Origin: a virus
Taxonomy: Duplodnaviria; Caudoviricetes
Strand: one strand, 5' to 3'
Virus record (IMG/VR): IMGVR_UViG_3300017913_001781
Location: 32,001-96,000 of that record
Length of the DNA stretch: 64,000 nt
In this document: positions 1 through 64,000 of the stretch, piece after piece
Layout of the letters: every line of letters begins with the position of its first letter
Position numbering within the stretch: position 1 is the first letter of the stretch
Notes under the pieces: generated by a model
Seen by the model: only the letters and a program-made list of their open reading frames with translations
Database searches by the model: none
Told to the model about the DNA's origin: nothing
Translations under genes and position numbers: made by a program

Positions 1-1
1 C

Positions 2-298
2 TTTAAAAAATTAGAAAGAATACAGGAAAAAGAAGAAAATACTGTTAAGCAACAATTTGTAGATACTAAAAGATTAAGTAAAAAAGATCAACGTAGAGCT
101 GAGGCTATGAAAAAGAAATATGATAAAGAGAATCTTTTACCTCCTAATGTAATATCGGTTGGAAATAAAACATTTAAGTTTGAAGCACGTGATATTATAT
201 TTGGTGCTCAAGCTCAAAATGACGCAGTAGTAGATTCCATTATAAATGATAAATCTAGGCTGAATAAAAAGCGCAATATTTCTAGAAGAACTCGATAA
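2..298 (+). CDS. C-terminal part of a protein running in from the window edge (possibly baseplate wedge gp53/LysM-like)
   Basis: Frame is open from base 2 (FKKLERIQEKEENT...) through the listed 107..298 ORF; lies directly upstream of baseplate hub-like genes. Confidence 0.45.
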   Translation, partial: FKKLERIQEKEENTVKQQFVDTKRLSKKDQRRAEAMKKKYDKENLLPPNVISVGNKTFKFEARDIIFGAQAQNDAVVDSIINDKSRLNKKRNISRRTR

Positions 299-300
299 AT

Positions 301-1773
301 ATGGATTTTAATAGTAACACATATGCAGTTGTTGAACCATCAATAACTCCTACTGAAATTAGGCTTAAATCTATGGGAGAAGAAAATGGAGGATTTAAGC
401 AAAGCAAAACAGTAGGCGTAAACGAACCATACGTTAGTGTCAATAACTATTCATTTAGTCCTGATGCCATAAGAAATTTTAACTTAAATTGTTCGGGAAC
501 TATTCCATTTTTAAACATAACAGTCGATGATACTAGAAGTAACTTTTCGGTAGATTCTTTTCCAAGAGATGGAGATGTATTAACATTTATGTTAAGTTCT
601 AAAAATGAATCTACATTTAAGTCTATACACATGGATTTCGATATATTAAAAGTGGCCAATTTTCCCGCAGACGAAGACGGAACGGTTAGATATAGCTTCT
701 CGTGTAAAGCAAAAATACCTTTTTTAGATAGCGAAGAATGCAGACACTATGAAGCAGATACTTCTTTATCACATATGGAACAAGAAGCTAAGCATTTAGG
801 TTTAGGGCTAGTAACCAACATCGATAGTACTATTGACACTCAAGTTAGAATACAACCATATATTTCACATTCAAAATTTATAGATAATATAGTAGAGTCT
901 TCATACATATCTGATGACGCTTTCCAAAAATGGTTTATAGACCAATATTATTATTTAAACTTTATAGATGTTAATCGCATATTTAATTCTAAAAATATTA
1001 TGTCGATTCAAGAAGCTCAAGATAGTTTGATGTCATTTACTGATCCAATATCTGTCGAAGCAGGATCTAACGATGCAGCTGATAATATGAAAACTAAATT
1101 GGTTTTAACTAATCACTTTAGATTTAAGGGCATGAATAATTACATAAATAAATTTGCTCTTGAAAATAATTCAGCAGCCGTTGTAGCTAATCATGGCCAT
1201 TTTAGAGACGTTCAATTCTATGATGCAACTATAGAAGAATTAAATGAATTTACAGTAGATCCCTTAACTTCTGAAAATATGTTAGATTCAGAAGAACCAT
1301 TAAGGGGTCGCAGAGATGAGGACCGATACTTGGGTCAAATTAAGCATAAATACGTGGGTAAGCAAGACGCCGGAGAAGACGGGATGGGTAATGTGCATCA
1401 AAACTATTCTTTTTCTAAAATACATAATTTTAGAAATAATGAAGAGGCATCTAAAATGAGGCTTAAGCTTACTATGGCATCATTTAACCCCTCTATTTAT
1501 AAGTATCAAAAGATTTCGGTTATAATATACGTATATTCTCAAGAGAAGAAAAAAGCAGAGGCTATTAAAATACAAGAAGCTGAAAAAATGGGCTTTAATG
1601 AAAGAGCATTCAAGGACAAGGGAGAAAATGAACAATCTCGAGTAGATTCATTTTTAAGCGGCAACTACATAATAGAGAATATAGACTATTCATATTCTAA
1701 ATCAAAGGGTATTGTTCAACATGTAACTCTAATAAGAAGAGAATGGCCTACTAGGTATGCAGCTCTTTTGTAA
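301..1773 (+). CDS. Putative baseplate hub / contractile tail protein (gp27/gpD-like)
   Basis: 490 aa; C-terminal 'FLSGNYIIENIDYSY...QHVTLIRREW' is typical of hub proteins; located before the spike gene. Confidence 0.5.
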   Translation: MDFNSNTYAVVEPSITPTEIRLKSMGEENGGFKQSKTVGVNEPYVSVNNYSFSPDAIRNFNLNCSGTIPFLNITVDDTRSNFSVDSFPRDGDVLTFMLSSKNESTFKSIHMDFDILKVANFPADEDGTVRYSFSCKAKIPFLDSEECRHYEADTSLSHMEQEAKHLGLGLVTNIDSTIDTQVRIQPYISHSKFIDNIVESSYISDDAFQKWFIDQYYYLNFIDVNRIFNSKNIMSIQEAQDSLMSFTDPISVEAGSNDAADNMKTKLVLTNHFRFKGMNNYINKFALENNSAAVVANHGHFRDVQFYDATIEELNEFTVDPLTSENMLDSEEPLRGRRDEDRYLGQIKHKYVGKQDAGEDGMGNVHQNYSFSKIHNFRNNEEASKMRLKLTMASFNPSIYKYQKISVIIYVYSQEKKKAEAIKIQEAEKMGFNERAFKDKGENEQSRVDSFLSGNYIIENIDYSYSKSKGIVQHVTLIRREWPTRYAALL

Positions 1774-1789
1774 AGATAATATATAGTAT

Positions 1790-3064
1790 ATGTCAGATTT
1801 TGTATCCATAGATCAATTTAGAAAGGGTAGGTTGCATAATAGAATGCATCAAGATCCTACGTATCTTAGCTTTTTTCTATCATTTGATTGGTATAGCGAA
1901 GAGTCTCCTTTATTTTCAGGGGAAGCAGAACGTTATTTAAGAAATGTAATAGGAGATAATGATAGAGCTGATAAGCTTAAACGTTTTATAAAGATACTTA
2001 AAAAGCTAAATACAGAAATGCCATGGTTTTGGCAATCTATTTCAGGATTAGAAACTACTAAACAGTATAACAAAATGGAAGACCCGTTTAGGGGAGGAAC
2101 TGATAGCAAAATAACTATAACTTGTTTAGAATCAGTTGAATTACCAGTAACAGGCCTTATAGACTTATATAAACAAGCTGCTTATGATTTTTCAAGATGG
2201 GTTGAGGTTATACCTCACAATTTAAGAAGATTTAATATGTATGTTTATGTAAGTGAAGTTAGAGTTTTTAGAACCAATAAAGCTAGTCAGTTTGTAGCCA
2301 ATACAATTGATAGCACCGGTTTATTAGGTACTAAAGATGATGGTCAAGCAAGGGCTTCTAGCTCTATAGTTAATTCTTCATATAACGGTGATATCAGATC
2401 TGTTAAGCCTCACTTTGAAATAGGGCTAAGTCATTGTACATTTGATATTGAATCTACAAATGCGGTTTTTCAAGATTTAAGTAAAAGCCCAGATCAACCT
2501 ATTACGCCATCAATAAGCATTATGTACGAAGGCGTTCATGACCATAAAAGCTATTATGTTAATAGTATTCCAGATGGTAATGAAGATCCAACTAATGGTC
2601 AACTACTCGCACAGGGCGCTAAAGATGCTATAGTTAGTAATGAAGATCCAACTAATGGTCAACTACTCGCACAGGGCGTTAAAGATGCTATAGTTAGTTC
2701 TGTTGCAAATAAAGTAGAAGGAGCTTTACAAAATACACTAGATAACGTTAAGGGTAGATTATTGCTAGGTAATGTATATGGCTTAAATGCAGCTTCTACA
2801 GTTCAAGATGCTATTAGGGCGGGCAGTATAAATGGTATCGCTAATATAGCAAGTCAAATTGGAGCTGACTCCAGACCTCCAGCTTCTCCAGATATTCCGT
2901 CAAACGTATATCCAGATCCCACTCAATTAAAATATGGCCCAGCCGGTAGCATAACTCCCGGTAATATATATGGAGTAGAACCTGCAACTTCTAGCCGGGG
3001 AAAGGATCCTTCGGTTTCTAGAATTCCAAAAGATTTAGGCAACGCAATTGAAAGAAGAGTATGA
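1790..3064 (+). CDS. Putative tail tube-like / tube initiator protein
   Basis: 424 aa; 'WFWQSISGLE...ITITCLES' is tube-fold-like; structural context; preceded by AATATATA. Confidence 0.4.
   Translation: MSDFVSIDQFRKGRLHNRMHQDPTYLSFFLSFDWYSEESPLFSGEAERYLRNVIGDNDRADKLKRFIKILKKLNTEMPWFWQSISGLETTKQYNKMEDPFRGGTDSKITITCLESVELPVTGLIDLYKQAAYDFSRWVEVIPHNLRRFNMYVYVSEVRVFRTNKASQFVANTIDSTGLLGTKDDGQARASSSIVNSSYNGDIRSVKPHFEIGLSHCTFDIESTNAVFQDLSKSPDQPITPSISIMYEGVHDHKSYYVNSIPDGNEDPTNGQLLAQGAKDAIVSNEDPTNGQLLAQGVKDAIVSSVANKVEGALQNTLDNVKGRLLLGNVYGLNAASTVQDAIRAGSINGIANIASQIGADSRPPASPDIPSNVYPDPTQLKYGPAGSITPGNIYGVEPATSSRGKDPSVSRIPKDLGNAIERRV
2577..2698 (+). repeat. Near-perfect 60-bp in-frame tandem duplication (NEDPTNGQLLAQG[A/V]KDAIVS x2)
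   Basis: Lines 2581 and 2641 are identical except gct/gtt. Confidence 0.95.
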
Positions 3065-3756
3065 AACAAGCTGAGCTTATAAATGATAACATTAGAGATA
3101 CACATTGGCTAGGAGAAGTAGTGGATAATCAGGATCCATTATCAAATGGTCGATGTAAAGTCAAAGTATTTGGTAAATTTGATACTATTCCGGTTGAAGC
3201 TATTCCATGGGCTTCGCCTATGAATAGAATGACGCCCGGTCATCATGTAGTACCAAGAGTAGGTGATATTGTTGGTATTAGATTTGATAATGGAGATATT
3301 TACCACCCCGAATACCTGTTTCAGGTCAATCAAAATACAGACTTAAAGGAAGAAGTACTTCAGAACAGCGAAACGCCATATGACGTTATATCTTTGGTCT
3401 ATGACGCTCAAAGAAAAGTAAGAATTTATTGGTCTCTAGAAGATGGTTTAGTCATGACTACCGGAGAGTCTCAAACGGCTCAGCCCATGATTAGATTCTC
3501 TCCAGAAGGTCAAATATTTCTTAACTCTAATGAGATATACATTGCTACCGATGGAACTAATACTGATGAACCCGCCGTTAAAGGTAAAACTTTAGCAGAT
3601 TTATTAGCTGAGATTATAACTCAGTTTAACGGCCATACTCATCCGACCGGTGTTGGCCCTTCTGGTCCTCCTCTACCTCCTCAATTACCGGCTATGATTA
3701 ATTTGCAAACGCAGATAAATAGTAATGCAGGCCCTGGTTTTATCCAGCAAAAATGA
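3061..3756 (+). CDS. Baseplate central spike, gp5/gpV-like OB-fold protein without lysozyme domain
   Basis: 'GEVVDNQDPLSNGRCKVKVFG...PWA...VPRVGDIVGIRF' gp5 OB-fold; C-terminal 'HTHPTGVGPSGPP' spike tip. Confidence 0.85.
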   Translation: MKQAELINDNIRDTHWLGEVVDNQDPLSNGRCKVKVFGKFDTIPVEAIPWASPMNRMTPGHHVVPRVGDIVGIRFDNGDIYHPEYLFQVNQNTDLKEEVLQNSETPYDVISLVYDAQRKVRIYWSLEDGLVMTTGESQTAQPMIRFSPEGQIFLNSNEIYIATDGTNTDEPAVKGKTLADLLAEIITQFNGHTHPTGVGPSGPPLPPQLPAMINLQTQINSNAGPGFIQQK

Positions 3757-3762
3757 TAGGCA

Positions 3763-4554
3763 ATGACTTTTGACAATCTTATTGATACATATGGCAATTC
3801 ATATGCCGTTAGCCAATCCTATAATACTATAGCTAGTAATATTATTTCAGCATGTGAAAACCTTTTGAGTAGTAACTTAAAAGCTGGAAACAAAACTTTT
3901 ACATTTTCTGGAAGTCATGATTTTGGAGATGCTATTTCCAATCTTTCAAGTAAACTTAGTAATGGTGATGTTGTTGGAGTTGCAGCTCAAATTGCCTACA
4001 TATTTCAAAATAGAAAAGGAACTATTGAGCAATTAACATATACTGTAAATCCAAATGATTTTGAAAATATAATTATTTTGTCAGTTAGAGGAGCATATGA
4101 TGGTAATAAAAATTTATATGATAGATTAACTGACTTTACGCAAATTAATAGACCTATAACAGTTAGTGGATCATCTATAGTTTTAGATTTTACTAGAATT
4201 AGAAATAGGTGTCAAGAATATGTTGAAGATTTTAAGATAGATGTTCAGGGTCAAAAGATTGTAGGAGAAGAATACGAAGAAGAAATACTCTTACATGGTA
4301 ATCAGGTTATGGCAACTGAAACTTCTCCAGAAGGAATAACGTATAACGTTGAAAAATCAGGAGATCTTCCAAGTGATGCATCTGCTAGAGAAGAGATAAT
4401 GGCTAGTCGAATACAAGACCTAGAAGATTTAGTAGAATCGGGTGTAATAGTCAAATATAATATAGAAGAGTTTTCTAGTAAGACGGTCGTTAAAACATAT
4501 TTTAGACTATTAGAGGATTATCAAAAAGAGTTTAATGTTCAAAGCATATTATAA
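3763..4554 (+). CDS. Hypothetical protein
   Basis: 263 aa ORF, TAATG-coupled to the next gene. Confidence 0.7.
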   Translation: MTFDNLIDTYGNSYAVSQSYNTIASNIISACENLLSSNLKAGNKTFTFSGSHDFGDAISNLSSKLSNGDVVGVAAQIAYIFQNRKGTIEQLTYTVNPNDFENIIILSVRGAYDGNKNLYDRLTDFTQINRPITVSGSSIVLDFTRIRNRCQEYVEDFKIDVQGQKIVGEEYEEEILLHGNQVMATETSPEGITYNVEKSGDLPSDASAREEIMASRIQDLEDLVESGVIVKYNIEEFSSKTVVKTYFRLLEDYQKEFNVQSIL

Positions 4555-5276
4555 TGAGCTTCGAGTTATTTAAAACAAATATGACGGCGTTCTTTCAAAA
4601 CAAGAACGGCAGTGCAAGCGGAGTTATTCCGGCTGAAGATATGCCAGTGTCTGATATGATAGAAATTCCAGATCCTCAAGATCCAGAAAAAACTATTGAA
4701 GTTTTAGATACCGATAAAGAACTAAGAAAGCTAGCTAGAAAAATAACTGATGAATATCATTTGGCAATAGGAACATCTATTCAACAAGTAGGAGGTACTG
4801 CTAGGCCTATAAATCCAGCTATTTATAATGGTGTTATGAACACTGCAAAAGAAGCTATATTTTTGGCTATTCTTGGAGTTTTAAAAGTTATGCATTCTGA
4901 TAAAGGACCAAAACCTTCGATACCCTTGATGTTACCAATCGGTGCAGCTGTCGTAGCTTATTGGGCAACTGCTCTTGCACCCGGATCTTTTTTACCGGTG
5001 CCCATGCCTTTAACTCCGCCTTATACAGTGCCAGCTCCTGGTGTTATAGTCTTATTTCCCGGTAATCCAAAACCGATTGCTAAGGGGTTTAAAGATGCTT
5101 TTTCAAAATATGATAATGAGAGAGATTTTAACGAAGCTCTTTCTAAAATGCTAGACGATATAATTAAGGGATTCGAAGACCACTTAGCTAGCGTCAGTGG
5201 AATTTATGTTGGATTGGTACCTGCACCTCCAGCAATTGTTCCAATTGTTACACCGTGGAAAGGAATCACAGTTTAA
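4554..5276 (+). CDS. Hypothetical proline-rich protein (probably structural)
   Basis: 240 aa ORF in the baseplate cluster. Confidence 0.65.
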   Translation: MSFELFKTNMTAFFQNKNGSASGVIPAEDMPVSDMIEIPDPQDPEKTIEVLDTDKELRKLARKITDEYHLAIGTSIQQVGGTARPINPAIYNGVMNTAKEAIFLAILGVLKVMHSDKGPKPSIPLMLPIGAAVVAYWATALAPGSFLPVPMPLTPPYTVPAPGVIVLFPGNPKPIAKGFKDAFSKYDNERDFNEALSKMLDDIIKGFEDHLASVSGIYVGLVPAPPAIVPIVTPWKGITV

Positions 5277-5278
5277 TA

Positions 5279-5286
5279 GATATATA
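5279..5286 (+). promoter_or_regulatory. Putative late promoter GATATATA (upstream of the S1-like gene)
   Basis: RATATATA recurs at 1778, 2963, 6635, 14478, 20850, 28598, 34272, 35390, 39820, 43611 and 58688. Confidence 0.65.
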
Positions 5287-5315
5287 ATATGTTACACCTT
5301 TAATATAAAAAATAA

Positions 5316-6614
5316 ATGTCACAAAAAAAATCAAGGCCTAGAATCAATAAAAAGGCCATCGAAGAGGTTGAAGTAACTCAACCGGAGTCAACGACTCAAC
5401 AAGAACAAACAGAAGTAAAAATCGAAAGCGAAAGAGACCGATGGACTCTTGACAGCGGCGAATTTGATTGGGACGGCTATGCTGCTGATTGCCCAAAAAC
5501 TCTTAGAAAATCTAATCCACATGTAAAAACTCAAGGAAATGATAAGGTATTTTCTAGAGAGTCGTATGCTCAAGAGTTTTATGATATTCTAACTAACCGA
5601 GAAAAAGAATCTGAATTTATTCCTAAATTAAAAGTTGGAGTTATTTATGAGGGTAAGGTATTTGGTATTAATGAAACGCACGCTACTGTCGATGTAAACT
5701 ATCGCCAACTTGTCTTTGTTAAACTTTCTAAAGAAGATCCTCAATATAGAGACGTTAGACCCGGAGAAGAAGTATCAGTTCTTATAACCGAAGGTACCAA
5801 CGACGACGAAAGGGGTAATATCATAGGAACTATATCGGGCGGTATGCGCCAACGTATATTTATGGATCTAAGAGAAGGTATAGACTCAGCTGATACTGCT
5901 TGGACTGGTGTTGTTAAAGAAATGATTTCTGCTGGAGGATATGTCGTTAATGTACAAGGTGTAGATTGCTTTATGCCAGGTTCTCTTGCAGGTATTAACA
6001 AATTACACGATTTTGAATCTATCTTGGGTCAAGAGCTTTATGTCGTTCCTGTTTCATTCTCACAGGACAGAGGTACAATTGTTGTTTCGCACAGAAAGTA
6101 TTTACAGGCTATGATTCCTGTTGAAATTTCAAAGCTTCGTGAGAATATTACTGACAGAATTACAGGCACTGTTACCGGTACTGCGAAGTACGGTGTCTTC
6201 TGTGAGTTTAACACTTGCTTAACGGGTATGATTCATGTTAACGACTTAGATGCAGAAACACTTAAGAGACATAAGTCACAAAGTATTAAACCGGGAGAAG
6301 AAATTGAGTTCTTAGTTAAAGATATTGTATCTAATACTAAAATTACGTTGACTCAAAAGACGCTTGAGGAAACTAATCCATGGATTAATATACTTGAAAG
6401 ATATAAGGTTCCTAGTGTAGTTGATGCAAAGGTTAAAGCCGTTAAAGATTATGGAATTTTTGTAACTCTTGAAGAAGGAGTTGTCGGTTTACTTCATATT
6501 AGTGAAGTCGGAGAAGATCTAATCAAAGTGTTTAAGAACGGTGATAATATTACAGTTCAGGTAACCAGAATTGATCCTGAAACTAGAAAGGTGTTCTTGA
6601 AGTTACCATCATAA
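5316..6614 (+). CDS. rpsA: Ribosomal protein S1-like protein (about four S1/OB domains)
   Basis: S1 repeats: 'GGYVVNVQGVDCFMPGSL', 'GTVTGTAKYGVFCEF..GMIHVND', 'AKVKAVKDYGIFVTLEEGVVGLLHISEV..ITVQVTRIDPETRKVFL'; linker 'IVVSHRKYL'; 'NPW' motif. Confidence 0.85.
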   Translation: MSQKKSRPRINKKAIEEVEVTQPESTTQQEQTEVKIESERDRWTLDSGEFDWDGYAADCPKTLRKSNPHVKTQGNDKVFSRESYAQEFYDILTNREKESEFIPKLKVGVIYEGKVFGINETHATVDVNYRQLVFVKLSKEDPQYRDVRPGEEVSVLITEGTNDDERGNIIGTISGGMRQRIFMDLREGIDSADTAWTGVVKEMISAGGYVVNVQGVDCFMPGSLAGINKLHDFESILGQELYVVPVSFSQDRGTIVVSHRKYLQAMIPVEISKLRENITDRITGTVTGTAKYGVFCEFNTCLTGMIHVNDLDAETLKRHKSQSIKPGEEIEFLVKDIVSNTKITLTQKTLEETNPWINILERYKVPSVVDAKVKAVKDYGIFVTLEEGVVGLLHISEVGEDLIKVFKNGDNITVQVTRIDPETRKVFLKLPS

Positions 6615-6667
6615 TATGATGTCATAGTTAGTCTGATATATACCATAACAAAGATATATCGGTCTAG

Positions 6668-7981
6668 ATGAACAAACTTTATAAAAATTCTAATAGAGAG
6701 GAGATACTTAATGCTTCGTTATGCGGAGTAGAGTTTGAGTTTTATTCCAAATTGGGCCTAAAAGAGACTACCAAGCAATTGGAGGATCTTTTAGGCCGCT
6801 CTATTAGTATAGAAGATAAGGCACACTCTGATTTTGAACCAACTGATAAAGAGTTCAAAATTGAACCTGATATGTCGGGCGGTAAAGGACTAATGGAGCT
6901 CGTTACTGGAGCTATGCCTTATAGAAACGCCAGAATTATGATGATTAAGGTGTTAGGTTGGATTAGACAAAATGGTTATACAACCGAAAGGTCGGGCATT
7001 CACCTTAACTTATCATTTGATAAAGACTATTTAGAAGATAAAAATATGATATCTAAGATGAACACTCTTAAGTTTATCTTGGACTTTAACGAAAAACAGG
7101 TTTACAACCTATTTCCTGATAGAGAAAATTCAGTTTATGCTAAAAGTATAAAATGGGTTATGCCAAAGGTTGACGCGTTCTACTATGATTCTGTTAATAC
7201 TTCTATTCATAATTACGATTTCCCCAATACTAAGTACTATGGCATTAACTTTGAAAAGAAGTTAAAGAATTATTTAGAGTTTAGATATTTGGGTGGAAAG
7301 AATTATGAACAAAGGCAAGATGATATTTTCTATCTTTGGGAATCATTTGTTATGGCTATTTGGAAATCTTGTAATAATTCTAATTTTACAGAAGAAAATA
7401 AATTAGAGCTTCGTAGAATTTTACATAAAAACGAGCCTGTTGCATTATCTTTAAGAGACTTTAGAAACGTAAATAAGAATTGGCCTAAGATAGAAATTTT
7501 AGTAGACCTCAACGATCATGGTGAGACCATAGATATGTATTGGGATCGTATGAAGCATAGGGTTATGGATCTAATAACCAAGGGTGGTATGACAGAGGGG
7601 ATAGTTAACTACGATAGCGATATTTCTCATGTTCAAATTAAAGATGGTAAGTTTCCAACTTGTTTTCAACTTGAAGGTTATGACTTCGTCAATTGCGAAA
7701 TTAGAGGCAATGTAGAAAAAAGTGACTTGTTTGATTGTAAAGTTGAAGGGTCTATGTTAGTAAGATGTAATTTATATCAAGGTACAGAAGTTAAGGAGTC
7801 TAAGATAGAGTCTTGTTTTGTACACGGTAGCTGCACCATTGTTAATAGTTTTGTCTTTGGTAGAGACGGTATATTTAAAGGTAAAATGAAAGGTGGCATA
7901 TTTAGAGAAGGAATGATAACTAAAGATTCTAGGTTTGAAGATGACGTAGAAGTTGTAGTTACTAAAAAAATAAAATCATAA
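6668..7981 (+). CDS. Putative amidoligase (COOH-NH2 ligase) with C-terminal beta-helix-like repeats
   Basis: 'GVEFEF', 'EPDMSGG..MELVTG', 'GIHLNLS', 'KYYGINF', 'YLEFRYLGG' match amidoligase_2 motifs; Cys-containing short repeats at the C-terminus. Confidence 0.75.
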   Translation: MNKLYKNSNREEILNASLCGVEFEFYSKLGLKETTKQLEDLLGRSISIEDKAHSDFEPTDKEFKIEPDMSGGKGLMELVTGAMPYRNARIMMIKVLGWIRQNGYTTERSGIHLNLSFDKDYLEDKNMISKMNTLKFILDFNEKQVYNLFPDRENSVYAKSIKWVMPKVDAFYYDSVNTSIHNYDFPNTKYYGINFEKKLKNYLEFRYLGGKNYEQRQDDIFYLWESFVMAIWKSCNNSNFTEENKLELRRILHKNEPVALSLRDFRNVNKNWPKIEILVDLNDHGETIDMYWDRMKHRVMDLITKGGMTEGIVNYDSDISHVQIKDGKFPTCFQLEGYDFVNCEIRGNVEKSDLFDCKVEGSMLVRCNLYQGTEVKESKIESCFVHGSCTIVNSFVFGRDGIFKGKMKGGIFREGMITKDSRFEDDVEVVVTKKIKS

Positions 7982-7982
7982 G

Positions 7983-8825
7983 ATGAGTAAAATCAGAAGC
8001 GGCAACGATAGTGGCTTAAATACTCCTAAAAACTTTGGTGAAGATTGTCAAGATCTATTTTTAGATGAAATAGCCGATGAGCTTACAGGAGCATGTATGA
8101 TTCCTGTTAACCTTCCTAAGAAGGAGGTTTTAAACATTATAAAAAGAGCGGTTAAGTGGTTCTATAAGAATTACGAATACTCTGTTAAAGAAAACTATTA
8201 TCACATTCCTAATAGCGTATTTAGTACTGACTATTTTAAATCTCATAGGGCTTTACATTTACCACAAGCCACTGGCGATGGTTCTGGTATGGTATTCTCT
8301 GTTTATGGCTTATATGACTTAGCGAGCGGTTGGAATCAGCCAGGTGGGGGCTTAGATTTAAGATTCGAAAGCGGATCTGACTTTGCGTTAGAAAGAATGT
8401 TGTTTAGAAACGTGTACGACGGCGACGGAGCTGCTAGAGGCGCAGAGGAGTTACAGTATTACGTAATTAACCAATCCATGGTGGATCTATCTAGGCAGAT
8501 CATGGAGAACCCGATTTCGTTTCATTTCTCGCAATTGACAGGTGAGCTTAAGTTTATGGGTGATACACCCAAGGGAGATGTCATACTTGAAGTTTATGAG
8601 ACTATTCCTAATTGTGCACTCTACTCCGATGAGATATTCTTTAGGTATGTTTCGGCTAAAGTTAAAATATCATTAGGTTCTAAATTAGGCGTTTTTAAAT
8701 TTGCACTGCCGGGTAATGTAGAATTTGATTATTCGGAAATAAAGTCTATGGGTGAAGAAGAACTTTCAACAGTAATAGAAGAAATAAAAGGAGACGAAGG
8801 CGTTGATTGGATGATGCATTCATAA
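7983..8825 (+). CDS. Neck protein, T4 gp13-like
   Basis: 'IPVNLPKKEVLNIIKRAVKWFY' and 'LGVFKFALPGNVEFD..I...GEEEL' resemble gp13 N- and C-termini. Confidence 0.7.
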   Translation: MSKIRSGNDSGLNTPKNFGEDCQDLFLDEIADELTGACMIPVNLPKKEVLNIIKRAVKWFYKNYEYSVKENYYHIPNSVFSTDYFKSHRALHLPQATGDGSGMVFSVYGLYDLASGWNQPGGGLDLRFESGSDFALERMLFRNVYDGDGAARGAEELQYYVINQSMVDLSRQIMENPISFHFSQLTGELKFMGDTPKGDVILEVYETIPNCALYSDEIFFRYVSAKVKISLGSKLGVFKFALPGNVEFDYSEIKSMGEEELSTVIEEIKGDEGVDWMMHS

Positions 8826-8853
8826 GCTAAACAAAAAGTTGAATAGATACTAG

Positions 8854-9210
8854 ATGGAACTCTATATTAAGACAATTGGTGACCCTAACTTTGACTCGTT
8901 TAAGGTACAAAGTAATAGCGAGCTAGCACAGCTTATGACTCAAATAGAGACCATACTTTTTACAAACAAACGAGAGGTTTTAGGAAAACCTCAATTTGGA
9001 TGCAACCTTGAAGATTTAGTCTATTCTCTTAATTATAACAATAATCAGATCAAAGAAACTATAGATGAGCAAATTGCAATGTTTTGTCCTCTTGCCCAAA
9101 AATACAATGTATCAGCTGAAGTCTCTTTTGTAAAAGGTACAGCAAGAGACATAGCTTACATAGATATAACTATAGATTCTAAATACCTATTACAGGTCTA
9201 TATAAATTAA
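8854..9210 (+). CDS. Baseplate wedge protein, gp25-like
   Basis: 'IETILFTNKREVLGKPQFGCNLEDLVY' GPW/gp25 signature; precedes the gp6-like gene. Confidence 0.85.
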   Translation: MELYIKTIGDPNFDSFKVQSNSELAQLMTQIETILFTNKREVLGKPQFGCNLEDLVYSLNYNNNQIKETIDEQIAMFCPLAQKYNVSAEVSFVKGTARDIAYIDITIDSKYLLQVYIN

Positions 9211-9223
9211 ACATAACTTTATA

Positions 9224-11065
9224 ATGGCTGAATTTAAATTTTTAGATACAACAAGAGCTATAGCATCTGATATTGTAGCAGATGCTAGAACTTATATAGG
9301 TCGTATTTATGGTAGGGCGAACACTTTATTTACTACGGCGTCTCCATTTTCACAAATACTAGAGGTTATGTCTGAGATAGGAGAATTTTTAATGTTCTAT
9401 GTTGAAGATGCAACAGTAGAACAAAATATCTATACTGCACAACAGCCCGAATCAATCTATGGATTATCTAGACTCGCTGGTCATGATCCAACTAGAGGCT
9501 TTGCTGCTTTTGGAGAAATAACTTTTAGATGGGCAGCTGGTGTAGATTTAAGCAAGGTAATTGGAGACGCTATTAACATCCCTGCAAATACTAAAATAAA
9601 GTTCGACGCAAATGGATTAAGCTATATGCTTAGAACAAATAAAGATCAATTTAGAATAGAAAAAACCAACAATAGCACATTTACGTGTTCTATTATACAA
9701 GGAGAAATAGAGTCTCAAACCGTGACAGGAACTGGTGAAAAGCTACAGTCTTTTAATATCCAAACTGGAGGATTAACAGACCATAATTTAGTTTCAGTAT
9801 CGGTTAATGGAGAATTATGGACCAAGTTTAATTCTTTATATGAAATGTTGCCGTCTGATAAAGGTTATATCATTAAAACGGGTATCGGTGGAGGATTAGA
9901 CGTTTATTTTGGTAATGGTAACTTTGGTATGATGCCTGTTTCTGGTTCTTCTATTGAAATAGAATATATTAAACATGACGGAGTTAAGGGTAACTTAGAC
10001 GATGCTTCGGATTTAACATTTAAATGGGTCGATGAAGGATCAGATGCTCTTGGAAATTCGTATGACTTAAATAAATTTTTACAAGCTAACGTTACCTCAT
10101 CTCCTAAAATGGGCGGCGACAGAGAATCAACCGAATTTACCAAGTTAATAGCACCAATGGCATCTAAAAGTTTTGTCTTAGCTACTCCGGACCATTACGA
10201 GTATTTCTTAGGTAGATATGGTATTTTCTCTTACATCGATGCGTATAATACGGTTGATGACCAATATATTGATGATGATAACGTTATTTACATATTTGCA
10301 ATTCCAGATGTTAAAAGAAAATTGGCTAAAAACCTAGATTACTTTTCATTACCCATAAACGAAATGTTTTTTGATGCTAATGAATATAGCGCTATGGCTG
10401 GTGTTTTACAAGAATCCGGTCAGCAAATGGTTACCACAGAAGTTAAGTTTGTAGAGCCTAAAGCTAGATATTATTCTATGGATATTTCTGTTAGATATTT
10501 TGAAGGTTTTAGAAAAGAAGATATTTTTAACGACATAAGAGATGTTGTATCTAATTACCTATTAAATGTGACTAGAAGAGATAAATTGCCAAAGTCAGAT
10601 ATCATCTACATATTAGAAGAAGTCGAAGGCGTTGATGCTGTTAATGTCACGTTTGTTTCTGAAACAGAAGAGACTGCCAGAAGGCTAGGTTACTATGAGT
10701 CTATAACTACCAAGGTTGTACCTTCGCAACCCGTTGTCTTAGAGGATATCGGTAATGGTAAGCAAAAATTTGTTTTCTTTAAGAAAGTTCAAGAAGTTGA
10801 ATTGGTTAATATTGGTGCTAACGATCCTATTCCTGCTGATGTTGCAGGCTTAGACGAGTACGGTGATATTATTATGGAAAAAGAAGAGGTTGCTGTATTT
10901 AGAGGAGGTTGGTTAGATAGAGATAGCCAGCTTGTTAAAGATATTCCTTCTATTAATGAAGATGCTGCTTTAACTGTTACATTTGACGAGACGCCTGTAC
11001 CGAGGACGGTTTATACTAGACTTCAAGCAGGAGATAGAAAATCAATAGTTAGAAGATCATCATGA
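9224..11065 (+). CDS. Baseplate wedge protein, gp6/baseplate J-like
   Basis: 'EQNIYTAQQPESIYGLSRLAGH', 'VYFGNGNFGMMP', 'GGDREST', 'LATPDHYE'. Confidence 0.85.
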   Translation: MAEFKFLDTTRAIASDIVADARTYIGRIYGRANTLFTTASPFSQILEVMSEIGEFLMFYVEDATVEQNIYTAQQPESIYGLSRLAGHDPTRGFAAFGEITFRWAAGVDLSKVIGDAINIPANTKIKFDANGLSYMLRTNKDQFRIEKTNNSTFTCSIIQGEIESQTVTGTGEKLQSFNIQTGGLTDHNLVSVSVNGELWTKFNSLYEMLPSDKGYIIKTGIGGGLDVYFGNGNFGMMPVSGSSIEIEYIKHDGVKGNLDDASDLTFKWVDEGSDALGNSYDLNKFLQANVTSSPKMGGDRESTEFTKLIAPMASKSFVLATPDHYEYFLGRYGIFSYIDAYNTVDDQYIDDDNVIYIFAIPDVKRKLAKNLDYFSLPINEMFFDANEYSAMAGVLQESGQQMVTTEVKFVEPKARYYSMDISVRYFEGFRKEDIFNDIRDVVSNYLLNVTRRDKLPKSDIIYILEEVEGVDAVNVTFVSETEETARRLGYYESITTKVVPSQPVVLEDIGNGKQKFVFFKKVQEVELVNIGANDPIPADVAGLDEYGDIIMEKEEVAVFRGGWLDRDSQLVKDIPSINEDAALTVTFDETPVPRTVYTRLQAGDRKSIVRRSS

Positions 11066-11331
11066 ACTTATTTCAAGATTTATTCAAATATAAGCTAGAA
11101 AAACTATATAGTTATAAAAAGACTAGAAAGGACAATCGTCTTAATTTAGGATATGACTACAAAGATAGACTATTAAACGATAATCTTTCTCAACATTTAC
11201 AAAGAAATGATATAATTAGAACATTTCTTTTGTTTATGAATGACTATTTCTATAAAGTAATAGGTTCTATAAAGAATTTACAAGGGTATAAAAATTATAC
11301 TATTAAAAAAGACGATACTAGAATACGATAA
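11062..11331 (+). CDS. Hypothetical baseplate-associated protein
   Basis: 89 aa, overlap-coupled on both sides. Confidence 0.65.
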   Translation: MNLFQDLFKYKLEKLYSYKKTRKDNRLNLGYDYKDRLLNDNLSQHLQRNDIIRTFLLFMNDYFYKVIGSIKNLQGYKNYTIKKDDTRIR

Positions 11332-14300
11332 TGTTTCAAAAGCTACGTTTTTTTAGAGGCACTGAGCATGATCTTAATTTAGTGCAAGATACCAATGGAG
11401 TTTACAAAGGTACTATTCATATGGATCCCGTTTCTACGGGTCTTTATGAGACTGTAAACCTGCTTGTGATGGAAGAAGTTGAGAAGGATAATCAAATTTG
11501 GTTAAATCATCCAACTTCAAACTTTCCTTTTGGGAGTACACTAAACTTTAGATGGCTTAATGACTTTGATACGTCAGATGATATTATCATGTACGGCGCT
11601 AAGCTAGATAAAGGTATTGTAAAAATAGATGTCAAAAAAGAACAAGGTTTTGATTTAATTGACATTATCGATAATGACTCATTAGAAACGTATTTCGACG
11701 TAAGCGTTGCTGCAGACGATGGCCTTAATTTTTGCTTAAATTATCCTAATGATGGTTTTCCAAACGACTGTGTATTTGCGCCCGAATTAACGCTAAAAAG
11801 GGGCTTTACATATGTTTTTGATCAAAGTGACGTATCTAATCAGCCATATATAATGGCTTTTTCAGAAACCCCAGATGGAGAAAATCCAGATGGATCTATT
11901 GCAAAAGCATACACGAATGGAGTAGAATATTCAGGAAATCCCGGTACAAATGGATTGTTAACCTTTAACGTACCGCTTGATGCACCTGACGCTCTTTACT
12001 ATTTTTCTCCAGGCGGAGTTATATTTAATGAGGCTTTAGGCAATATAATTAATATTGTTGATGCAGACATCGACATAGACGACGATGGCTTTAAAGAGGT
12101 CGAAGATTTGAATAATTCAGCGATCACTGTCAATATAGCCCTAATGTCTTTTGACGAAGGAAGACACCATCGTACACTTCAAATATACGAAAAAGATTCT
12201 ACATCTGAAACAATTGTTGCTGAAATTAAATTTTATGGAGAAGTAGAGGGTGAAGACGAAAGACTAAAAGTTATGTTGAATAACTTGGGTGCTAGATTAG
12301 AAGAAACAGACTTCTTATTGTTTAAGGACCATGACATTACTGAAATGGCACCTGACTTTATTCTCTTAAATCAAAAGAGAAAGGAGTTACTCCTAGAGTT
12401 ACATGATATTAAGCCATTTGTGGGAACTTATAAGGCAATACTAAATGCTATTGATTTCTTTGGCTATAACAATATTACGCTTAAAGAATATTGGATGAAT
12501 ATTGATGACTCAAGTGATCGATTTGGTAAACTAAAAGCTATTCCGGTTCCTAACTCTTCTACATATGGAGAGCTACAAAGAAAGATGATGTCAATTAAGG
12601 TACCTTCAAGTACTCTTAAGAAGACGAGTCGATTTAGCTTAGTGTACAAAATAAATGTACCTAACGGAGAGTTTGACTACTGGGATATTCCAGAAGTTGA
12701 TGAGGTGTTCGATTTTACGCCCGAAGAAGTTCTTATAAAGTTATACGGCCTGAAGGACAAGCTACAAAGAGAGTACTTGCCACTGAACGCTAAGATAGTT
12801 GATATTACCGGAGAAGGTGACTTTTTTGCTCAAAAAAGCATGAACTTTTGGAACAACCAAAACGGTATTGCCCTATTTACAGAAGGACATGACATTAAAT
12901 TTGATGTTCATCCAAAAGATAGAAACTTATATGTCGAAGATTTTGCCCTTGTCTTAAAGAACATATATGACGACGATGACACTACACTAGCTGATGACTA
13001 TAACGATCTATTAAATCTAGATTTTGATCAATATGGTGATCTAAGTGGAGATGTAAGAGATGCTAATGGAGAAGTTGTTACTCAAGGACAAAGATCGATA
13101 TTAAAGGATCAATACTTTGAATTTTATGAAAATTATTTTCAAGGTCCTTTAGATACATTTAACCAAGATATTCCAGTTGGATGTCCAATAACACTAGATG
13201 GCACTGAGACATTTACATATACGTGGGATGATGCTGAGTTTAATTGGAACGATGCAATGGATTCTAACCAAAACTTAGGTGTAACTTGGAAAGATTGGTG
13301 GAAGCGTTGGGTTTATGAAATAGAATGGGTAATTACTGGACCTAAAGATTATAACAATGCATTTAGAGGACCTATTGATGACTTTTTAGTTTTTCCATTA
13401 GCATTACCATATGAGGGTAAATATAGCGTTGAGATGAGAACGTATGACTTATTTGGTCATAGATCATATGAACACAGAGAAGATACTATCGATGTTAAAC
13501 TTAAAGATGTTGAAATCTACGGGCTATATAAGTGGATGGAGACAATGCAATGGAGAGATACTGATATCGATTGGAATTCTACCGGAGGCGTTTGGGCTAT
13601 GCCTCTAAATAACTCGACATATACTGAAGATATTTTATCTACCTTCTATTTGTCAATGGATCGAGCTAATTATTTACATGACGAGTCTCATAGTATTAAT
13701 ACGTCCATGGTTAAGAGATACTTGGACATTTATTCTGAAACCGGTTTTTCGGAAACGGCCGGCCCATATCAATGGGATAACTGTGAGTTTAGGTGGAATG
13801 ACGGTCAGCATAACTGGTGGGACGCTACAGTGGTCGGAATGGATCTAACATCCTCATTTAAGATACTTGGTCTATCAGCTAATGAAGTATTAATTATTGA
13901 ACATACTGATCCAAGCACGGGCGAGTCAAAGATTGGAACATTTACACCTACTGTTTCTCCAGCTAGTCCTAATTCTCTTGCAGATTGGCAACAATTGGCT
14001 GATGAATTAAATGCTTCAGAGGACGAGGTTATAAGTAAGTTTAATTATAACATTATATATGTGGACTATGATGGTGACGGCACTACTGATTCTACAGGAG
14101 AGTGGATACCAGTAGACGGAGATGAAGATGGTCAAACGGCAGATGGCGGAGGCCCAGCCGCAGATGACGTTGATGATATACCTCTTCAAAATATATTAGC
14201 TGCTAATATACTTGCAGTCGGTAAAAACTATTCAAGATACAATGATTTCGATAAAGTACTTGTTGTCGACGTCAATGGTCAAATATTAGACGGAAAAATA

Positions 14301-14609
14301 AGTGGTGAGTTGCACTGTGTTCATAATAATCCTACATTTGATAACGTAAGAGTTTTTAGAGATTTTGCAGAAGTAGAAAGGTCAACTCATTTGACTATTT
14401 CAGCAGATGTTACTAAGATGGCTGGAATCAAGAATCAAAAATGGACAATTTCTAATTCTATAAGCTCTGAAGCGAATGATATATACTATGATGATATGTG
14501 GTTAACATACATCTTTCAACATCCGGGATATTACACAATACGCTTAGATGTGGAAGATACAAATGGTAACGTAAACTCTATCGAAAGAAATATGCTAAAA
14601 GTAAAATAA
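11331..14609 (+). CDS. Large baseplate wedge protein (gp7-like) with PKD/Ig-like domains and Trp repeats
   Basis: 'KPFVGTYKAILNAIDFFGY' gp7/tail-I-like segment; PKD-like 'GKYSVEMRTYD' and 'PGYYTIRLDVEDTNG'. Confidence 0.6.
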   Translation: MFQKLRFFRGTEHDLNLVQDTNGVYKGTIHMDPVSTGLYETVNLLVMEEVEKDNQIWLNHPTSNFPFGSTLNFRWLNDFDTSDDIIMYGAKLDKGIVKIDVKKEQGFDLIDIIDNDSLETYFDVSVAADDGLNFCLNYPNDGFPNDCVFAPELTLKRGFTYVFDQSDVSNQPYIMAFSETPDGENPDGSIAKAYTNGVEYSGNPGTNGLLTFNVPLDAPDALYYFSPGGVIFNEALGNIINIVDADIDIDDDGFKEVEDLNNSAITVNIALMSFDEGRHHRTLQIYEKDSTSETIVAEIKFYGEVEGEDERLKVMLNNLGARLEETDFLLFKDHDITEMAPDFILLNQKRKELLLELHDIKPFVGTYKAILNAIDFFGYNNITLKEYWMNIDDSSDRFGKLKAIPVPNSSTYGELQRKMMSIKVPSSTLKKTSRFSLVYKINVPNGEFDYWDIPEVDEVFDFTPEEVLIKLYGLKDKLQREYLPLNAKIVDITGEGDFFAQKSMNFWNNQNGIALFTEGHDIKFDVHPKDRNLYVEDFALVLKNIYDDDDTTLADDYNDLLNLDFDQYGDLSGDVRDANGEVVTQGQRSILKDQYFEFYENYFQGPLDTFNQDIPVGCPITLDGTETFTYTWDDAEFNWNDAMDSNQNLGVTWKDWWKRWVYEIEWVITGPKDYNNAFRGPIDDFLVFPLALPYEGKYSVEMRTYDLFGHRSYEHREDTIDVKLKDVEIYGLYKWMETMQWRDTDIDWNSTGGVWAMPLNNSTYTEDILSTFYLSMDRANYLHDESHSINTSMVKRYLDIYSETGFSETAGPYQWDNCEFRWNDGQHNWWDATVVGMDLTSSFKILGLSANEVLIIEHTDPSTGESKIGTFTPTVSPASPNSLADWQQLADELNASEDEVISKFNYNIIYVDYDGDGTTDSTGEWIPVDGDEDGQTADGGGPAADDVDDIPLQNILAANILAVGKNYSRYNDFDKVLVVDVNGQILDGKISGELHCVHNNPTFDNVRVFRDFAEVERSTHLTISADVTKMAGIKNQKWTISNSISSEANDIYYDDMWLTYIFQHPGYYTIRLDVEDTNGNVNSIERNMLKVK

Positions 14610-14617
14610 CGTAAAAA

Positions 14618-15187
14618 ATGGCTAACATTACTGAAATTTTAGGAACTGATTCCTTATCTTCGTCTAGAATTACTATCAATGGTAATTTCTCCTCGTTGAA
14701 CAATGAGTTAGCGGATATTTCCACATTATTAGATACTACAACTTCTACTATTGCGGGTATGTCTGCTATTCAAACCGAAACGATTACTGTTCAAGATGGC
14801 GGTACTCTCGTTGCAAGTGCTAATGCAAATGTATTTCAAATTGGAGTAAGTTCAGAATTTGATAAAGAAGTTTCTTTAGGGGGTAGATTACTTAAGAATG
14901 GCGTTTTAGGTACAGCTGCGTCTCCTATTAATACTGGTGCAAATGCGCTAGACCCTGCAACTGGTGAATATACAACATATCTTATAAATAATAACGCTAA
15001 TCTACCAGCTGGCTTAGAGGGTCAAGAGATTACTATTGTAAATGAAGCCGGAGGATCAGTATCTATAACTGGATCGCTAGGAGCATCTTCGCTCACACTT
15101 GATAATACCAACTCCAATGTAACTTTAAGATATGTTGGTAGTAAATGGTATGTAACTTCTCACGTAGGGGCAACAATTGTACTTTAA
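14618..15187 (+). CDS. Putative virion structural/fibre protein
   Basis: 'DSLSSSRITINGNF' fibre-type N-terminus; 'LPAGLEGQEITIVN...VTLRYVGSKWYV' C-terminal module. Confidence 0.6.
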   Translation: MANITEILGTDSLSSSRITINGNFSSLNNELADISTLLDTTTSTIAGMSAIQTETITVQDGGTLVASANANVFQIGVSSEFDKEVSLGGRLLKNGVLGTAASPINTGANALDPATGEYTTYLINNNANLPAGLEGQEITIVNEAGGSVSITGSLGASSLTLDNTNSNVTLRYVGSKWYVTSHVGATIVL

Positions 15188-15202
15188 TCAAAACTAACTT
15201 AA

Positions 15203-17185
15203 ATGGCTACATCTCTAATTAGGATACCTCAGCCACAGGGTGGCACTATGTATGCTTTTGCTTCAGCGGCAAAAGATATAACTCGTGCGTTTAATAACCC
15301 GGATATTAAGTTTGAGTTTAGTAAGTTTGCACTTTTAGATTTACCAGATTTTACAACGCCTGTTAATGGTTTAAATACTATTAACTTAACAAATCAAATC
15401 GAAGCTTCAGGTAATCAATACTTAGCTGACAGTGAAGCTAATGTTGAGTTTGCTCAATCGTTTCAAAGCTATGTTCTTAATTTAGAAGAACTTTTATTAC
15501 AAGACGACGACCACGACCCTGTTCTTTTACAGTCAGATGCTGAAAAAATTCTTTTTAAGTGGTTATCTAGCTTGGGGGCTATTAGATTCAAGACAAGTGA
15601 CTCTTCTGAATCTACATCTGGAACTCATTATACTGAAGCGTTAGACGCAGCCGGAACTGGCTTAGACTATGAAAGAGTAGTTAAATATCTAGGCTCTATA
15701 GACGCAGAAAACGATATATCATATAAAGGTAACACATATCACGAAGTGTATATTAATGTGCCTTCAGCGGTTGGTAATACACCTACTGTTCTTTTTAGCC
15801 CTACTAATTACAATACAACCGCTACTAAAGTTTATTCCGATAACGATCTTTCTGGCAGAGGAGGTCAAACTCATCCAGATCCTAACTTAACTTTAGATGC
15901 TATAGTTGACGTTGGAGCAAACGCAGGAGGACCTTACTACGATATAAATTCAAATGCAACCGATAGTGTTCAAATTGATTTTGAGCCATTATCATATCAT
16001 GGTATTGCTAACGATACTAAAGTAAGTACCTTAAATGACTTTTCAAAGAAGGGACAAGACTTTAGATTTAATGCAGTTTTAGTATATTATGACTTATTTA
16101 GTGTTTCTACTCCTGTAAATAGAGCAACAAATCTATATGGCTTGTTAATTCTAGATAATATAGGTGGAAACTTTGGAGTAGGCTCAAAAATTCATGAGCA
16201 ACTTAAGTTTAAGCCAAATGAAGTTACAGGTCTTAATGGCAATGCATTCTCATTAAAGCTTAACTTAAAGTTCAATACTTCATTAGATAACGTAGGCGTT
16301 GAAACTAATATCAATGATTTTACTACGTTCTCGATGGACTTGTTCTTGGATACAACTACTGCCCTTGAGCATGCTACTGATTTGTTATTGAGAGCAAATG
16401 ATCTTTATGGCGGTTTAGCAAATAGATTAGAAGATTTAGAGAGAATTGTTTTAGCAGGCGAAGAAAGAGATGAAATGGTTCAAAGATTAGAGGATCTCGA
16501 GACTAGTTTCAATAATGCTTCTATAGCTTTACAAGATTCTGACTCATTACTTCAGTTAATTACTAAAGCACATAGTAAACTTAACTCTTTAATAGATGGA
16601 ACGATTCCAGTTGAATTACAATACAATACTGATGTCATATTTAACGGCTTAGGTACTGAAGTTGATAAAAGCGTTCCAAATAAAATTAAAGTCAATAACA
16701 CGGTTCAGGGGTATTCTAATAACAATGTTTTTAAATGGGATATTAATGCCGGTGAGAGAGTTGGAGGAGCTTTAGGTGGAACTAACACATTTAATCCCAG
16801 TGGGGCAGATGGGGGTTCAGCTTCATTTGGATTATGGTCTCAGCTAAAGCCATTTACAAATAGAATTAGTTTAATAAACAAAACTTCTGGAAATCCAAGT
16901 GGCATAGCAGGCGGAGAAGAAAAACCTACGCTATCAGGGGACTTAAATATATACATAGATGACGGACGAGTAGCCTGGAAAGAGGGTCAAACTGTTAAAA
17001 TTTCGTTTGAAACCATAGACGTTTCAGAGAGCGATATTTATATCAGGACCGGTTCAGCTAGTGGATTTGATAAAATAGTTGGGAGTGTTATTAGACCTTC
17101 TGACCTGCTATCAAATAAGCCTTATTTTGAGGTAGTCTGTATCGACCCAGTAAATTATATCTTTGAAGTAGACATTTTAAGATGA
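15203..17185 (+). CDS. Putative virion structural protein
   Basis: 660 aa with a coiled-coil segment; structural operon. Confidence 0.6.
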   Translation: MATSLIRIPQPQGGTMYAFASAAKDITRAFNNPDIKFEFSKFALLDLPDFTTPVNGLNTINLTNQIEASGNQYLADSEANVEFAQSFQSYVLNLEELLLQDDDHDPVLLQSDAEKILFKWLSSLGAIRFKTSDSSESTSGTHYTEALDAAGTGLDYERVVKYLGSIDAENDISYKGNTYHEVYINVPSAVGNTPTVLFSPTNYNTTATKVYSDNDLSGRGGQTHPDPNLTLDAIVDVGANAGGPYYDINSNATDSVQIDFEPLSYHGIANDTKVSTLNDFSKKGQDFRFNAVLVYYDLFSVSTPVNRATNLYGLLILDNIGGNFGVGSKIHEQLKFKPNEVTGLNGNAFSLKLNLKFNTSLDNVGVETNINDFTTFSMDLFLDTTTALEHATDLLLRANDLYGGLANRLEDLERIVLAGEERDEMVQRLEDLETSFNNASIALQDSDSLLQLITKAHSKLNSLIDGTIPVELQYNTDVIFNGLGTEVDKSVPNKIKVNNTVQGYSNNNVFKWDINAGERVGGALGGTNTFNPSGADGGSASFGLWSQLKPFTNRISLINKTSGNPSGIAGGEEKPTLSGDLNIYIDDGRVAWKEGQTVKISFETIDVSESDIYIRTGSASGFDKIVGSVIRPSDLLSNKPYFEVVCIDPVNYIFEVDILR

Positions 17186-20100
17186 ACACAAATAACTCAC
17201 TTTCTACGATAATCAAGCAGTTTTTAGAGATTAACACAAATACTCTAAACGCTTTCGAACGTATTAACGAGGCTGTTATCTCTGATAGAGAAACAGTGCC
17301 TCTTGATATCTTAACTGAAGACGGAGGCACTAAGACGGTTTACGTTCCCGCATTTGGTTATATGAATCGCGAGTTAAAGAGGTTAGAGCAAAATATGAAG
17401 GCCCTTACCGGTCTATCAGATGGCACGGCTAAAGTTAGGCTGGCAGATGGATCTTATCAAAAGATACTTAAGTCTAGTTTAAAAACTCCAGCCGCAGATA
17501 TAGGCACTCTTAATAGACCTAACACGTTTGAAGTTAAGTCTAATTATTTCTTTGAGGATTTTTTAACTCCTTTATTAAAGGTTTCTTTTGATGTTAGTGG
17601 ACAAGTTCCAACAGATACTGAAAGAGTTTTAGTTAAGCGAGTTATTATCGACGGTTCATTTGATTTTGCAGCACAGTTTTTTGATGACAATTACTTAGGC
17701 GAAGATGACGTAGATCATAATCAACTAATGTCGGCTATAGCAGCTAACAACATTCCATTCTTTATGGATGAAGAGGTTAGAGATATGCCGTATAGAAATA
17801 CATTATATTATGGCAAGTTTGATGTAACATCTATAGATACTGTTCAAAAGACTATTATAGTTGAAGGAGAAGAAAAGAGAAAAACCATCAAGCTTTATAC
17901 ACTTGATAAGTTAACATACACTGACGCTGATAAAGATCTAAAAGACACAGAGTTTATGAAGGTCGGTGATGAGCTAATTGTCAACACTCAAAGAAGAAGC
18001 ACTAAATATAAGGTTAAGACCATCTACACCGAAACACGTCAAGTTGAGCTTGATATTGTAGAAGGGTTTGAGGCTATTAAAATAGGTGCAGACGTTTTAT
18101 CAATCTATAAAGCCAACGATACTCAAGTTAGTATTGATATAAATGTTGGATTCGACGATAGGTTCGTAGTTTTCTTTAAAGTTATAGATGCTAACTCTAA
18201 GATTGTAGCTGAAAATTGGTCACCAGGTGCAGCTCTTTACTCTAATAGTCTAACAATGACTAAAGAAGATGGAGAGGTTATTACACTAGCTGATTACTAT
18301 AAAGATAGTGTAGCTGATTTTGGTCAGTTTATTAAGGCGTTAAAAGACGATCCAATCCCTCCTTCAACATTAGGTGTTGCACCTGACGCACCAGAAGTTC
18401 TAGAAGAGAACTTTAAAGTTGTACAGATCAACAAGCATCTAACGGAGAACGACGCGGCCCTGAAGGTTAAGAAGCTTAATGCTGATAAAGTAAGTGCAGA
18501 TTCAACTATTAAAAAATTAGACGATACTATTGCTAAGAAAAGATCATTGATTTCTAGGAAAAAGTATAAGTCAACCATTGAAAGAGATAAAGATAAAAAT
18601 GAGTTGGTTTCATTGGTTAATGAAAGGGCATCGGAATCTAAGCTTTATGGATCTATCGTTTCTCAAATTCAATCAGCGGCTTCAGATGCACAATTAACTG
18701 CTATTGCGCCTAAATATAGAATTAGAGGATTTTGGGCTATTCCAGAACCTAAATTAGTTGCAGAAACTATACCACAAGAGGTTATCAAGTTTAAAATTCA
18801 ATATAGATACTTATCTACTTCTGGTAAAACTTCTGAGATTGCTCAAATTTCATTTGACGACAAGGGCAATAAGAGAACAGGAGTCTTTAGCAACTGGAAT
18901 GAAATAGAAACTCCAGTTAGAGCTCGTTTAAGAAACGAAGAAGGCAAGTTTTATTGGTCAAATAGTGCAGTAGAAGACGGGCAAGAGGTTAACTTTAATC
19001 AGCTTGATATTCCTATTAGTTCTGGAGAAGTTGTTGAGTTTAAAGTTAAGTCTATATCAGAGGCTGGATGGCCAAGCAACCCATTAGAGTCAGAGTGGTC
19101 TGACATTATTAGAGTAGTTTTCCCAGAAGGAGAATTGGATAATGTTAGTGTTGTTAATTTGGTTGAAGAAAATGCAAATGAGGTCGCAAGAGTTAAACTA
19201 CTTGAAGAATTAGAAGCAGCTGGCGTTTATGGCCACGTAGGAGATTCTTTTTCAGCTAACGAAAAGTATTTTGCCCATACAACTAATACTATAGCATCTG
19301 GTTTCTTATCACCTGAACAAAATCCGGTTTCTCTATTCGATAAGCTAACAGAAATGCAAAATAAAATTTCTGTACTTGAAGAAACTATAAGTAATATTAG
19401 AGGCGAATTGGCAGTGACTTTAGTTGCTGAAGACGGCACGACTACTGAGATAAACAGAAATACAAATAATAAGGTTTTTGCTGGATATTATGTAGATGAA
19501 GTTGCAGACTTAGCAATTAAAAAAGGACATATAGTTACTAAGACATTTAAGCTTCTTCTTAAGAATACAAGAGCTACTACATTAGAATTAGTTGCTAGAA
19601 TAACCGGCGATAGAGATTTACCTGCGTTTAAGTCAACTGATTCAGCGATAGACGGAGGATTTGGTTTTGATGCTTCAGGAACTATTGACAATAGGGTAAT
19701 AGACGATGTTTATTATAGAACCGAGGGTAAGTATGATATGAGTCCTATCCAATATCAATCTTTGGGAGGAGAAACCGAAACTGAGTTTTCTAGACAAGCG
19801 CCATATCAATCTATTCAAAGAAGAGGTCAATTTGTCTACAACAGATTTATGGACGTAGCTAATGAAAAATCGTTATATATGAATCAGTCTGTTATTGCAT
19901 CGGAAAGTTCAGGTAATTTTTCAGATTATGAATATCCATTAGGTTATGCTGACTATACATCGGGGACTAGTTCTATTTTGCCGCTTGACGGCGATGCTTC
20001 TAGTAATGCATATATTTGGGCAGGAACTTTTGGTAGAAATAGACTTGTAAGTGCTATAGACGATGGCGAGACACCTACTAATCCAGATGCCGTAGCTTTA

Positions 20101-20841
20101 TTTGAAGCTGATAATATTAGCGGCGATGAAAGTAAACTTATATCACATGTAGATACTTCTGAAGTTCCTTCAGATCCACTTATTTATGATAATTCTATTT
20201 TCTTACATAAGTCTCATCCCGATCTAGCCAATATTTTCTTAGGTTATGTTAATTCTATAAATCCAGATTTTAGTGCCGGTGCTGCAGAAATAGCCGATGT
20301 TCAAGAAGACGCTGCGGTTTCTAATTTAGTACAAGGTATGATTTATAGTATGCCTAAGACCGCAACTTTAAAATCAACAGACACTAATGGTTTAAAGCAG
20401 CTGGCATATAGGTATGATGAAGATATAGATAGAACGATTAAAATGTCTTTTGATGCAGCTGATCAATATCTTTTAGGTGGCAAATCATGCGGATCTTTCT
20501 TATTCTTATCGCCTATAAATACTACTTCTTTATTAGTTGACGGTGACAATAAGTTCGGTAAAGCTAGAATAGAAAATGGAGATAACAATGCGTTATCATT
20601 AGACGTTGTCTTCCAATATAGAATGACTGATTATGCCGGTAATAATCCAGAAAGTGACACAGGTAGAATAGCTGGTATAATATCAAGGTCTGTAACTAAT
20701 GTGACGTACTCTAAGAAAATAGGTTTTGACATTTTTGATTCTGATGGAGAGCAATTCTCATTTGATTTAGAGGTTTTCTCTAAATATAAAGCGCAAGGCT
20801 CTAACCAAAACTCTATAAAGGCTGCGACTCTATCAGCATAA
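17182..20841 (+). CDS. Large putative virion structural protein (Fn3-like and coiled-coil segments)
   Basis: 1219 aa; 'VEFKVKSISEAGW...SEWSD' Fn3-like end. Confidence 0.6.
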   Translation: MNTNNSLSTIIKQFLEINTNTLNAFERINEAVISDRETVPLDILTEDGGTKTVYVPAFGYMNRELKRLEQNMKALTGLSDGTAKVRLADGSYQKILKSSLKTPAADIGTLNRPNTFEVKSNYFFEDFLTPLLKVSFDVSGQVPTDTERVLVKRVIIDGSFDFAAQFFDDNYLGEDDVDHNQLMSAIAANNIPFFMDEEVRDMPYRNTLYYGKFDVTSIDTVQKTIIVEGEEKRKTIKLYTLDKLTYTDADKDLKDTEFMKVGDELIVNTQRRSTKYKVKTIYTETRQVELDIVEGFEAIKIGADVLSIYKANDTQVSIDINVGFDDRFVVFFKVIDANSKIVAENWSPGAALYSNSLTMTKEDGEVITLADYYKDSVADFGQFIKALKDDPIPPSTLGVAPDAPEVLEENFKVVQINKHLTENDAALKVKKLNADKVSADSTIKKLDDTIAKKRSLISRKKYKSTIERDKDKNELVSLVNERASESKLYGSIVSQIQSAASDAQLTAIAPKYRIRGFWAIPEPKLVAETIPQEVIKFKIQYRYLSTSGKTSEIAQISFDDKGNKRTGVFSNWNEIETPVRARLRNEEGKFYWSNSAVEDGQEVNFNQLDIPISSGEVVEFKVKSISEAGWPSNPLESEWSDIIRVVFPEGELDNVSVVNLVEENANEVARVKLLEELEAAGVYGHVGDSFSANEKYFAHTTNTIASGFLSPEQNPVSLFDKLTEMQNKISVLEETISNIRGELAVTLVAEDGTTTEINRNTNNKVFAGYYVDEVADLAIKKGHIVTKTFKLLLKNTRATTLELVARITGDRDLPAFKSTDSAIDGGFGFDASGTIDNRVIDDVYYRTEGKYDMSPIQYQSLGGETETEFSRQAPYQSIQRRGQFVYNRFMDVANEKSLYMNQSVIASESSGNFSDYEYPLGYADYTSGTSSILPLDGDASSNAYIWAGTFGRNRLVSAIDDGETPTNPDAVALFEADNISGDESKLISHVDTSEVPSDPLIYDNSIFLHKSHPDLANIFLGYVNSINPDFSAGAAEIADVQEDAAVSNLVQGMIYSMPKTATLKSTDTNGLKQLAYRYDEDIDRTIKMSFDAADQYLLGGKSCGSFLFLSPINTTSLLVDGDNKFGKARIENGDNNALSLDVVFQYRMTDYAGNNPESDTGRIAGIISRSVTNVTYSKKIGFDIFDSDGEQFSFDLEVFSKYKAQGSNQNSIKAATLSA

Positions 20842-20894
20842 GGGGAGTAGATATATACTAGGAGATTAGTATATTAAAATATCCTATTTATAAA

Positions 20895-23800
20895 ATGGCA
20901 GCTGATGCAATATTTTTTATCAAGAGTATACAACTTTACTATAAAGAACACGATGGTTTAAGTTTATTCCAGGGAGATGCAGATCAACTTCCTACGTCAG
21001 TTGGTCCATTAACCTTTTACTACACGGTTGAGGCAGATCAAGATATACAGCCAGGTGATAATAACTGTGGTATAAATTATTTTACTAGACCAGGCTTCTT
21101 TCAACATCCGGGCGGTGTTTTAGAATTACCTTCGCCTCTTGATGCTGATCTTAGCACAGGCGGTCCAGGTTGTTCAAATCCCAGATGGAGTATAGCTCAA
21201 ATTGCGCCGCTAGGTATAAAGCTTTATTCTGATAATCAACTTCAAAATGAAGCAGCTCCCGGTAAGTACAGCGCTAATCCCTTTCCTGTAACTAATTTTG
21301 ATCCTGCCGATAATGAAGACTCTATAGTTTATAGCTATGATCCTCCGGCTAGCGTAACTCTACATAACACAAATTATATTTGGGAGACATACTCGTTTAC
21401 TAACTTTGAGGGAGACGAAGTTAATGCGCTACAAACTAGATTAATTAGTCCTGTAAATCCAGTATTAGTAAACTTTACAGGTACTGCTGGGCAAGTTTAT
21501 CGTAAGGTCCTTGGAGTTCAAGGAGATTCTCCTTGTAATTTTTCTACAGGGGCCATACCTGCCTTTAATGTAAGTTATTTCCCAACAGAAGAAGTACCGG
21601 CCGGTGCTACGTTAGCTGAAATAGCAGCAGGCGGTATACCTTTAATGGATTCTAATGGAGATATATTCACATTTGGTTACTTCTCCGATCAACAATTTCC
21701 TAGTACCTCTAATGATGTAAATATTTATAAAGCGGACGGCTTGATAAATGACTATATTGTTAATTGGCAAGCGTCAGTATGTACTCAAGTTGTTGCACCT
21801 AACGAAACTGTTAGAGAATTTACTGTAGATTTTGCAAATGAAGTAGAAGCTGTAGAATTTAATTCTAATCAATTTGGAGATTTTGTAGAAAATAGTTTAT
21901 TTTGTTCAAATGCACAACCTTTAAGGGTATTTTATACAAATAACAATACAGAGTATGATACGTTTTTTGATTTAGTAGTAGCTAATGAACCAATATATGT
22001 TACTCCTAATACTTTACCTAGTAATATTGTTCCTGAATATTGGCAACTTATTAATGCGCCTGAAGGTTCATATGGTGTAACTCTTAATAGTTATTTTTTC
22101 TATATTTTAGAAGAAATAGACAATAATTTATCAGCGGGGTTTGACGGACCTGGATGGTATCGTATTTACCCAGGCTCTAATAATATAACTTTTTATGTGC
22201 CAGCGGGACTAGGTGCAGCCGATTCAAGCGGATTTAATTGTGCTTTACCTGGCAGAGATTCTAACAATATCAAAACTATAACTCTTAATTATTCTAATAG
22301 TCAACAAGGTTATTGTGAAATTAATAGTAGTAATTTATCTAATAATCAAGTTACATGTCAATACTACAGCATAAATGGACAAGATCTGACATTAAATGAA
22401 ATTATACAAAATCAAATTTATCTATACAAAGATTCTTTAGAATATGCGGCTTACTATCAAATAGATGATCTACTATTTACATCTGGCTATTTTGGAGATG
22501 AATTTGGTTTTTATTACAATTTTAATTCAAATATTGCTGAAGAAGGCGGTAACCCATGGAGAGGTAGAGAGTTTATAACTATAAGCGATAGTTATAGTTC
22601 TCCGTTTATGTGTACTGGTAATGGAACAGAAATTAGATCTTTTGATGATTTAATTTATGTTTCCGGCATTTGGACTCAAATTTACCCCGATTATGATTTT
22701 TCAGATGAATTTTGTTATAGACAAAAGCAATCGTATTATGTGGTATATTATAGGACACATACTGAATCACCAGAGTTTACTTTAGATGAAATTGTTCAGC
22801 GAGATATACCATTATATAGAACTCCTACAGAACTTACTAATGGTCAATCTTTAAAAACTGGAGCATATTCTAGCGATACTGATTATTACTATAAATGGGT
22901 TGCAAACGAAGATGAAACTGGAGGACATTGGATGGGTTTAAATTCTAGTCAAACAGAATCTCAAGCATTTATAACTAATTCTATTCAATGTAATTTACAA
23001 CCAGTTCCCAATTACTTTGACACTTTAAATGACAACACATTAACCGAAAACTCAGGGGCTGATTATCTATTAGCATTTTATGTTTTTAGCTCTTGTATTC
23101 CAGTTAATGGCCAATATACACACTACTTATTATTCGGAGAACATACTAATTTACCTGATGACAATACAAGTTATATGTCGGAATTTACCGATGTAATAGG
23201 CTTTAATTCTGCGTTTTATAGTTTAGGATCTACTGATTTAAATTATGGCTGTAAGAAATATGTAGGTAAGATATTTGCGTCTTCTCCATCACAGGCCGAA
23301 GAGTTAATGTCATCGCAATTAGATTATTTCCAGGGAGATATTCAATTTGTTAGTCCAAGCGCAATAGGTTTATTTAGCGAAGAGTTAATACTATGGTATC
23401 CAAATGGATGCAATGATTGTCTTAATCAATTAGATTTTCCCGGACTTCCGGAGAGGTTAGATAAATTTGATGACGGCGGTCAAATTGAAGACTTAGCCCC
23501 TAGATTTGGTTTAGAACAAAACTATAATCTGCATAATAATTCCAAGCCACTTCTTAGAACTAACCCTAGACTAACAGGTAATATTAAGTTAGTTACTGAT
23601 TCTAGAGGCGAAATATACTTAGAATCAATAAATGCAAATAAAGATCTTTCGGATTCTCGTTATAAAAGATATGGAGTAAGTTCAGAAAGCGACTATTCAT
23701 ATGATGTTTCTAGATTTTTTAATGATAATAAAACGCCATATGACATGGTTTATGAGACAAAGAGAAGAGCGTCTGATCTTTCAGTCTTAGAGTCATATGA

Positions 23801-26800
23801 TTTGCAATTTGAAGAAGATTATCAATATGGTACTAGGTTTAACAATTCTAAGTTATATGATGAAAACTTTAGAATATTTGCTCCTATCCAAATAGACACG
23901 AATATACCTAAAACGTTTGTTATTTATAGAGTTAATTCTCCTAAACCAAATGTAAACTATGGGGATTTAGGTGCTGATAAGCAAGATAGAATTAAATCTG
24001 TGCTAGCTAATGCAACTATAATTAAGACGTTTGATTTAAGTGAATCTTCTAAATTAGGTAAATATATTAGACGTCATGTTTATAATGAATTTTTTCAAGA
24101 TAGCCAACTAACAGTTTCCTTTGAGAAGAATGAACAGACATTCTTTAAGGGAATAGATTTAGTAAAAGGAGGATTCTCAAGTAAAGGCGAATTTATCTAC
24201 AAGGATTTTGTAGCTACTGATAAACCTTTGATAGAAGCTAACGACTTTATTACAGATGGATTTAAGAGAAACAGAATAGTATCTTCTAATATTTTAAATC
24301 TAGAATTTATGTTTGATGATGAGGAAGCTAGTGAATATTCTGTAAGTCGTTATTTTGGATTATTTGTAGATGAAATACCTTCAGGTAAAGGTAAGATTCA
24401 AAGAGTTAATTCAGGCTTAATTAAGTTTAAAGACTTAACATCTTTTATGCATTACAATGATAGTGGTTCTAGTTCTTCGTTGATTGATGGTAATACATTT
24501 GCTATACCTTCTAGTCAAATGATGAGAGATATTCCTGTTTTAGGTTACGTAAAGTGCGATACACACTACCATAATATTAAAAACGGAAGCGAGTGGAGTG
24601 CTGAAAATTATACGTTAAAAATTAATGATAACGGGGATGATATTAATAGGTTTACAGGCATTAAAGATACTTTAACCACCGTAGAACTAGAAGAAAACGC
24701 GGGAGTAGGATATGATTTTGTTAAACTATCTGTTGTTGATATACCATTTAATGGGGATTCTATATCGGTAATAGAAAATAAAAGACAATCATATTGCATA
24801 AGAGTAATTAACCACGTCCCTGGTTCCAATATGACGATAACTGCATCGTATCCAACTCAAACTACTGTGCAAATAAGTTCTGGTGCTACCAAAGAGGAGG
24901 CTTTAGATAATTTAGAAAATCAGTTATCTATATCTGGTCTATCGGTAGAAAGAGAAGGCGATGTTATTTTCGTAAAAGAAGTGCATGCTTATTTTAATGA
25001 CATTAATTTAGAAGTTTCTTCATCTAACCCAGCTCAAGTTATTAAAGTTGAGAAGAACTATACTAGTTCTAATTTACTTGAAAATTTAATTACGGCTAAT
25101 TCAGCAATTGACAAAGGAAGATGTACTGATAGAGAATTTTCTAATCAAGGTAATATTAAAGATGTAGTTGTAGCATTGGCCGGCGCGATATCTAAACAAG
25201 AAGGCATCCAAACTATTGTCAATAATAAAGACATATATGTTTACTCAAATAGAAATATAGGTTACGCTAGATATCAGCACGCTATATTAGTAAGTAAGTC
25301 TAATGTAGTTGATTTTGTTTCTTCTTTAAATACAGACGAGTCTAATGATTTAAAAATTGCACAAGCCGTTTTAAACGATTGGAACGCATACTATTTAATA
25401 GGAGGCCATTCTGACGGTAGATCTGTACTAATATCTAACGATTCAATCGGCGGTTTAAATATAGGAGATTACATAGATAGCAAAAAAACTGCAGGTTATA
25501 ATAAAGTTTTAGACATAGTAGAAAACCTAGAAGACGTTACTTCTAATTATAGTAAAGTTGTATTAACCACTAGACATGATTTAGGTAAAGGAGAGTTTAA
25601 AGTATTTAGAGAGTTTGAAGCAGAAATAGGATTATTTTCAGCCTATGATATTTATGATATGAATTTTGATTTTTATGATACTTCTAATTCAGATCTTAAA
25701 GAACTTAAGTATGAGACTTATCAAAATACAAACTATACTCCGGCGAATCAAGCCATATTTAATGCTGAAGAGGGCCAAGAGGAAGAAGCTTTAGACGGCA
25801 TAATAGATCCAGATTATATTAAAGATCCTGCACTTTTCTTTGCAGGTTTAAATCCTATTCTATATCCTGAAACACCAGAAGAGCAAGTCATCTCTAAAAT
25901 AGATTCAGAATATGACCGATTACAAGAAAATGGTCTAAAAGAATTTGCAGTTGAATCTAGAGTGGTTCCAAATATTAACAAGTGGGTTTTAAAAGATGCT
26001 AAGACAGTTAGAGACAATCCATATTATTTAAATGTAAATGAGGCTTTTGGTAGAACCAATTTCTCACCCGATATTACAGTAGAAGGTAAAGATCCAAAGT
26101 CATTTACACACGAATGGTTCTATATTGTTAATAAGCCCGACTATCTAAAACATTTTATGTTGAATGATACTTTTAGTTATATTAATTATATCTCAGGATT
26201 TGAACTAACCAAAGACATGTTTAAATCAATAGAAGAAGATTATTTTACCAACTTTATGGTAAGTGATGGATTTGATGTTAGCATAGATCCTGACGAACAG
26301 CAAATTTACGTTGTTACTATTTCTGAGGATTCAAATAATGGCTATGTTGTTTACATAAATGGAGAAGCTGGTTCTACGTTAAATATGATTACAAATAATA
26401 CGTACTATTTTGATCTAAGTAATGTAGATCCTGCTCTATTTTCTATCGAAGACTCAGTGGGAATGTATCAACAAGAAAATATAGGAGGTATAGAATTTGG
26501 AGTTTATACACCTGATACATATGGATTTTTTGAGTTTACATATGGTTCATCTCAGGGTGGCAATATTTCAGTATCTAATCAAGACTTTAATAAATTTGAA
26601 GCTTTTGTAAAAACTAATAGAAACATTAAATATTCTATAGGTAATGGAGGAAATGATAGATCTTTTGCTTCTACTATATTTAAGGGTTTGAAATTTGAAT
26701 TTAAGAATAGAAAGGAGTTTGATAAGATTAAGCCATCTGAATTTTTAAAGGATGGAACTTTTAATGATTATAAGTTTTCTACGGTAGTTGATTATAAAAC

Positions 26801-28661
26801 CGGTCAAAATAGAAACTCAATCGATTATGAAGTCATTAAAAACGATGCTTTTAAATTTATTATTTTCTATATAACAGTTAATTTAGATGAAGATTATGTA
26901 GGAAATACATTAAATAGAAAGCTTTCATACCTTCTTTCAAATCAGTTAAATTTACAAGAAGATGGTGAATACGATGTTGATGACGTTAGAATATCCGGTG
27001 CTTTAGATTTAAGTAACATTGATTCTAATTCTCCAGGACCATATATCGTTAATGGTATAACTCATTTTGACGGTTCAGAACCCAATTTCTTAACACAAAT
27101 ATCTCCAAACTCTGATAACACATACGGACCCCTTAGTATAGATTATCAAATACTAGACGAGGACGGTAATCCTTTAATTTATCAAATACAAATAGTCAGT
27201 GTTATTTCAGATTCTCAATTGGTTATTGAAGGTTTACCGTTTAATGAAAACGGTGAAACTATAGATCCGGTCTATTTGCCACTTTCTTTACAAGAATTTG
27301 CTGAATATGTATATATGGGAGGTGGAGTAAATAATCATAGCTTACTACTAAATAACATATCGATTAACAATATAGTTAATTTAATTAATGAAAATGATCC
27401 TTCTATAAAATATACAACAGTTACCAAAGAGGGAGAAATTCAATCTAATAGATTTGTTATGTCTATTGATGATGGTAATGAAATAGTAAGAGCATCTAAT
27501 TTAATAGCGGCGGCAGATAACAATAAACCTAAAAGCTATTCTTTATTTAACGGAACTATAGGATATGAATTACAGACAAGAAATTCATACTATCCATTCT
27601 TAATTAGACATTCTGGCAATTACGTATGTGATTTAAAACCAGTAGTAACATTTACTGATGTCTACTCTCATTTTAAAGTTAATAGAAACTATGCAAAGAA
27701 TTCTTTCTTAGAAGAAAGAAACTTTAAAGATAAGTTCTATAGACACCCGTCTTCATATATTGACGAAAGCTTTTATAAAAGGGTTCATAGAGCTGAGTCT
27801 TATTATATCAAATACAATAGAACTAATGTCGCATTTAATCTTGGATTTATATCTGATGATGGTAGGCATGATTCAAATTGGGGAATGATAAAAAATCACT
27901 TTTATCACAAAGTAAACGAAGATAATTCAACAGGAGTTACAAAATTAAGTGAAAGTGGTGAAGCCTCTCCACTTTATCCTCTCATAGGGGAAATAGCGAT
28001 TGATAAACGAGACGTAAACGTATTTAGGTCTTCTTGGGAGGATGATTATTATAGAACCGCATTAGCTGGAGGGGAATCTTCTTCTTCGCCTGGAACTTTC
28101 TCTACTAAAGAGTCTAGATCTTATTTGTCTTCTACTGTGATGAAACTTAGAGAATCATATACTCTAACTTCATTTACTACTCAAAACGCAGGTACCTTTG
28201 AGAACTTAGATTTAATATTAAAGAATAATTCTCATGAAGCTAATGTGGTATTTGCTGAAGATTCAGAAAGAGTGTACATTGATTTTTATATGACAGATTT
28301 AATATCAGATGTTCTTTCTGTATCTGGCGTTGCTAATGAAATTCAAAAATATGTAGATGCTGCATCTTCATTCCAAGATAAAACAGATTTAACTGATGAC
28401 GTCAAGTCATATGTTAATACTAATTTAGTCAATTTATTTACAGTAGATGAAGTAGAAATATATACTAGACGATCGCAAAGCGAGTCTACATCTATTAATC
28501 CAGTTGAATCATTAGATCTTATAGATAACGGTGGATTTAAATTAGACATAAATTACACTATTAACCAACATGCTCAAAGGCCTATCAATTTTAGATTGAT
28601 ATATAATAAGAGCCAGGGATACTCTTATATTATAAGACCTATGATAAAAATAAAGCAATAA
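20895..28661 (+). CDS. Giant virion/tail-associated protein with N-terminal repeat region
   Basis: 2588 aa uninterrupted ORF; GATATATA upstream. Confidence 0.65.
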   Translation: MAADAIFFIKSIQLYYKEHDGLSLFQGDADQLPTSVGPLTFYYTVEADQDIQPGDNNCGINYFTRPGFFQHPGGVLELPSPLDADLSTGGPGCSNPRWSIAQIAPLGIKLYSDNQLQNEAAPGKYSANPFPVTNFDPADNEDSIVYSYDPPASVTLHNTNYIWETYSFTNFEGDEVNALQTRLISPVNPVLVNFTGTAGQVYRKVLGVQGDSPCNFSTGAIPAFNVSYFPTEEVPAGATLAEIAAGGIPLMDSNGDIFTFGYFSDQQFPSTSNDVNIYKADGLINDYIVNWQASVCTQVVAPNETVREFTVDFANEVEAVEFNSNQFGDFVENSLFCSNAQPLRVFYTNNNTEYDTFFDLVVANEPIYVTPNTLPSNIVPEYWQLINAPEGSYGVTLNSYFFYILEEIDNNLSAGFDGPGWYRIYPGSNNITFYVPAGLGAADSSGFNCALPGRDSNNIKTITLNYSNSQQGYCEINSSNLSNNQVTCQYYSINGQDLTLNEIIQNQIYLYKDSLEYAAYYQIDDLLFTSGYFGDEFGFYYNFNSNIAEEGGNPWRGREFITISDSYSSPFMCTGNGTEIRSFDDLIYVSGIWTQIYPDYDFSDEFCYRQKQSYYVVYYRTHTESPEFTLDEIVQRDIPLYRTPTELTNGQSLKTGAYSSDTDYYYKWVANEDETGGHWMGLNSSQTESQAFITNSIQCNLQPVPNYFDTLNDNTLTENSGADYLLAFYVFSSCIPVNGQYTHYLLFGEHTNLPDDNTSYMSEFTDVIGFNSAFYSLGSTDLNYGCKKYVGKIFASSPSQAEELMSSQLDYFQGDIQFVSPSAIGLFSEELILWYPNGCNDCLNQLDFPGLPERLDKFDDGGQIEDLAPRFGLEQNYNLHNNSKPLLRTNPRLTGNIKLVTDSRGEIYLESINANKDLSDSRYKRYGVSSESDYSYDVSRFFNDNKTPYDMVYETKRRASDLSVLESYDLQFEEDYQYGTRFNNSKLYDENFRIFAPIQIDTNIPKTFVIYRVNSPKPNVNYGDLGADKQDRIKSVLANATIIKTFDLSESSKLGKYIRRHVYNEFFQDSQLTVSFEKNEQTFFKGIDLVKGGFSSKGEFIYKDFVATDKPLIEANDFITDGFKRNRIVSSNILNLEFMFDDEEASEYSVSRYFGLFVDEIPSGKGKIQRVNSGLIKFKDLTSFMHYNDSGSSSSLIDGNTFAIPSSQMMRDIPVLGYVKCDTHYHNIKNGSEWSAENYTLKINDNGDDINRFTGIKDTLTTVELEENAGVGYDFVKLSVVDIPFNGDSISVIENKRQSYCIRVINHVPGSNMTITASYPTQTTVQISSGATKEEALDNLENQLSISGLSVEREGDVIFVKEVHAYFNDINLEVSSSNPAQVIKVEKNYTSSNLLENLITANSAIDKGRCTDREFSNQGNIKDVVVALAGAISKQEGIQTIVNNKDIYVYSNRNIGYARYQHAILVSKSNVVDFVSSLNTDESNDLKIAQAVLNDWNAYYLIGGHSDGRSVLISNDSIGGLNIGDYIDSKKTAGYNKVLDIVENLEDVTSNYSKVVLTTRHDLGKGEFKVFREFEAEIGLFSAYDIYDMNFDFYDTSNSDLKELKYETYQNTNYTPANQAIFNAEEGQEEEALDGIIDPDYIKDPALFFAGLNPILYPETPEEQVISKIDSEYDRLQENGLKEFAVESRVVPNINKWVLKDAKTVRDNPYYLNVNEAFGRTNFSPDITVEGKDPKSFTHEWFYIVNKPDYLKHFMLNDTFSYINYISGFELTKDMFKSIEEDYFTNFMVSDGFDVSIDPDEQQIYVVTISEDSNNGYVVYINGEAGSTLNMITNNTYYFDLSNVDPALFSIEDSVGMYQQENIGGIEFGVYTPDTYGFFEFTYGSSQGGNISVSNQDFNKFEAFVKTNRNIKYSIGNGGNDRSFASTIFKGLKFEFKNRKEFDKIKPSEFLKDGTFNDYKFSTVVDYKTGQNRNSIDYEVIKNDAFKFIIFYITVNLDEDYVGNTLNRKLSYLLSNQLNLQEDGEYDVDDVRISGALDLSNIDSNSPGPYIVNGITHFDGSEPNFLTQISPNSDNTYGPLSIDYQILDEDGNPLIYQIQIVSVISDSQLVIEGLPFNENGETIDPVYLPLSLQEFAEYVYMGGGVNNHSLLLNNISINNIVNLINENDPSIKYTTVTKEGEIQSNRFVMSIDDGNEIVRASNLIAAADNNKPKSYSLFNGTIGYELQTRNSYYPFLIRHSGNYVCDLKPVVTFTDVYSHFKVNRNYAKNSFLEERNFKDKFYRHPSSYIDESFYKRVHRAESYYIKYNRTNVAFNLGFISDDGRHDSNWGMIKNHFYHKVNEDNSTGVTKLSESGEASPLYPLIGEIAIDKRDVNVFRSSWEDDYYRTALAGGESSSSPGTFSTKESRSYLSSTVMKLRESYTLTSFTTQNAGTFENLDLILKNNSHEANVVFAEDSERVYIDFYMTDLISDVLSVSGVANEIQKYVDAASSFQDKTDLTDDVKSYVNTNLVNLFTVDEVEIYTRRSQSESTSINPVESLDLIDNGGFKLDINYTINQHAQRPINFRLIYNKSQGYSYIIRPMIKIKQ

Positions 28662-28662
28662 G

Positions 28663-30822
28663 ATGCCTATTAACTTAAAGGAAATATTTGTTAATGATTC
28701 TAATCAAATAAAAGTTGAAAAACTTAATTATAATTTTGATCAGATTATAGGAACCGGTGGACAGCTAGGGCCAAGAGGGCCACAGGGTGTTCAAGGTGGT
28801 ATAGGACCAGTCGGTCCTCAAGGTGCTCAAGGTCCTGTTGGTGCAACTGGAGCAGATGGTAGTGATGGTAATGATGGTCAAGACAGATGGTATTCAATGC
28901 CGCATGCTGCAGTTACTAATGAAGAAAATACTGATTACGATACAACAATCATTAAGCCCAAAATAGATAATAGTGCTAATCAACCTACTTCAGTTTATAT
29001 AGGTGATCCAACATTTGATGATACAATTTCAGAAGAAGGAGATGATGAAGCTAGAGCTTCATTAGTTATAGGAAAAAAGGATCCGTTTGAAAATCATATC
29101 AGGCTCGTGTCTGAGGATGGATTTAATATGGTAGTTAGAGGAGATACTTTAACTCAAGGTAACTATGGAGGAGTATTTCATATTCAAAAAGGTTTAGCTT
29201 CTAATAATTTAAAGATTAAAGGAGATATTAGTTTTGACGACATTACGATAAAAGCAACTAACGATAACGCTGGAATGGGCGTTATAGAATTTTCAGCAAA
29301 TAAAACAGAAGTAATTTCTACAGAAGATGGCTTTTATACAAGCGAAGGAACTAAATCTTACTTTAATGACAGAGTCCATGTGGTCGATGCAGACTTATTA
29401 GTTCAAGGTACAGGTTTTACTAGAATCTCAAAAGGAACAACTGCTGAAAGAGGAGTTATTTCTTCAGGAGATTTATCTGGAGGAAATATAAGATATAACT
29501 CTCAAACTAATCAGTATGAAGCTTATTATGAGAACACCGACGAAGGCGATATTTGGTTAAATCTTAGACAACTAACAGACGCCGATGGAGATACCTATAT
29601 TGAACTTCCATTAAATAATGGAGACTTTGATAGAATTCGTTTTATGGTCAAAGATGAACAATACATGAGAATAGGGGGAACTCAAAGATCATTAAAGTCA
29701 GAGTCATCTGCTAATAATACAGTACCTGCTATCGTAACGAATAAAACTTTATTCTCAGTAGAAAATGTTCATTTTATATCTGATTTTAAAGGTATTTCAT
29801 TTAAAGAGGGGCCGGCTGCAACAAACGTTAATTCACCAATTGGAGGTTCAGCTGTTAATTATAATACAAACATCGCCGATAGAACAATAGATGACTTTTT
29901 CTATAGACAAACTGGCCAATTTGAATTAGAGCCCGGAACTTTTGTCGAAGGAGGCGATGTTTTAGTAAATGGAGTTGAATTCCCAGGGGGTGTACCTGAT
30001 TCTGCAATATTAACCGACTCATTTTTTAGATGCTATAACTCTACTGTTTCTGGAAATGTAGGTAATTCCAGGCCGGTTGATTCAGGAGACTCATCAGTTA
30101 GCTTAGCGGCAGCAAGTGGAAATAACGATCCTAATACTAGATTGTTAACTCTAGTGCATTCTTTAGACTCTCAAATTACTTATCAAAAGATTGGAAATAC
30201 AGTTACTGTAAATTGTTCACTAACTTGGAGACCATATGTGTTCGCTCAAAACGGAGTTGATATCGGTGGAGTATCTCAATCGGGATCTAGTGACGCAGAT
30301 TGGAGTCCAGCGGCATGGCCTGCTACTTATTTTGACCAATTAAATGATGAAGCTCATACATATTGGAATGACCCGAGCATAGCTGACAAAGAATTCTATA
30401 TTTGTATACCTGAACTTTTTGATAGATTACCAAATATATGTAAAATGGTTAGGTTTCCTATCACATTACGTGAATGTACAATAAATGCTCCAAACGGTCT
30501 TAGAGAATTAAACGGAATATTAAGAGGAGAAACTTCAGACAATAGCGGTAATATTTTCTTTAAAATAGAAGCGATAGCAGCCAATGGCACACAATTCGGA
30601 CCGAGTGTAACTATAGGTGAAGTAATAGAAGGATCATTTCAATCATATGCAAATAACGATGTATGGATTTATACTGATTTTACGTTTACTTATTTCTGTA
30701 AAACTAAAAAATCTTGGCAACCTAATTCTTCATTTAATGATTCTATAAATAGCGGACCTCCTTCTTCAGGGTCTTCTAATAATGTATCAGAAGGCGCCGG
30801 TGGAACTGGATCTGGTAGGTAA
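28663..30822 (+). CDS. Collagen-repeat tail fibre protein
   Basis: 14 G-X-Y triplets at 28759-28884; fibre motifs 'KGTTAER', 'IRYNSQTNQYEAY', 'DADGDTYI'. Confidence 0.8.
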   Translation: MPINLKEIFVNDSNQIKVEKLNYNFDQIIGTGGQLGPRGPQGVQGGIGPVGPQGAQGPVGATGADGSDGNDGQDRWYSMPHAAVTNEENTDYDTTIIKPKIDNSANQPTSVYIGDPTFDDTISEEGDDEARASLVIGKKDPFENHIRLVSEDGFNMVVRGDTLTQGNYGGVFHIQKGLASNNLKIKGDISFDDITIKATNDNAGMGVIEFSANKTEVISTEDGFYTSEGTKSYFNDRVHVVDADLLVQGTGFTRISKGTTAERGVISSGDLSGGNIRYNSQTNQYEAYYENTDEGDIWLNLRQLTDADGDTYIELPLNNGDFDRIRFMVKDEQYMRIGGTQRSLKSESSANNTVPAIVTNKTLFSVENVHFISDFKGISFKEGPAATNVNSPIGGSAVNYNTNIADRTIDDFFYRQTGQFELEPGTFVEGGDVLVNGVEFPGGVPDSAILTDSFFRCYNSTVSGNVGNSRPVDSGDSSVSLAAASGNNDPNTRLLTLVHSLDSQITYQKIGNTVTVNCSLTWRPYVFAQNGVDIGGVSQSGSSDADWSPAAWPATYFDQLNDEAHTYWNDPSIADKEFYICIPELFDRLPNICKMVRFPITLRECTINAPNGLRELNGILRGETSDNSGNIFFKIEAIAANGTQFGPSVTIGEVIEGSFQSYANNDVWIYTDFTFTYFCKTKKSWQPNSSFNDSINSGPPSSGSSNNVSEGAGGTGSGR

Positions 30823-30828
30823 AGATTG

Positions 30829-31635
30829 ATGAAAAAACGAAACGACAAATATGGTATTGGAGCAATTGCTCTTCTTATTGCAGTTCTTTTCTTGCAGTGT
30901 AACCAGTCGCGTCGTTTAAAAAGGGATCTTCAGCTTGAAAAAGAAAGAGTTGAAAGAGAAGTTAACAATCGTGCAGCTGCAGAAGATAGTTTAAGACTTA
31001 TTAGATTACAAAATGGTAATTTAGCTACTACTATAAGATCTTATGAGTTTGACATTAAAAATCTAAAAGAAAGTGAAGAAATTCTTTTAGAAAAATATAA
31101 TAATTTAACAGCTGGTTATAAAAAGTTAAAAGGCATCAATTCTCTTATCAAAGCAGATCTTGAACTAACTGAAAAGATATTAGCAGAGACACAGGCTACT
31201 TTAATTAATGATACTACTATAGCTCTTACGTTTACAGAGTATGATATATTTAGTGAAGGTAATACTCGCTTAATTTCTGGCAAGTCTTCTCTTTCTATTA
31301 GTCAGTTAGACAAACCTAGGTTGATAAATACTGAAATTCAATTAGATCAAAGCATAAGATTAAAAGCTTTAATTGATGATTTAGAAGAAGGTCCAAGTTT
31401 AGTTATTTCAACCGATTATCCAGGTATTACAATAACCGATATTGAAAATATTAATCTAATTAACTCTAAATTAAGAGCTAAAGAATTAAATAATCCAGTT
31501 TCCAATAGTGGAGCTATTGGTTTTGGCTTAGGTATAGGTTATGGCCTCAACTACGTTGGAGAAGGTAATTTTAAAGTAAATCCAACATTAAACGTAGGAC
31601 TTATGTGGTCCCCAAAAAAATTAAGATTTAAATAA
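30829..31635 (+). CDS. Membrane-anchored coiled-coil protein (spanin-like / Bacteroidota-type)
   Basis: N-terminal hydrophobic helix ending LFLQC, coiled coil, C-terminal 'GFGLGIGYG...VGLMW' beta hairpin. Confidence 0.5.
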   Translation: MKKRNDKYGIGAIALLIAVLFLQCNQSRRLKRDLQLEKERVEREVNNRAAAEDSLRLIRLQNGNLATTIRSYEFDIKNLKESEEILLEKYNNLTAGYKKLKGINSLIKADLELTEKILAETQATLINDTTIALTFTEYDIFSEGNTRLISGKSSLSISQLDKPRLINTEIQLDQSIRLKALIDDLEEGPSLVISTDYPGITITDIENINLINSKLRAKELNNPVSNSGAIGFGLGIGYGLNYVGEGNFKVNPTLNVGLMWSPKKLRFK

Positions 31636-33722
31636 TGGCTCAGTCATCTAGATACTTTAGAATAGACGATGATGTATTGTTAGAGTTTATTTACCACGAT
31701 CAAGGCAACCCAGATGCACATTATATTGAGGTTGACGATAATGGTAGCGAGATAAAGAAACTAACAGTAAATCCTAACGACCCGTATACTGAGCACATTA
31801 ATCACCTAATTTGTGAGCTTGGTAGTCAAGTAGTTAACTTTGATGTGACTGTAGCCGGAGCATATCTTTCTGTTGAGAATTTTGCTGGAAGAACTCTTCT
31901 ACTCGAGGCTGGAAAAACATATAAGTTTAACTTAAGTGCTTTACCAGATCCTAGTTTATTTACTATTGATTCAAATTATGGAACATATAGCCTAAGTAGC
32001 GTAGGCATTGGTACATTTATACCTACAATTTATGGAACTATAAACTATAGCTATCCAGGATTAACAGGAGGTAAAATTGTTATAGCTGATAAGGCAAATC
32101 CTTTATTTTCTACGCCAGATGAAGATACCGGAAATGACATAAATCATTTAATCGGTAGATTTCATGCAATACCTCATGTAGATGATAATGTCAAATATGC
32201 TCTTTTAGGATATGATGTTGATGGTCTTTACGATCAACCTTTAAAATATATCAACTCTTATCCAGGTTGGAATGGATCTAACGAAGCTGATTTGCTTTCA
32301 TCACAAACTGATGCTAATGCTATTAATCGTATTTACTATGATGATATTAGACTTCATTTAAGATCTGGTTTTTCTTTTGCATCTAGAGGATATGAAGGAT
32401 TTTTATTCGAGGTTAAGACTGAAAGAGATAATGGTATTAAAAATTATTTAACTCAACTAGTTTACTTAAATCAAAGTAACTACGAGGTTTCTAATCCTAA
32501 GCCATTCCTATTAGGCGAAACTTTATTTACTAAGTTTGTAAATTTAAAGATTCCAACCCTTGTTAATCAAAATTTTGAATTTGAAGATTTCTTCTACGGT
32601 AACGGAGTCATTGAGCCTGTTTCTAACCAAACTTCTAACCTAAACCCTACATCTAATTATGAGATTAGCTTTAAGCTTATTGATAGATTAGAAAATATAG
32701 ACGGTTATAATTATTTCTATACGGCTGAAGTAAATACGTTTAGCGTAAGTAGAGAAGATGAATATACTGATTTTACAGTAGTTGTAGAAGAAGCAGAAGA
32801 TGGAGATTACTTTGAAATTTATGGAGAAAAAGACAATGATGCTGCTGCATTCGAAGGCTACATAACTAATAGAATTAATACATCAACGGATGACATTATT
32901 GTAATGTATGAAGTAGAAGTTTACGAGCAAGTTGGTATTTCTCAAATTAAAACATTCGATACAACATTTACACAAGTTGTTGATTTTGATACTCCAATTA
33001 CATTTAGACCTGTTATTATAAATGGCAATGTAGCTGTTAACTTTTCTATTGATGTAACTATGAGAATAGTTAACGAAACTGATAATACGCAGATAGTTAA
33101 AAGAGCGAGCGTTACATTTGACAGAGCCGCTAAATATGCTAAGCGTATGCAATCTGTTAAGATTAATTCTGCTACTAGATTGACAGAAGTATTTAATACA
33201 TTACCTAATTTATCAGCTAATAGAGCGGTTAAGGGTCTTATCAATAATTCATTACCCAAATCAACTAGATATGTACCCGCTTTTGTAGAGACGACAAACA
33301 TTGTTGCAGCTAATGTGCCGGTTAATATTACTAGTAATACCAATGCTGATTTACCACCAGATGAAGTAGAGGATCTAGAGACTCCAAAATATAAGTCAAG
33401 CGGCGATGTTACAATATATGTACCTCCGTTTACAACCTATTATAAATTCTATATCGCTAAAAAGAATGGAGATGATTTAGATCAACTTTCTTTAACAGGT
33501 GCTGATGATATAGTACTTTCGTTTGAAGATGGAGGTACTAAGAAGGTATTTAATCATCAAAGGAGTAAAGACATAGACTTAGGTAAAGGAGAAGTTCTAT
33601 TCAAAGTAGACGAAGCTAACGCTAGTGCAATTAGAGGTATGCAAAATAAACAATTCTATATTTCTTCTAAGAGTGGATCCGACAATACTGTGATTGCCCA
33701 CGGAAAATTTACCATTGAATAA
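31635..33722 (+). CDS. Putative virion structural protein
   Basis: 695 aa; shares a beta-sandwich module with two other structural ORFs. Confidence 0.6.
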   Translation: MAQSSRYFRIDDDVLLEFIYHDQGNPDAHYIEVDDNGSEIKKLTVNPNDPYTEHINHLICELGSQVVNFDVTVAGAYLSVENFAGRTLLLEAGKTYKFNLSALPDPSLFTIDSNYGTYSLSSVGIGTFIPTIYGTINYSYPGLTGGKIVIADKANPLFSTPDEDTGNDINHLIGRFHAIPHVDDNVKYALLGYDVDGLYDQPLKYINSYPGWNGSNEADLLSSQTDANAINRIYYDDIRLHLRSGFSFASRGYEGFLFEVKTERDNGIKNYLTQLVYLNQSNYEVSNPKPFLLGETLFTKFVNLKIPTLVNQNFEFEDFFYGNGVIEPVSNQTSNLNPTSNYEISFKLIDRLENIDGYNYFYTAEVNTFSVSREDEYTDFTVVVEEAEDGDYFEIYGEKDNDAAAFEGYITNRINTSTDDIIVMYEVEVYEQVGISQIKTFDTTFTQVVDFDTPITFRPVIINGNVAVNFSIDVTMRIVNETDNTQIVKRASVTFDRAAKYAKRMQSVKINSATRLTEVFNTLPNLSANRAVKGLINNSLPKSTRYVPAFVETTNIVAANVPVNITSNTNADLPPDEVEDLETPKYKSSGDVTIYVPPFTTYYKFYIAKKNGDDLDQLSLTGADDIVLSFEDGGTKKVFNHQRSKDIDLGKGEVLFKVDEANASAIRGMQNKQFYISSKSGSDNTVIAHGKFTIE

Positions 33723-34273
33723 TGATTCTAAATTCTAGAAATAATTTATTCTCATTTAGGTTTCCAAGAAACTTTATACCCGAGGAGGTAGCTAATAAAT
33801 ATGTTAAGTATTTAAATAGAATGCCGGGTAATCTAATGCAAAGACCCGTTGATTTCGTTAATTATTCTATTCAAGGCATTAATGTTCCGGGTGTTTCATT
33901 TGATCCTATTTCACAAGCTGATAATGACGGAACAACTAGATATCACAGAGGTGCAGTTCCCATTCAAAATACAGTAGAGCGACAATTTACAGTTACTATG
34001 CAACTTTTAGATGGTTACATTAATTATTGGATAATGTTAGATACCTTGCTTTACTATTATGCAAGATCAACCGAGCAACCATTTACTGAGAATCTAGTTA
34101 TGAGAATCATGGATGCTGAAGGAATAGGTATGGCTTCTATGGTTTTTGAACAACCTATCATGAACTCAATTAACGAGCTTAACCTAAACTTTGCCGAAAA
34201 TGTTGCCGAATTTAGTACGTTTGAAGTCACATTCTACTATAACAAACTCAACCTAAAGATAGAAATAGATTAA
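33722..34273 (+). CDS. Tail tube-fold protein (gp19/gp3-like)
   Basis: 'NYSIQGINVPGVSF', 'FTVTMQL', 'FSTFEVTFYY' tube-fold pattern. Confidence 0.6.
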   Translation: MILNSRNNLFSFRFPRNFIPEEVANKYVKYLNRMPGNLMQRPVDFVNYSIQGINVPGVSFDPISQADNDGTTRYHRGAVPIQNTVERQFTVTMQLLDGYINYWIMLDTLLYYYARSTEQPFTENLVMRIMDAEGIGMASMVFEQPIMNSINELNLNFAENVAEFSTFEVTFYYNKLNLKIEID

Positions 34274-34283
34274 TATATAAGAT

Positions 34284-34652
34284 ATGAAAACATTTTTAGA
34301 ATATCTAAACGAGCAAGACATTTCAGAAAAAGATCTTCTTATTTTAAACGAAGGTCTTCAAAGCGAGTGGACCGATGAATTAGAAGCTAAAGTCGATGAA
34401 GCTATAAATGCATTTGCGTCTGAATACATGCTAGAAGACGGAACTTATGATATCGATAGATTCAATGAAGAAATGACCAATGAAGGTATATTGGGTAGTA
34501 TTATAGGTGGTCTTACTGGTTTTGCTCTAGGTAAATCAGTTGGTAAATTAATAGCTAAAGTTTTAGGTGTACAAAAGGGTGTATTATATGACCTTCTGAC
34601 TTCAAGATTAGTTGGCGCAGCTTTAGGAGCTTCTCTGGGAAAAAGATTTTAA
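34284..34652 (+). CDS. Putative capsid-internal protein: acidic pro-region plus glycine-zipper amphipathic C-terminus
   Basis: Starts MKTFLEYLNE (like the T4 capsid targeting sequence); C-terminus GILGSIIGGLTGFALG... Confidence 0.55.
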   Translation: MKTFLEYLNEQDISEKDLLILNEGLQSEWTDELEAKVDEAINAFASEYMLEDGTYDIDRFNEEMTNEGILGSIIGGLTGFALGKSVGKLIAKVLGVQKGVLYDLLTSRLVGAALGASLGKRF

Positions 34653-34653
34653 A

Positions 34654-35304
34654 GTGAATTACGTAGCAGTAGACTTTTCTCTTAACTCTCCTGGCATTTG
34701 CATTTACAATGACAAGAGTAAAAAGTACCAATTTATAAGTTATATTAAAACAAAAACGGGTACAAAGGCCGAACAAGCTTTTCAAGAAGACATATCTAAA
34801 CTTAAGGATGTGGCCTTAATTTATCAACCTGACTTTACAACAAGCGATGCTTACTCAAGCCAAGAGTTGAATAAAATTAAAAGATATGATAAGATGGCAG
34901 ATGATATTGTCAATCTTATATTACAAGAGTCTCAGCAAGGAGACGGTTATACTATAGCATTTGAGGGTACAAGCTATGGTTCAAAAATGGGAACTAATAA
35001 TATGATTGATATGGCAGCCGGCGCTGCAATCTTAAAACTAAAAATGTTAAAGATCTTTAAACCTGAAGATATTCAAACAATTGCTCCAACTACAATCAAG
35101 AAATTTGCAGGTAAAGGTAATATGAATAAATTACAATTATGTCAGGCCTTTTTAGATAATGTAAATGGAGATCCATTTTTAATGAAGGGAGAATTATTTC
35201 ATTTTGTTACTAATAACATAACCATTGAAAAGAAAATTCCAAAGCCATTAGATGACCTTATTGATGCTTATTTTCTTTCAGCTCTTTTGGCATCAAAAGC
35301 TTAA
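34654..35304 (+). CDS. RuvC-like Holliday junction resolvase
   Basis: 'AVDFSLNSPG', 'IAFEGTSYG', 'APTTIKKFAGKGNMNK', 'DDLIDAY'; GTG start. Confidence 0.85.
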   Translation: MNYVAVDFSLNSPGICIYNDKSKKYQFISYIKTKTGTKAEQAFQEDISKLKDVALIYQPDFTTSDAYSSQELNKIKRYDKMADDIVNLILQESQQGDGYTIAFEGTSYGSKMGTNNMIDMAAGAAILKLKMLKIFKPEDIQTIAPTTIKKFAGKGNMNKLQLCQAFLDNVNGDPFLMKGELFHFVTNNITIEKKIPKPLDDLIDAYFLSALLASKA

Positions 35305-35401
35305 AGCCTATTCTTTCCCTGAAACCTAAAACCATTTATTGTATGCTAGTTGCCACGTTATGTTTCATGAAGAAACAAAAAGAAAAAGAGATATATAAGA
35401 T

Positions 35402-35629
35402 ATGTTGATGATTGATATAAATTATCCTAACATGGACATAAACACGTATGAGTTTCTTCAACTCAATAAGATCCTCAATAAAATGGTGTCAAATGGCCTA
35501 ATTTCTCAAGAAGAAAAAGAAGAGCTATTACACAAATCAGGGCTGATTAAGCTAGAGGATGGAAGTTGGAGACCTACGAAAGATGATCCATCGATGAAGA
35601 CTAAGATATTTCTTTCTGAAACTCTTTAA
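35402..35629 (+). CDS. Hypothetical protein
   Basis: 75 aa ORF; the start may be the later ATG (MDINTYEF). Confidence 0.55.
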   Translation: MLMIDINYPNMDINTYEFLQLNKILNKMVSNGLISQEEKEELLHKSGLIKLEDGSWRPTKDDPSMKTKIFLSETL

Positions 35630-35645
35630 GATTTAAAGGTATAAC
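35617..35645 (+). promoter_or_regulatory. Putative middle promoter TGAAAC-N17-TATAAC upstream of the SSB gene
   Basis: Recurrent motif before replication genes. Confidence 0.6.
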
Positions 35646-35696
35646 AAGCAACTTAAAGCTAATTTTAAGGTATTAACAAATTAAAGGTTTTTTATT

Positions 35697-36608
35697 ATGG
35701 CAGATTTTGATATTTTCAATCTCGGAGTTGAGGACGTAGAAACACATACTCAACAAACAACTACCTCAGCAAATGAGGTTTACAAGCCTACCGCAGATGA
35801 CGGTAAGGACGGAACTTATAAGGCGCTCGTTCGCTTCGTTCCAAACCCAGCTAACCCCCGTAATTCTCTTATTCAGAAGTACGTTCACTGGTTGGTTGAT
35901 TCTAATGGTGATGGCAAGATTGTCGATTCACCTCAAACAATCGGCGAGAAGTGCCCAATTGCAGATGTTTTCTGGAAGCTTCGTAAGTCCGATTCAGCTG
36001 TTGATCGCAAGACTTCAGACAAGCTTAAGCGTCGTCAACAGTACTATGCACTAATTAAGATTATCAAGGATCCTCAGAATCCGGATCTTGAAGGTCAATA
36101 CAAAGTATTCAAATTCGGATATAAGATCAAAGAAAAGATCGATGCTGAGTTGAAGCCTGACTTTGGAGAACCAACACAAGTCTTTGACCTTTTTGAAGGT
36201 AAGAACTTTGAGTTGATTATCACTCGTCAAGGTGAATATAACAACTACGATAAGTCTAAGTTCTCTGCATCTCGCTCTGCAGTCGTTATCAACGGCGAAC
36301 CAGCTGAGCGTAGCAAAGAGGCTATGGAAACCATCAAGACTGAACTTGAAGGTGCTCCTGACTTGTCAATGTATGACTATCAAGCATGGGACGAGGACAC
36401 CCGCGAGTTCGTCAACAACGTACTTCGCATGTACCTCAACCCAGGAGACTCTATTGCTGAAGTCACTCCAAGTGCTGCGCCTAAAACGCAAGCAAAGAAA
36501 GAGCCAGTCGCCACTCCGGTTACTGCTACCACCGAGTCAACATCAGACACTACTTCGGTCAGCACTGATGACGACCTTGATTCTTTCTTGAATGACCTCG
36601 ACATCTAA
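35697..36608 (+). CDS. Single-stranded DNA-binding protein, T4 gp32-like
   Basis: 'ALVRFVP', 'GEKCPI', 'DPQNPDLEGQYKVFKFGYKI', 'NYDKSKF', acidic tail 'DDDLDSFLNDLDI'. Confidence 0.92.
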   Translation: MADFDIFNLGVEDVETHTQQTTTSANEVYKPTADDGKDGTYKALVRFVPNPANPRNSLIQKYVHWLVDSNGDGKIVDSPQTIGEKCPIADVFWKLRKSDSAVDRKTSDKLKRRQQYYALIKIIKDPQNPDLEGQYKVFKFGYKIKEKIDAELKPDFGEPTQVFDLFEGKNFELIITRQGEYNNYDKSKFSASRSAVVINGEPAERSKEAMETIKTELEGAPDLSMYDYQAWDEDTREFVNNVLRMYLNPGDSIAEVTPSAAPKTQAKKEPVATPVTATTESTSDTTSVSTDDDLDSFLNDLDI

Positions 36609-37662
36609 TCTTACAGAGGATCTAAAGCACAAGATAAAGCTCGCGCTTAAGGAAGTAGTAGTTCAAGAACACGCTGCTTCCAATAAGCAAACCCTACGGG
36701 ACATGTCAGGACGAATAGTCTTGGCATGTCCTTATTGTGGGGATTCCCATAAAGATGATACCAAAAAAAGAGGTAACATATATTGGGATACGCTTCAGTA
36801 TCATTGCTATAACTGTAGTCATCACACTAACCTATTTGGTTTCTTAAAGGACCATGGTGTTAGAATGCCAAATACTGGCGATTCATTCGACGTTATAGAC
36901 TATATTAAAGCTAATGAGAGAAGTGTTAAGAAGGTTGAAACACTTCGTCACAATGTATTTACTAAGGCTGATGAACTTGCTATTCCTATAGATAAGTTTA
37001 AGCAGTATTTTGGAGCAGTCGATATTGAACCTGGAGATTGGATTTGGTTTAAGCTTAAAGAACGTTTGCTTCATCATATGGCCGATCACTTTTTATTTTC
37101 TAATAAGGATCAAAAATTATGGATTCTTAACAAGACTCCAGAGGGCAATATATTGGCCGCTCAAAGTCGTCGTATGAAGGGCAAAGGTTCCAGATATCTT
37201 ACGTATGATTTACCTAAGTTGTACGAAGAAATGAATATAGAACTAAACTTAGAAGAAGAAGATCTTGTTAAGGTAAGTAAAGTTTCAACTTTATTTGGCA
37301 TTATGCAACTTAACTTTCAACGAGACGTTACTATTTTTGAAGGGCCATTAGACGCTAAGTTTATGTCTAACTCACTTGCATTAGCTACAGCCGGCAGATC
37401 AACTCAAGAGTTTGATGAGATGGCGACAGTAAGATATATGTTTGATAACGATAAAACAGGCCGAGAAAAGATGGCAGAAAAACTTAAGAAAGGAAGGCCA
37501 GTATTTATGTGGTCCAAATTCTTAAGCGAAAATAAGCTAGATACATATAACATAAAAGACTTAAACGATCTTATGATCGTGTGTTACCGAGAGGGGTCTA
37601 AGGCTTATAAAAGAATAAATGAATACTTCACTACAAGCCCGCTAGACTTATGGTACGTATAG
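36592..37662 (+). CDS. DNA primase, T4 gp61-like
   Basis: Zn ribbon 'CPYCGDS...HCYNC'; TOPRIM 'IFEGPLDA', 'FDND', 'KDLND'. Confidence 0.9.
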   Translation: MTSTSNLTEDLKHKIKLALKEVVVQEHAASNKQTLRDMSGRIVLACPYCGDSHKDDTKKRGNIYWDTLQYHCYNCSHHTNLFGFLKDHGVRMPNTGDSFDVIDYIKANERSVKKVETLRHNVFTKADELAIPIDKFKQYFGAVDIEPGDWIWFKLKERLLHHMADHFLFSNKDQKLWILNKTPEGNILAAQSRRMKGKGSRYLTYDLPKLYEEMNIELNLEEEDLVKVSKVSTLFGIMQLNFQRDVTIFEGPLDAKFMSNSLALATAGRSTQEFDEMATVRYMFDNDKTGREKMAEKLKKGRPVFMWSKFLSENKLDTYNIKDLNDLMIVCYREGSKAYKRINEYFTTSPLDLWYV

Positions 37663-37871
37663 AAGATATAACAAAAATGGTTGAAGAAGATTTAGATAAT
37701 TTCTATGAAGATGGAAAGAGATTTAAAGGTCATAAGTTATTACTTGACTTTGATAGCTCCGAATATGATGTAGAATTACCTGAAACAGAGTCTATAAAAC
37801 CAAAGTTTAAAAAGAAAAAGAAGGCTAGCGTGTTCGTTAAGCCTAAATCGAATAGAAGATCGCTATTTTAA
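37650..37871 (+). CDS. Hypothetical protein
   Basis: 73 aa, acidic N-terminus and basic C-terminus; coupled to neighbours. Confidence 0.6.
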   Translation: MVRIEDITKMVEEDLDNFYEDGKRFKGHKLLLDFDSSEYDVELPETESIKPKFKKKKKASVFVKPKSNRRSLF

Positions 37872-38296
37872 TGGGAAGTAAAGAAAAAATATTAGAAATC
37901 GATGAGCGCTTAGGTAAGCAAAGGGGTGAATGGTCTGAAAAGATCAAAGAACTCGCTGATAGCCTTAAGTATATTAATGGTATGGAAGAAACCATTGCTA
38001 AAGTACTTTCGTCTCGCCAAACGCTAATCGACCAAATCGCATATATAAACACTAAGATTCGCGCGCAGAAGGCAACCCTTGCTAGTCGAAACCGCGAAGC
38101 TTATATTAGATATTTTGAGTATGACTATAAACTAGGAGAGAAGCAAAAAGTAATGTTTATGGAGGCAGACTTAGCCGATGACAATACTATATTAGCTCAC
38201 TTAGAAAACCAACTCGAATTTCTAAAAGAGTCGGTAAAGACCCTAGATAATATGGGTTTTGCCATCCGAAACAGACTTGCACTCAAGGATCTGTAA
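37871..38296 (+). CDS. uvsY: Recombination mediator UvsY-like
   Basis: 141 aa helical protein ending 'VKTLDNMGFAIRN', immediately upstream of uvsW. Confidence 0.7.
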   Translation: MGSKEKILEIDERLGKQRGEWSEKIKELADSLKYINGMEETIAKVLSSRQTLIDQIAYINTKIRAQKATLASRNREAYIRYFEYDYKLGEKQKVMFMEADLADDNTILAHLENQLEFLKESVKTLDNMGFAIRNRLALKDL

Positions 38297-38319
38297 GGAG
38301 AAGAAAACAACGAGTCAAT

Positions 38320-39828
38320 GTGGAACTTAGCTTAACAGAAAATAATCAGTTTCTAAGAGTAGATTCAGCGACAGAGTTAGAAATAGAACAACTCAACATC
38401 TCACTTACTAAGAGAATAGAATCATGGCGATTCAATCCTTTGGTCAAGCGAGGTGTCTGGGATGGTTACGTCTCGTATATTAAAGATGACAAATGGATTC
38501 CTTCTGGTTTATGGAAAGAAATTATGGATACGTGTAAGGAGTATTCATATGACCTTAAATTAAACGGAGTCACTGATCTTTTTGATAAAAGCGTTAACCA
38601 AGAAGAATTTGAAGCTTGGGCTTTAGACTTCTTTAAAGACTCTGAGATTACGCCACGCGACTATCAAATGGATGCAGCTTTTAACATCTTAAAGTTTAGA
38701 AGATGTTTGGCAGAATTAGCTACCTCAGCAGGTAAGACTCTTATTTCTTTCTTAGTAGTAGCATATATGCTTGAAAAGAAAAAGGCCAATAAGGTCTTAT
38801 TTATAGTACCTAACGTTTCACTTGTAGTTCAAGCTACTGAAGACTTTATGGACTATAACTATAAGAATCAGGTTAGTATTAAGATTCAACAAATCTACTC
38901 AGGCCAAAAGATTAGAGCTGGCCGTAATGTTGTTATTGGAACGTATCAATCTCTTGTTAAAAAGAACAAAGAGTATTTCGAGCAGTTTGATGCTGTTATC
39001 ATTGACGAGACACATAAGGCTAAGTCTAATTCTATTAAGACTATCTTGCAGAAGTGTGTATCGGCTAAGTATCGTTTTGGTTTGTCAGGAACTATTCCTA
39101 AAAGAGGTAAGTTAGACAGACTCACTTTGATGGCTTACACCGGTCCTGTTATTACAGAAGTCAGTGCTAATTTCTTGCAAAAACAAGGACATATTGCCGG
39201 TTGCAAAGTTAAAGTCATTGAAATGGATTATGCGCCAGATTCTACGAAACAAGCTTTCATGGAAATGGCAATGAACAAATACGAAAGCAAAGACGTATTT
39301 AAATTTGAACAAAACTACGTAATAAATTCCCCCGGTAGACTAAACTTTATTACGAATGTCATATCTAAAATTCCCCGAAATTCCCTTGTCTTGTTTCATC
39401 GCATCGAACATGGTAAAAAGCTTTATGAGAAGCTCAGACAGGATAGCGATAAGGTTGTCTATTATGTAGATGGAGGTACTGATAAGGACATAAGAGAAGA
39501 ATACAAGAAAAAGATGGAAGCCGGTGAAGAAGTAGTAATTGTAGCTTCATACGGCACTTTCTCTACTGGAATTTCTATTAAGAAAATACACAACATTTTC
39601 TTCACAGAATCATTCAAATCCGAGGTCATTATTAGACAATCTATTGGTCGTGGACTTAGACAACATAAATCAAAAGAAGAAGTTATTATTGTAGACTTTG
39701 TTGATGATTTATCTTCTCCAGAGTGGTTCAATTACTTAATGAGACATGCTAATGCGAGGCAGCGTATTTACAAGGAACAGAAGTTTAGCTATAGCGTGAA
39801 AAAGGTTCAATTTGAAGGAGATATATAG
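38320..39828 (+). CDS. uvsW: SF2 DNA helicase UvsW
   Basis: 'PRDYQ', 'ATSAGKT', 'DETH', 'GLSGT', 'QSIGRGLR'. Confidence 0.93.
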   Translation: MELSLTENNQFLRVDSATELEIEQLNISLTKRIESWRFNPLVKRGVWDGYVSYIKDDKWIPSGLWKEIMDTCKEYSYDLKLNGVTDLFDKSVNQEEFEAWALDFFKDSEITPRDYQMDAAFNILKFRRCLAELATSAGKTLISFLVVAYMLEKKKANKVLFIVPNVSLVVQATEDFMDYNYKNQVSIKIQQIYSGQKIRAGRNVVIGTYQSLVKKNKEYFEQFDAVIIDETHKAKSNSIKTILQKCVSAKYRFGLSGTIPKRGKLDRLTLMAYTGPVITEVSANFLQKQGHIAGCKVKVIEMDYAPDSTKQAFMEMAMNKYESKDVFKFEQNYVINSPGRLNFITNVISKIPRNSLVLFHRIEHGKKLYEKLRQDSDKVVYYVDGGTDKDIREEYKKKMEAGEEVVIVASYGTFSTGISIKKIHNIFFTESFKSEVIIRQSIGRGLRQHKSKEEVIIVDFVDDLSSPEWFNYLMRHANARQRIYKEQKFSYSVKKVQFEGDI

Positions 39829-39852
39829 AAAAAGTAAAATATTACTATAATC

Positions 39853-40482
39853 ATGAATAAATTACAAGACTTTAATAGCTTTGCTTCTGCTAAAAGACAA
39901 GAGGCTCAAATCAAGTTAGAGCAAGAGCAAGAAGCGAAAAGAACATCTAGTGCCGAAACATTTAAATCTCTTTTAGCAGAATACGGCGTAACAGATCTTA
40001 ATGAATTAGATGAAGAACAAAAAACTTCTTTCTTTTTAAAGTTAAGAGGCGGAGAAGTAAACGAGGACGTTAACTATATGATTGATAGATTAGAAGAGGC
40101 ATATTCAGTTACTGAAGCTGAAGTTAAGTCTGAAGAAGAGTTTCAAGAATATGCAATGACTGTCTTGAAAAAAGCATTTGGTGAAGATTTTGATGAAGCT
40201 AAAGCACAAGAAACTATCGATGGTATTCTTGGTAAGGCAAAAGGAGACTATGGTGCAGCTATAGGTATGCTAACATCTTCTTTAGGAGAATCAGTAAAGG
40301 TCAATGAATCCGATATTAAATCAGACGAAGATTTTAAAGAGTATGCATTCTCAGTTCTTCAAAAAGCATTTGGAGACGAGTTTGACGAAGCAAAGGCTCA
40401 AGAAGTAGTAGACGGAATTCTATCTAAAGCCGGCGGTGATTATGGTGAAGCTGCGGGTATGCTACAAAGCTCACTTGGATAA
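39853..40482 (+). CDS. Putative capsid-internal/core protein with a duplicated ~57-aa helical domain
   Basis: Acidic; repeats at about 40117-40286 and 40309-40479; each preceded by V-x-E. Confidence 0.55.
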   Translation: MNKLQDFNSFASAKRQEAQIKLEQEQEAKRTSSAETFKSLLAEYGVTDLNELDEEQKTSFFLKLRGGEVNEDVNYMIDRLEEAYSVTEAEVKSEEEFQEYAMTVLKKAFGEDFDEAKAQETIDGILGKAKGDYGAAIGMLTSSLGESVKVNESDIKSDEDFKEYAFSVLQKAFGDEFDEAKAQEVVDGILSKAGGDYGEAAGMLQSSLG

Positions 40483-41771
40483 TGAATAAAATCCTATTAT
40501 ATAGAGATTTTTTAAATGAAAGAGCGCAGCCCATAGACATGGGCTATTCTCTTGTTATGGAGGGCGGTGCAGCTGGTCATATGAATCATCCATTTGATGA
40601 TAAGTCTTTAACTTTTGGAGACTTTAAAAAGATTGTAGAATACGGTCTTAGAGGAGAACTTAATTTCGAAGAAGCTGCTACTGAAAAAACAGATGGACAA
40701 AACGTATTTGCCACTATTCAAGATGGTGAGGTAAAGTTCGCTAGAAACAAGACAGAACTAATCACGCCAATGGACTTGAATACATTTAAGCAAAAATTTG
40801 ATAACCATGCAAGCGCTATGGTTGAAGAGACTTTTAAGTTGGCCGCTGAAGATTTAGCATCTCAGTTAATGAAATTACCAAATAATGTTCAAGAAGAAAC
40901 ATTTGAAAATGGACTTAATTGGATGAATATGGAATTGATCTATTCTAGAAACCCAAATGTTATTTATTATGACAGAGATGTAATTCAATTCCATGGTATC
41001 AAGAAGACTGATGGTCAAGGTAATATTATCGGAGAAGATAATAAACCAGCATCTTCATTAGTTAAAGCATTGGCAGCAGTTAAAGCGAATGTTGGTAAAA
41101 CATTTACAATAATTCCCCCACAAATCATTAAGCTTGGTAAAGACATAGATTTTGAAACCAATAGAACTAAATTCTTAAAACAAATTGAAGTACTTAGAAA
41201 TAAGTATAATTTAACCGATGCTGATGAAGTATCGCGTTATCATGAGATGTGGTGGAGAGATCAAATTGAAGAAACTTTTGGCGAATTAACACAAGACCAT
41301 AAAGAAGGGCTTTTACTAAGATGGGCTTATGGTGATAAAAAGACTCTTAACCTAAGACAGCTTAAGAAAGAGGTTACTTCAGACCAAATGGATGCTATTA
41401 AAAAATATGATAAAGAAGACGTTAAGAAAAAGTACAAAGAAAACATTAGACCATTTGAAGATTTATTCCTAGAATTGGGTTCTATTATTCTTAAGAACGC
41501 CTCTAACTTTGTCGCTGCTAATCCAAGCGCAGAAATGCAAAGATTACATAATCAAATTAGAACAGAAGCTGAAAAAATTAAAAAAGGAGGCGACGTTAAT
41601 CAAATTAAAAAGGTTGAAGCAGAGCTTGCAAGATTAGAAAGAATCGGAGGAGTAGAATCTATTATGCCAACCGAGGGTATAGTATTCGTGTATAAAGGTA
41701 AAACATTTAAGCTTACTGGAACTTTCGCTGCTATAAATCAACTTATGGGAATTATAAAATACGGCAGATAA
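40482..41771 (+). CDS. RNA-ligase/capping-fold nucleotidyltransferase-like protein (DUF6267-like)
   Basis: 'EGGAAGHMNHP'; motif I 'TEKTDG', Ia 'ARNK', III 'NMEL', IV 'EGIV', V 'FKLTG'. Confidence 0.7.
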   Translation: MNKILLYRDFLNERAQPIDMGYSLVMEGGAAGHMNHPFDDKSLTFGDFKKIVEYGLRGELNFEEAATEKTDGQNVFATIQDGEVKFARNKTELITPMDLNTFKQKFDNHASAMVEETFKLAAEDLASQLMKLPNNVQEETFENGLNWMNMELIYSRNPNVIYYDRDVIQFHGIKKTDGQGNIIGEDNKPASSLVKALAAVKANVGKTFTIIPPQIIKLGKDIDFETNRTKFLKQIEVLRNKYNLTDADEVSRYHEMWWRDQIEETFGELTQDHKEGLLLRWAYGDKKTLNLRQLKKEVTSDQMDAIKKYDKEDVKKKYKENIRPFEDLFLELGSIILKNASNFVAANPSAEMQRLHNQIRTEAEKIKKGGDVNQIKKVEAELARLERIGGVESIMPTEGIVFVYKGKTFKLTGTFAAINQLMGIIKYGR

Positions 41772-43612
41772 TGGCACTTCAAGATCTAAGAAAACATTTT
41801 AATTCAGTTAATAGAAACGAGTTTATGGCTTTGTTAAAGCAAAGATGCTTGGTTACTGAAAAAATTCAAGCTTCTTCCTTTCATGTTAGAAATACAGATA
41901 AAGGCTATGACTACTATAAAAGCGGTTCTAAAACACCTATGAATAGGGTTGATAGAACAATAGTTAGGTATTATGAAAGTGCTATTGACTATTTTAGATC
42001 TATTCCTAAAGAAGTTAGAGAAGATATGCCAAAGGATTGGAAATTTGGTTTTGATTACATGACTGAAAAAAGAACAGTTGATATTCAATACGATGCTCTT
42101 CCCAAAAACAATCTTATATTAACACATATTCAAGTTTTAAATCCAACTGACCCAACTCAAATTAAGAAAGTAATTAGAGACCCTAAAGTTCTTGAAAAAT
42201 GGTCTAATATGTTACAAGTTCAGGCTCCTCCTATATTATTCAACGGAGTTTTAGATTCTAATCAAAAAGACATGTTAGTTGAGCTTTTAGAAATGAATAA
42301 TGAATCATTTAAGAACGTATTTGAAAATACTTCCTTTACTAGAAAGGTCTATAGTATTTTTAATCACATGGCAAATAAGACCGCTCTCAATGAAGGTTTA
42401 GATGGAGATATAGATTCGCTTATAGTTTCTTTTATAGACAAAAAGAATATTAAGAACTTTAAACTTGGTAGATTTGATAAAGTTGAAGAAAAAGAAAGAG
42501 AAGCTTCCGACATGTATCAAATTACTATTCTAGATCTTGTCGAGTATATGACTCAGTTCAATATGGATGATGTAAAATTGGTAGAAGAAGATACAGACTT
42601 AAGATACATTGAGCTAGTTTCAGAGATATTTAATCAATATATGTCTAAGAACGCCGTCAAGTATATAGGCGCTGAGTTTGATTCGGCGGGTTTTTCTAGT
42701 AGAAAGGGATTTGAACTCAATAAAGACTTTATCAAAAACGAAGGCACGGTAAAGCTAATTCAAAACGAAGATTTATCGGAATTATTTAAGATTATGTTGG
42801 GATCATTTAGAAAAAAAAGAACAAAAGAAACCAAGATCATAAATGCCGACCTTATGTCTCAAATGAACGAAATTGTAGAAAAGATAGAGTCCGCCGTCTT
42901 TGCAAAAAAGAATGAATCAGAGATTATGACATTTAATACTTACTTAAAGCAAGAAAAGCTAAAAACCCAAGTTAGTCCAATTATTGAAGCGCTAACAGTC
43001 GAACATCCTGATCAGGGGGCAAAGCCGGTTAATATGTTTGTTGGTAGATTCCAACCTTTTACATTAGGACACGCTAAAGTTATAGACGCTATTCATAAAC
43101 AAAACGGTTATCCCGTTGTTATTTTCTTAGTTAAGTCAAAGACTAAGAAAAAAGAGGATGCATTTAAAAGACCCTATTCTGAAGAACTACAAATTGAAAT
43201 GTTGGAAAAACTAAAAAAGAAGTATCCAATTGAAGAGGTATTTGTTATACCTTCTGCAGCCATCGACAAAATGTTTAATGAAATGAGACCTAAATATGAA
43301 CCGGTTCTTTGGGGAACTGGAACTGATAGATTAAAGGTTTATAGCTATCAAGTAGATAAGCAAGAATATAGAGATGATTTAGGCGTCAGAGATGATTTTG
43401 GACTGTTCGAGATACCAAGAACTGGTAAGAATATTTCAGCAACTCAAGTTAGAAATGCAATGTTAGCTGGAGATGAAAAAGAGTTTAAGAAGCTAACACC
43501 GAGGGAGATTCATTCGATGTATTTAAAACTTAAAGATACGTTAGAGCAATCAATGGCAACAATGGAGTCCACGTCAAACATTATGACTTTCAATCAGTTC
43601 TTAAAATCCTAA
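41771..43612 (+). CDS. Degenerate ligase-fold domain fused to an HxGH-class nucleotidyltransferase (cytidylyl/NMN-adenylyltransferase-like)
   Basis: N-terminal 'TEKIQAS'; C-terminal 'GRFQPFTLGH', 'GTDR', 'ISATQVR'. Confidence 0.75.
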   Translation: MALQDLRKHFNSVNRNEFMALLKQRCLVTEKIQASSFHVRNTDKGYDYYKSGSKTPMNRVDRTIVRYYESAIDYFRSIPKEVREDMPKDWKFGFDYMTEKRTVDIQYDALPKNNLILTHIQVLNPTDPTQIKKVIRDPKVLEKWSNMLQVQAPPILFNGVLDSNQKDMLVELLEMNNESFKNVFENTSFTRKVYSIFNHMANKTALNEGLDGDIDSLIVSFIDKKNIKNFKLGRFDKVEEKEREASDMYQITILDLVEYMTQFNMDDVKLVEEDTDLRYIELVSEIFNQYMSKNAVKYIGAEFDSAGFSSRKGFELNKDFIKNEGTVKLIQNEDLSELFKIMLGSFRKKRTKETKIINADLMSQMNEIVEKIESAVFAKKNESEIMTFNTYLKQEKLKTQVSPIIEALTVEHPDQGAKPVNMFVGRFQPFTLGHAKVIDAIHKQNGYPVVIFLVKSKTKKKEDAFKRPYSEELQIEMLEKLKKKYPIEEVFVIPSAAIDKMFNEMRPKYEPVLWGTGTDRLKVYSYQVDKQEYRDDLGVRDDFGLFEIPRTGKNISATQVRNAMLAGDEKEFKKLTPREIHSMYLKLKDTLEQSMATMESTSNIMTFNQFLKS

Positions 43613-43643
43613 TATATAGAAAAAGAAAATAAACTACATAAAT

Positions 43644-46139
43644 ATGAAATTCCAAGATTTCCTAAATGAAAAGAAAGTAACGTTAAAGAGACGTTACACT
43701 GAAAATCATCCAGCGATGGAAGCTGGTTTAACGGCAAGAGTCAGAAACAAAATGATAGAAGCGGTTGCTGATGGCACGTTAACTCAAGAAGAGTTTAATT
43801 CTATTTTATCTGAATTAAGCAATGATTCTAAAAGATGGATGACCAGAAATGCAAAATACTTTAATGTATCAGAAGACGGTATCACATTATCTAGATTTGG
43901 TAAAAGAGTTCTTAAAACATTTGCAATTAATGAAAATGAAGGCTTTATTTTAGAATCTACGCGTTCTCAAATTGGTATCATTGATAGAAGAGGCGTTATT
44001 CACTCTACATATGTTCATAGCGATGGTTATCCAGAAGGTGTAGGCCAAATGGCAAAAGATCATTTTTCTGACACTAAAAAGATGAAAGAACTATTAAAAC
44101 TTGGAAAGAATGGTATTTCATATTTAGAGCCTGGTATTGAAGGTGGTGAAGGACACCACTTTAATACACCAATCGATGGTCAAACAGTATTTTATGGTAG
44201 AGATAGAGGCGAAACTAAATACAATATGACTCAAAAAAGAAAGTTAGAAGATCTAGATGATTATCTACAAGATGTTGCCTTTGATGGTGCAGAATATGTT
44301 TATCTTTGGGATGAAAAAGAAAAAGAGTGGAAGTACGCAGTTGCTAAAACTAAAGACGGTAGACAAATGGGTCTTCAAGTCCTAGAGTCTGAGTTAATAG
44401 AAGATGATGTTATAGAAGAAGGTAAATATGAAGATATGTTAGATAAAGGAGATGGACATATTCACTTTATTTTAAAGGATGAAAAGACTGCTGAAAAATT
44501 AGCTGATAAAATTGAAGAGGAAGGTTTAGGTGATTGTGATTTTTATCCTCAAGGTAAAAAGATTTACTTAAGAGTTTCTTTAACAGGGCAGGAAAATAAA
44601 GCAAATTCTAATATACCTAAGATAGAAAAGATTGTAGGTATGAAAGCTAAGTCTGGCTCACCAGAAACATGGGATGGTTCTATGTTGGGTGAAGGTAGAA
44701 ACGCATTTATTACTGCAGCTAGAGCAGCTAAAGCAGAAGGTTTAAAAGAATTTGAATTTAAGGGTAAAACCTTTCCGGTTACAGTAAAAGATGTAAGTGA
44801 GGAAGCTCCCGAAGTAGAAGAAACAAAAGAAGTTACAGAAAATAAATTAGTCTCAGAATCATTTGGAAAGTTTATTGCTTCTCTAAATGAAGAAAATGTT
44901 AATGAATGGGGAACTTCTGATAGCTATGCTATGAGTGAAGTAATTCACTATATGATTAGAAAGCCTAAAAACATGCCATCTCCGTTTGATAAAAAACTAA
45001 GAGATGCGGCTGAAAGTGCAGTTGATAGATATTGGGATGAGTGGCCTGAATACAAAACCAATTATGAAGGTTTAGTAGACGACGCCGTTAGAACTTATTT
45101 AAGACATTTTCATAGAGAAGAGTTTAAATTGGCCCAAAGAATGTTTGAGCCAGTAGAGTCAAATTCTATTGAAGTAGGAGAGGACGTTAACGAGGCATTT
45201 AAGTCAGCCAAATTAGCTCAACTTTTTAATACTAAAATATCTCGCAGTTGGTCTTCTAGCTCATTAAAGGACTTACCTAAAGCTTTTTATAACATGGCTA
45301 ATATTGCTTTAGATAAAGTAGAGGATGAAGATATAATTGATATGAGTGCAGCTGAAGCGCATGCTATAACTAGAAAGGACAAAGATAATCGCTATGTTAT
45401 ATTTTACGTAGTAGATCAACAAAAAGAAAATCCGCATGCTGGTTACGAAGGGCAAAAAACTATCCCAGCTGGTATTTTGGCTATTGTTAAGGGTAATCAA
45501 TTTCAAGGCATGGCATGGGGCCGTAATTCATCCGGCCACGGCCGAACTTTAGCATCTAGCGAACCTGGTGATAGCGTAGGTATTAGTAAAAAGTATAAAG
45601 GCTGGGATTCAACGGGCCTTTACAATCCTAAGAGAATTTCAGAGGTTGCAGATAGAGCAGTTGTCTTAGATACTGCGGTACTTAGAGATAAGTATTCAAC
45701 TGCTGGAAAGATGGCTGATAGAGCAGCCGCTAAGAAAGGTGCAATCGCTTTTAAATCAGATAAAGATTTCAAAAGAGAAAATATGAAGCGATATAAAGAG
45801 ATCTTAGCAGACAAAGCAGCTAACTTACCTCTAGATAAAATGGTTAAGGACGCGGTAGATGCTTTAACTTTACAAATTCAACAGGGTCTAGCTAAAGGTG
45901 AAGTCGAAAATGGAGAGCCCTTAATCGGTAGAAATTCAAAGGGTAGAGCAGTAAAAATGAGAGACGCCGCTAATCATATGTCTCAGATTTTAGATAATTA
46001 CTCAAACTATGTGAGATATTCTAATGAAGCTCAAAGCGGTCTTATTGGATCTAGCTATTACGAAACAAGAGTTAAGGACGAAGCCAAGCTTATCAAAGAC
46101 AGAATTGATAAAATTGAAAATATGGACTATGCCTGGTAA
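43644..46139 (+). CDS. Multi-domain putative capsid-internal polyprotein
   Basis: Starts MKFQDFLNE; modules separated by acidic [ILV]-x-E linkers; contains a 'STRSQIG...YVHSDGYPEGVG' domain. Confidence 0.6.
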   Translation: MKFQDFLNEKKVTLKRRYTENHPAMEAGLTARVRNKMIEAVADGTLTQEEFNSILSELSNDSKRWMTRNAKYFNVSEDGITLSRFGKRVLKTFAINENEGFILESTRSQIGIIDRRGVIHSTYVHSDGYPEGVGQMAKDHFSDTKKMKELLKLGKNGISYLEPGIEGGEGHHFNTPIDGQTVFYGRDRGETKYNMTQKRKLEDLDDYLQDVAFDGAEYVYLWDEKEKEWKYAVAKTKDGRQMGLQVLESELIEDDVIEEGKYEDMLDKGDGHIHFILKDEKTAEKLADKIEEEGLGDCDFYPQGKKIYLRVSLTGQENKANSNIPKIEKIVGMKAKSGSPETWDGSMLGEGRNAFITAARAAKAEGLKEFEFKGKTFPVTVKDVSEEAPEVEETKEVTENKLVSESFGKFIASLNEENVNEWGTSDSYAMSEVIHYMIRKPKNMPSPFDKKLRDAAESAVDRYWDEWPEYKTNYEGLVDDAVRTYLRHFHREEFKLAQRMFEPVESNSIEVGEDVNEAFKSAKLAQLFNTKISRSWSSSSLKDLPKAFYNMANIALDKVEDEDIIDMSAAEAHAITRKDKDNRYVIFYVVDQQKENPHAGYEGQKTIPAGILAIVKGNQFQGMAWGRNSSGHGRTLASSEPGDSVGISKKYKGWDSTGLYNPKRISEVADRAVVLDTAVLRDKYSTAGKMADRAAAKKGAIAFKSDKDFKRENMKRYKEILADKAANLPLDKMVKDAVDALTLQIQQGLAKGEVENGEPLIGRNSKGRAVKMRDAANHMSQILDNYSNYVRYSNEAQSGLIGSSYYETRVKDEAKLIKDRIDKIENMDYAW

Positions 46140-46197
46140 AATTAAAAAAGTATTTTGGGAATATTGGATAAAACCATGGCACCCCATTTCAAATTAA
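46129..46197 (+). CDS. Candidate 22-aa Trp-rich micropeptide MPGKIKKVFWEYWIKPWHPISN
   Basis: Fills the intergenic gap, overlapping the upstream stop and ending 4 nt before the next ATG. Confidence 0.3.
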   Translation: MPGKIKKVFWEYWIKPWHPISN

Positions 46198-46201
46198 TAT
46201 T

Positions 46202-47371
46202 ATGCCCGCTCTTAGTAAAGTACAACAAAGATTAATGGGAATGGCTTACGCTTATAAGAAGGGTGAGCTTGACTCTAAAGATGCTAGTCAAGAGGTTAAA
46301 GATCTCGCAGATTCTATGACTCTTAAGCAGCTTAAGAAATTTGCTGCAACTAAACACGAAGGTTTACCAGAAAGAGTACCTGAAAATATTCAAGCCGGTC
46401 AAATTAATGGCATGGGTCCAATACAATTACCCGCTGACGGTTTACTTGGATCTGGAGATGTACCTGCTGGTAGGGGCGACGCAGAAGAAGAATATAAAAA
46501 AAAGAAAAAGAAGATGGCAAACTTCGAAGAATTTATAAATGGGTTAAATACTCAACCCAAATCAGGTGTTAATGAAACTAGATTTTACGCAATATTTCAA
46601 GGCGCAAAGCATGAAATTGAAGCAGATAGTCTATGGGCTGCAAAGCAAAAGGCTATCACAGATCTAAAGGTCAAAAAGAAAGATGTTGGATTATTGGCGA
46701 TTGTAAATGCAGACGAACATGATGATTTTTCTAAGGGAAAGAAGGGACAATTCCAATTTGAGTCTGATCAAGTCGACGAAGTTTATACCGGAACCGCATC
46801 TGATTTTAAATATGAATTTCCAAACCAATTTGAAGATGTCACGGGTTTTTCTGATAAAGCCATTAAAGGTATTAGAAAGAAAGGTAAAAATGGCTACGAA
46901 GTTAGAACTTCTACATATGCCGGTAAAGAATATATGGAAGCTGTTGGTAAACAAATGGGTCTAGAACTTAAAAAGTTTGAGAAGCATAGTAATATGTGCA
47001 TCACTGTTTATGAATCTGTTATCTCTGAAATCAGAACGTCTAGTTGGGGAGATTTAGAATATACAGAAGAAGATGTCAATAAAACTCACGGATGGTGTGG
47101 CACTTTAGCTAACGAATTAGGTGAAGATAAAGCTATGTTTTTAACTCATCAAGGAATTCATGACCTTCAAAAAAGACACATGGGTTTAACAGCTTGGGAA
47201 GCTTTAGCTGTTCTTAATTCAAAAGCAGGTAGACATGCGGCTGAAGCCTTTTTAGGAGGAGAAGCTGCCGCATCTGATACTACTTCAGCATTGATTTGGT
47301 ACTTTGGTAGTAAAAGAAAGGTACAGCAAGCTGCTAAAGAAGAAGCAGAGCTTCAATTTCCAAGTAAGTAA
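46202..47371 (+). CDS. Multi-domain putative capsid-internal polyprotein with DUF3008-like N-terminus
   Basis: 'MPALSKVQQRLMGMA..KKGE...LKKFAATKHEGLPERV'; internal MANFEEFIN; modules after VNE, VDE and ISE. Confidence 0.6.
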   Translation: MPALSKVQQRLMGMAYAYKKGELDSKDASQEVKDLADSMTLKQLKKFAATKHEGLPERVPENIQAGQINGMGPIQLPADGLLGSGDVPAGRGDAEEEYKKKKKKMANFEEFINGLNTQPKSGVNETRFYAIFQGAKHEIEADSLWAAKQKAITDLKVKKKDVGLLAIVNADEHDDFSKGKKGQFQFESDQVDEVYTGTASDFKYEFPNQFEDVTGFSDKAIKGIRKKGKNGYEVRTSTYAGKEYMEAVGKQMGLELKKFEKHSNMCITVYESVISEIRTSSWGDLEYTEEDVNKTHGWCGTLANELGEDKAMFLTHQGIHDLQKRHMGLTAWEALAVLNSKAGRHAAEAFLGGEAAASDTTSALIWYFGSKRKVQQAAKEEAELQFPSK

Positions 47372-47391
47372 TTAACATTTTAACAAAATTT

Positions 47392-47424
47392 AAAAAGCCC
47401 AGACTTTTAAGTTTGGGCTTTTTT
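47392..47424. terminator. Rho-independent (bidirectional-type) terminator ending the late block
   Basis: aaaaagcccagac-ttttaa-gtttgggctttttt. Confidence 0.8.
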
Positions 47425-47426
47425 AT

Positions 47427-47436
47427 GTATATTAGA
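47427..47436 (+). promoter_or_regulatory. Putative early promoter element GTATATTAGA (copy 1)
   Basis: Shared with 47921-47930, including upstream TTTTAACA and downstream TGTAA. Confidence 0.55.
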
Positions 47437-47442
47437 TATGTA

Positions 47443-47595
47443 ATGACAGACAATAAAAAAGATAAAGATATTCTAAACGGCCTTAATTTGCGCCACGTCG
47501 CTCAAATTGTGCGCCGTAAGATGATTACAAAATCAGTGCCTTCTAAAAAGAATTACACTCGTAAGAAGAAGCATAAAAATCAAGACGATCAATGA
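47443..47595 (+). CDS. Small basic protein (50 aa)
   Basis: ATG at 47443 after the promoter; ends SKKNYTRKKKHK. Confidence 0.6.
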   Translation: MTDNKKDKDILNGLNLRHVAQIVRRKMITKSVPSKKNYTRKKKHKNQDDQ

Positions 47596-47879
47596 AGCTT
47601 TTAATGTGTACCGAATGTAAAGACATCTTTAATCTCAAGTATGAGACTAAAGCATGTACTTGTAAAAAAACTAAAGGACGTTATATTGATGAACTAAATG
47701 CAACATATAGCGGACCTGCTATTCCTATTGGTTTTGCAAATTCAAGCTTTTTAGAAGCAGCTAGTCGGCAAAATTTTATGAATATTATAGAGAGAGACTC
47801 TAAAGATGTTTGTTGTGCAGGCGAAGAATTCACAGCCTTTATTATTCCAGAGTGGGCCACCTCGCTTGAAAAAATTTAA
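47592..47879 (+). CDS. Small Cys-rich (Zn-ribbon-like) hypothetical protein
   Basis: CTEC...CTC. Confidence 0.65.
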   Translation: MKLLMCTECKDIFNLKYETKACTCKKTKGRYIDELNATYSGPAIPIGFANSSFLEAASRQNFMNIIERDSKDVCCAGEEFTAFIIPEWATSLEKI

Positions 47880-47920
47880 CACTTTTTAACATTTCAGATT
47901 TTCAGGTTGACCAGAATTTC

Positions 47921-47930
47921 GTATATTAGA
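47921..47930 (+). promoter_or_regulatory. Putative early promoter element GTATATTAGA (copy 2)
   Basis: Repeat of the 47427 motif, upstream of a small-gene cluster. Confidence 0.55.
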
Positions 47931-47956
47931 CCTGTAACGTTAATCACAAACAAACA

Positions 47957-48172
47957 ATGATTAGAGCAAAACAACCCAAAAACGAGATCGTTATCGACCT
48001 CACCGGCCCCGAAGGCAACGCCAATGTTATCCTCGCTTATGCTAACCGATTTGCAAAGCAACTTGGCTATGACGCTGATAAGATTCTAGAAGAGATGACG
48101 AGCGGAGACTATGAAAATCTGATCAATGTCTTTGACTCTTACTTCGGTGACTTTGTAATCCTTGAACGCTAA
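47957..48172 (+). CDS. Conserved small phage protein
   Basis: 'IDLTGPEGNA...EMTSGDYENLINVFD..FG' is a widespread phage pattern. Confidence 0.75.
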   Translation: MIRAKQPKNEIVIDLTGPEGNANVILAYANRFAKQLGYDADKILEEMTSGDYENLINVFDSYFGDFVILER

Positions 48173-48191
48173 TTAATAAATCTTAAAAGAT

Positions 48192-48575
48192 ATGAGTAAC
48201 AAAATCAACTCCCTCGACCGCACTGCAGTCCGCCGTATTAATGACGATATTCAATCTGCACTTGATGCAGTAGCTAAGCGTTATGGTGTTCAGATCAAAG
48301 TCGGTAACTCTCGCTTCTCTAATACTAATTGTACTACTAAGATTGACATCTCTACTGTTAATGAAGGCGGAACAGTTATGACCAAAGAAGCTACTGATTT
48401 TAATCGCTTTGCCTCTAGCTTTGGTATTACTAAGAAGTTGGGTGATACTTTTGACTTCCGCTACGATACTTATGAGATTGTCGGTCTCAAGCCTCGAAGC
48501 TCAAAATACCCGGTTTTGGCCAAGAACCTTTCTAACGGCAAGACCTTTAAGTTTCCTGCAAATGTCATCAACTAA
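48192..48575 (+). CDS. Conserved hypothetical phage protein
   Basis: 127 aa; 'LGDTF...YEIVGLKPRSSKYPV...GKTFKF'. Confidence 0.75.
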   Translation: MSNKINSLDRTAVRRINDDIQSALDAVAKRYGVQIKVGNSRFSNTNCTTKIDISTVNEGGTVMTKEATDFNRFASSFGITKKLGDTFDFRYDTYEIVGLKPRSSKYPVLAKNLSNGKTFKFPANVIN

Positions 48576-48717
48576 TCAACTCACGGAACGGCTCGCTCTC
48601 CTTCGTGGAGCGCGAGCTAATCTTGCTCAATCTATCTCAGTTATGGAAGAGCAATATGAAGAACTTAATGTTCAAATAGAAGAAACTTTAGAAGAAATTC
48701 AAAAACAAAAATCATGA
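48562..48717 (+). CDS. Small coiled-coil protein (51 aa)
   Basis: 3' part of the listed 48409 ORF; plausible ATG at 48562 overlaps the upstream stop region. Confidence 0.55.
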   Translation: MSSTNQLTERLALLRGARANLAQSISVMEEQYEELNVQIEETLEEIQKQKS

Positions 48718-48851
48718 ATCAATACGCAATTAATCTCCTTAAAGAGGCGGGCTACTCACAGGCCACGATCGATCAAATGAACCCAAGTCAAATTCGAAAC
48801 TTGGCTCTTGAAATTGAAGCCGAACTCGAACAATTTAAAATGCAATCATGA
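48714..48851 (+). CDS. Small hypothetical protein (45 aa, MNQYAINLLKEAGYS...)
   Basis: Not in the ORF track; ATGA overlaps on both sides. Confidence 0.6.
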   Translation: MNQYAINLLKEAGYSQATIDQMNPSQIRNLALEIEAELEQFKMQS

Positions 48852-49078
48852 TCTGTACAGTAAAAGATTTTGTAATGTTTGGCTTTAACTTTCCGTCAAA
48901 CTTTGTTGAAAAAGCCTTTGAAAATCAAGGCGATTTGATGATTAATCATCTTAAAGAAAAATTTAATGCAGCTTACGATCAGGCTGGAAGTCGAGGTGCA
49001 ATGAACACCTTTTATGCTCAGCTTGACGGTAAAAACCAATTTCTTTTGGAGAATTACGTTGCTGAATATTATTCTTGA
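48848..49078 (+). CDS. Hypothetical protein
   Basis: 76 aa, ATGA-coupled. Confidence 0.65.
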   Translation: MICTVKDFVMFGFNFPSNFVEKAFENQGDLMINHLKEKFNAAYDQAGSRGAMNTFYAQLDGKNQFLLENYVAEYYS

Positions 49079-49100
49079 TAATTAGCGTTACACCTAAGTT

Positions 49101-49137
49101 AAAGGCAGTGAAACTTTCGCTGCCTTTTTCATATAAA
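49101..49137 (+). terminator. Terminator hairpin overlapping a TGAAAC-N17-TATAAA promoter
   Basis: aaaggcag-tgaaactttcg-ctgcctttttc then atataaa. Confidence 0.7.
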
Positions 49138-49151
49138 TAAAAAGTTATGAT

Positions 49152-49451
49152 ATGGCCAATAATATACTAGACCAAGCAAATAAGATTATCAACGAACGAT
49201 CAGAAGAGAAAGAACGCCAATATGGACCTTTCGAAGAAGGCATGCGTCGAGCTGCCATGATTTGTTCAGGAATGACAGGTAAAGAGTGGAATGGCTCTGA
49301 TATGTACGCTGCTCTTGTTGCACTTAAGCTTAGCAGACACTCTTATAACTATAAAGAAGACAACCTTCTTGATGCTGTAGCGTATCTCGGTGCTCTTAAC
49401 AATTATGTTGAAAAGCACGGCTATGGCGAATCAGAAGATCCAATTAAATAA
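49152..49451 (+). CDS. DUF6378-like nucleotide-modification-associated protein
   Basis: 'ILDQANKII...RQYG...ALKLSR...EDNLLDAVAY'. Confidence 0.7.
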   Translation: MANNILDQANKIINERSEEKERQYGPFEEGMRRAAMICSGMTGKEWNGSDMYAALVALKLSRHSYNYKEDNLLDAVAYLGALNNYVEKHGYGESEDPIK

Positions 49452-49453
49452 GT

Positions 49454-50527
49454 ATGAGTGAACTAAAGTACCTATCGGATTATATTGGCGATAAGTCGTC
49501 TCGTATTGGTATTGTAGCTCTTGTCGGTAAGTTAAGTCCTAAGATTAGCTCACATAAATCAGGCTGGGCATATCACTTGGCAAATCAATGCGTAAACGCA
49601 GGTTATGAGAACGTTGATGTAATCACAGATACCAATATAGATTGGTCAGATTACGACGCAATTCTACTAGAACATGGTATGGAATTTAAAGGCACCTTCA
49701 ATATTTTTGGCGGTGCTAATGACGATTTGTATCATCAAATTATGCGCATCTTTAGCTCTACTGAGTTGTACAGTTTACACCATGATATGCCATGTATTGG
49801 TACTTTAATTGAGCAGCGTCTTCATACTGGTACAGATCTATTCAAGACGCTTGAAGACAAGATCGAAGATATTAAACGAATCTGTGAAAATGAGATTCCA
49901 AGAATTGACTGTATTGAAAAGACAGACAAGCTTTGTTTTGGAGATAGTCATTCGTTTAGCCAATACACTCCAGGTTACATGACTCAGCGTCACGATGGTT
50001 TAACTATGCATGGCGCTCTTAAGCGAGGGTTGGACACATATGTTTATCCATGGATCAAGTCACTTCGAGTTTATTTAGGTAATATTGATGTTCGTCATCA
50101 TTTAATGAGACAGGATAATCCTTCGGCTTCTGTTAAGACACTGTTGAAGAACTATGAGAGTGAATTACTAAAGCTTCAAGAAAATGGAGTTGAAGAGATT
50201 GAAGTAGTTCATGTTTTACCTATTGAACATGAAAGCCGACCATTGCCGAAGACCGGTTACTACAAAGATACACCATTCTTTGGTACATGGGCTGAACGCA
50301 CAAGTCTTACTAAAGAGATTAATTCGGGCATTGATGAAATGTGTGCGCGTAACAATTGGAATGTTTACAAACACCCTGACGTTTACTTTAATGGAGATGG
50401 AGAATTGACATTTGACGTAATGGAAAAACCTAAGTCAGTTCATATCGCTAGAGAGTATTATCGTTGGGATTTAGTTGAAAACTGTCCTAATAAAAAACTA
50501 ATTAAACAAACTATGTCATTATTCTAA
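49454..50527 (+). CDS. Protein with C-terminal SGNH/GDSL-like hydrolase/acyltransferase domain
   Basis: 'CFGDSHS', 'G.TMHG', 'LGNIDVRHH', 'SVH' correspond to blocks I, II, III and V. Confidence 0.6.
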   Translation: MSELKYLSDYIGDKSSRIGIVALVGKLSPKISSHKSGWAYHLANQCVNAGYENVDVITDTNIDWSDYDAILLEHGMEFKGTFNIFGGANDDLYHQIMRIFSSTELYSLHHDMPCIGTLIEQRLHTGTDLFKTLEDKIEDIKRICENEIPRIDCIEKTDKLCFGDSHSFSQYTPGYMTQRHDGLTMHGALKRGLDTYVYPWIKSLRVYLGNIDVRHHLMRQDNPSASVKTLLKNYESELLKLQENGVEEIEVVHVLPIEHESRPLPKTGYYKDTPFFGTWAERTSLTKEINSGIDEMCARNNWNVYKHPDVYFNGDGELTFDVMEKPKSVHIAREYYRWDLVENCPNKKLIKQTMSLF

Positions 50528-51753
50528 TGGAGATTACAACAACCAAATATTATGACGAGTTTATTAGGTACTTTAACTTAGCTCTTGATCAGCAACAGAA
50601 AAGCAATCTAGGTCATACACCTCACCAAGATTCAGATATGAACGATCCATTGATGGAGCAGATTGAGCTCTATGATGTGGTCGAACGTAAGTTTGCTGGC
50701 TTTAGTCAAATTGTAAACGATGTATTTTATGGCTGGACAGAGGACCATCCATATTGGTCTAGAATGGAAGAAGGGTTAGTGACTTCTCAAAGACTTGAGG
50801 TTGCTAAGAACTGGACAGGCAAGCAAGATGTATTTGGACTTGAAGAGTGGCTGTATGTTTTTATTCTACACAGAGTCTGTGGATCTGCAATTAATTATGC
50901 TACTAAGCCAAGTGGTTACCATAACACTATCCTATTTGATCTGTGGCAATCTGATACTATTGAACAGATGTGTGAGCAAGTTAAATCTCGTACGACTCCA
51001 TTCTATACGTCAGTAGGTTATCAATTTCCAGCTTTTCCAAAGCCACCTCAACCAGAAGTTCAAGAGAATGTTTTTGTAGGCATGTCTGGTTTTGAAGCAC
51101 CTAAGTTTACATATAAAAGAGGTGGCGATTACTTCTTATGCGAGTTTGCTCCGCGATTAGCCCGCGATATGGCCAACTATTTGAGAAAGGGGCCAAAGAA
51201 AGACTTACGAGAATTAGGAGAGTGGATGTTTAAGTGGAACACTGATAATGGTTTAAGAGCTTATCGATTCCAATATGCAGCTGTGATTGCCGATGTTTGT
51301 GATTGGTTCCCAGAGTTTATGAATCGCGAGTCTATGTTTTATTATGGTACCAATGCGGTTGAATGTATCGGTTATTTGGCCGACACTAAAGACGGTAAAG
51401 GTAAGAAGTCTGAGCCATTCTTGGACGCAGTGATGACTAAGATATACGAAGAGACTGGTTCGTTACCCTATAATGCAGAAGATGTAGCATGTGACTTTAT
51501 TCGTTGGATAGAAAACTACATGAGACCGGGCGCTGATTACAATCACATCAATATGGATACTCTGTGGAATAGTTCTACTATATTGGATCACCCATACGGC
51601 CGACAAAAGGCTATGCTTGATTTAGGATTGGTCGAAACATTCAATGGTATGACTCACCACCCCTCGGATGATAAGATTATCTCAGAAGCTGGCTTGACGG
51701 TAGAACAATATAAAAACAAAGTCAAAAAACTATACGAATGTCAAACAGCGTAA
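50527..51753 (+). CDS. aGPT-Pplase / amino acid:DNA transferase-like protein (HhH-glycosylase fold), copy 1
   Basis: 'FILHRVCGS', 'FQYAAVIADV', 'YGTNA', 'NAEDVACDFIRW'. Confidence 0.6.
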   Translation: MEITTTKYYDEFIRYFNLALDQQQKSNLGHTPHQDSDMNDPLMEQIELYDVVERKFAGFSQIVNDVFYGWTEDHPYWSRMEEGLVTSQRLEVAKNWTGKQDVFGLEEWLYVFILHRVCGSAINYATKPSGYHNTILFDLWQSDTIEQMCEQVKSRTTPFYTSVGYQFPAFPKPPQPEVQENVFVGMSGFEAPKFTYKRGGDYFLCEFAPRLARDMANYLRKGPKKDLRELGEWMFKWNTDNGLRAYRFQYAAVIADVCDWFPEFMNRESMFYYGTNAVECIGYLADTKDGKGKKSEPFLDAVMTKIYEETGSLPYNAEDVACDFIRWIENYMRPGADYNHINMDTLWNSSTILDHPYGRQKAMLDLGLVETFNGMTHHPSDDKIISEAGLTVEQYKNKVKKLYECQTA

Positions 51754-52826
51754 AAGAAAAAGAAACTATTATTATGCCTTTGTTTGACGAGGAAGGTATC
51801 AACGTATTTCCAACTAATAATATTAAGTATCCTAAAACGGTTGAAGTGCCTTTAAAAAATGGCAAGCCTAAAGAATCTTGGATGCAAAAATGGAGCGAAG
51901 AAGAAAGAATAGAAAAGTTCTTTGAGTTTTGTCGAGTCTTTGACTTGAGAGAAGACGAGCTATTGAGAACAGATTACCAAATCTTCTCGCATCGTTTACA
52001 TTGGCACGAGCACTCTTACTGTGATTTTATGAAGAAGATCACTGATAATAAAGAGAGGTTATGGTACACTCTTGTCTTCTCATTTACAAACGAACATTGG
52101 AAGACTTTAACTACTCTTGTTGATAAGGGTGAAGAGGCTCTTGCTGAACGTTTTAAGAATCACAGGCACGCTCGTAATGACCTATTTCAGATATACTATC
52201 CAAAAGGAACAAACGTTAAGGAGTGGATCTTAGAAGGTCCAAAGAAGGCGGCTGAAGATATGTGTCATGTCTTAGAGAATCTCGATCGACCATATACGAT
52301 GATGGAGTTTGCTAAGATTATGGAAAAGTACTTTAAAGAAAAGCAAGACTTTAGAAGTCCTTTATATCCATGTAAGAATACTGCCAGATATTTGGCTATG
52401 ACTTGGCCAGAATTGGTTGACCCTAACTCAGTTTTGTTTGGTGGAACTGGTCACTTTGACGGCTTACATCAGATTTTTGGAGGTCAATATCTTAATGGTA
52501 AAGTTAAGTATTCTATTGATGCTGATGGTCAATTTGTTTGTGAGAATAAGCATGCTGAAGAATGGATTAGACAGATGGAAGTTTTAGCCCAACATCCTTC
52601 TAATCCTATTAGTGAGCAAATGTGGTTGAACTTAGAAGACAAAACTTGTTTCTTCTATAAACATATTGCTATTAGCCATGGTATCAAGTCAGCAACTAAG
52701 AGAATTCCATATAATTGGATTTTTGATTCTCAGTTTGATTTGGCCAAACACCCAAGCAATAGCGTGCAGCTTAACTCCAACACAACAAAATATTTATGGG
52801 CTAAAGATTACCCAGAAGAATTATAA
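51738..52826 (+). CDS. aGPT-Pplase / amino acid:DNA transferase-like protein, copy 2 (diverged paralogue)
   Basis: 'FFEFCRVFDLRED', 'FGGTG..DGL..IF', 'NLEDKTCFFYK' parallel copy 1. Confidence 0.5.
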   Translation: MSNSVKEKETIIMPLFDEEGINVFPTNNIKYPKTVEVPLKNGKPKESWMQKWSEEERIEKFFEFCRVFDLREDELLRTDYQIFSHRLHWHEHSYCDFMKKITDNKERLWYTLVFSFTNEHWKTLTTLVDKGEEALAERFKNHRHARNDLFQIYYPKGTNVKEWILEGPKKAAEDMCHVLENLDRPYTMMEFAKIMEKYFKEKQDFRSPLYPCKNTARYLAMTWPELVDPNSVLFGGTGHFDGLHQIFGGQYLNGKVKYSIDADGQFVCENKHAEEWIRQMEVLAQHPSNPISEQMWLNLEDKTCFFYKHIAISHGIKSATKRIPYNWIFDSQFDLAKHPSNSVQLNSNTTKYLWAKDYPEEL

Positions 52827-52827
52827 C

Positions 52828-53712
52828 ATGTCACATAATAAACATACCGATCAATTAATTAATCAAGACTTAAATCTAATGATGCCTAATAGACAGGCGT
52901 GGTTGGATTTAGCTGGTGATTGGAAGGATCCCTTTGAAGCTCCTGAGATTCACGAGCACATGGGCTTTAATGTAGTTAGAGAAGACCTAATGGGCTTTGG
53001 ATCTAAGTGTAGATTCGGAGACATTTTGGTTAGCACATGTGAGAAAGACACTTTAGTCTATGTTCAACCTCGATATGGCTTTGCAGGTATCTCACTAGCA
53101 TATTTAGCTAAAAAGTACAATAAGAAGTTGGTTTTGTTTAGTCCAAGCCAAAAAGAGATTTCAGATCACCAAGCTATTTGTGTAGAACGAGGGGCTGAGA
53201 TGAAGTTTAGAAGAGTTGCAGCTATGCCTAACCTAAATCGTATTGCAAAAGCATGGGCTGAAGATAATAACGCATTCTTTATTCCATTGGGTTTGAAGCA
53301 TGAACTTGTAACAGCTGCAGCTGTAAAGGTAGCATATGACCTAGCAGAAAAACATGGTTATCCAGAAGAAGTATGGTCAGCTATATCAACTGGCGTTTTG
53401 CAACGTTCATTGCAAATTGCATGGCCAGACGCCAAATTTAATGCAGTTGCAGTAGCTCGCAATATTCAAACAGGCGAAAGAGGCAAAGCTACAATATGGT
53501 CACACCCCAAGGCATTTAACCAAAATGTAAATGTTGAATATTATCCTCCATTCCCATCAGCTCTTAACTACGACGCTAAAGCTTGGGAATTTATGGTTAA
53601 GCATGGCAGCCCTGGTGCTTGGTTTTGGAATGTCGGCGGTGACCCTAAACCAGAACAAGAAGAAACTAAAAAGAAAGTCGACTCACAAAGAGAGTGGGGA
53701 GAAGTTCGTTGA
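52828..53712 (+). CDS. PLP-dependent enzyme (fold type II; TrpB/ACC-deaminase-like)
   Basis: 'VVREDL..GSKCR' (PLP lysine), 'GFAGISLAYLA', 'WSAISTG', 'YDAKAW', 'FWNVG'; true start ATG 52828. Confidence 0.8.
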   Translation: MSHNKHTDQLINQDLNLMMPNRQAWLDLAGDWKDPFEAPEIHEHMGFNVVREDLMGFGSKCRFGDILVSTCEKDTLVYVQPRYGFAGISLAYLAKKYNKKLVLFSPSQKEISDHQAICVERGAEMKFRRVAAMPNLNRIAKAWAEDNNAFFIPLGLKHELVTAAAVKVAYDLAEKHGYPEEVWSAISTGVLQRSLQIAWPDAKFNAVAVARNIQTGERGKATIWSHPKAFNQNVNVEYYPPFPSALNYDAKAWEFMVKHGSPGAWFWNVGGDPKPEQEETKKKVDSQREWGEVR

Positions 53713-53738
53713 AACTTTAACACATAAACCAATAAAAA
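53710..53738 (+). promoter_or_regulatory. Putative middle promoter TGAAAC-N17-TAAAAA
   Basis: Same motif as 35617, 49109 and 59021. Confidence 0.55.
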
Positions 53739-53742
53739 AATC

Positions 53743-54207
53743 ATGGCAAACTCAGATAATAAATGTGCAGATCTAGAAGTACAAGACTTCTACACTGACG
53801 TAAAAGACACGCTCGGCCTTGTATATAACAAACAGATCGAGCTACAAAGCAGACTCGGATTTAACTTCGAGAATTGGACCCTTAAAGAAATTGCAGATTT
53901 CTGGTGTGTTAACAAACATGCTATGAGCGATGAACTTAACGAAATGTTCGATGCTCTTGGTGGAGTTAATGATGGTATTGCTTCAGCAGCATGGAAATAC
54001 TGGAAAAAAGACAATGCTAAAGCGGCTACTATGACAGTAGCTGACCTTTCTAAAGAAGATCGCCTCGAACTATTTTACGAGTGGATCGATGGTCTTCACT
54101 TCTACATGAATTTTGCTATTTCAATTGGCATGACAGCAGAAGATATAGTAAACCTCTACATGGCTAAGAACGCAGAGAATCACGATCGCCAAAACCGAGG
54201 ATACTAA
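53743..54207 (+). CDS. Dimeric all-alpha dUTPase/dCTPase (T4 gp56-like)
   Basis: 'DELNEM', 'WKYWK', 'EWIDGLHF', 'YMAKNAENHDRQNRGY'. Confidence 0.85.
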   Translation: MANSDNKCADLEVQDFYTDVKDTLGLVYNKQIELQSRLGFNFENWTLKEIADFWCVNKHAMSDELNEMFDALGGVNDGIASAAWKYWKKDNAKAATMTVADLSKEDRLELFYEWIDGLHFYMNFAISIGMTAEDIVNLYMAKNAENHDRQNRGY

Positions 54208-55634
54208 TGCTACTTGATATTGAACAAAGAGAAAATGAGCTTATTGTAAGCTACTATAATCGAGAAGGTAAAGTTGATTTCAAGAGATATCCTATTTCTC
54301 AATTTGAGAATTGGGTTGTCACAGATGAAAAAGATCGCTACAAGCATCCACAGATCCTAAATTGGGATGGTCGACCTGTTAAAAAGAATCGTTCACGTTC
54401 TTATAATAAGTTTTCACTGATCTACTTTATGGATAATCTTCCAGAAAAGGATCGAGAAGAAATCTTTGAGTTTAATGTACCTCGTACTTATTATGTAGAT
54501 ATTGAGACTGAGATTGTAGATGGTTTTCCTAAACCAGAGGAAGCTAAATCTAGGATCCTCACGTTCTCTATAATCACACCCGAAAGAAAGGCTATTGTAC
54601 TAGGTCTAGAAGATCTTTCGGCTGAACAGATTGCTTCTATTGAGAAGGACACTAACGATCACTTTGAAGGTTATGATCAAGATTGGGAGTTTAGCTATTA
54701 TAAGTTTAAGAATGAGTACGAGATGCTCTATAACTTCTTGCATAAGTTCTTGCCTAAGTTTCCTATGATGACAGGCTGGAACTTCATCAACTATGACTGG
54801 CAATATATCGTTAATCGATGTAAGCATTTGCAAATCGATTTGACTGAAGTAGCTATCACCGGTTCGCTTGATCGTAATGATAGTCGACCACTTCATATGG
54901 GTATTCTAGACTATATGCAATTATACGATAAGTATGATCGCTCGGTTAAAGTAAAAGAGTCTAATACACTTGATTATGTTTCTGGTCAAGTTCTTAATGT
55001 TAAGAAGATTAAGTATCAGGGTGGTCTACAAGATCTATACGAGAATGACTTTAAGAAATATGTTTTCTATAACGTAGTTGACTCTATTCTTGTTTATTAT
55101 ATTGATGAGAAGCTAAAAAGCATGGAGGTCTTGTTAACGCTTGCTACTATTACAAAAATGCCTCTTTATAAAGCAGCTTCTCCTGTGGCTATGACAGAAG
55201 CTTTGATTGCTCGTAAATTGGTTGAGCAAAATAAACGAGTTGGCGTTGAATACGATAAAGCAGATAGTCAAAAAGACGGTAAGTATGCTGGCGCATTTGT
55301 TAAAGAGCCTATTTCTGGTTATTATAGCGGAGTTAGTGCTTTTGACTTCGCCTCACTGTATCCCTCTATTATGAGACAGTTTAATATTTCACCTGACTCA
55401 TATGTCGAAATGATACCTACTACACAGATAAATAGTCGTCGAAAGGATGAAAGTGTCATTGTGTGCGAAAACGGAGTTGTTTATGAAAAAGAAGACTCAA
55501 TTCTGAAGAAGATTCTCTCTGATCTTTATGCTCAACGTAAACAATATAAGAAAACTTCGTACGATTATTATGAAAAGGCAAGAGAGCTGAAAAAAAAATT
55601 AAATGAGAAAAAAGTCGGAGAGTCAGCTGCCTAA
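54207..55634 (+). CDS. Family B DNA polymerase, N-terminal subunit (3'-5' exonuclease and motif A)
   Basis: ExoI 'DIETE', ExoII 'GWNFINYDW', ExoIII 'YNVVD', motif A 'FDFASLYPSIM'; ends in the fingers helix. Confidence 0.93.
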   Translation: MLLDIEQRENELIVSYYNREGKVDFKRYPISQFENWVVTDEKDRYKHPQILNWDGRPVKKNRSRSYNKFSLIYFMDNLPEKDREEIFEFNVPRTYYVDIETEIVDGFPKPEEAKSRILTFSIITPERKAIVLGLEDLSAEQIASIEKDTNDHFEGYDQDWEFSYYKFKNEYEMLYNFLHKFLPKFPMMTGWNFINYDWQYIVNRCKHLQIDLTEVAITGSLDRNDSRPLHMGILDYMQLYDKYDRSVKVKESNTLDYVSGQVLNVKKIKYQGGLQDLYENDFKKYVFYNVVDSILVYYIDEKLKSMEVLLTLATITKMPLYKAASPVAMTEALIARKLVEQNKRVGVEYDKADSQKDGKYAGAFVKEPISGYYSGVSAFDFASLYPSIMRQFNISPDSYVEMIPTTQINSRRKDESVIVCENGVVYEKEDSILKKILSDLYAQRKQYKKTSYDYYEKARELKKKLNEKKVGESAA

Positions 55635-55668
55635 AATATATAAAACACTTACTAAAATACATCTAAAT

Positions 55669-55695
55669 GGGCCGATCTCACGATAGGCCTTTTTT
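55669..55695 (+). terminator. Probable terminator after the polymerase N-terminal gene
   Basis: ggccgatc-tcac-gataggcc followed by a T-run. Confidence 0.55.
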
Positions 55696-55725
55696 AGACT
55701 TCTAGGATAAAAAAATACAAACAAT

Positions 55726-56724
55726 ATGTCATTATTTAAAGATAGAATAGAATACAAACCATTTGAATACCCGGTCTATTATACAGAAGGCTGGTTAAAG
55801 CAAGCTCAAGCTTTCTGGCTTCACACAGAGATCTCTATGCAAGGAGATGTAAAAGACTGGAACGAAAACTTAATGCCACATGAGAAAAATCTTGTAGGTA
55901 ATATTCTTTTGGGTTTTGCTCAAACCGAATGTGCCGTATCTGATTATTGGACGACTATGGTTACGCAATGGTTTCCTAAGCATGAGATTAAGCAAATGGC
56001 TATGATGTTCGGTTCACAAGAGACTATTCATGCAACAGCATATTCATATCTAAATGAAACATTGGGATTAGAGGATTTCTCTGGTTTCTTGCACGAACCG
56101 GCAACCGCTAATAAATTTGAGATGCTGACCAGCACTGAGGCTGATTGGACTCATGAGGATTTGGCTAAAGATGCCAGAGCAAGAAAGGATGTTGCTAGAT
56201 CATTGGCTATTTTTTCAGCTTTTGCCGAAGGCGTTTCGCTTTATTCTTCGTTTGCGGTTCTTTACTCATTCCAAATGAGAAACCTTTTGAAGGGCATTGG
56301 TCAACAGATGAAGTGGTCAGTTCGCGATGAGTCATTGCACTCTAAGATGGGTTGCCAACTTTTCCGCCACATGTGTGAAGAATATGAGGAGCTAAAGGAG
56401 TTAGTTAGACCAGAGGTTGAACACGCTGCTGAATTAATGGTTCAAATGGAACATAAGTTTATTGATAAGATGTTTGAGATGGGTGATCTAGACAATATGA
56501 AGGCTGCTGATCTTAAAAACTTTATTCTTAAAAGAGCTAATGAAAAGTTGGTCGAATTGGGTTACGAGCCTAAAATGCAATATGATGAAAAATCAGCATC
56601 TGAACTTGATTGGTTTTATCATTTAACCGGAGGACATACTCACACCGATTTCTTTGCTGTTAGACCAACTGATTATTCTAAAGCAGGTGAAGATGAAAAT
56701 TGGGACGAAGATGATATATTCTAA
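55726..56724 (+). CDS. nrdB: Ribonucleotide reductase class I beta subunit
   Basis: 'ETIHATAY', 'EGVSLYSSF', 'RDESLH', 'DFFAVRPTDY'. Confidence 0.95.
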   Translation: MSLFKDRIEYKPFEYPVYYTEGWLKQAQAFWLHTEISMQGDVKDWNENLMPHEKNLVGNILLGFAQTECAVSDYWTTMVTQWFPKHEIKQMAMMFGSQETIHATAYSYLNETLGLEDFSGFLHEPATANKFEMLTSTEADWTHEDLAKDARARKDVARSLAIFSAFAEGVSLYSSFAVLYSFQMRNLLKGIGQQMKWSVRDESLHSKMGCQLFRHMCEEYEELKELVRPEVEHAAELMVQMEHKFIDKMFEMGDLDNMKAADLKNFILKRANEKLVELGYEPKMQYDEKSASELDWFYHLTGGHTHTDFFAVRPTDYSKAGEDENWDEDDIF

Positions 56725-56769
56725 ACAATTAACAGTTTAACACATATAAAAGCTTATAGAATAAATTAA

Positions 56770-58593
56770 ATGGAAGAAGAAACAATTAATCACGGACAAG
56801 AATTGGGTTGGGAATTAGGTGTAGACTTTCCAACTTGGGGAAATACAGAGATTTATGTTAAAACAATTAGCAGAGGTTATCTTTTAAGCGGAGAAACACC
56901 TAAAGACGCCTACTGGAGAGTAGCAACTGCAATTGCAAAAAGATTACGTAAGCCAGAATTGGCTTCTAAGTTTTTTGATTATATTTGGAAAGGCTGGCTA
57001 AATTTGGCTTCTCCAGTTCTTTCGAATACGGGAACTGAAAGAGGTTTGCCTATTTCATGCTTTGGTATTGATGTAGCCGACTCAATTCATGATATCGGTA
57101 ATAAGAATCTTGAAATGATGCTTTTAGCTAAGCATGGCGGTGGTGTTGGCATTGGCGTAAATCAAATCAGACCAGCTGGAGCGACTATTTCTCAAAATGG
57201 CACTTCAGATGGTGTTGTACCTTTTTGTAAGATTTATGATTCCGCTATTTTGGCCACAAACCAAGGTTCAGTTCGTCGCGGAGCAGCTTCTGTTAATATC
57301 GATATAGAACATGATGATTTTTGGGAATGGCTAGAAATTAGAGAGCCTAAAGGAGATGTTAATCGACAATGCTTGAATATGCACCAATGTGTTGTGGTTT
57401 CTGATGGATTTATGCAACGTATTGAAGCCGGTGAGAAAGAGGCTAGAAAACGTTGGGCTGCAGTTCTTCGCAAGCGTAGAGCAACTGGAGAACCATATAT
57501 CATGTTTAAAGGAAATGTAAATAACGTTAACCCAGACGCGTATAAAAAGAATGGACTCAAGGTCTATATGACTAATATCTGTTCGGAGATTACTCTTCAT
57601 ACGGATGAGTCTCATTCTTTTGTCTGCTGTTTGAGCTCTGTTAATTTAGCTAAATATAACGAATGGAAAGACACTGATCTAATTTACACGGCAACGTGGT
57701 TCTTAGATGGTGTTCTTGAAGAGTTTATTACTAAGGCTAAATATATGAGAGGCTTTGAAAATGCAGTTAGATCTGCAGAGAAAGGTCGAGCAATTGGTCT
57801 TGGAGTTCTTGGATGGCATACATATCTACAAGACAATAATATTCCCTTTGAAGGTCTAATGTCGCAGTTTGAGACTAGAAAGATTTTTAGCCAGATCAAG
57901 ACAGAATCTGAAAAGGCAAGTAGAGATCTAGCTCACGAGTATGGCGAACCACTTTGGTGTGTTGGTACGGGTATGAGAAACTCACACTTAAGAGCAGTTG
58001 CTCCAACGGTTTCCAACTCTAAGCTTAGTGGTAACGTTTCGCCAGGCATTGAACCATGGGCGGCAAATGTATTTACAGAACAAACGGCTAAGGGTACTTT
58101 CATCAGAAAGAATAAGTCTTTGGAACGTGCGCTAGATCACCTAGGTAAAAATGATAAAGAAACATGGGATCAAATTCTAATTGATGGTGGATCAGTTCAA
58201 GGTCTTAATTGGATCAAGGATTATTATGTGCATGCAGGTGAATCGCATGATTCTGAATGGGGATTACCGATTCACTCTGATAAATTGAAGGAAGCTCCAC
58301 AAGCAACGGCAGATAACTTTATTCCAATGGCTGATGTTTATAAGACGTTTAAAGAGATAAATCAACTTGAATTAGTTAAGCAAGCTGGCGTCAGACAACA
58401 ATATGTTGATCAATCAGTTTCACTAAACTTAGCATTTCCAAAAGAAGCAAGTCCTAAGTTTATTAACCAAGTTCACTTAGAAGCCTATAATCAAGGCATT
58501 AAGACTCTATATTACATGAGAACGGAAAGTGTATTAAGAGGAGATATCGCCACTGCAGCAACAGACCCGGATTGTCTAAGCTGTGATGGCTAA
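56770..58593 (+). CDS. nrdA: Ribonucleotide reductase class I alpha subunit (no ATP cone)
   Basis: 'ISCF', 'TNICSEI', 'CCLSS', 'APTVS', 'KTLYYMR', C-terminal 'CLSCDG'. Confidence 0.95.
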   Translation: MEEETINHGQELGWELGVDFPTWGNTEIYVKTISRGYLLSGETPKDAYWRVATAIAKRLRKPELASKFFDYIWKGWLNLASPVLSNTGTERGLPISCFGIDVADSIHDIGNKNLEMMLLAKHGGGVGIGVNQIRPAGATISQNGTSDGVVPFCKIYDSAILATNQGSVRRGAASVNIDIEHDDFWEWLEIREPKGDVNRQCLNMHQCVVVSDGFMQRIEAGEKEARKRWAAVLRKRRATGEPYIMFKGNVNNVNPDAYKKNGLKVYMTNICSEITLHTDESHSFVCCLSSVNLAKYNEWKDTDLIYTATWFLDGVLEEFITKAKYMRGFENAVRSAEKGRAIGLGVLGWHTYLQDNNIPFEGLMSQFETRKIFSQIKTESEKASRDLAHEYGEPLWCVGTGMRNSHLRAVAPTVSNSKLSGNVSPGIEPWAANVFTEQTAKGTFIRKNKSLERALDHLGKNDKETWDQILIDGGSVQGLNWIKDYYVHAGESHDSEWGLPIHSDKLKEAPQATADNFIPMADVYKTFKEINQLELVKQAGVRQQYVDQSVSLNLAFPKEASPKFINQVHLEAYNQGIKTLYYMRTESVLRGDIATAATDPDCLSCDG

Positions 58594-58595
58594 CG

Positions 58596-58682
58596 AAGTC
58601 GAGGTTTGAAGACCTCTTCTTAGGACCGGGATAGTTCTCGGACAGAGGCCAGGAGTTCGCTACTTCCTGGCCTCATTTTTTT
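58596..58682 (+). ncRNA. GC-rich three-hairpin element downstream of nrdA, ending in a terminator
   Basis: gaggt-ttgaag-acctc; ccggga-tagt-tctcgg; gaggccagga...tcctggcctc plus T-run. Confidence 0.35.
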
Positions 58683-58738
58683 AAAAGGATATATAGAAAT
58701 GGATCCAATGTCGGATTTACTAAAAAATTATTAAAGAT

Positions 58739-58966
58739 ATGTTTTTAACTAAAGAACAAATTTTCGGTCTAATTAGACATGGCTTAACTGCGCTTGGCGG
58801 TGCTTTAGTCGCAAAGGGCGTTATTGATGAAGCTGGTCTAACTGAAGCTGTAGGTGCATTGGTTACTTTAATCGGTGTTGTTTGGTCAGCTGCTGACAAA
58901 AAAGGTCAGCCACAGGTGGAAGGAGCTGAAGCTGCTACTACTAAAGAGGAGGTCGGAAAGGAATAA
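58739..58966 (+). CDS. Putative holin (two TM helices)
   Basis: 'GLIRHGLTALGGALVAKG...VGALVTLIGVVWS'; GATATATA upstream and terminator downstream. Confidence 0.7.
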   Translation: MFLTKEQIFGLIRHGLTALGGALVAKGVIDEAGLTEAVGALVTLIGVVWSAADKKGQPQVEGAEAATTKEEVGKE

Positions 58967-58987
58967 TTTAATTAATTCCACAGGAAT

Positions 58988-59019
58988 AAAGAGAGGCACT
59001 AACGTGCCCCTCTTTTTTT
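58988..59019 (+). terminator. Rho-independent terminator
   Basis: aaagagaggcac-taac-gtgcccctcttttttt. Confidence 0.75.
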
Positions 59020-59020
59020 A

Positions 59021-59050
59021 TGAAACAAAGCGTAGTTTTTAAGGTAAAAA
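59021..59050 (+). promoter_or_regulatory. Putative middle promoter TGAAAC-N18-TAAAAA upstream of the clamp/polymerase operon
   Basis: Recurrent motif immediately after a terminator. Confidence 0.55.
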
Positions 59051-59067
59051 GAATAAATTAATTCAAC

Positions 59068-59817
59068 ATGAAACTAGTAGTTAATCGTATTGACCAACAC
59101 GCGCTTTCCTCATTTATTAATCGAGTTAAGCTTATTGATTCTTTCATTTATATGAAAATGGATCAAAATCGTACAACGTCTGCAGTCTATCTTCCACAGC
59201 GAGACGCAGTTAAGTATCACTCAGTTGAGACAAATCATTTGTTTCAAATTGATGAAGCATCTTGGACTCAAGGTGATAAAGAAATGAAGATTGCGTTCTT
59301 CGATGGAGGTAAAGTCATTGAAGCCATTAAGCACTTTGAAAGTGATGCTATTCAAGGTGAAATTGAGTTTGTAGAAAATGAAGAAGACTTTGTAGCTTCT
59401 ACCTTCCGCATTTTTAACGATGAACTCGAGATTACTCTTGCATGTTCTGAGCCTTCTCTTGGTTACAAAGATCTAACCAAAGATCAAATCTCTGCCATCT
59501 TTAGTAAAGACGGAAGTAAGTTTAACTTTGAACTCGACACTCACATGATCGGTAAAGTAAAAAATCTGTTTGGCCTTGATAAAGATGAGACATTCTCTAT
59601 TAATGCAAACGGTAGTGGAGTTAATGTTAAGGGTAAGACATTTAGTGTTGTTATCAACCCGGAATCAACGGGTAATGGCGACGTAACGGTTTACAAAAAG
59701 TATTTGTCCCTACTTGACAAAGAAGAACAAAATGTTTATGTGTCTGATTCAAAGGTAGTGTTCTCGTCTAACGAGTCTGAAACACTGCTAACAATCTCTA
59801 CTTGTCAGACTGCATAA
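59068..59817 (+). CDS. Putative sliding clamp (gp45-like)
   Basis: 249 aa, two-domain alpha/beta pattern; directly upstream of the polymerase C-terminal subunit. Confidence 0.55.
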   Translation: MKLVVNRIDQHALSSFINRVKLIDSFIYMKMDQNRTTSAVYLPQRDAVKYHSVETNHLFQIDEASWTQGDKEMKIAFFDGGKVIEAIKHFESDAIQGEIEFVENEEDFVASTFRIFNDELEITLACSEPSLGYKDLTKDQISAIFSKDGSKFNFELDTHMIGKVKNLFGLDKDETFSINANGSGVNVKGKTFSVVINPESTGNGDVTVYKKYLSLLDKEEQNVYVSDSKVVFSSNESETLLTISTCQTA

Positions 59818-59818
59818 T

Positions 59819-61024
59819 ATGAATGTAGAACTACTAGAAGAAAAAGCGATTGAAGAGCTTTCTCCTGATGAGGGGAAAGCTCTCGTCGCACATTATGAGC
59901 AGCTAGCTGCTAAATATACGGCATATGAACAGGCTGTAAAACTTTCTTTGAATAGTATTTATGGAGCATTTGGTAATAAATGGTTTCACTTCTTTGATAT
60001 TAATATCGCAGAATCCATTACTTTACAAGGTCAAAATGCAATTCTTTATTCTGAAACTATACTCAATAAGTATTTTCACGATTTCTTTTATAAAGATAAA
60101 CCAGTACACGATCACTTAAACATAAGCGTTAGATATAAATTGGAAAGACCTTCAGTTATCTACATTGATACTGATTCGTGTTATGTCCAATTTGAAGAAA
60201 TGTATAATTCAATTGATTGGCACGGAGATAAGCTTACAATTGATGAGTTTATTTTAGAAATATATGATTTTAGACTTAGGGATTACATCGTTAAGTGTAT
60301 GGAAAAATACGCTAAGCTAAGAAATACTGATAATTTTCTTGCATTTGAATTAGAGACTATTGCTTACAATGGTATTTGGATGAGTAAGAAGAAGTACATT
60401 CAAAACATTGCATGGGACGATAAGCTTGAAACAACAGATCGACATCCTTCTCTTAAAAAGGTCAAAACAATCGGTTTTGATACTATTCAATCGTCAACTC
60501 CTAAGTTTGCTCGTGAAAAGTTGGTTGAAGCACTTAAGATTCTATTTAAGAAACAAGATAAGCCTTCGCCAGAAGATCTACAGGAGTTGGTTCAATTCAT
60601 GAAAGAAACCAAAAAGCAATTTAAGCTTTGTAATGTCGATGATATTTCATTCAATAAAAGAACTAACAATATTGACAAGTATATCGTTGATGATCAAATC
60701 GAGCTTCAGTTTGGCCTAAAGTGTCCGCCAAACGTAAAAGCTGCAGGTTACTACAACTATTTGCTTAATCAAAATAAAAAGTACAAGAATAAGTATCGCT
60801 TGATTGGTAATGGTGAAAAACTTAAGATTTATCACTGTGCTGATACAGCATTGAGCGATATGTTCTCATATTTACCGGGAGATTATCCTTATGAGTTTGC
60901 TCCACCTGTTGATTACGATGTGCAATTTGAAAAGTGCATGATTGATCCACTTAATAGAGTACTTAAGGCTATTGGTCTTCAAAAATTGGACACTAACCTA
61001 ATTTACGCAACAGCACTATTTTAA
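59819..61024 (+). CDS. Family B DNA polymerase, C-terminal subunit (motifs B and C, thumb)
   Basis: 'KLSLNSIYGAFGN', 'ITLQGQ', 'YIDTDS', 'KKKY', 'SSTP'; C-terminal clamp-binding-like 'ALF'. Confidence 0.93.
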   Translation: MNVELLEEKAIEELSPDEGKALVAHYEQLAAKYTAYEQAVKLSLNSIYGAFGNKWFHFFDINIAESITLQGQNAILYSETILNKYFHDFFYKDKPVHDHLNISVRYKLERPSVIYIDTDSCYVQFEEMYNSIDWHGDKLTIDEFILEIYDFRLRDYIVKCMEKYAKLRNTDNFLAFELETIAYNGIWMSKKKYIQNIAWDDKLETTDRHPSLKKVKTIGFDTIQSSTPKFAREKLVEALKILFKKQDKPSPEDLQELVQFMKETKKQFKLCNVDDISFNKRTNNIDKYIVDDQIELQFGLKCPPNVKAAGYYNYLLNQNKKYKNKYRLIGNGEKLKIYHCADTALSDMFSYLPGDYPYEFAPPVDYDVQFEKCMIDPLNRVLKAIGLQKLDTNLIYATALF

Positions 61025-61025
61025 T

Positions 61026-61193
61026 ATGGATTTACAAGAATTAGAACAACTAGTACTCAAGTACCCAAACAACATGGAATTGGGCCAAGTCATTAGAATG
61101 ATGTACTATGAGAAGAAGAAGGCTCTCGAAAGTCAAAATATGGTCAAGGGCCAATTAAACTTATTCAATGGATCTCAGCAAATTAACTCCTGA
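61026..61193 (+). CDS. Small hypothetical protein (55 aa; YPNNMELG motif)
   Basis: Not in the ORF track; open frame MDLQELEQLVLKYPNNMELGQVIR... Confidence 0.6.
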   Translation: MDLQELEQLVLKYPNNMELGQVIRMMYYEKKKALESQNMVKGQLNLFNGSQQINS

Positions 61194-61341
61194 TCAGGTT
61201 AAAATTATAACTAAATACAAGAGAATCCATGATGAATTGGGCTCTATTGAAAGGGATATAAAGAAACTAAACGAACGTTCTCGAGTATTAATAGAAGAAC
61301 TACAACAATTAAGAGATTACGAACAGTCTCTAGAAAAATAA
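61168..61341 (+). CDS. Small coiled-coil protein (57 aa)
   Basis: Not in the ORF track; MDLSKLTPDQVKIITKYKRIHDEL... Confidence 0.55.
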   Translation: MDLSKLTPDQVKIITKYKRIHDELGSIERDIKKLNERSRVLIEELQQLRDYEQSLEK

Positions 61342-61348
61342 TAAAAAT

Positions 61349-62461
61349 ATGGCAAAGAAAAAAGAATTTAGCTTCGATGATATTAACAGCGAACTAGCTA
61401 ATCTAAATCCATTGGGCTCTGTTATGGAGCAATCTAATTTTAGTGAAGTTACCGAATGGATTGACACTGGTAACTATCATTTAAATGCATGTATTTCAGG
61501 TTCTCTTTTTGGAGGATGGCCAAACAATAGATCTTGTTCAGTCGCTGGACCCTCAGGAACTGGTAAAACATTCTTGGTTTTAAACTCAATTAAGCGAGCA
61601 ATTGATATGGGTTATAGCATTATTTACTATGATTCTGAGGCTGCAGTTGATAAGTCAACTATGACTAAGTTTGGTATTGATACGACTAAGGTTAACTATC
61701 AGCCTGTCAATACGGTTCAAGAATTTAGACAATCAGTTACGACTATTACTCGTCGTATGCAAGAGGCCAAAAGAGATGGAGCCGATATTCCAAAGGTTAT
61801 GATTATTCTTGACTCGGCAGGTAACTTGGCAACTCAAAAAGAGATTGATGACGCAGTGTCCGGTAATGAAAAGGCTGACATGACTCGGTCTAAGATTCTT
61901 AAGTCTATCTTTAGAATCATTATGACACCTATGGCTGACCTTAAGATTCCATTTATTTTTACAAATCATACATACCAAACGCAAGACTTTATTTCACGCC
62001 AAGTCGCTGGCGGTGGAACTGGACCAGAATATGCAGCGTCTATTGTTCTATTCTTGAATAAAGCACAGCTTAAAGACTCAAGTGGAGATAAAGCCGGTAT
62101 TATTGTAACAGCAAAACCAAATAAGAATCGCTTTGCTAAGCCGCAAAACATTAAGTTTCACTTACACTATACGGAAGGTATGAATCGCTTTGTTGGTCTT
62201 GAAAACTATATTGACTGGGAAGACATCGGCATCACTAAGGGCGTAATTGAAAAAGGAAAAAAGGTTCCTAAAAAGACAGCCCGAGGTTGGATTTGCAAGC
62301 ATCTTGATGAGACGGTTCCTAATTCTGAGTTTTTCAGTGAAAAAGTATTTACACAAGAGATTCTACAAAAGATTGATGAGAAAATTCACGATCTATTTAA
62401 CTACAGTACAAATACTGAAATTGATGTAGATGAGTTAATCGAAGCCGAAGATGCGAATTAA
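61349..62461 (+). CDS. uvsX: RecA-like recombinase UvsX
   Basis: 'IDTGNYHLNACISG', Walker A 'GPSGTGKT', 'YDSE', 'LDSAGNL', 'TNHTY', 'GGG'. Confidence 0.93.
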   Translation: MAKKKEFSFDDINSELANLNPLGSVMEQSNFSEVTEWIDTGNYHLNACISGSLFGGWPNNRSCSVAGPSGTGKTFLVLNSIKRAIDMGYSIIYYDSEAAVDKSTMTKFGIDTTKVNYQPVNTVQEFRQSVTTITRRMQEAKRDGADIPKVMIILDSAGNLATQKEIDDAVSGNEKADMTRSKILKSIFRIIMTPMADLKIPFIFTNHTYQTQDFISRQVAGGGTGPEYAASIVLFLNKAQLKDSSGDKAGIIVTAKPNKNRFAKPQNIKFHLHYTEGMNRFVGLENYIDWEDIGITKGVIEKGKKVPKKTARGWICKHLDETVPNSEFFSEKVFTQEILQKIDEKIHDLFNYSTNTEIDVDELIEAEDAN

Positions 62462-62750
62462 TGAGGATAAGCTGCCAATAAAGTACATCCTCGGTATAGA
62501 ATCAACGCTCGAAGGTTATCCAACTGGACTAGATGTTTTGTATCACGAGGTGACTTTATGTCAAAGACACCCTGACAGATATAAAGGTAAGTTTACGCTT
62601 CATGCGTTAAACAAGTATCATTTCCCTGATACAACAAAGGAGCATCTCAAGACTTCTATTGAGGATCTCTTAAATGAAGGATTGATTGAACAAGTCAATC
62701 AAGAAGAAGGTAAGGAGTCATATAAAATACTAATAAATCCATTTGAATAA
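62451..62750 (+). CDS. Hypothetical protein (winged-helix-like)
   Basis: 99 aa; 'IEDLLNEGLIEQ...YKI'. Confidence 0.6.
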   Translation: MRINEDKLPIKYILGIESTLEGYPTGLDVLYHEVTLCQRHPDRYKGKFTLHALNKYHFPDTTKEHLKTSIEDLLNEGLIEQVNQEEGKESYKILINPFE

Positions 62751-64000
62751 TGCAGTTCGGTCAAGACTTTGAAAAGACATTCTTTAGGCTTTCACTTGAA
62801 AAGCCTAAGTATTTGCAGTCTATTAAGACAGGATTCTACACGTCTGATGAGATTGATACGTTAAGTTATTTGGCCAATGCATTTTACGCTAAGTTTAACG
62901 AGACCCCAACGAAGGATCAACTTAAGCTTCTTATTCAAAGGTCAGATAAAGCTAGAGAAAAGGTAAGTGATGATATCTTAAACATGATATTTGATGTTGA
63001 CCTTGATCAATACGATGAAGAATGGCTTTCAGGTACGGCAGAATCATGGATTAAGTGGAGAAACTTTGACACATCTCTTATTGATACTATTGAGTTTATT
63101 AAGACAACTAAGGTAACTCCAGAGAATGCTGAGTCAATTATTACCAAAGTTAAGGGTCTTATCAATGATCGTAATAATCTTAACTTTAACTCTGACCTTG
63201 GTCTTGACTTCTTTGATGTAGAATCGCACTCGCAAAGAGAAGAAGAAAAGGTTTCTACTGGTTACAACTTCTTAGATAGAGTTTTAGGAGGTGGTTATGA
63301 TAAAGGCGGAAATCTAATCGTTTATGCAGGTGAGCAAAACATTGGTAAGTCAATTTACTTGGCCAATGATGCAGCTAACTTTGTTAAGATGGGTACAAAT
63401 ACAGCTGTAATTACTGCCGAAATGGCAGCTCATAAGTTCGTCAAGCGTATTGGCGCTAATCTACTTAGTGTACCTATCAATGACTATGCTGAGAAGGCCA
63501 AGAACTCTGAATACATTAAGAGAAGACTAGAAACTGTGGGTGATGGATTCACTCCTCCTGGTCAACTATTTGTTAAGCAATTTCCAACTTCTCAAGCTAC
63601 GGTTCTTGATATTGAAGCTTATCTAAATCAAATCGAGGAGGAGAGGCAAATTAAGTTAGGCGCCGTAGTTATTGACTATATCAATATTTTGGCTAACTAT
63701 AGAAACCAAAATACTGAAAACACATATATGAAAATTAAACAGATCGCAGAGGATTTGAGAGCTATGGGTATCAGAAACAATTGGCTTATAGTTACAGCTA
63801 CTCAAATTACGCGATCTGGTTATAACGCATCTGATATTACCATGACAGATATCGCAGAATCAGCAGGCTTGTCACATACAGCAGACGTTATGTTAGGTAT
63901 TATTCAAGATGACCTAATGAGAGCGAGCGAGGAATATTGGTTAAAGATCTTGAAGATTAGAGATGGAGAAGGTAAAGGCGTCAAATGTAAGTTGAATATT
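62750..64000 (+). CDS. Replicative helicase, gp41/DnaB-like (runs off the window end)
   Basis: Not in the ORF track; MQFGQDFEK..., Walker A 'GEQNIGKS', 'AEM', 'IDYINIL', 'TATQITRSG', 'DIAESAG'. Confidence 0.92.
   Translation, partial: MQFGQDFEKTFFRLSLEKPKYLQSIKTGFYTSDEIDTLSYLANAFYAKFNETPTKDQLKLLIQRSDKAREKVSDDILNMIFDVDLDQYDEEWLSGTAESWIKWRNFDTSLIDTIEFIKTTKVTPENAESIITKVKGLINDRNNLNFNSDLGLDFFDVESHSQREEEKVSTGYNFLDRVLGGGYDKGGNLIVYAGEQNIGKSIYLANDAANFVKMGTNTAVITAEMAAHKFVKRIGANLLSVPINDYAEKAKNSEYIKRRLETVGDGFTPPGQLFVKQFPTSQATVLDIEAYLNQIEEERQIKLGAVVIDYINILANYRNQNTENTYMKIKQIAEDLRAMGIRNNWLIVTATQITRSGYNASDITMTDIAESAGLSHTADVMLGIIQDDLMRASEEYWLKILKIRDGEGKGVKCKLNI

What the first reader, a model, noticed from the sequence alone, without database searches (positions are those of the whole stretch)
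49152..54207. DNA base hypermodification operon with an unusual enzyme set
Seen: tightly coupled operon under one TGAAAC promoter: DUF6378-like, SGNH-domain protein, two paralogous proteins sharing an 'N[AL]ED..C.F.[RK]' helix, a fold-type II PLP enzyme, a dUTPase/dCTPase, then the DNA polymerase. Known: thymidine hypermodification in ViI/M6/phiW-14-type phages uses aGPT-Pplase (amino acid:DNA transferase) plus a PLP enzyme acting on phosphorylated 5hmdU. Inference: two transferases plus an SGNH acyl-enzyme suggest a different, possibly undescribed modified base or two context-specific modifications that block restriction. The expected hydroxymethylase and kinase are not visible in this window.
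Basis: partly seen in the sequence, partly recalled or inferred. Interest (0 to 1): 0.8.

Follow-up and report, generated by a model that had tools for sequence, protein, structure and literature searches.

The report
Kinase-less cytosine DNA hypermodification operon
An uncultured marine T4-like phage has, just upstream of its DNA polymerase, two distant relatives of the enzymes that attach amino acids to thymine in other phages' DNA, and here they probably decorate hydroxymethylcytosine, giving a DNA base that I did not find described.

Summary

**What the operon holds**
- Both unannotated proteins (408 and 362 aa) fold like helix-hairpin-helix glycosylases. Their best solved match is the PaMx11 amino acid:DNA transferase (Z 9.6 and 9.3).
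- Both keep its Glu-x-x-x-Cys catalytic motif as invariant residues.
- They are remote paralogues (hhalign E 1e-5).
- The PLP enzyme is a homologue of the M6 gp52 DNA-amino-acid decarboxylase (96%).

- The "dUTPase" is an orthologue of T4 gp56 dCTPase.
- A complete 256-kb relative has a normal ThyA plus a gp42-type dCMP hydroxymethylase. The target is therefore most likely 5-hydroxymethylcytosine, not 5hmdU.
- No DNA kinase was found.
- The SGNH-like protein accompanies the first transferase in 77 of 77 related loci and is fused to it in seven other protein clusters. It probably takes the kinase's place.
- The second transferase is optional (33 of 61 loci).
- The SGNH fold rests on motifs only.

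**Status**
The chemistry is inferred, not shown. This scan reached the same reading before on other genomes. The papers I searched describe no such base.

The parts
49105..49139 (+). Terminator-like hairpin (GGCAGTGAAA..TTTCGCTGCC plus T5) overlapping a promoter-like motif, TGAAAC-N17-TATAAATA.
   Evidence: Hairpin energy is -17.3 kcal/mol. The bipartite motif occurs 11 times in the record against 1.7 in shuffles.
49152..49451 (+). DUF6378 protein of 99 aa, role unknown. It is present in 70 of 77 related loci.
   Evidence: Pfam PF19905, 2.1e-10. Co-occurrence.
49454..50527 (+). P0001, 357 aa, with SGNH-like motifs (G163-D-S165-H-S, G209-N-I-D212, S328-V-H330). It is the constant partner of P0002 and a candidate activating enzyme standing in for the DNA kinase.
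   Evidence: phrog_13881, 2e-61. Invariant residues. Found upstream of P0002 in 77 of 77 loci. Fused to a P0002-like domain in 7 cluster representatives. No Pfam or PDB profile hit.
50527..51753 (+). P0002, 408 aa, the amino acid:DNA transferase-like core transferase. Its invariant residues are E318, C322, G119, S120, G130 and N133; D319 is nearly invariant.
   Evidence: AF2 model pLDDT 92.8. In a PDB-wide search the top match is 8z2m (PUGT), Z 9.6. BFVD top hit is named 'Amino acid:DNA transferase domain', 56% identity. Invariant residues.
51738..52826 (+). P0003, 362 aa, the second and optional transferase-like paralogue. It keeps E300-D301-K-T-C304.
   Evidence: AF2 model pLDDT 84. 8z2m scores Z 9.3 against 7.1 for the next match. 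BFVD top hit has 52% identity and is named as an AADT domain. hhalign to the P0002 family gives E 1.3e-5. Present in 33 of 61 loci.
52828..53712 (+). Fold-type II PLP enzyme of 294 aa, a homologue of the M6 gp52 decarboxylase. The Schiff-base lysine is K60.
   Evidence: Pfam PALP 2.2e-5, which is below the cut-off. phrog_7093, 4e-39. hhalign to the gp52 family gives 96.4%, E 1.2e-9. The lysine aligns with the CysK PLP-lysine. Present in 61 of 61 loci.
53710..53737 (+). Second TGAAAC-N-TAAAA promoter-like site, 33 nt before the gp56-like gene.
53743..54207 (+). Orthologue of T4 gp56 dCTPase/dUTPase, 154 aa.
   Evidence: tblastn to T4 gene 56: 33% identity over 97% of the query, E 4e-17, with up to 39% identity to other T-even-type phages. 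Pfam dUTPase_2, 3e-8.
54207..55634 (+). N-terminal part of a split family B DNA polymerase (context; its start overlaps the gp56-like stop).
   Evidence: Pfam DNA_pol_B_exo1 and DNA_pol_B. phrog_2062, 5e-82.

Best explanation
The operon is a post-replicative DNA base hypermodification cassette of the amino acid:DNA transferase (AADT) plus PLP-decarboxylase type. It is attached to a T4-style hydroxymethylcytosine pathway rather than to 5hmdU.

Proposed steps:
1. The gp56 orthologue removes dCTP. A gp42-type dCMP hydroxymethylase supplies 5hm-dCTP, which the split PolB incorporates. That hydroxymethylase is seen in relatives; here it would lie outside this 41%-complete fragment. This step is inferred.
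2. On DNA, P0001 prepares the 5-CH2OH group. It has an SGNH-like Ser165/His330 set and stands where the DNA kinase does in known systems. One possibility is O-acylation, which would give a leaving group. This step is speculative.
3. P0002 attacks C6 with Cys322, helped by Glu318 and Asp319. It expels the leaving group and lets an amino acid add to the exocyclic methylene. This is inferred by homology to PaMx11 gp46 and M6 gp51.
4. The gp52-like PLP enzyme (Lys60) decarboxylates the DNA-bound amino acid to an amine. That requires a free alpha-amine, so the linkage must be through a side chain, such as O-seryl. This is by homology.
5. P0003 is a second, optional transferase with an intact Glu/Asp/Cys motif. 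It adds a second kind of adduct or serves another sequence context. This is inferred.

The likely result is a decorated cytosine that blocks host nucleases.
For: **Fold**
- In PDB-wide searches both models match PUGT (8z2m) best. P0002 scores Z 9.6 over 212 aa. P0003 scores Z 9.3 over 228 aa, against 7.1 for the next match.
- The best viral-model hits, at 52-56% identity, are named 'Amino acid:DNA transferase domain' proteins.

**Catalytic motif**
- PUGT uses Glu243, Thr244 and Cys247 (PMC11472151). Mutating the Cys or the Glu to alanine abolishes activity in M6 gp51 and ViI gp247 (PMC8989533).
- E318-D-V-A-C322 in P0002 and E300-D-K-T-C304 in P0003 are invariant in their families.
- By the aligned ranges they fall within about 6-10 residues of position 247.

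**PLP enzyme.** hhalign to the M6 gp52 family gives 96.4%, E 1.2e-9.

**Cytosine track**
- The gp56 orthologue sits in the operon.
- G001 is a 100%-complete relative of 256,444 b. It has a canonical ThyA plus a thymidylate-synthase homologue with L143D, C146, D169 and N177D. The criteria come from PMC13326640.

**Gene linkage**
- Among related loci P0001 is present in 77/77, the PLP enzyme in 61/61 and gp56 in 47/52.
- P0001::P0002 fusions occur in 7 cluster representatives.
- Variable extra genes sit inside the cassette in relatives: GT2 plus UDP-galactopyranose mutase, LOG, CitG-like and an FkbM methyltransferase.
Against: - No nucleoside chemistry was measured.
- Pfam ADDT and HMUDK_hel do not match either protein. 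Only 1 of 44 P0002-family members reaches ADDT, at E 1e-3, and none of the 30 P0003-family members does.
- hhalign against an M6-gp51-only profile fails.
- For P0002 the DUF2419 match (Z 8.7) is within 1 of the PUGT match.
- The equivalence of the Cys residues rests on motif and aligned ranges, not on a residue-level superposition.
- The gp42-like gene is not in this record, which is a fragment; its neighbours in G001 are absent too.
- The fold and activity of P0001 are untested.
- The kinase search was one protein query and is not exhaustive.
Confidence: 0.58

Rival explanations
1. The cassette hypermodifies thymidine: a dUMP hydroxymethylase and a 5hmdU DNA kinase lie elsewhere in the unsampled 59% of the genome, and the transferases act on phosphorylated 5hmdU as in ViI and M6.
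For: The homologues whose activity has been shown (M6 gp51, ViI gp247, PaMx11 gp46, PhiW-14 gp109) all act on 5hmdU-derived DNA (PMC8989533). The record is only 41% complete.
Against: The complete relative G001 has a canonical ThyA. Its only other thymidylate-synthase homologue has Asp at position 177, as T4 gp42 does, whereas the SP10, SPO1 and M6 dUMP hydroxymethylases have Asn. The gp56 dCTPase orthologue is in the operon. No M6-gp54-like kinase was found in G000, G001 or G002.
Confidence: 0.12
2. The cassette works on free nucleotides before replication rather than on DNA. The HhH-like proteins and the PLP enzyme would build a modified dNMP/dNTP, and the two all-alpha pyrophosphatases (DUF6378, gp56) and LOG-type enzymes would manage the pool.
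For: The operon is bracketed by nucleotide-pool proteins and abuts the polymerase and RNR genes. A LOG-family gene is inserted in relative L120. DUF2419, which acts on a mononucleotide, is the second-best fold match of P0002, at Z 8.7.
Against: The closest solved structure binds dsDNA with a flipped base (PMC11472151). M6 gp52 acts on DNA-bound amino acids (PMC8989533). No nucleotide kinase or transferase is specific to the cassette.
Confidence: 0.12
3. The two HhH-fold proteins are glycosylase-type enzymes (base excision or base exchange, repair or anti-defence) and do not transfer amino acids. The PLP enzyme has an unrelated metabolic role.
For: AGOG, OGG, AlkA and EndoIII glycosylases score Z 5-8 against both models. 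There is no Pfam ADDT hit.
Against: The invariant Glu-x-x-x-Cys motif matches the AADT active site and is not part of the HhH-glycosylase catalytic signature as I recall it (established knowledge, not tested here). The gp52-like PLP enzyme is strictly linked (61/61 loci). PUGT ranks first for both proteins.
Confidence: 0.08

Closest known systems
Thymidine hypermodification pathways of Pseudomonas phage M6 and Salmonella phage ViI (5-HMUDK kinase; AADT gp51/gp247, the aGPT-Pplase clade 2; PLP decarboxylase gp52/gp226)
   Same: An HhH-fold transferase with a Glu-x-x-x-Cys motif sits next to a gp52-type fold-II PLP enzyme. The transferase genes often occur as a paralogous pair. The cluster lies among replication and nucleotide genes.
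   Different: There is no P-loop DNA kinase and no dUMP hydroxymethylase. It is paired with gp56 dCTPase and, in relatives, a dCMP-type hydroxymethylase plus ThyA. An SGNH-like protein is the constant partner. The sequences lie outside Pfam ADDT and HMUDK_hel.
PaMx11 gp46 PUGT, 5-PmdU glycinyltransferase (PDB 8z2m)
   Same: It is the best solved structural match of both P0002 (Z 9.6) and P0003 (Z 9.3). The metal-binding and nucleophile motif E243-T244-x-x-C247 corresponds to E-D-x-x-C here.
   Different: Identity is only 7-10%. Our proteins are 70-120 residues longer. The substrate base and the donor are unknown.
T4 hydroxymethylcytosine system (gp42, gp56, gp1, alpha/beta-glucosyltransferases)
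   Same: A gp56 orthologue lies in the operon, a gp42-type enzyme occurs in relatives, and the backbone is T4-like.
   Different: In this window the operon holds no glucosyltransferase, and transferase and PLP enzymes stand in its place. Some relatives add a GT2 plus UDP-galactopyranose mutase inside the cassette.
TET/C5-methyltransferase phage clusters with a P-loop kinase and aG/PT-PPlase (PMC8256090)
   Same: That paper already raised the idea that Pplase-type enzymes could act on 5hmC.
   Different: In those clusters 5hmC is made after replication by TET, and a kinase is present. Here 5hmC is pre-replicative, as in T4, and no kinase was found.

Membership tests
Amino acid:DNA transferase (Pfam PF18724 ADDT; aGPT-Pplase clade 2) | Match to the Pfam family model above its gathering score. 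| tested here: not met
   P0002 and P0003 give no hit even at E 10. The six-frame search of the record finds none. Among family members, 1 of 44 in the P0002 family reaches E 1e-3, below the cut-off, and 0 of 30 in the P0003 family.
Amino acid:DNA transferase (Pfam PF18724 ADDT; aGPT-Pplase clade 2) | HhH-glycosylase-like two-bundle fold, closest to PUGT. | tested here: met
   8z2m ranks first in PDB-wide searches: Z 9.6, rmsd 4.0, 212 aa for P0002; Z 9.3, rmsd 4.2, 228 aa for P0003. For P0002 the DUF2419 match at Z 8.7 is within 1.
Amino acid:DNA transferase (Pfam PF18724 ADDT; aGPT-Pplase clade 2) | Essential Cys with a Glu four residues before it (PUGT E243/C247). | tested here: inconclusive
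   E318/C322 and E300/C304 are invariant. They lie in a helix near the equivalent position, judged from the aligned ranges. No residue-level superposition was available, and hhalign to the M6 gp51 family did not align them.
Amino acid:DNA transferase (Pfam PF18724 ADDT; aGPT-Pplase clade 2) | Works with a 5-hmdU DNA kinase (P-loop; HMUDK_hel). | tested here: inconclusive
   PF18723 gives no match in the record. M6 gp54 gives no match in G000, the complete G001 or G002. That was one query only, so a divergent kinase is not excluded.
Amino acid:DNA transferase (Pfam PF18724 ADDT; aGPT-Pplase clade 2) | Substrate supplied by a dUMP hydroxymethylase (Asn at ThyA position 177). | tested here: not met
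   The non-canonical thymidylate-synthase homologue of relatives G001 and G002 has Asp at position 177, Asp at 143 and Asp kept at 169, like T4/T6 gp42. The record itself holds no thymidylate-synthase gene.
M6 gp52 / ViI gp226-type PLP decarboxylase of DNA-bound amino acids | Homology to gp52 and a fold-II PLP lysine. | tested here: met
   hhalign gives 96.4%, E 1.2e-9 over 183 columns. GSK60CR aligns with the PLP-lysine of cysteine synthase. Pfam PALP scores 24.4 bits, below its cut-off of 35.
T4 gp56 dCTPase/dUTPase | Full-length similarity to T4 gene 56. | tested here: met
   33% identity over 97% of the query to T4 gene 56, E 4e-17, and up to 39% to other Tevenvirinae. Pfam dUTPase_2, 3e-8.
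SGNH/GDSL hydrolase | Family profile match, or the SGNH fold with Ser-Gly-Asn-His blocks. | tested here: inconclusive
   No Pfam, NCBIfam or PDB-profile hit. GDSHS, GNID and SVH are invariant. A protein-language-model neighbour with GDSL domains scores 0.91, which is a lead only.

The most novel reading that the evidence does not exclude
A widespread marine phage pathway turns T4-type 5-hydroxymethylcytosine into an amino-acid-derived aminoalkyl cytosine without a DNA kinase. An SGNH-like enzyme, sometimes fused to the transferase, would activate the hydroxymethyl group by a different leaving-group chemistry. In the two-transferase form found in this window, the DNA would carry two distinct adducts.
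Probability: 0.3. Interest if true: 0.85.

Novelty: new variant of a known kind. Interest (0 to 1): 0.72.

Why it matters
Known amino-acid-type DNA hypermodifications are all on thymine and all start with a DNA kinase. A cytosine version with a different activating enzyme would add a new modified base and new enzyme chemistry on DNA.

It would bear on how abundant marine T4-like phages escape restriction and CRISPR. The searches returned 922 related proteins for P0002 and 588 or more IMG/VR stretches.

It might also explain what the gp42-positive, glucosyltransferase-less Aeromonas phages 31, 44RR and 25 do with their hmC. These phages can be grown, so the idea is directly testable.

Tried and rejected
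**Searches that found nothing**
- megablast of the operon against cultured phages, and tblastn of P0002.
- Pfam and NCBIfam on P0001, P0002 and P0003.
- Sequence and profile searches of the PDB for P0002, P0003, P0001 and DUF6378.

**Comparisons that were not significant**
- hhalign and hmmsearch with an M6-gp51-only profile. They aligned a different helix, so I do not use them.
- hhalign of both families to M6 gp55.
- hhalign of the P0002 family to the C-part of Aeromonas ORF233c. That C-part is therefore only weakly tied to the superfamily, by HMUDK_hel at E 0.0036.

**Other checks**
- TATAAATA alone is not enriched: 11 found against 12 expected. I rejected it as evidence of a T4 late promoter.
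- The 5-hydroxycytosine (RB69-type) reading of the thymidylate-synthase homologue was considered and rejected. Position 169 is Asp, not Asn (criterion from PMC13326640).
- The atlas search of the P0001 N-domain gave nothing.
- hhalign of the P0001 family to T4 beta-glucosyltransferase gave E 0.0054 at 6.7% probability. It is a lead only.


Full report
**Setting.** The window is bases 32001-96000 of a 122,950-b IMG/VR virus record that CheckV rates 41% complete. GC content is about 36% and nearly all genes are on one strand. Earlier notes and my own hits place it among uncultured marine T4-like jumbo phages.

**The observation.**
- The PLP gene most likely starts at the ATG at 52828, one base after the stop of P0003, not at the upstream TTG.
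- The shared motif is real: NAEDVACDFIR in P0002 and NLEDKTCFFYK in P0003.
- BLASTP does not see the two as related (E 0.56). A profile-profile comparison of their families does: 80%, E 1.3e-5 over 129 columns that include the motif and the preceding 'VDP.S..[YF]GG[TN]' block.
- The bipartite motif TGAAAC-N15-19-TAWAA is enriched, at 11 copies against 1.7 in dinucleotide shuffles.
- It precedes the operon at 49109. A second copy lies at 53710, before the gp56-like gene.
- The upstream TGAAAC is also part of a strong hairpin followed by T5.

**The two unannotated proteins.**
- Neither matches any Pfam, NCBIfam or PDB sequence.
- Both have many homologues in metagenomes: 922 proteins for P0002 and 397 for P0003.
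- AlphaFold models built on family alignments are confident. P0003 has pLDDT 84 and pTM 0.83. P0002 has pLDDT 92.8 and pTM 0.90.
- In searches of about 48,000 PDB representatives that do not rely on Foldseek, both find the PaMx11 gp46 5-PmdU glycinyltransferase (8z2m) first. P0002 scores Z 9.6, rmsd 4.0 over 212 residues, with DUF2419 next at 8.7. P0003 scores Z 9.3, rmsd 4.2 over 228 residues, with the next match at 7.1.
- The remaining matches are HhH DNA glycosylases: AGOG, OGG, AlkA and EndoIII.
- Against viral predicted structures the top hits, at 56% and 52% identity, are proteins that UniProt names 'Amino acid:DNA transferase domain-containing'. They are followed by Pplase1 and 5-hmdU DNA kinase helical-domain proteins.

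**Active site.**
- In PUGT, Glu243 and Thr244 hold the metal and Cys247 clamps the flipped base and is the proposed nucleophile (PMC11472151).
- Alanine substitution of the Cys or the Glu abolishes activity in M6 gp51 and ViI gp247 (PMC8989533).
- P0002 has E318-D319-V-A-C322, and E318 and C322 are invariant across 44 relatives down to 22% identity.
- P0003 has E300-D301-K-T-C304, invariant in 30 relatives.
- By the aligned ranges, these cysteines fall within about 6-10 residues of PUGT position 247.
- I could not obtain a residue-level superposition. A profile built only from M6-gp51-like sequences did not align this helix. I therefore treat the equivalence as likely, not shown.

**The PLP enzyme.**
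- It is a weak PALP match.
- Its family aligns with the M6 gp52 family at 96.4% probability, E 1.2e-9 over 183 columns. gp52 is the characterised decarboxylase of DNA-bound C-alpha-glycinylthymine (PMC8989533).
- Lys60 in GSKCR aligns with the PLP-lysine of cysteine synthases.

**Which base.**
- The 154-aa 'dUTPase' is an orthologue of T4 gp56 dCTPase/dUTPase: 33% identity over 97% of the query to T4 gene 56, E 4e-17.
- The record itself has no thymidylate-synthase family gene, but it is a fragment. The neighbours of the relevant gene in relatives are missing from it too.
- G001 is a relative of 256,444 b with terminal repeats, rated 100% complete, and it carries the same operon. It has a canonical ThyA and a second, divergent thymidylate-synthase homologue. 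G002 has both as well.
- Aligned with T6 and Aeromonas gp42, the SP10, SPO1 and M6 dUMP hydroxymethylases and a canonical ThyA, the divergent protein shows four features. It has Asp at ThyA position 177 (cytosine specificity) and Asp at 143 (hydroxymethylase type). It keeps Cys146. It has Asp at 169, so it is not the RB69-type 5-hydroxycytosine synthase (criteria from PMC13326640).
- A phage that makes its own dTMP, removes dCTP and makes hm-dCMP has thymine and hydroxymethylcytosine in its DNA. The transferases therefore most probably act on 5hmC.

**The missing kinase and P0001.**
- No HMUDK_hel or ADDT Pfam match and no M6-gp54-like kinase was found in the record, in G001 or in G002. This test is limited.
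- P0001 is present upstream of the P0002 homologue in 77 of 77 related IMG/VR loci with room to see it.
- Seven 50%-cluster representatives of 639-790 residues are fusions of a P0001-like N-half (BLASTP 1e-38 to 1e-79) and a P0002-like C-half (1e-19 to 1e-48). This mirrors the kinase::helical-domain fusion of SP10.
- The invariant residues of P0001 include GDSHS, R-x-DG-x-T, GNID-x-RHH, LPIE-x-x-R and ME-x-x-x-SVH. These resemble SGNH blocks I, II, III and V.
- Its N-domain shares a 'DYD..[IL][IL]....N.FGG' stretch with the T4 beta-glucosyltransferase N-domain, at hhalign E 0.0054 but only 6.7% probability. This is a lead.
- I propose that P0001 replaces the kinase as the enzyme that activates the hydroxymethyl group. 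That step is speculative.

**Conservation and variation.** The table counts the 80 IMG/VR loci with a P0002 homologue of 68-95% identity.

| Gene | Present in loci with room to see it |
|---|---|
| P0001 | 77/77 |
| DUF6378 | 70/77 |
| PLP enzyme | 61/61 |
| P0003 | 33/61 |
| gp56 | 47/52 |
| PolB N-part | 48/52 |

- The two-transferase layout of this window is thus one of two common forms.
- Relatives insert other enzymes in the cassette:
  - a GT2 glycosyltransferase plus UDP-galactopyranose mutase (G001);
  - a LOG-family protein (L120);
  - a CitG-like protein (L078);
  - an FkbM methyltransferase (L054).
- A freshwater relative has an NAD epimerase after the PLP gene.
- Such turnover is what one expects of an anti-restriction modification locus.

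**Cultured handles.**
- P0001 homologues occur in 38 Aeromonas T4-like phage records, of the 31/44RR and 25 types.
- In phage 31, P0001 is the N-part of the 795-aa ORF233c. The C-part of that protein has only a weak HMUDK_hel hit (E 0.0036) and no significant hhalign match to the P0002 family.
- These are the phages long noted to have genes 42 and 56 but no glucosyltransferase (PMC2993671).
- The gene next to ORF233c encodes a sodium:solute symporter (7e-53).

**Comparison with the literature and the scan.**
- The papers I searched describe the AADT and PLP chemistry only on thymine (PMC8989533, PMC11472151, PMC13458397).
- One paper suggested that a kinase plus Pplase might act on TET-made 5hmC (PMC8256090).
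- I found no paper describing an amino-acid-type cytosine modification or a kinase-less version.
- Notes of this scan on other genomes give the same 'kinase-less hydroxymethylcytosine cassette' reading. I had reached it independently, and I tested its main claims here.

**Verdict.** This is a new variant of a known kind of system. It rests on fold, motif, profile and gene-linkage evidence, with no chemistry yet.

Noticed in passing
L141:4366-8346 (Aeromonas phage 31, NC_007022 160183-164163): ORF233c (795 aa) carries the P0001-like domain at its N-end and a weak HMUDK_hel-like C-part. The adjacent ORF234c is a sodium:solute symporter (SSF, 7e-53), an unusual phage gene that might import the donor molecule.
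   Followed up: partly
L001:5894-8316 (Erythrobacter phage R6L gp1) and L002:5378-7696 (Microcystis phage Mae-JY30): The closest cultured-phage homologues of the PLP enzyme (34-35% identity) are annotated as a DNA methylase. In R6L the PLP domain is fused behind an N6/N4 DNA methylase domain. In Mae-JY30 it follows two genes annotated ParB/sulfiredoxin, the second of which matches Pfam N6_N4_Mtase.
   Followed up: partly
L115:11143-13423, L120:10371-11048, L078:7191-7988, L054:10597-11178, L106:5575-6695: Relatives carry variable inserts inside the cassette: GT2 plus UDP-galactopyranose mutase, a LOG-family protein, a CitG-like protein, an FkbM methyltransferase, and a DAHP-synthase-family protein followed by a 149-aa gene that looks NUDIX-like by eye.
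   Followed up: partly
whole record; window 35617, 49109, 53710, 59021: The promoter-like bipartite motif TGAAAC-N15-19-TA[TA]AA occurs 11 times against 1.7 in shuffles. Seven copies lie 33-80 nt upstream of gene starts.
   Followed up: partly
window 54207-55634 and 59819-61024: The family B DNA polymerase is split into two genes, with nrdB, nrdA and small genes between them. The same split is seen in relatives.
   Followed up: no
L133 and L134 (G001 ends, 6-524 and 255882-256442): The canonical ThyA gene of the complete relative G001 appears as two matches, one at each end of the record: the N-part of the profile at one end and the C-part at the other.
   Followed up: no
window 49634-49789 (P0001 residues 61-112): The invariant 'FN.FGG' stretch of the P0001 N-domain aligns with 'INFFGG' of the T4 beta-glucosyltransferase N-domain (hhalign E 0.0054, probability 6.7%).
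   Followed up: partly
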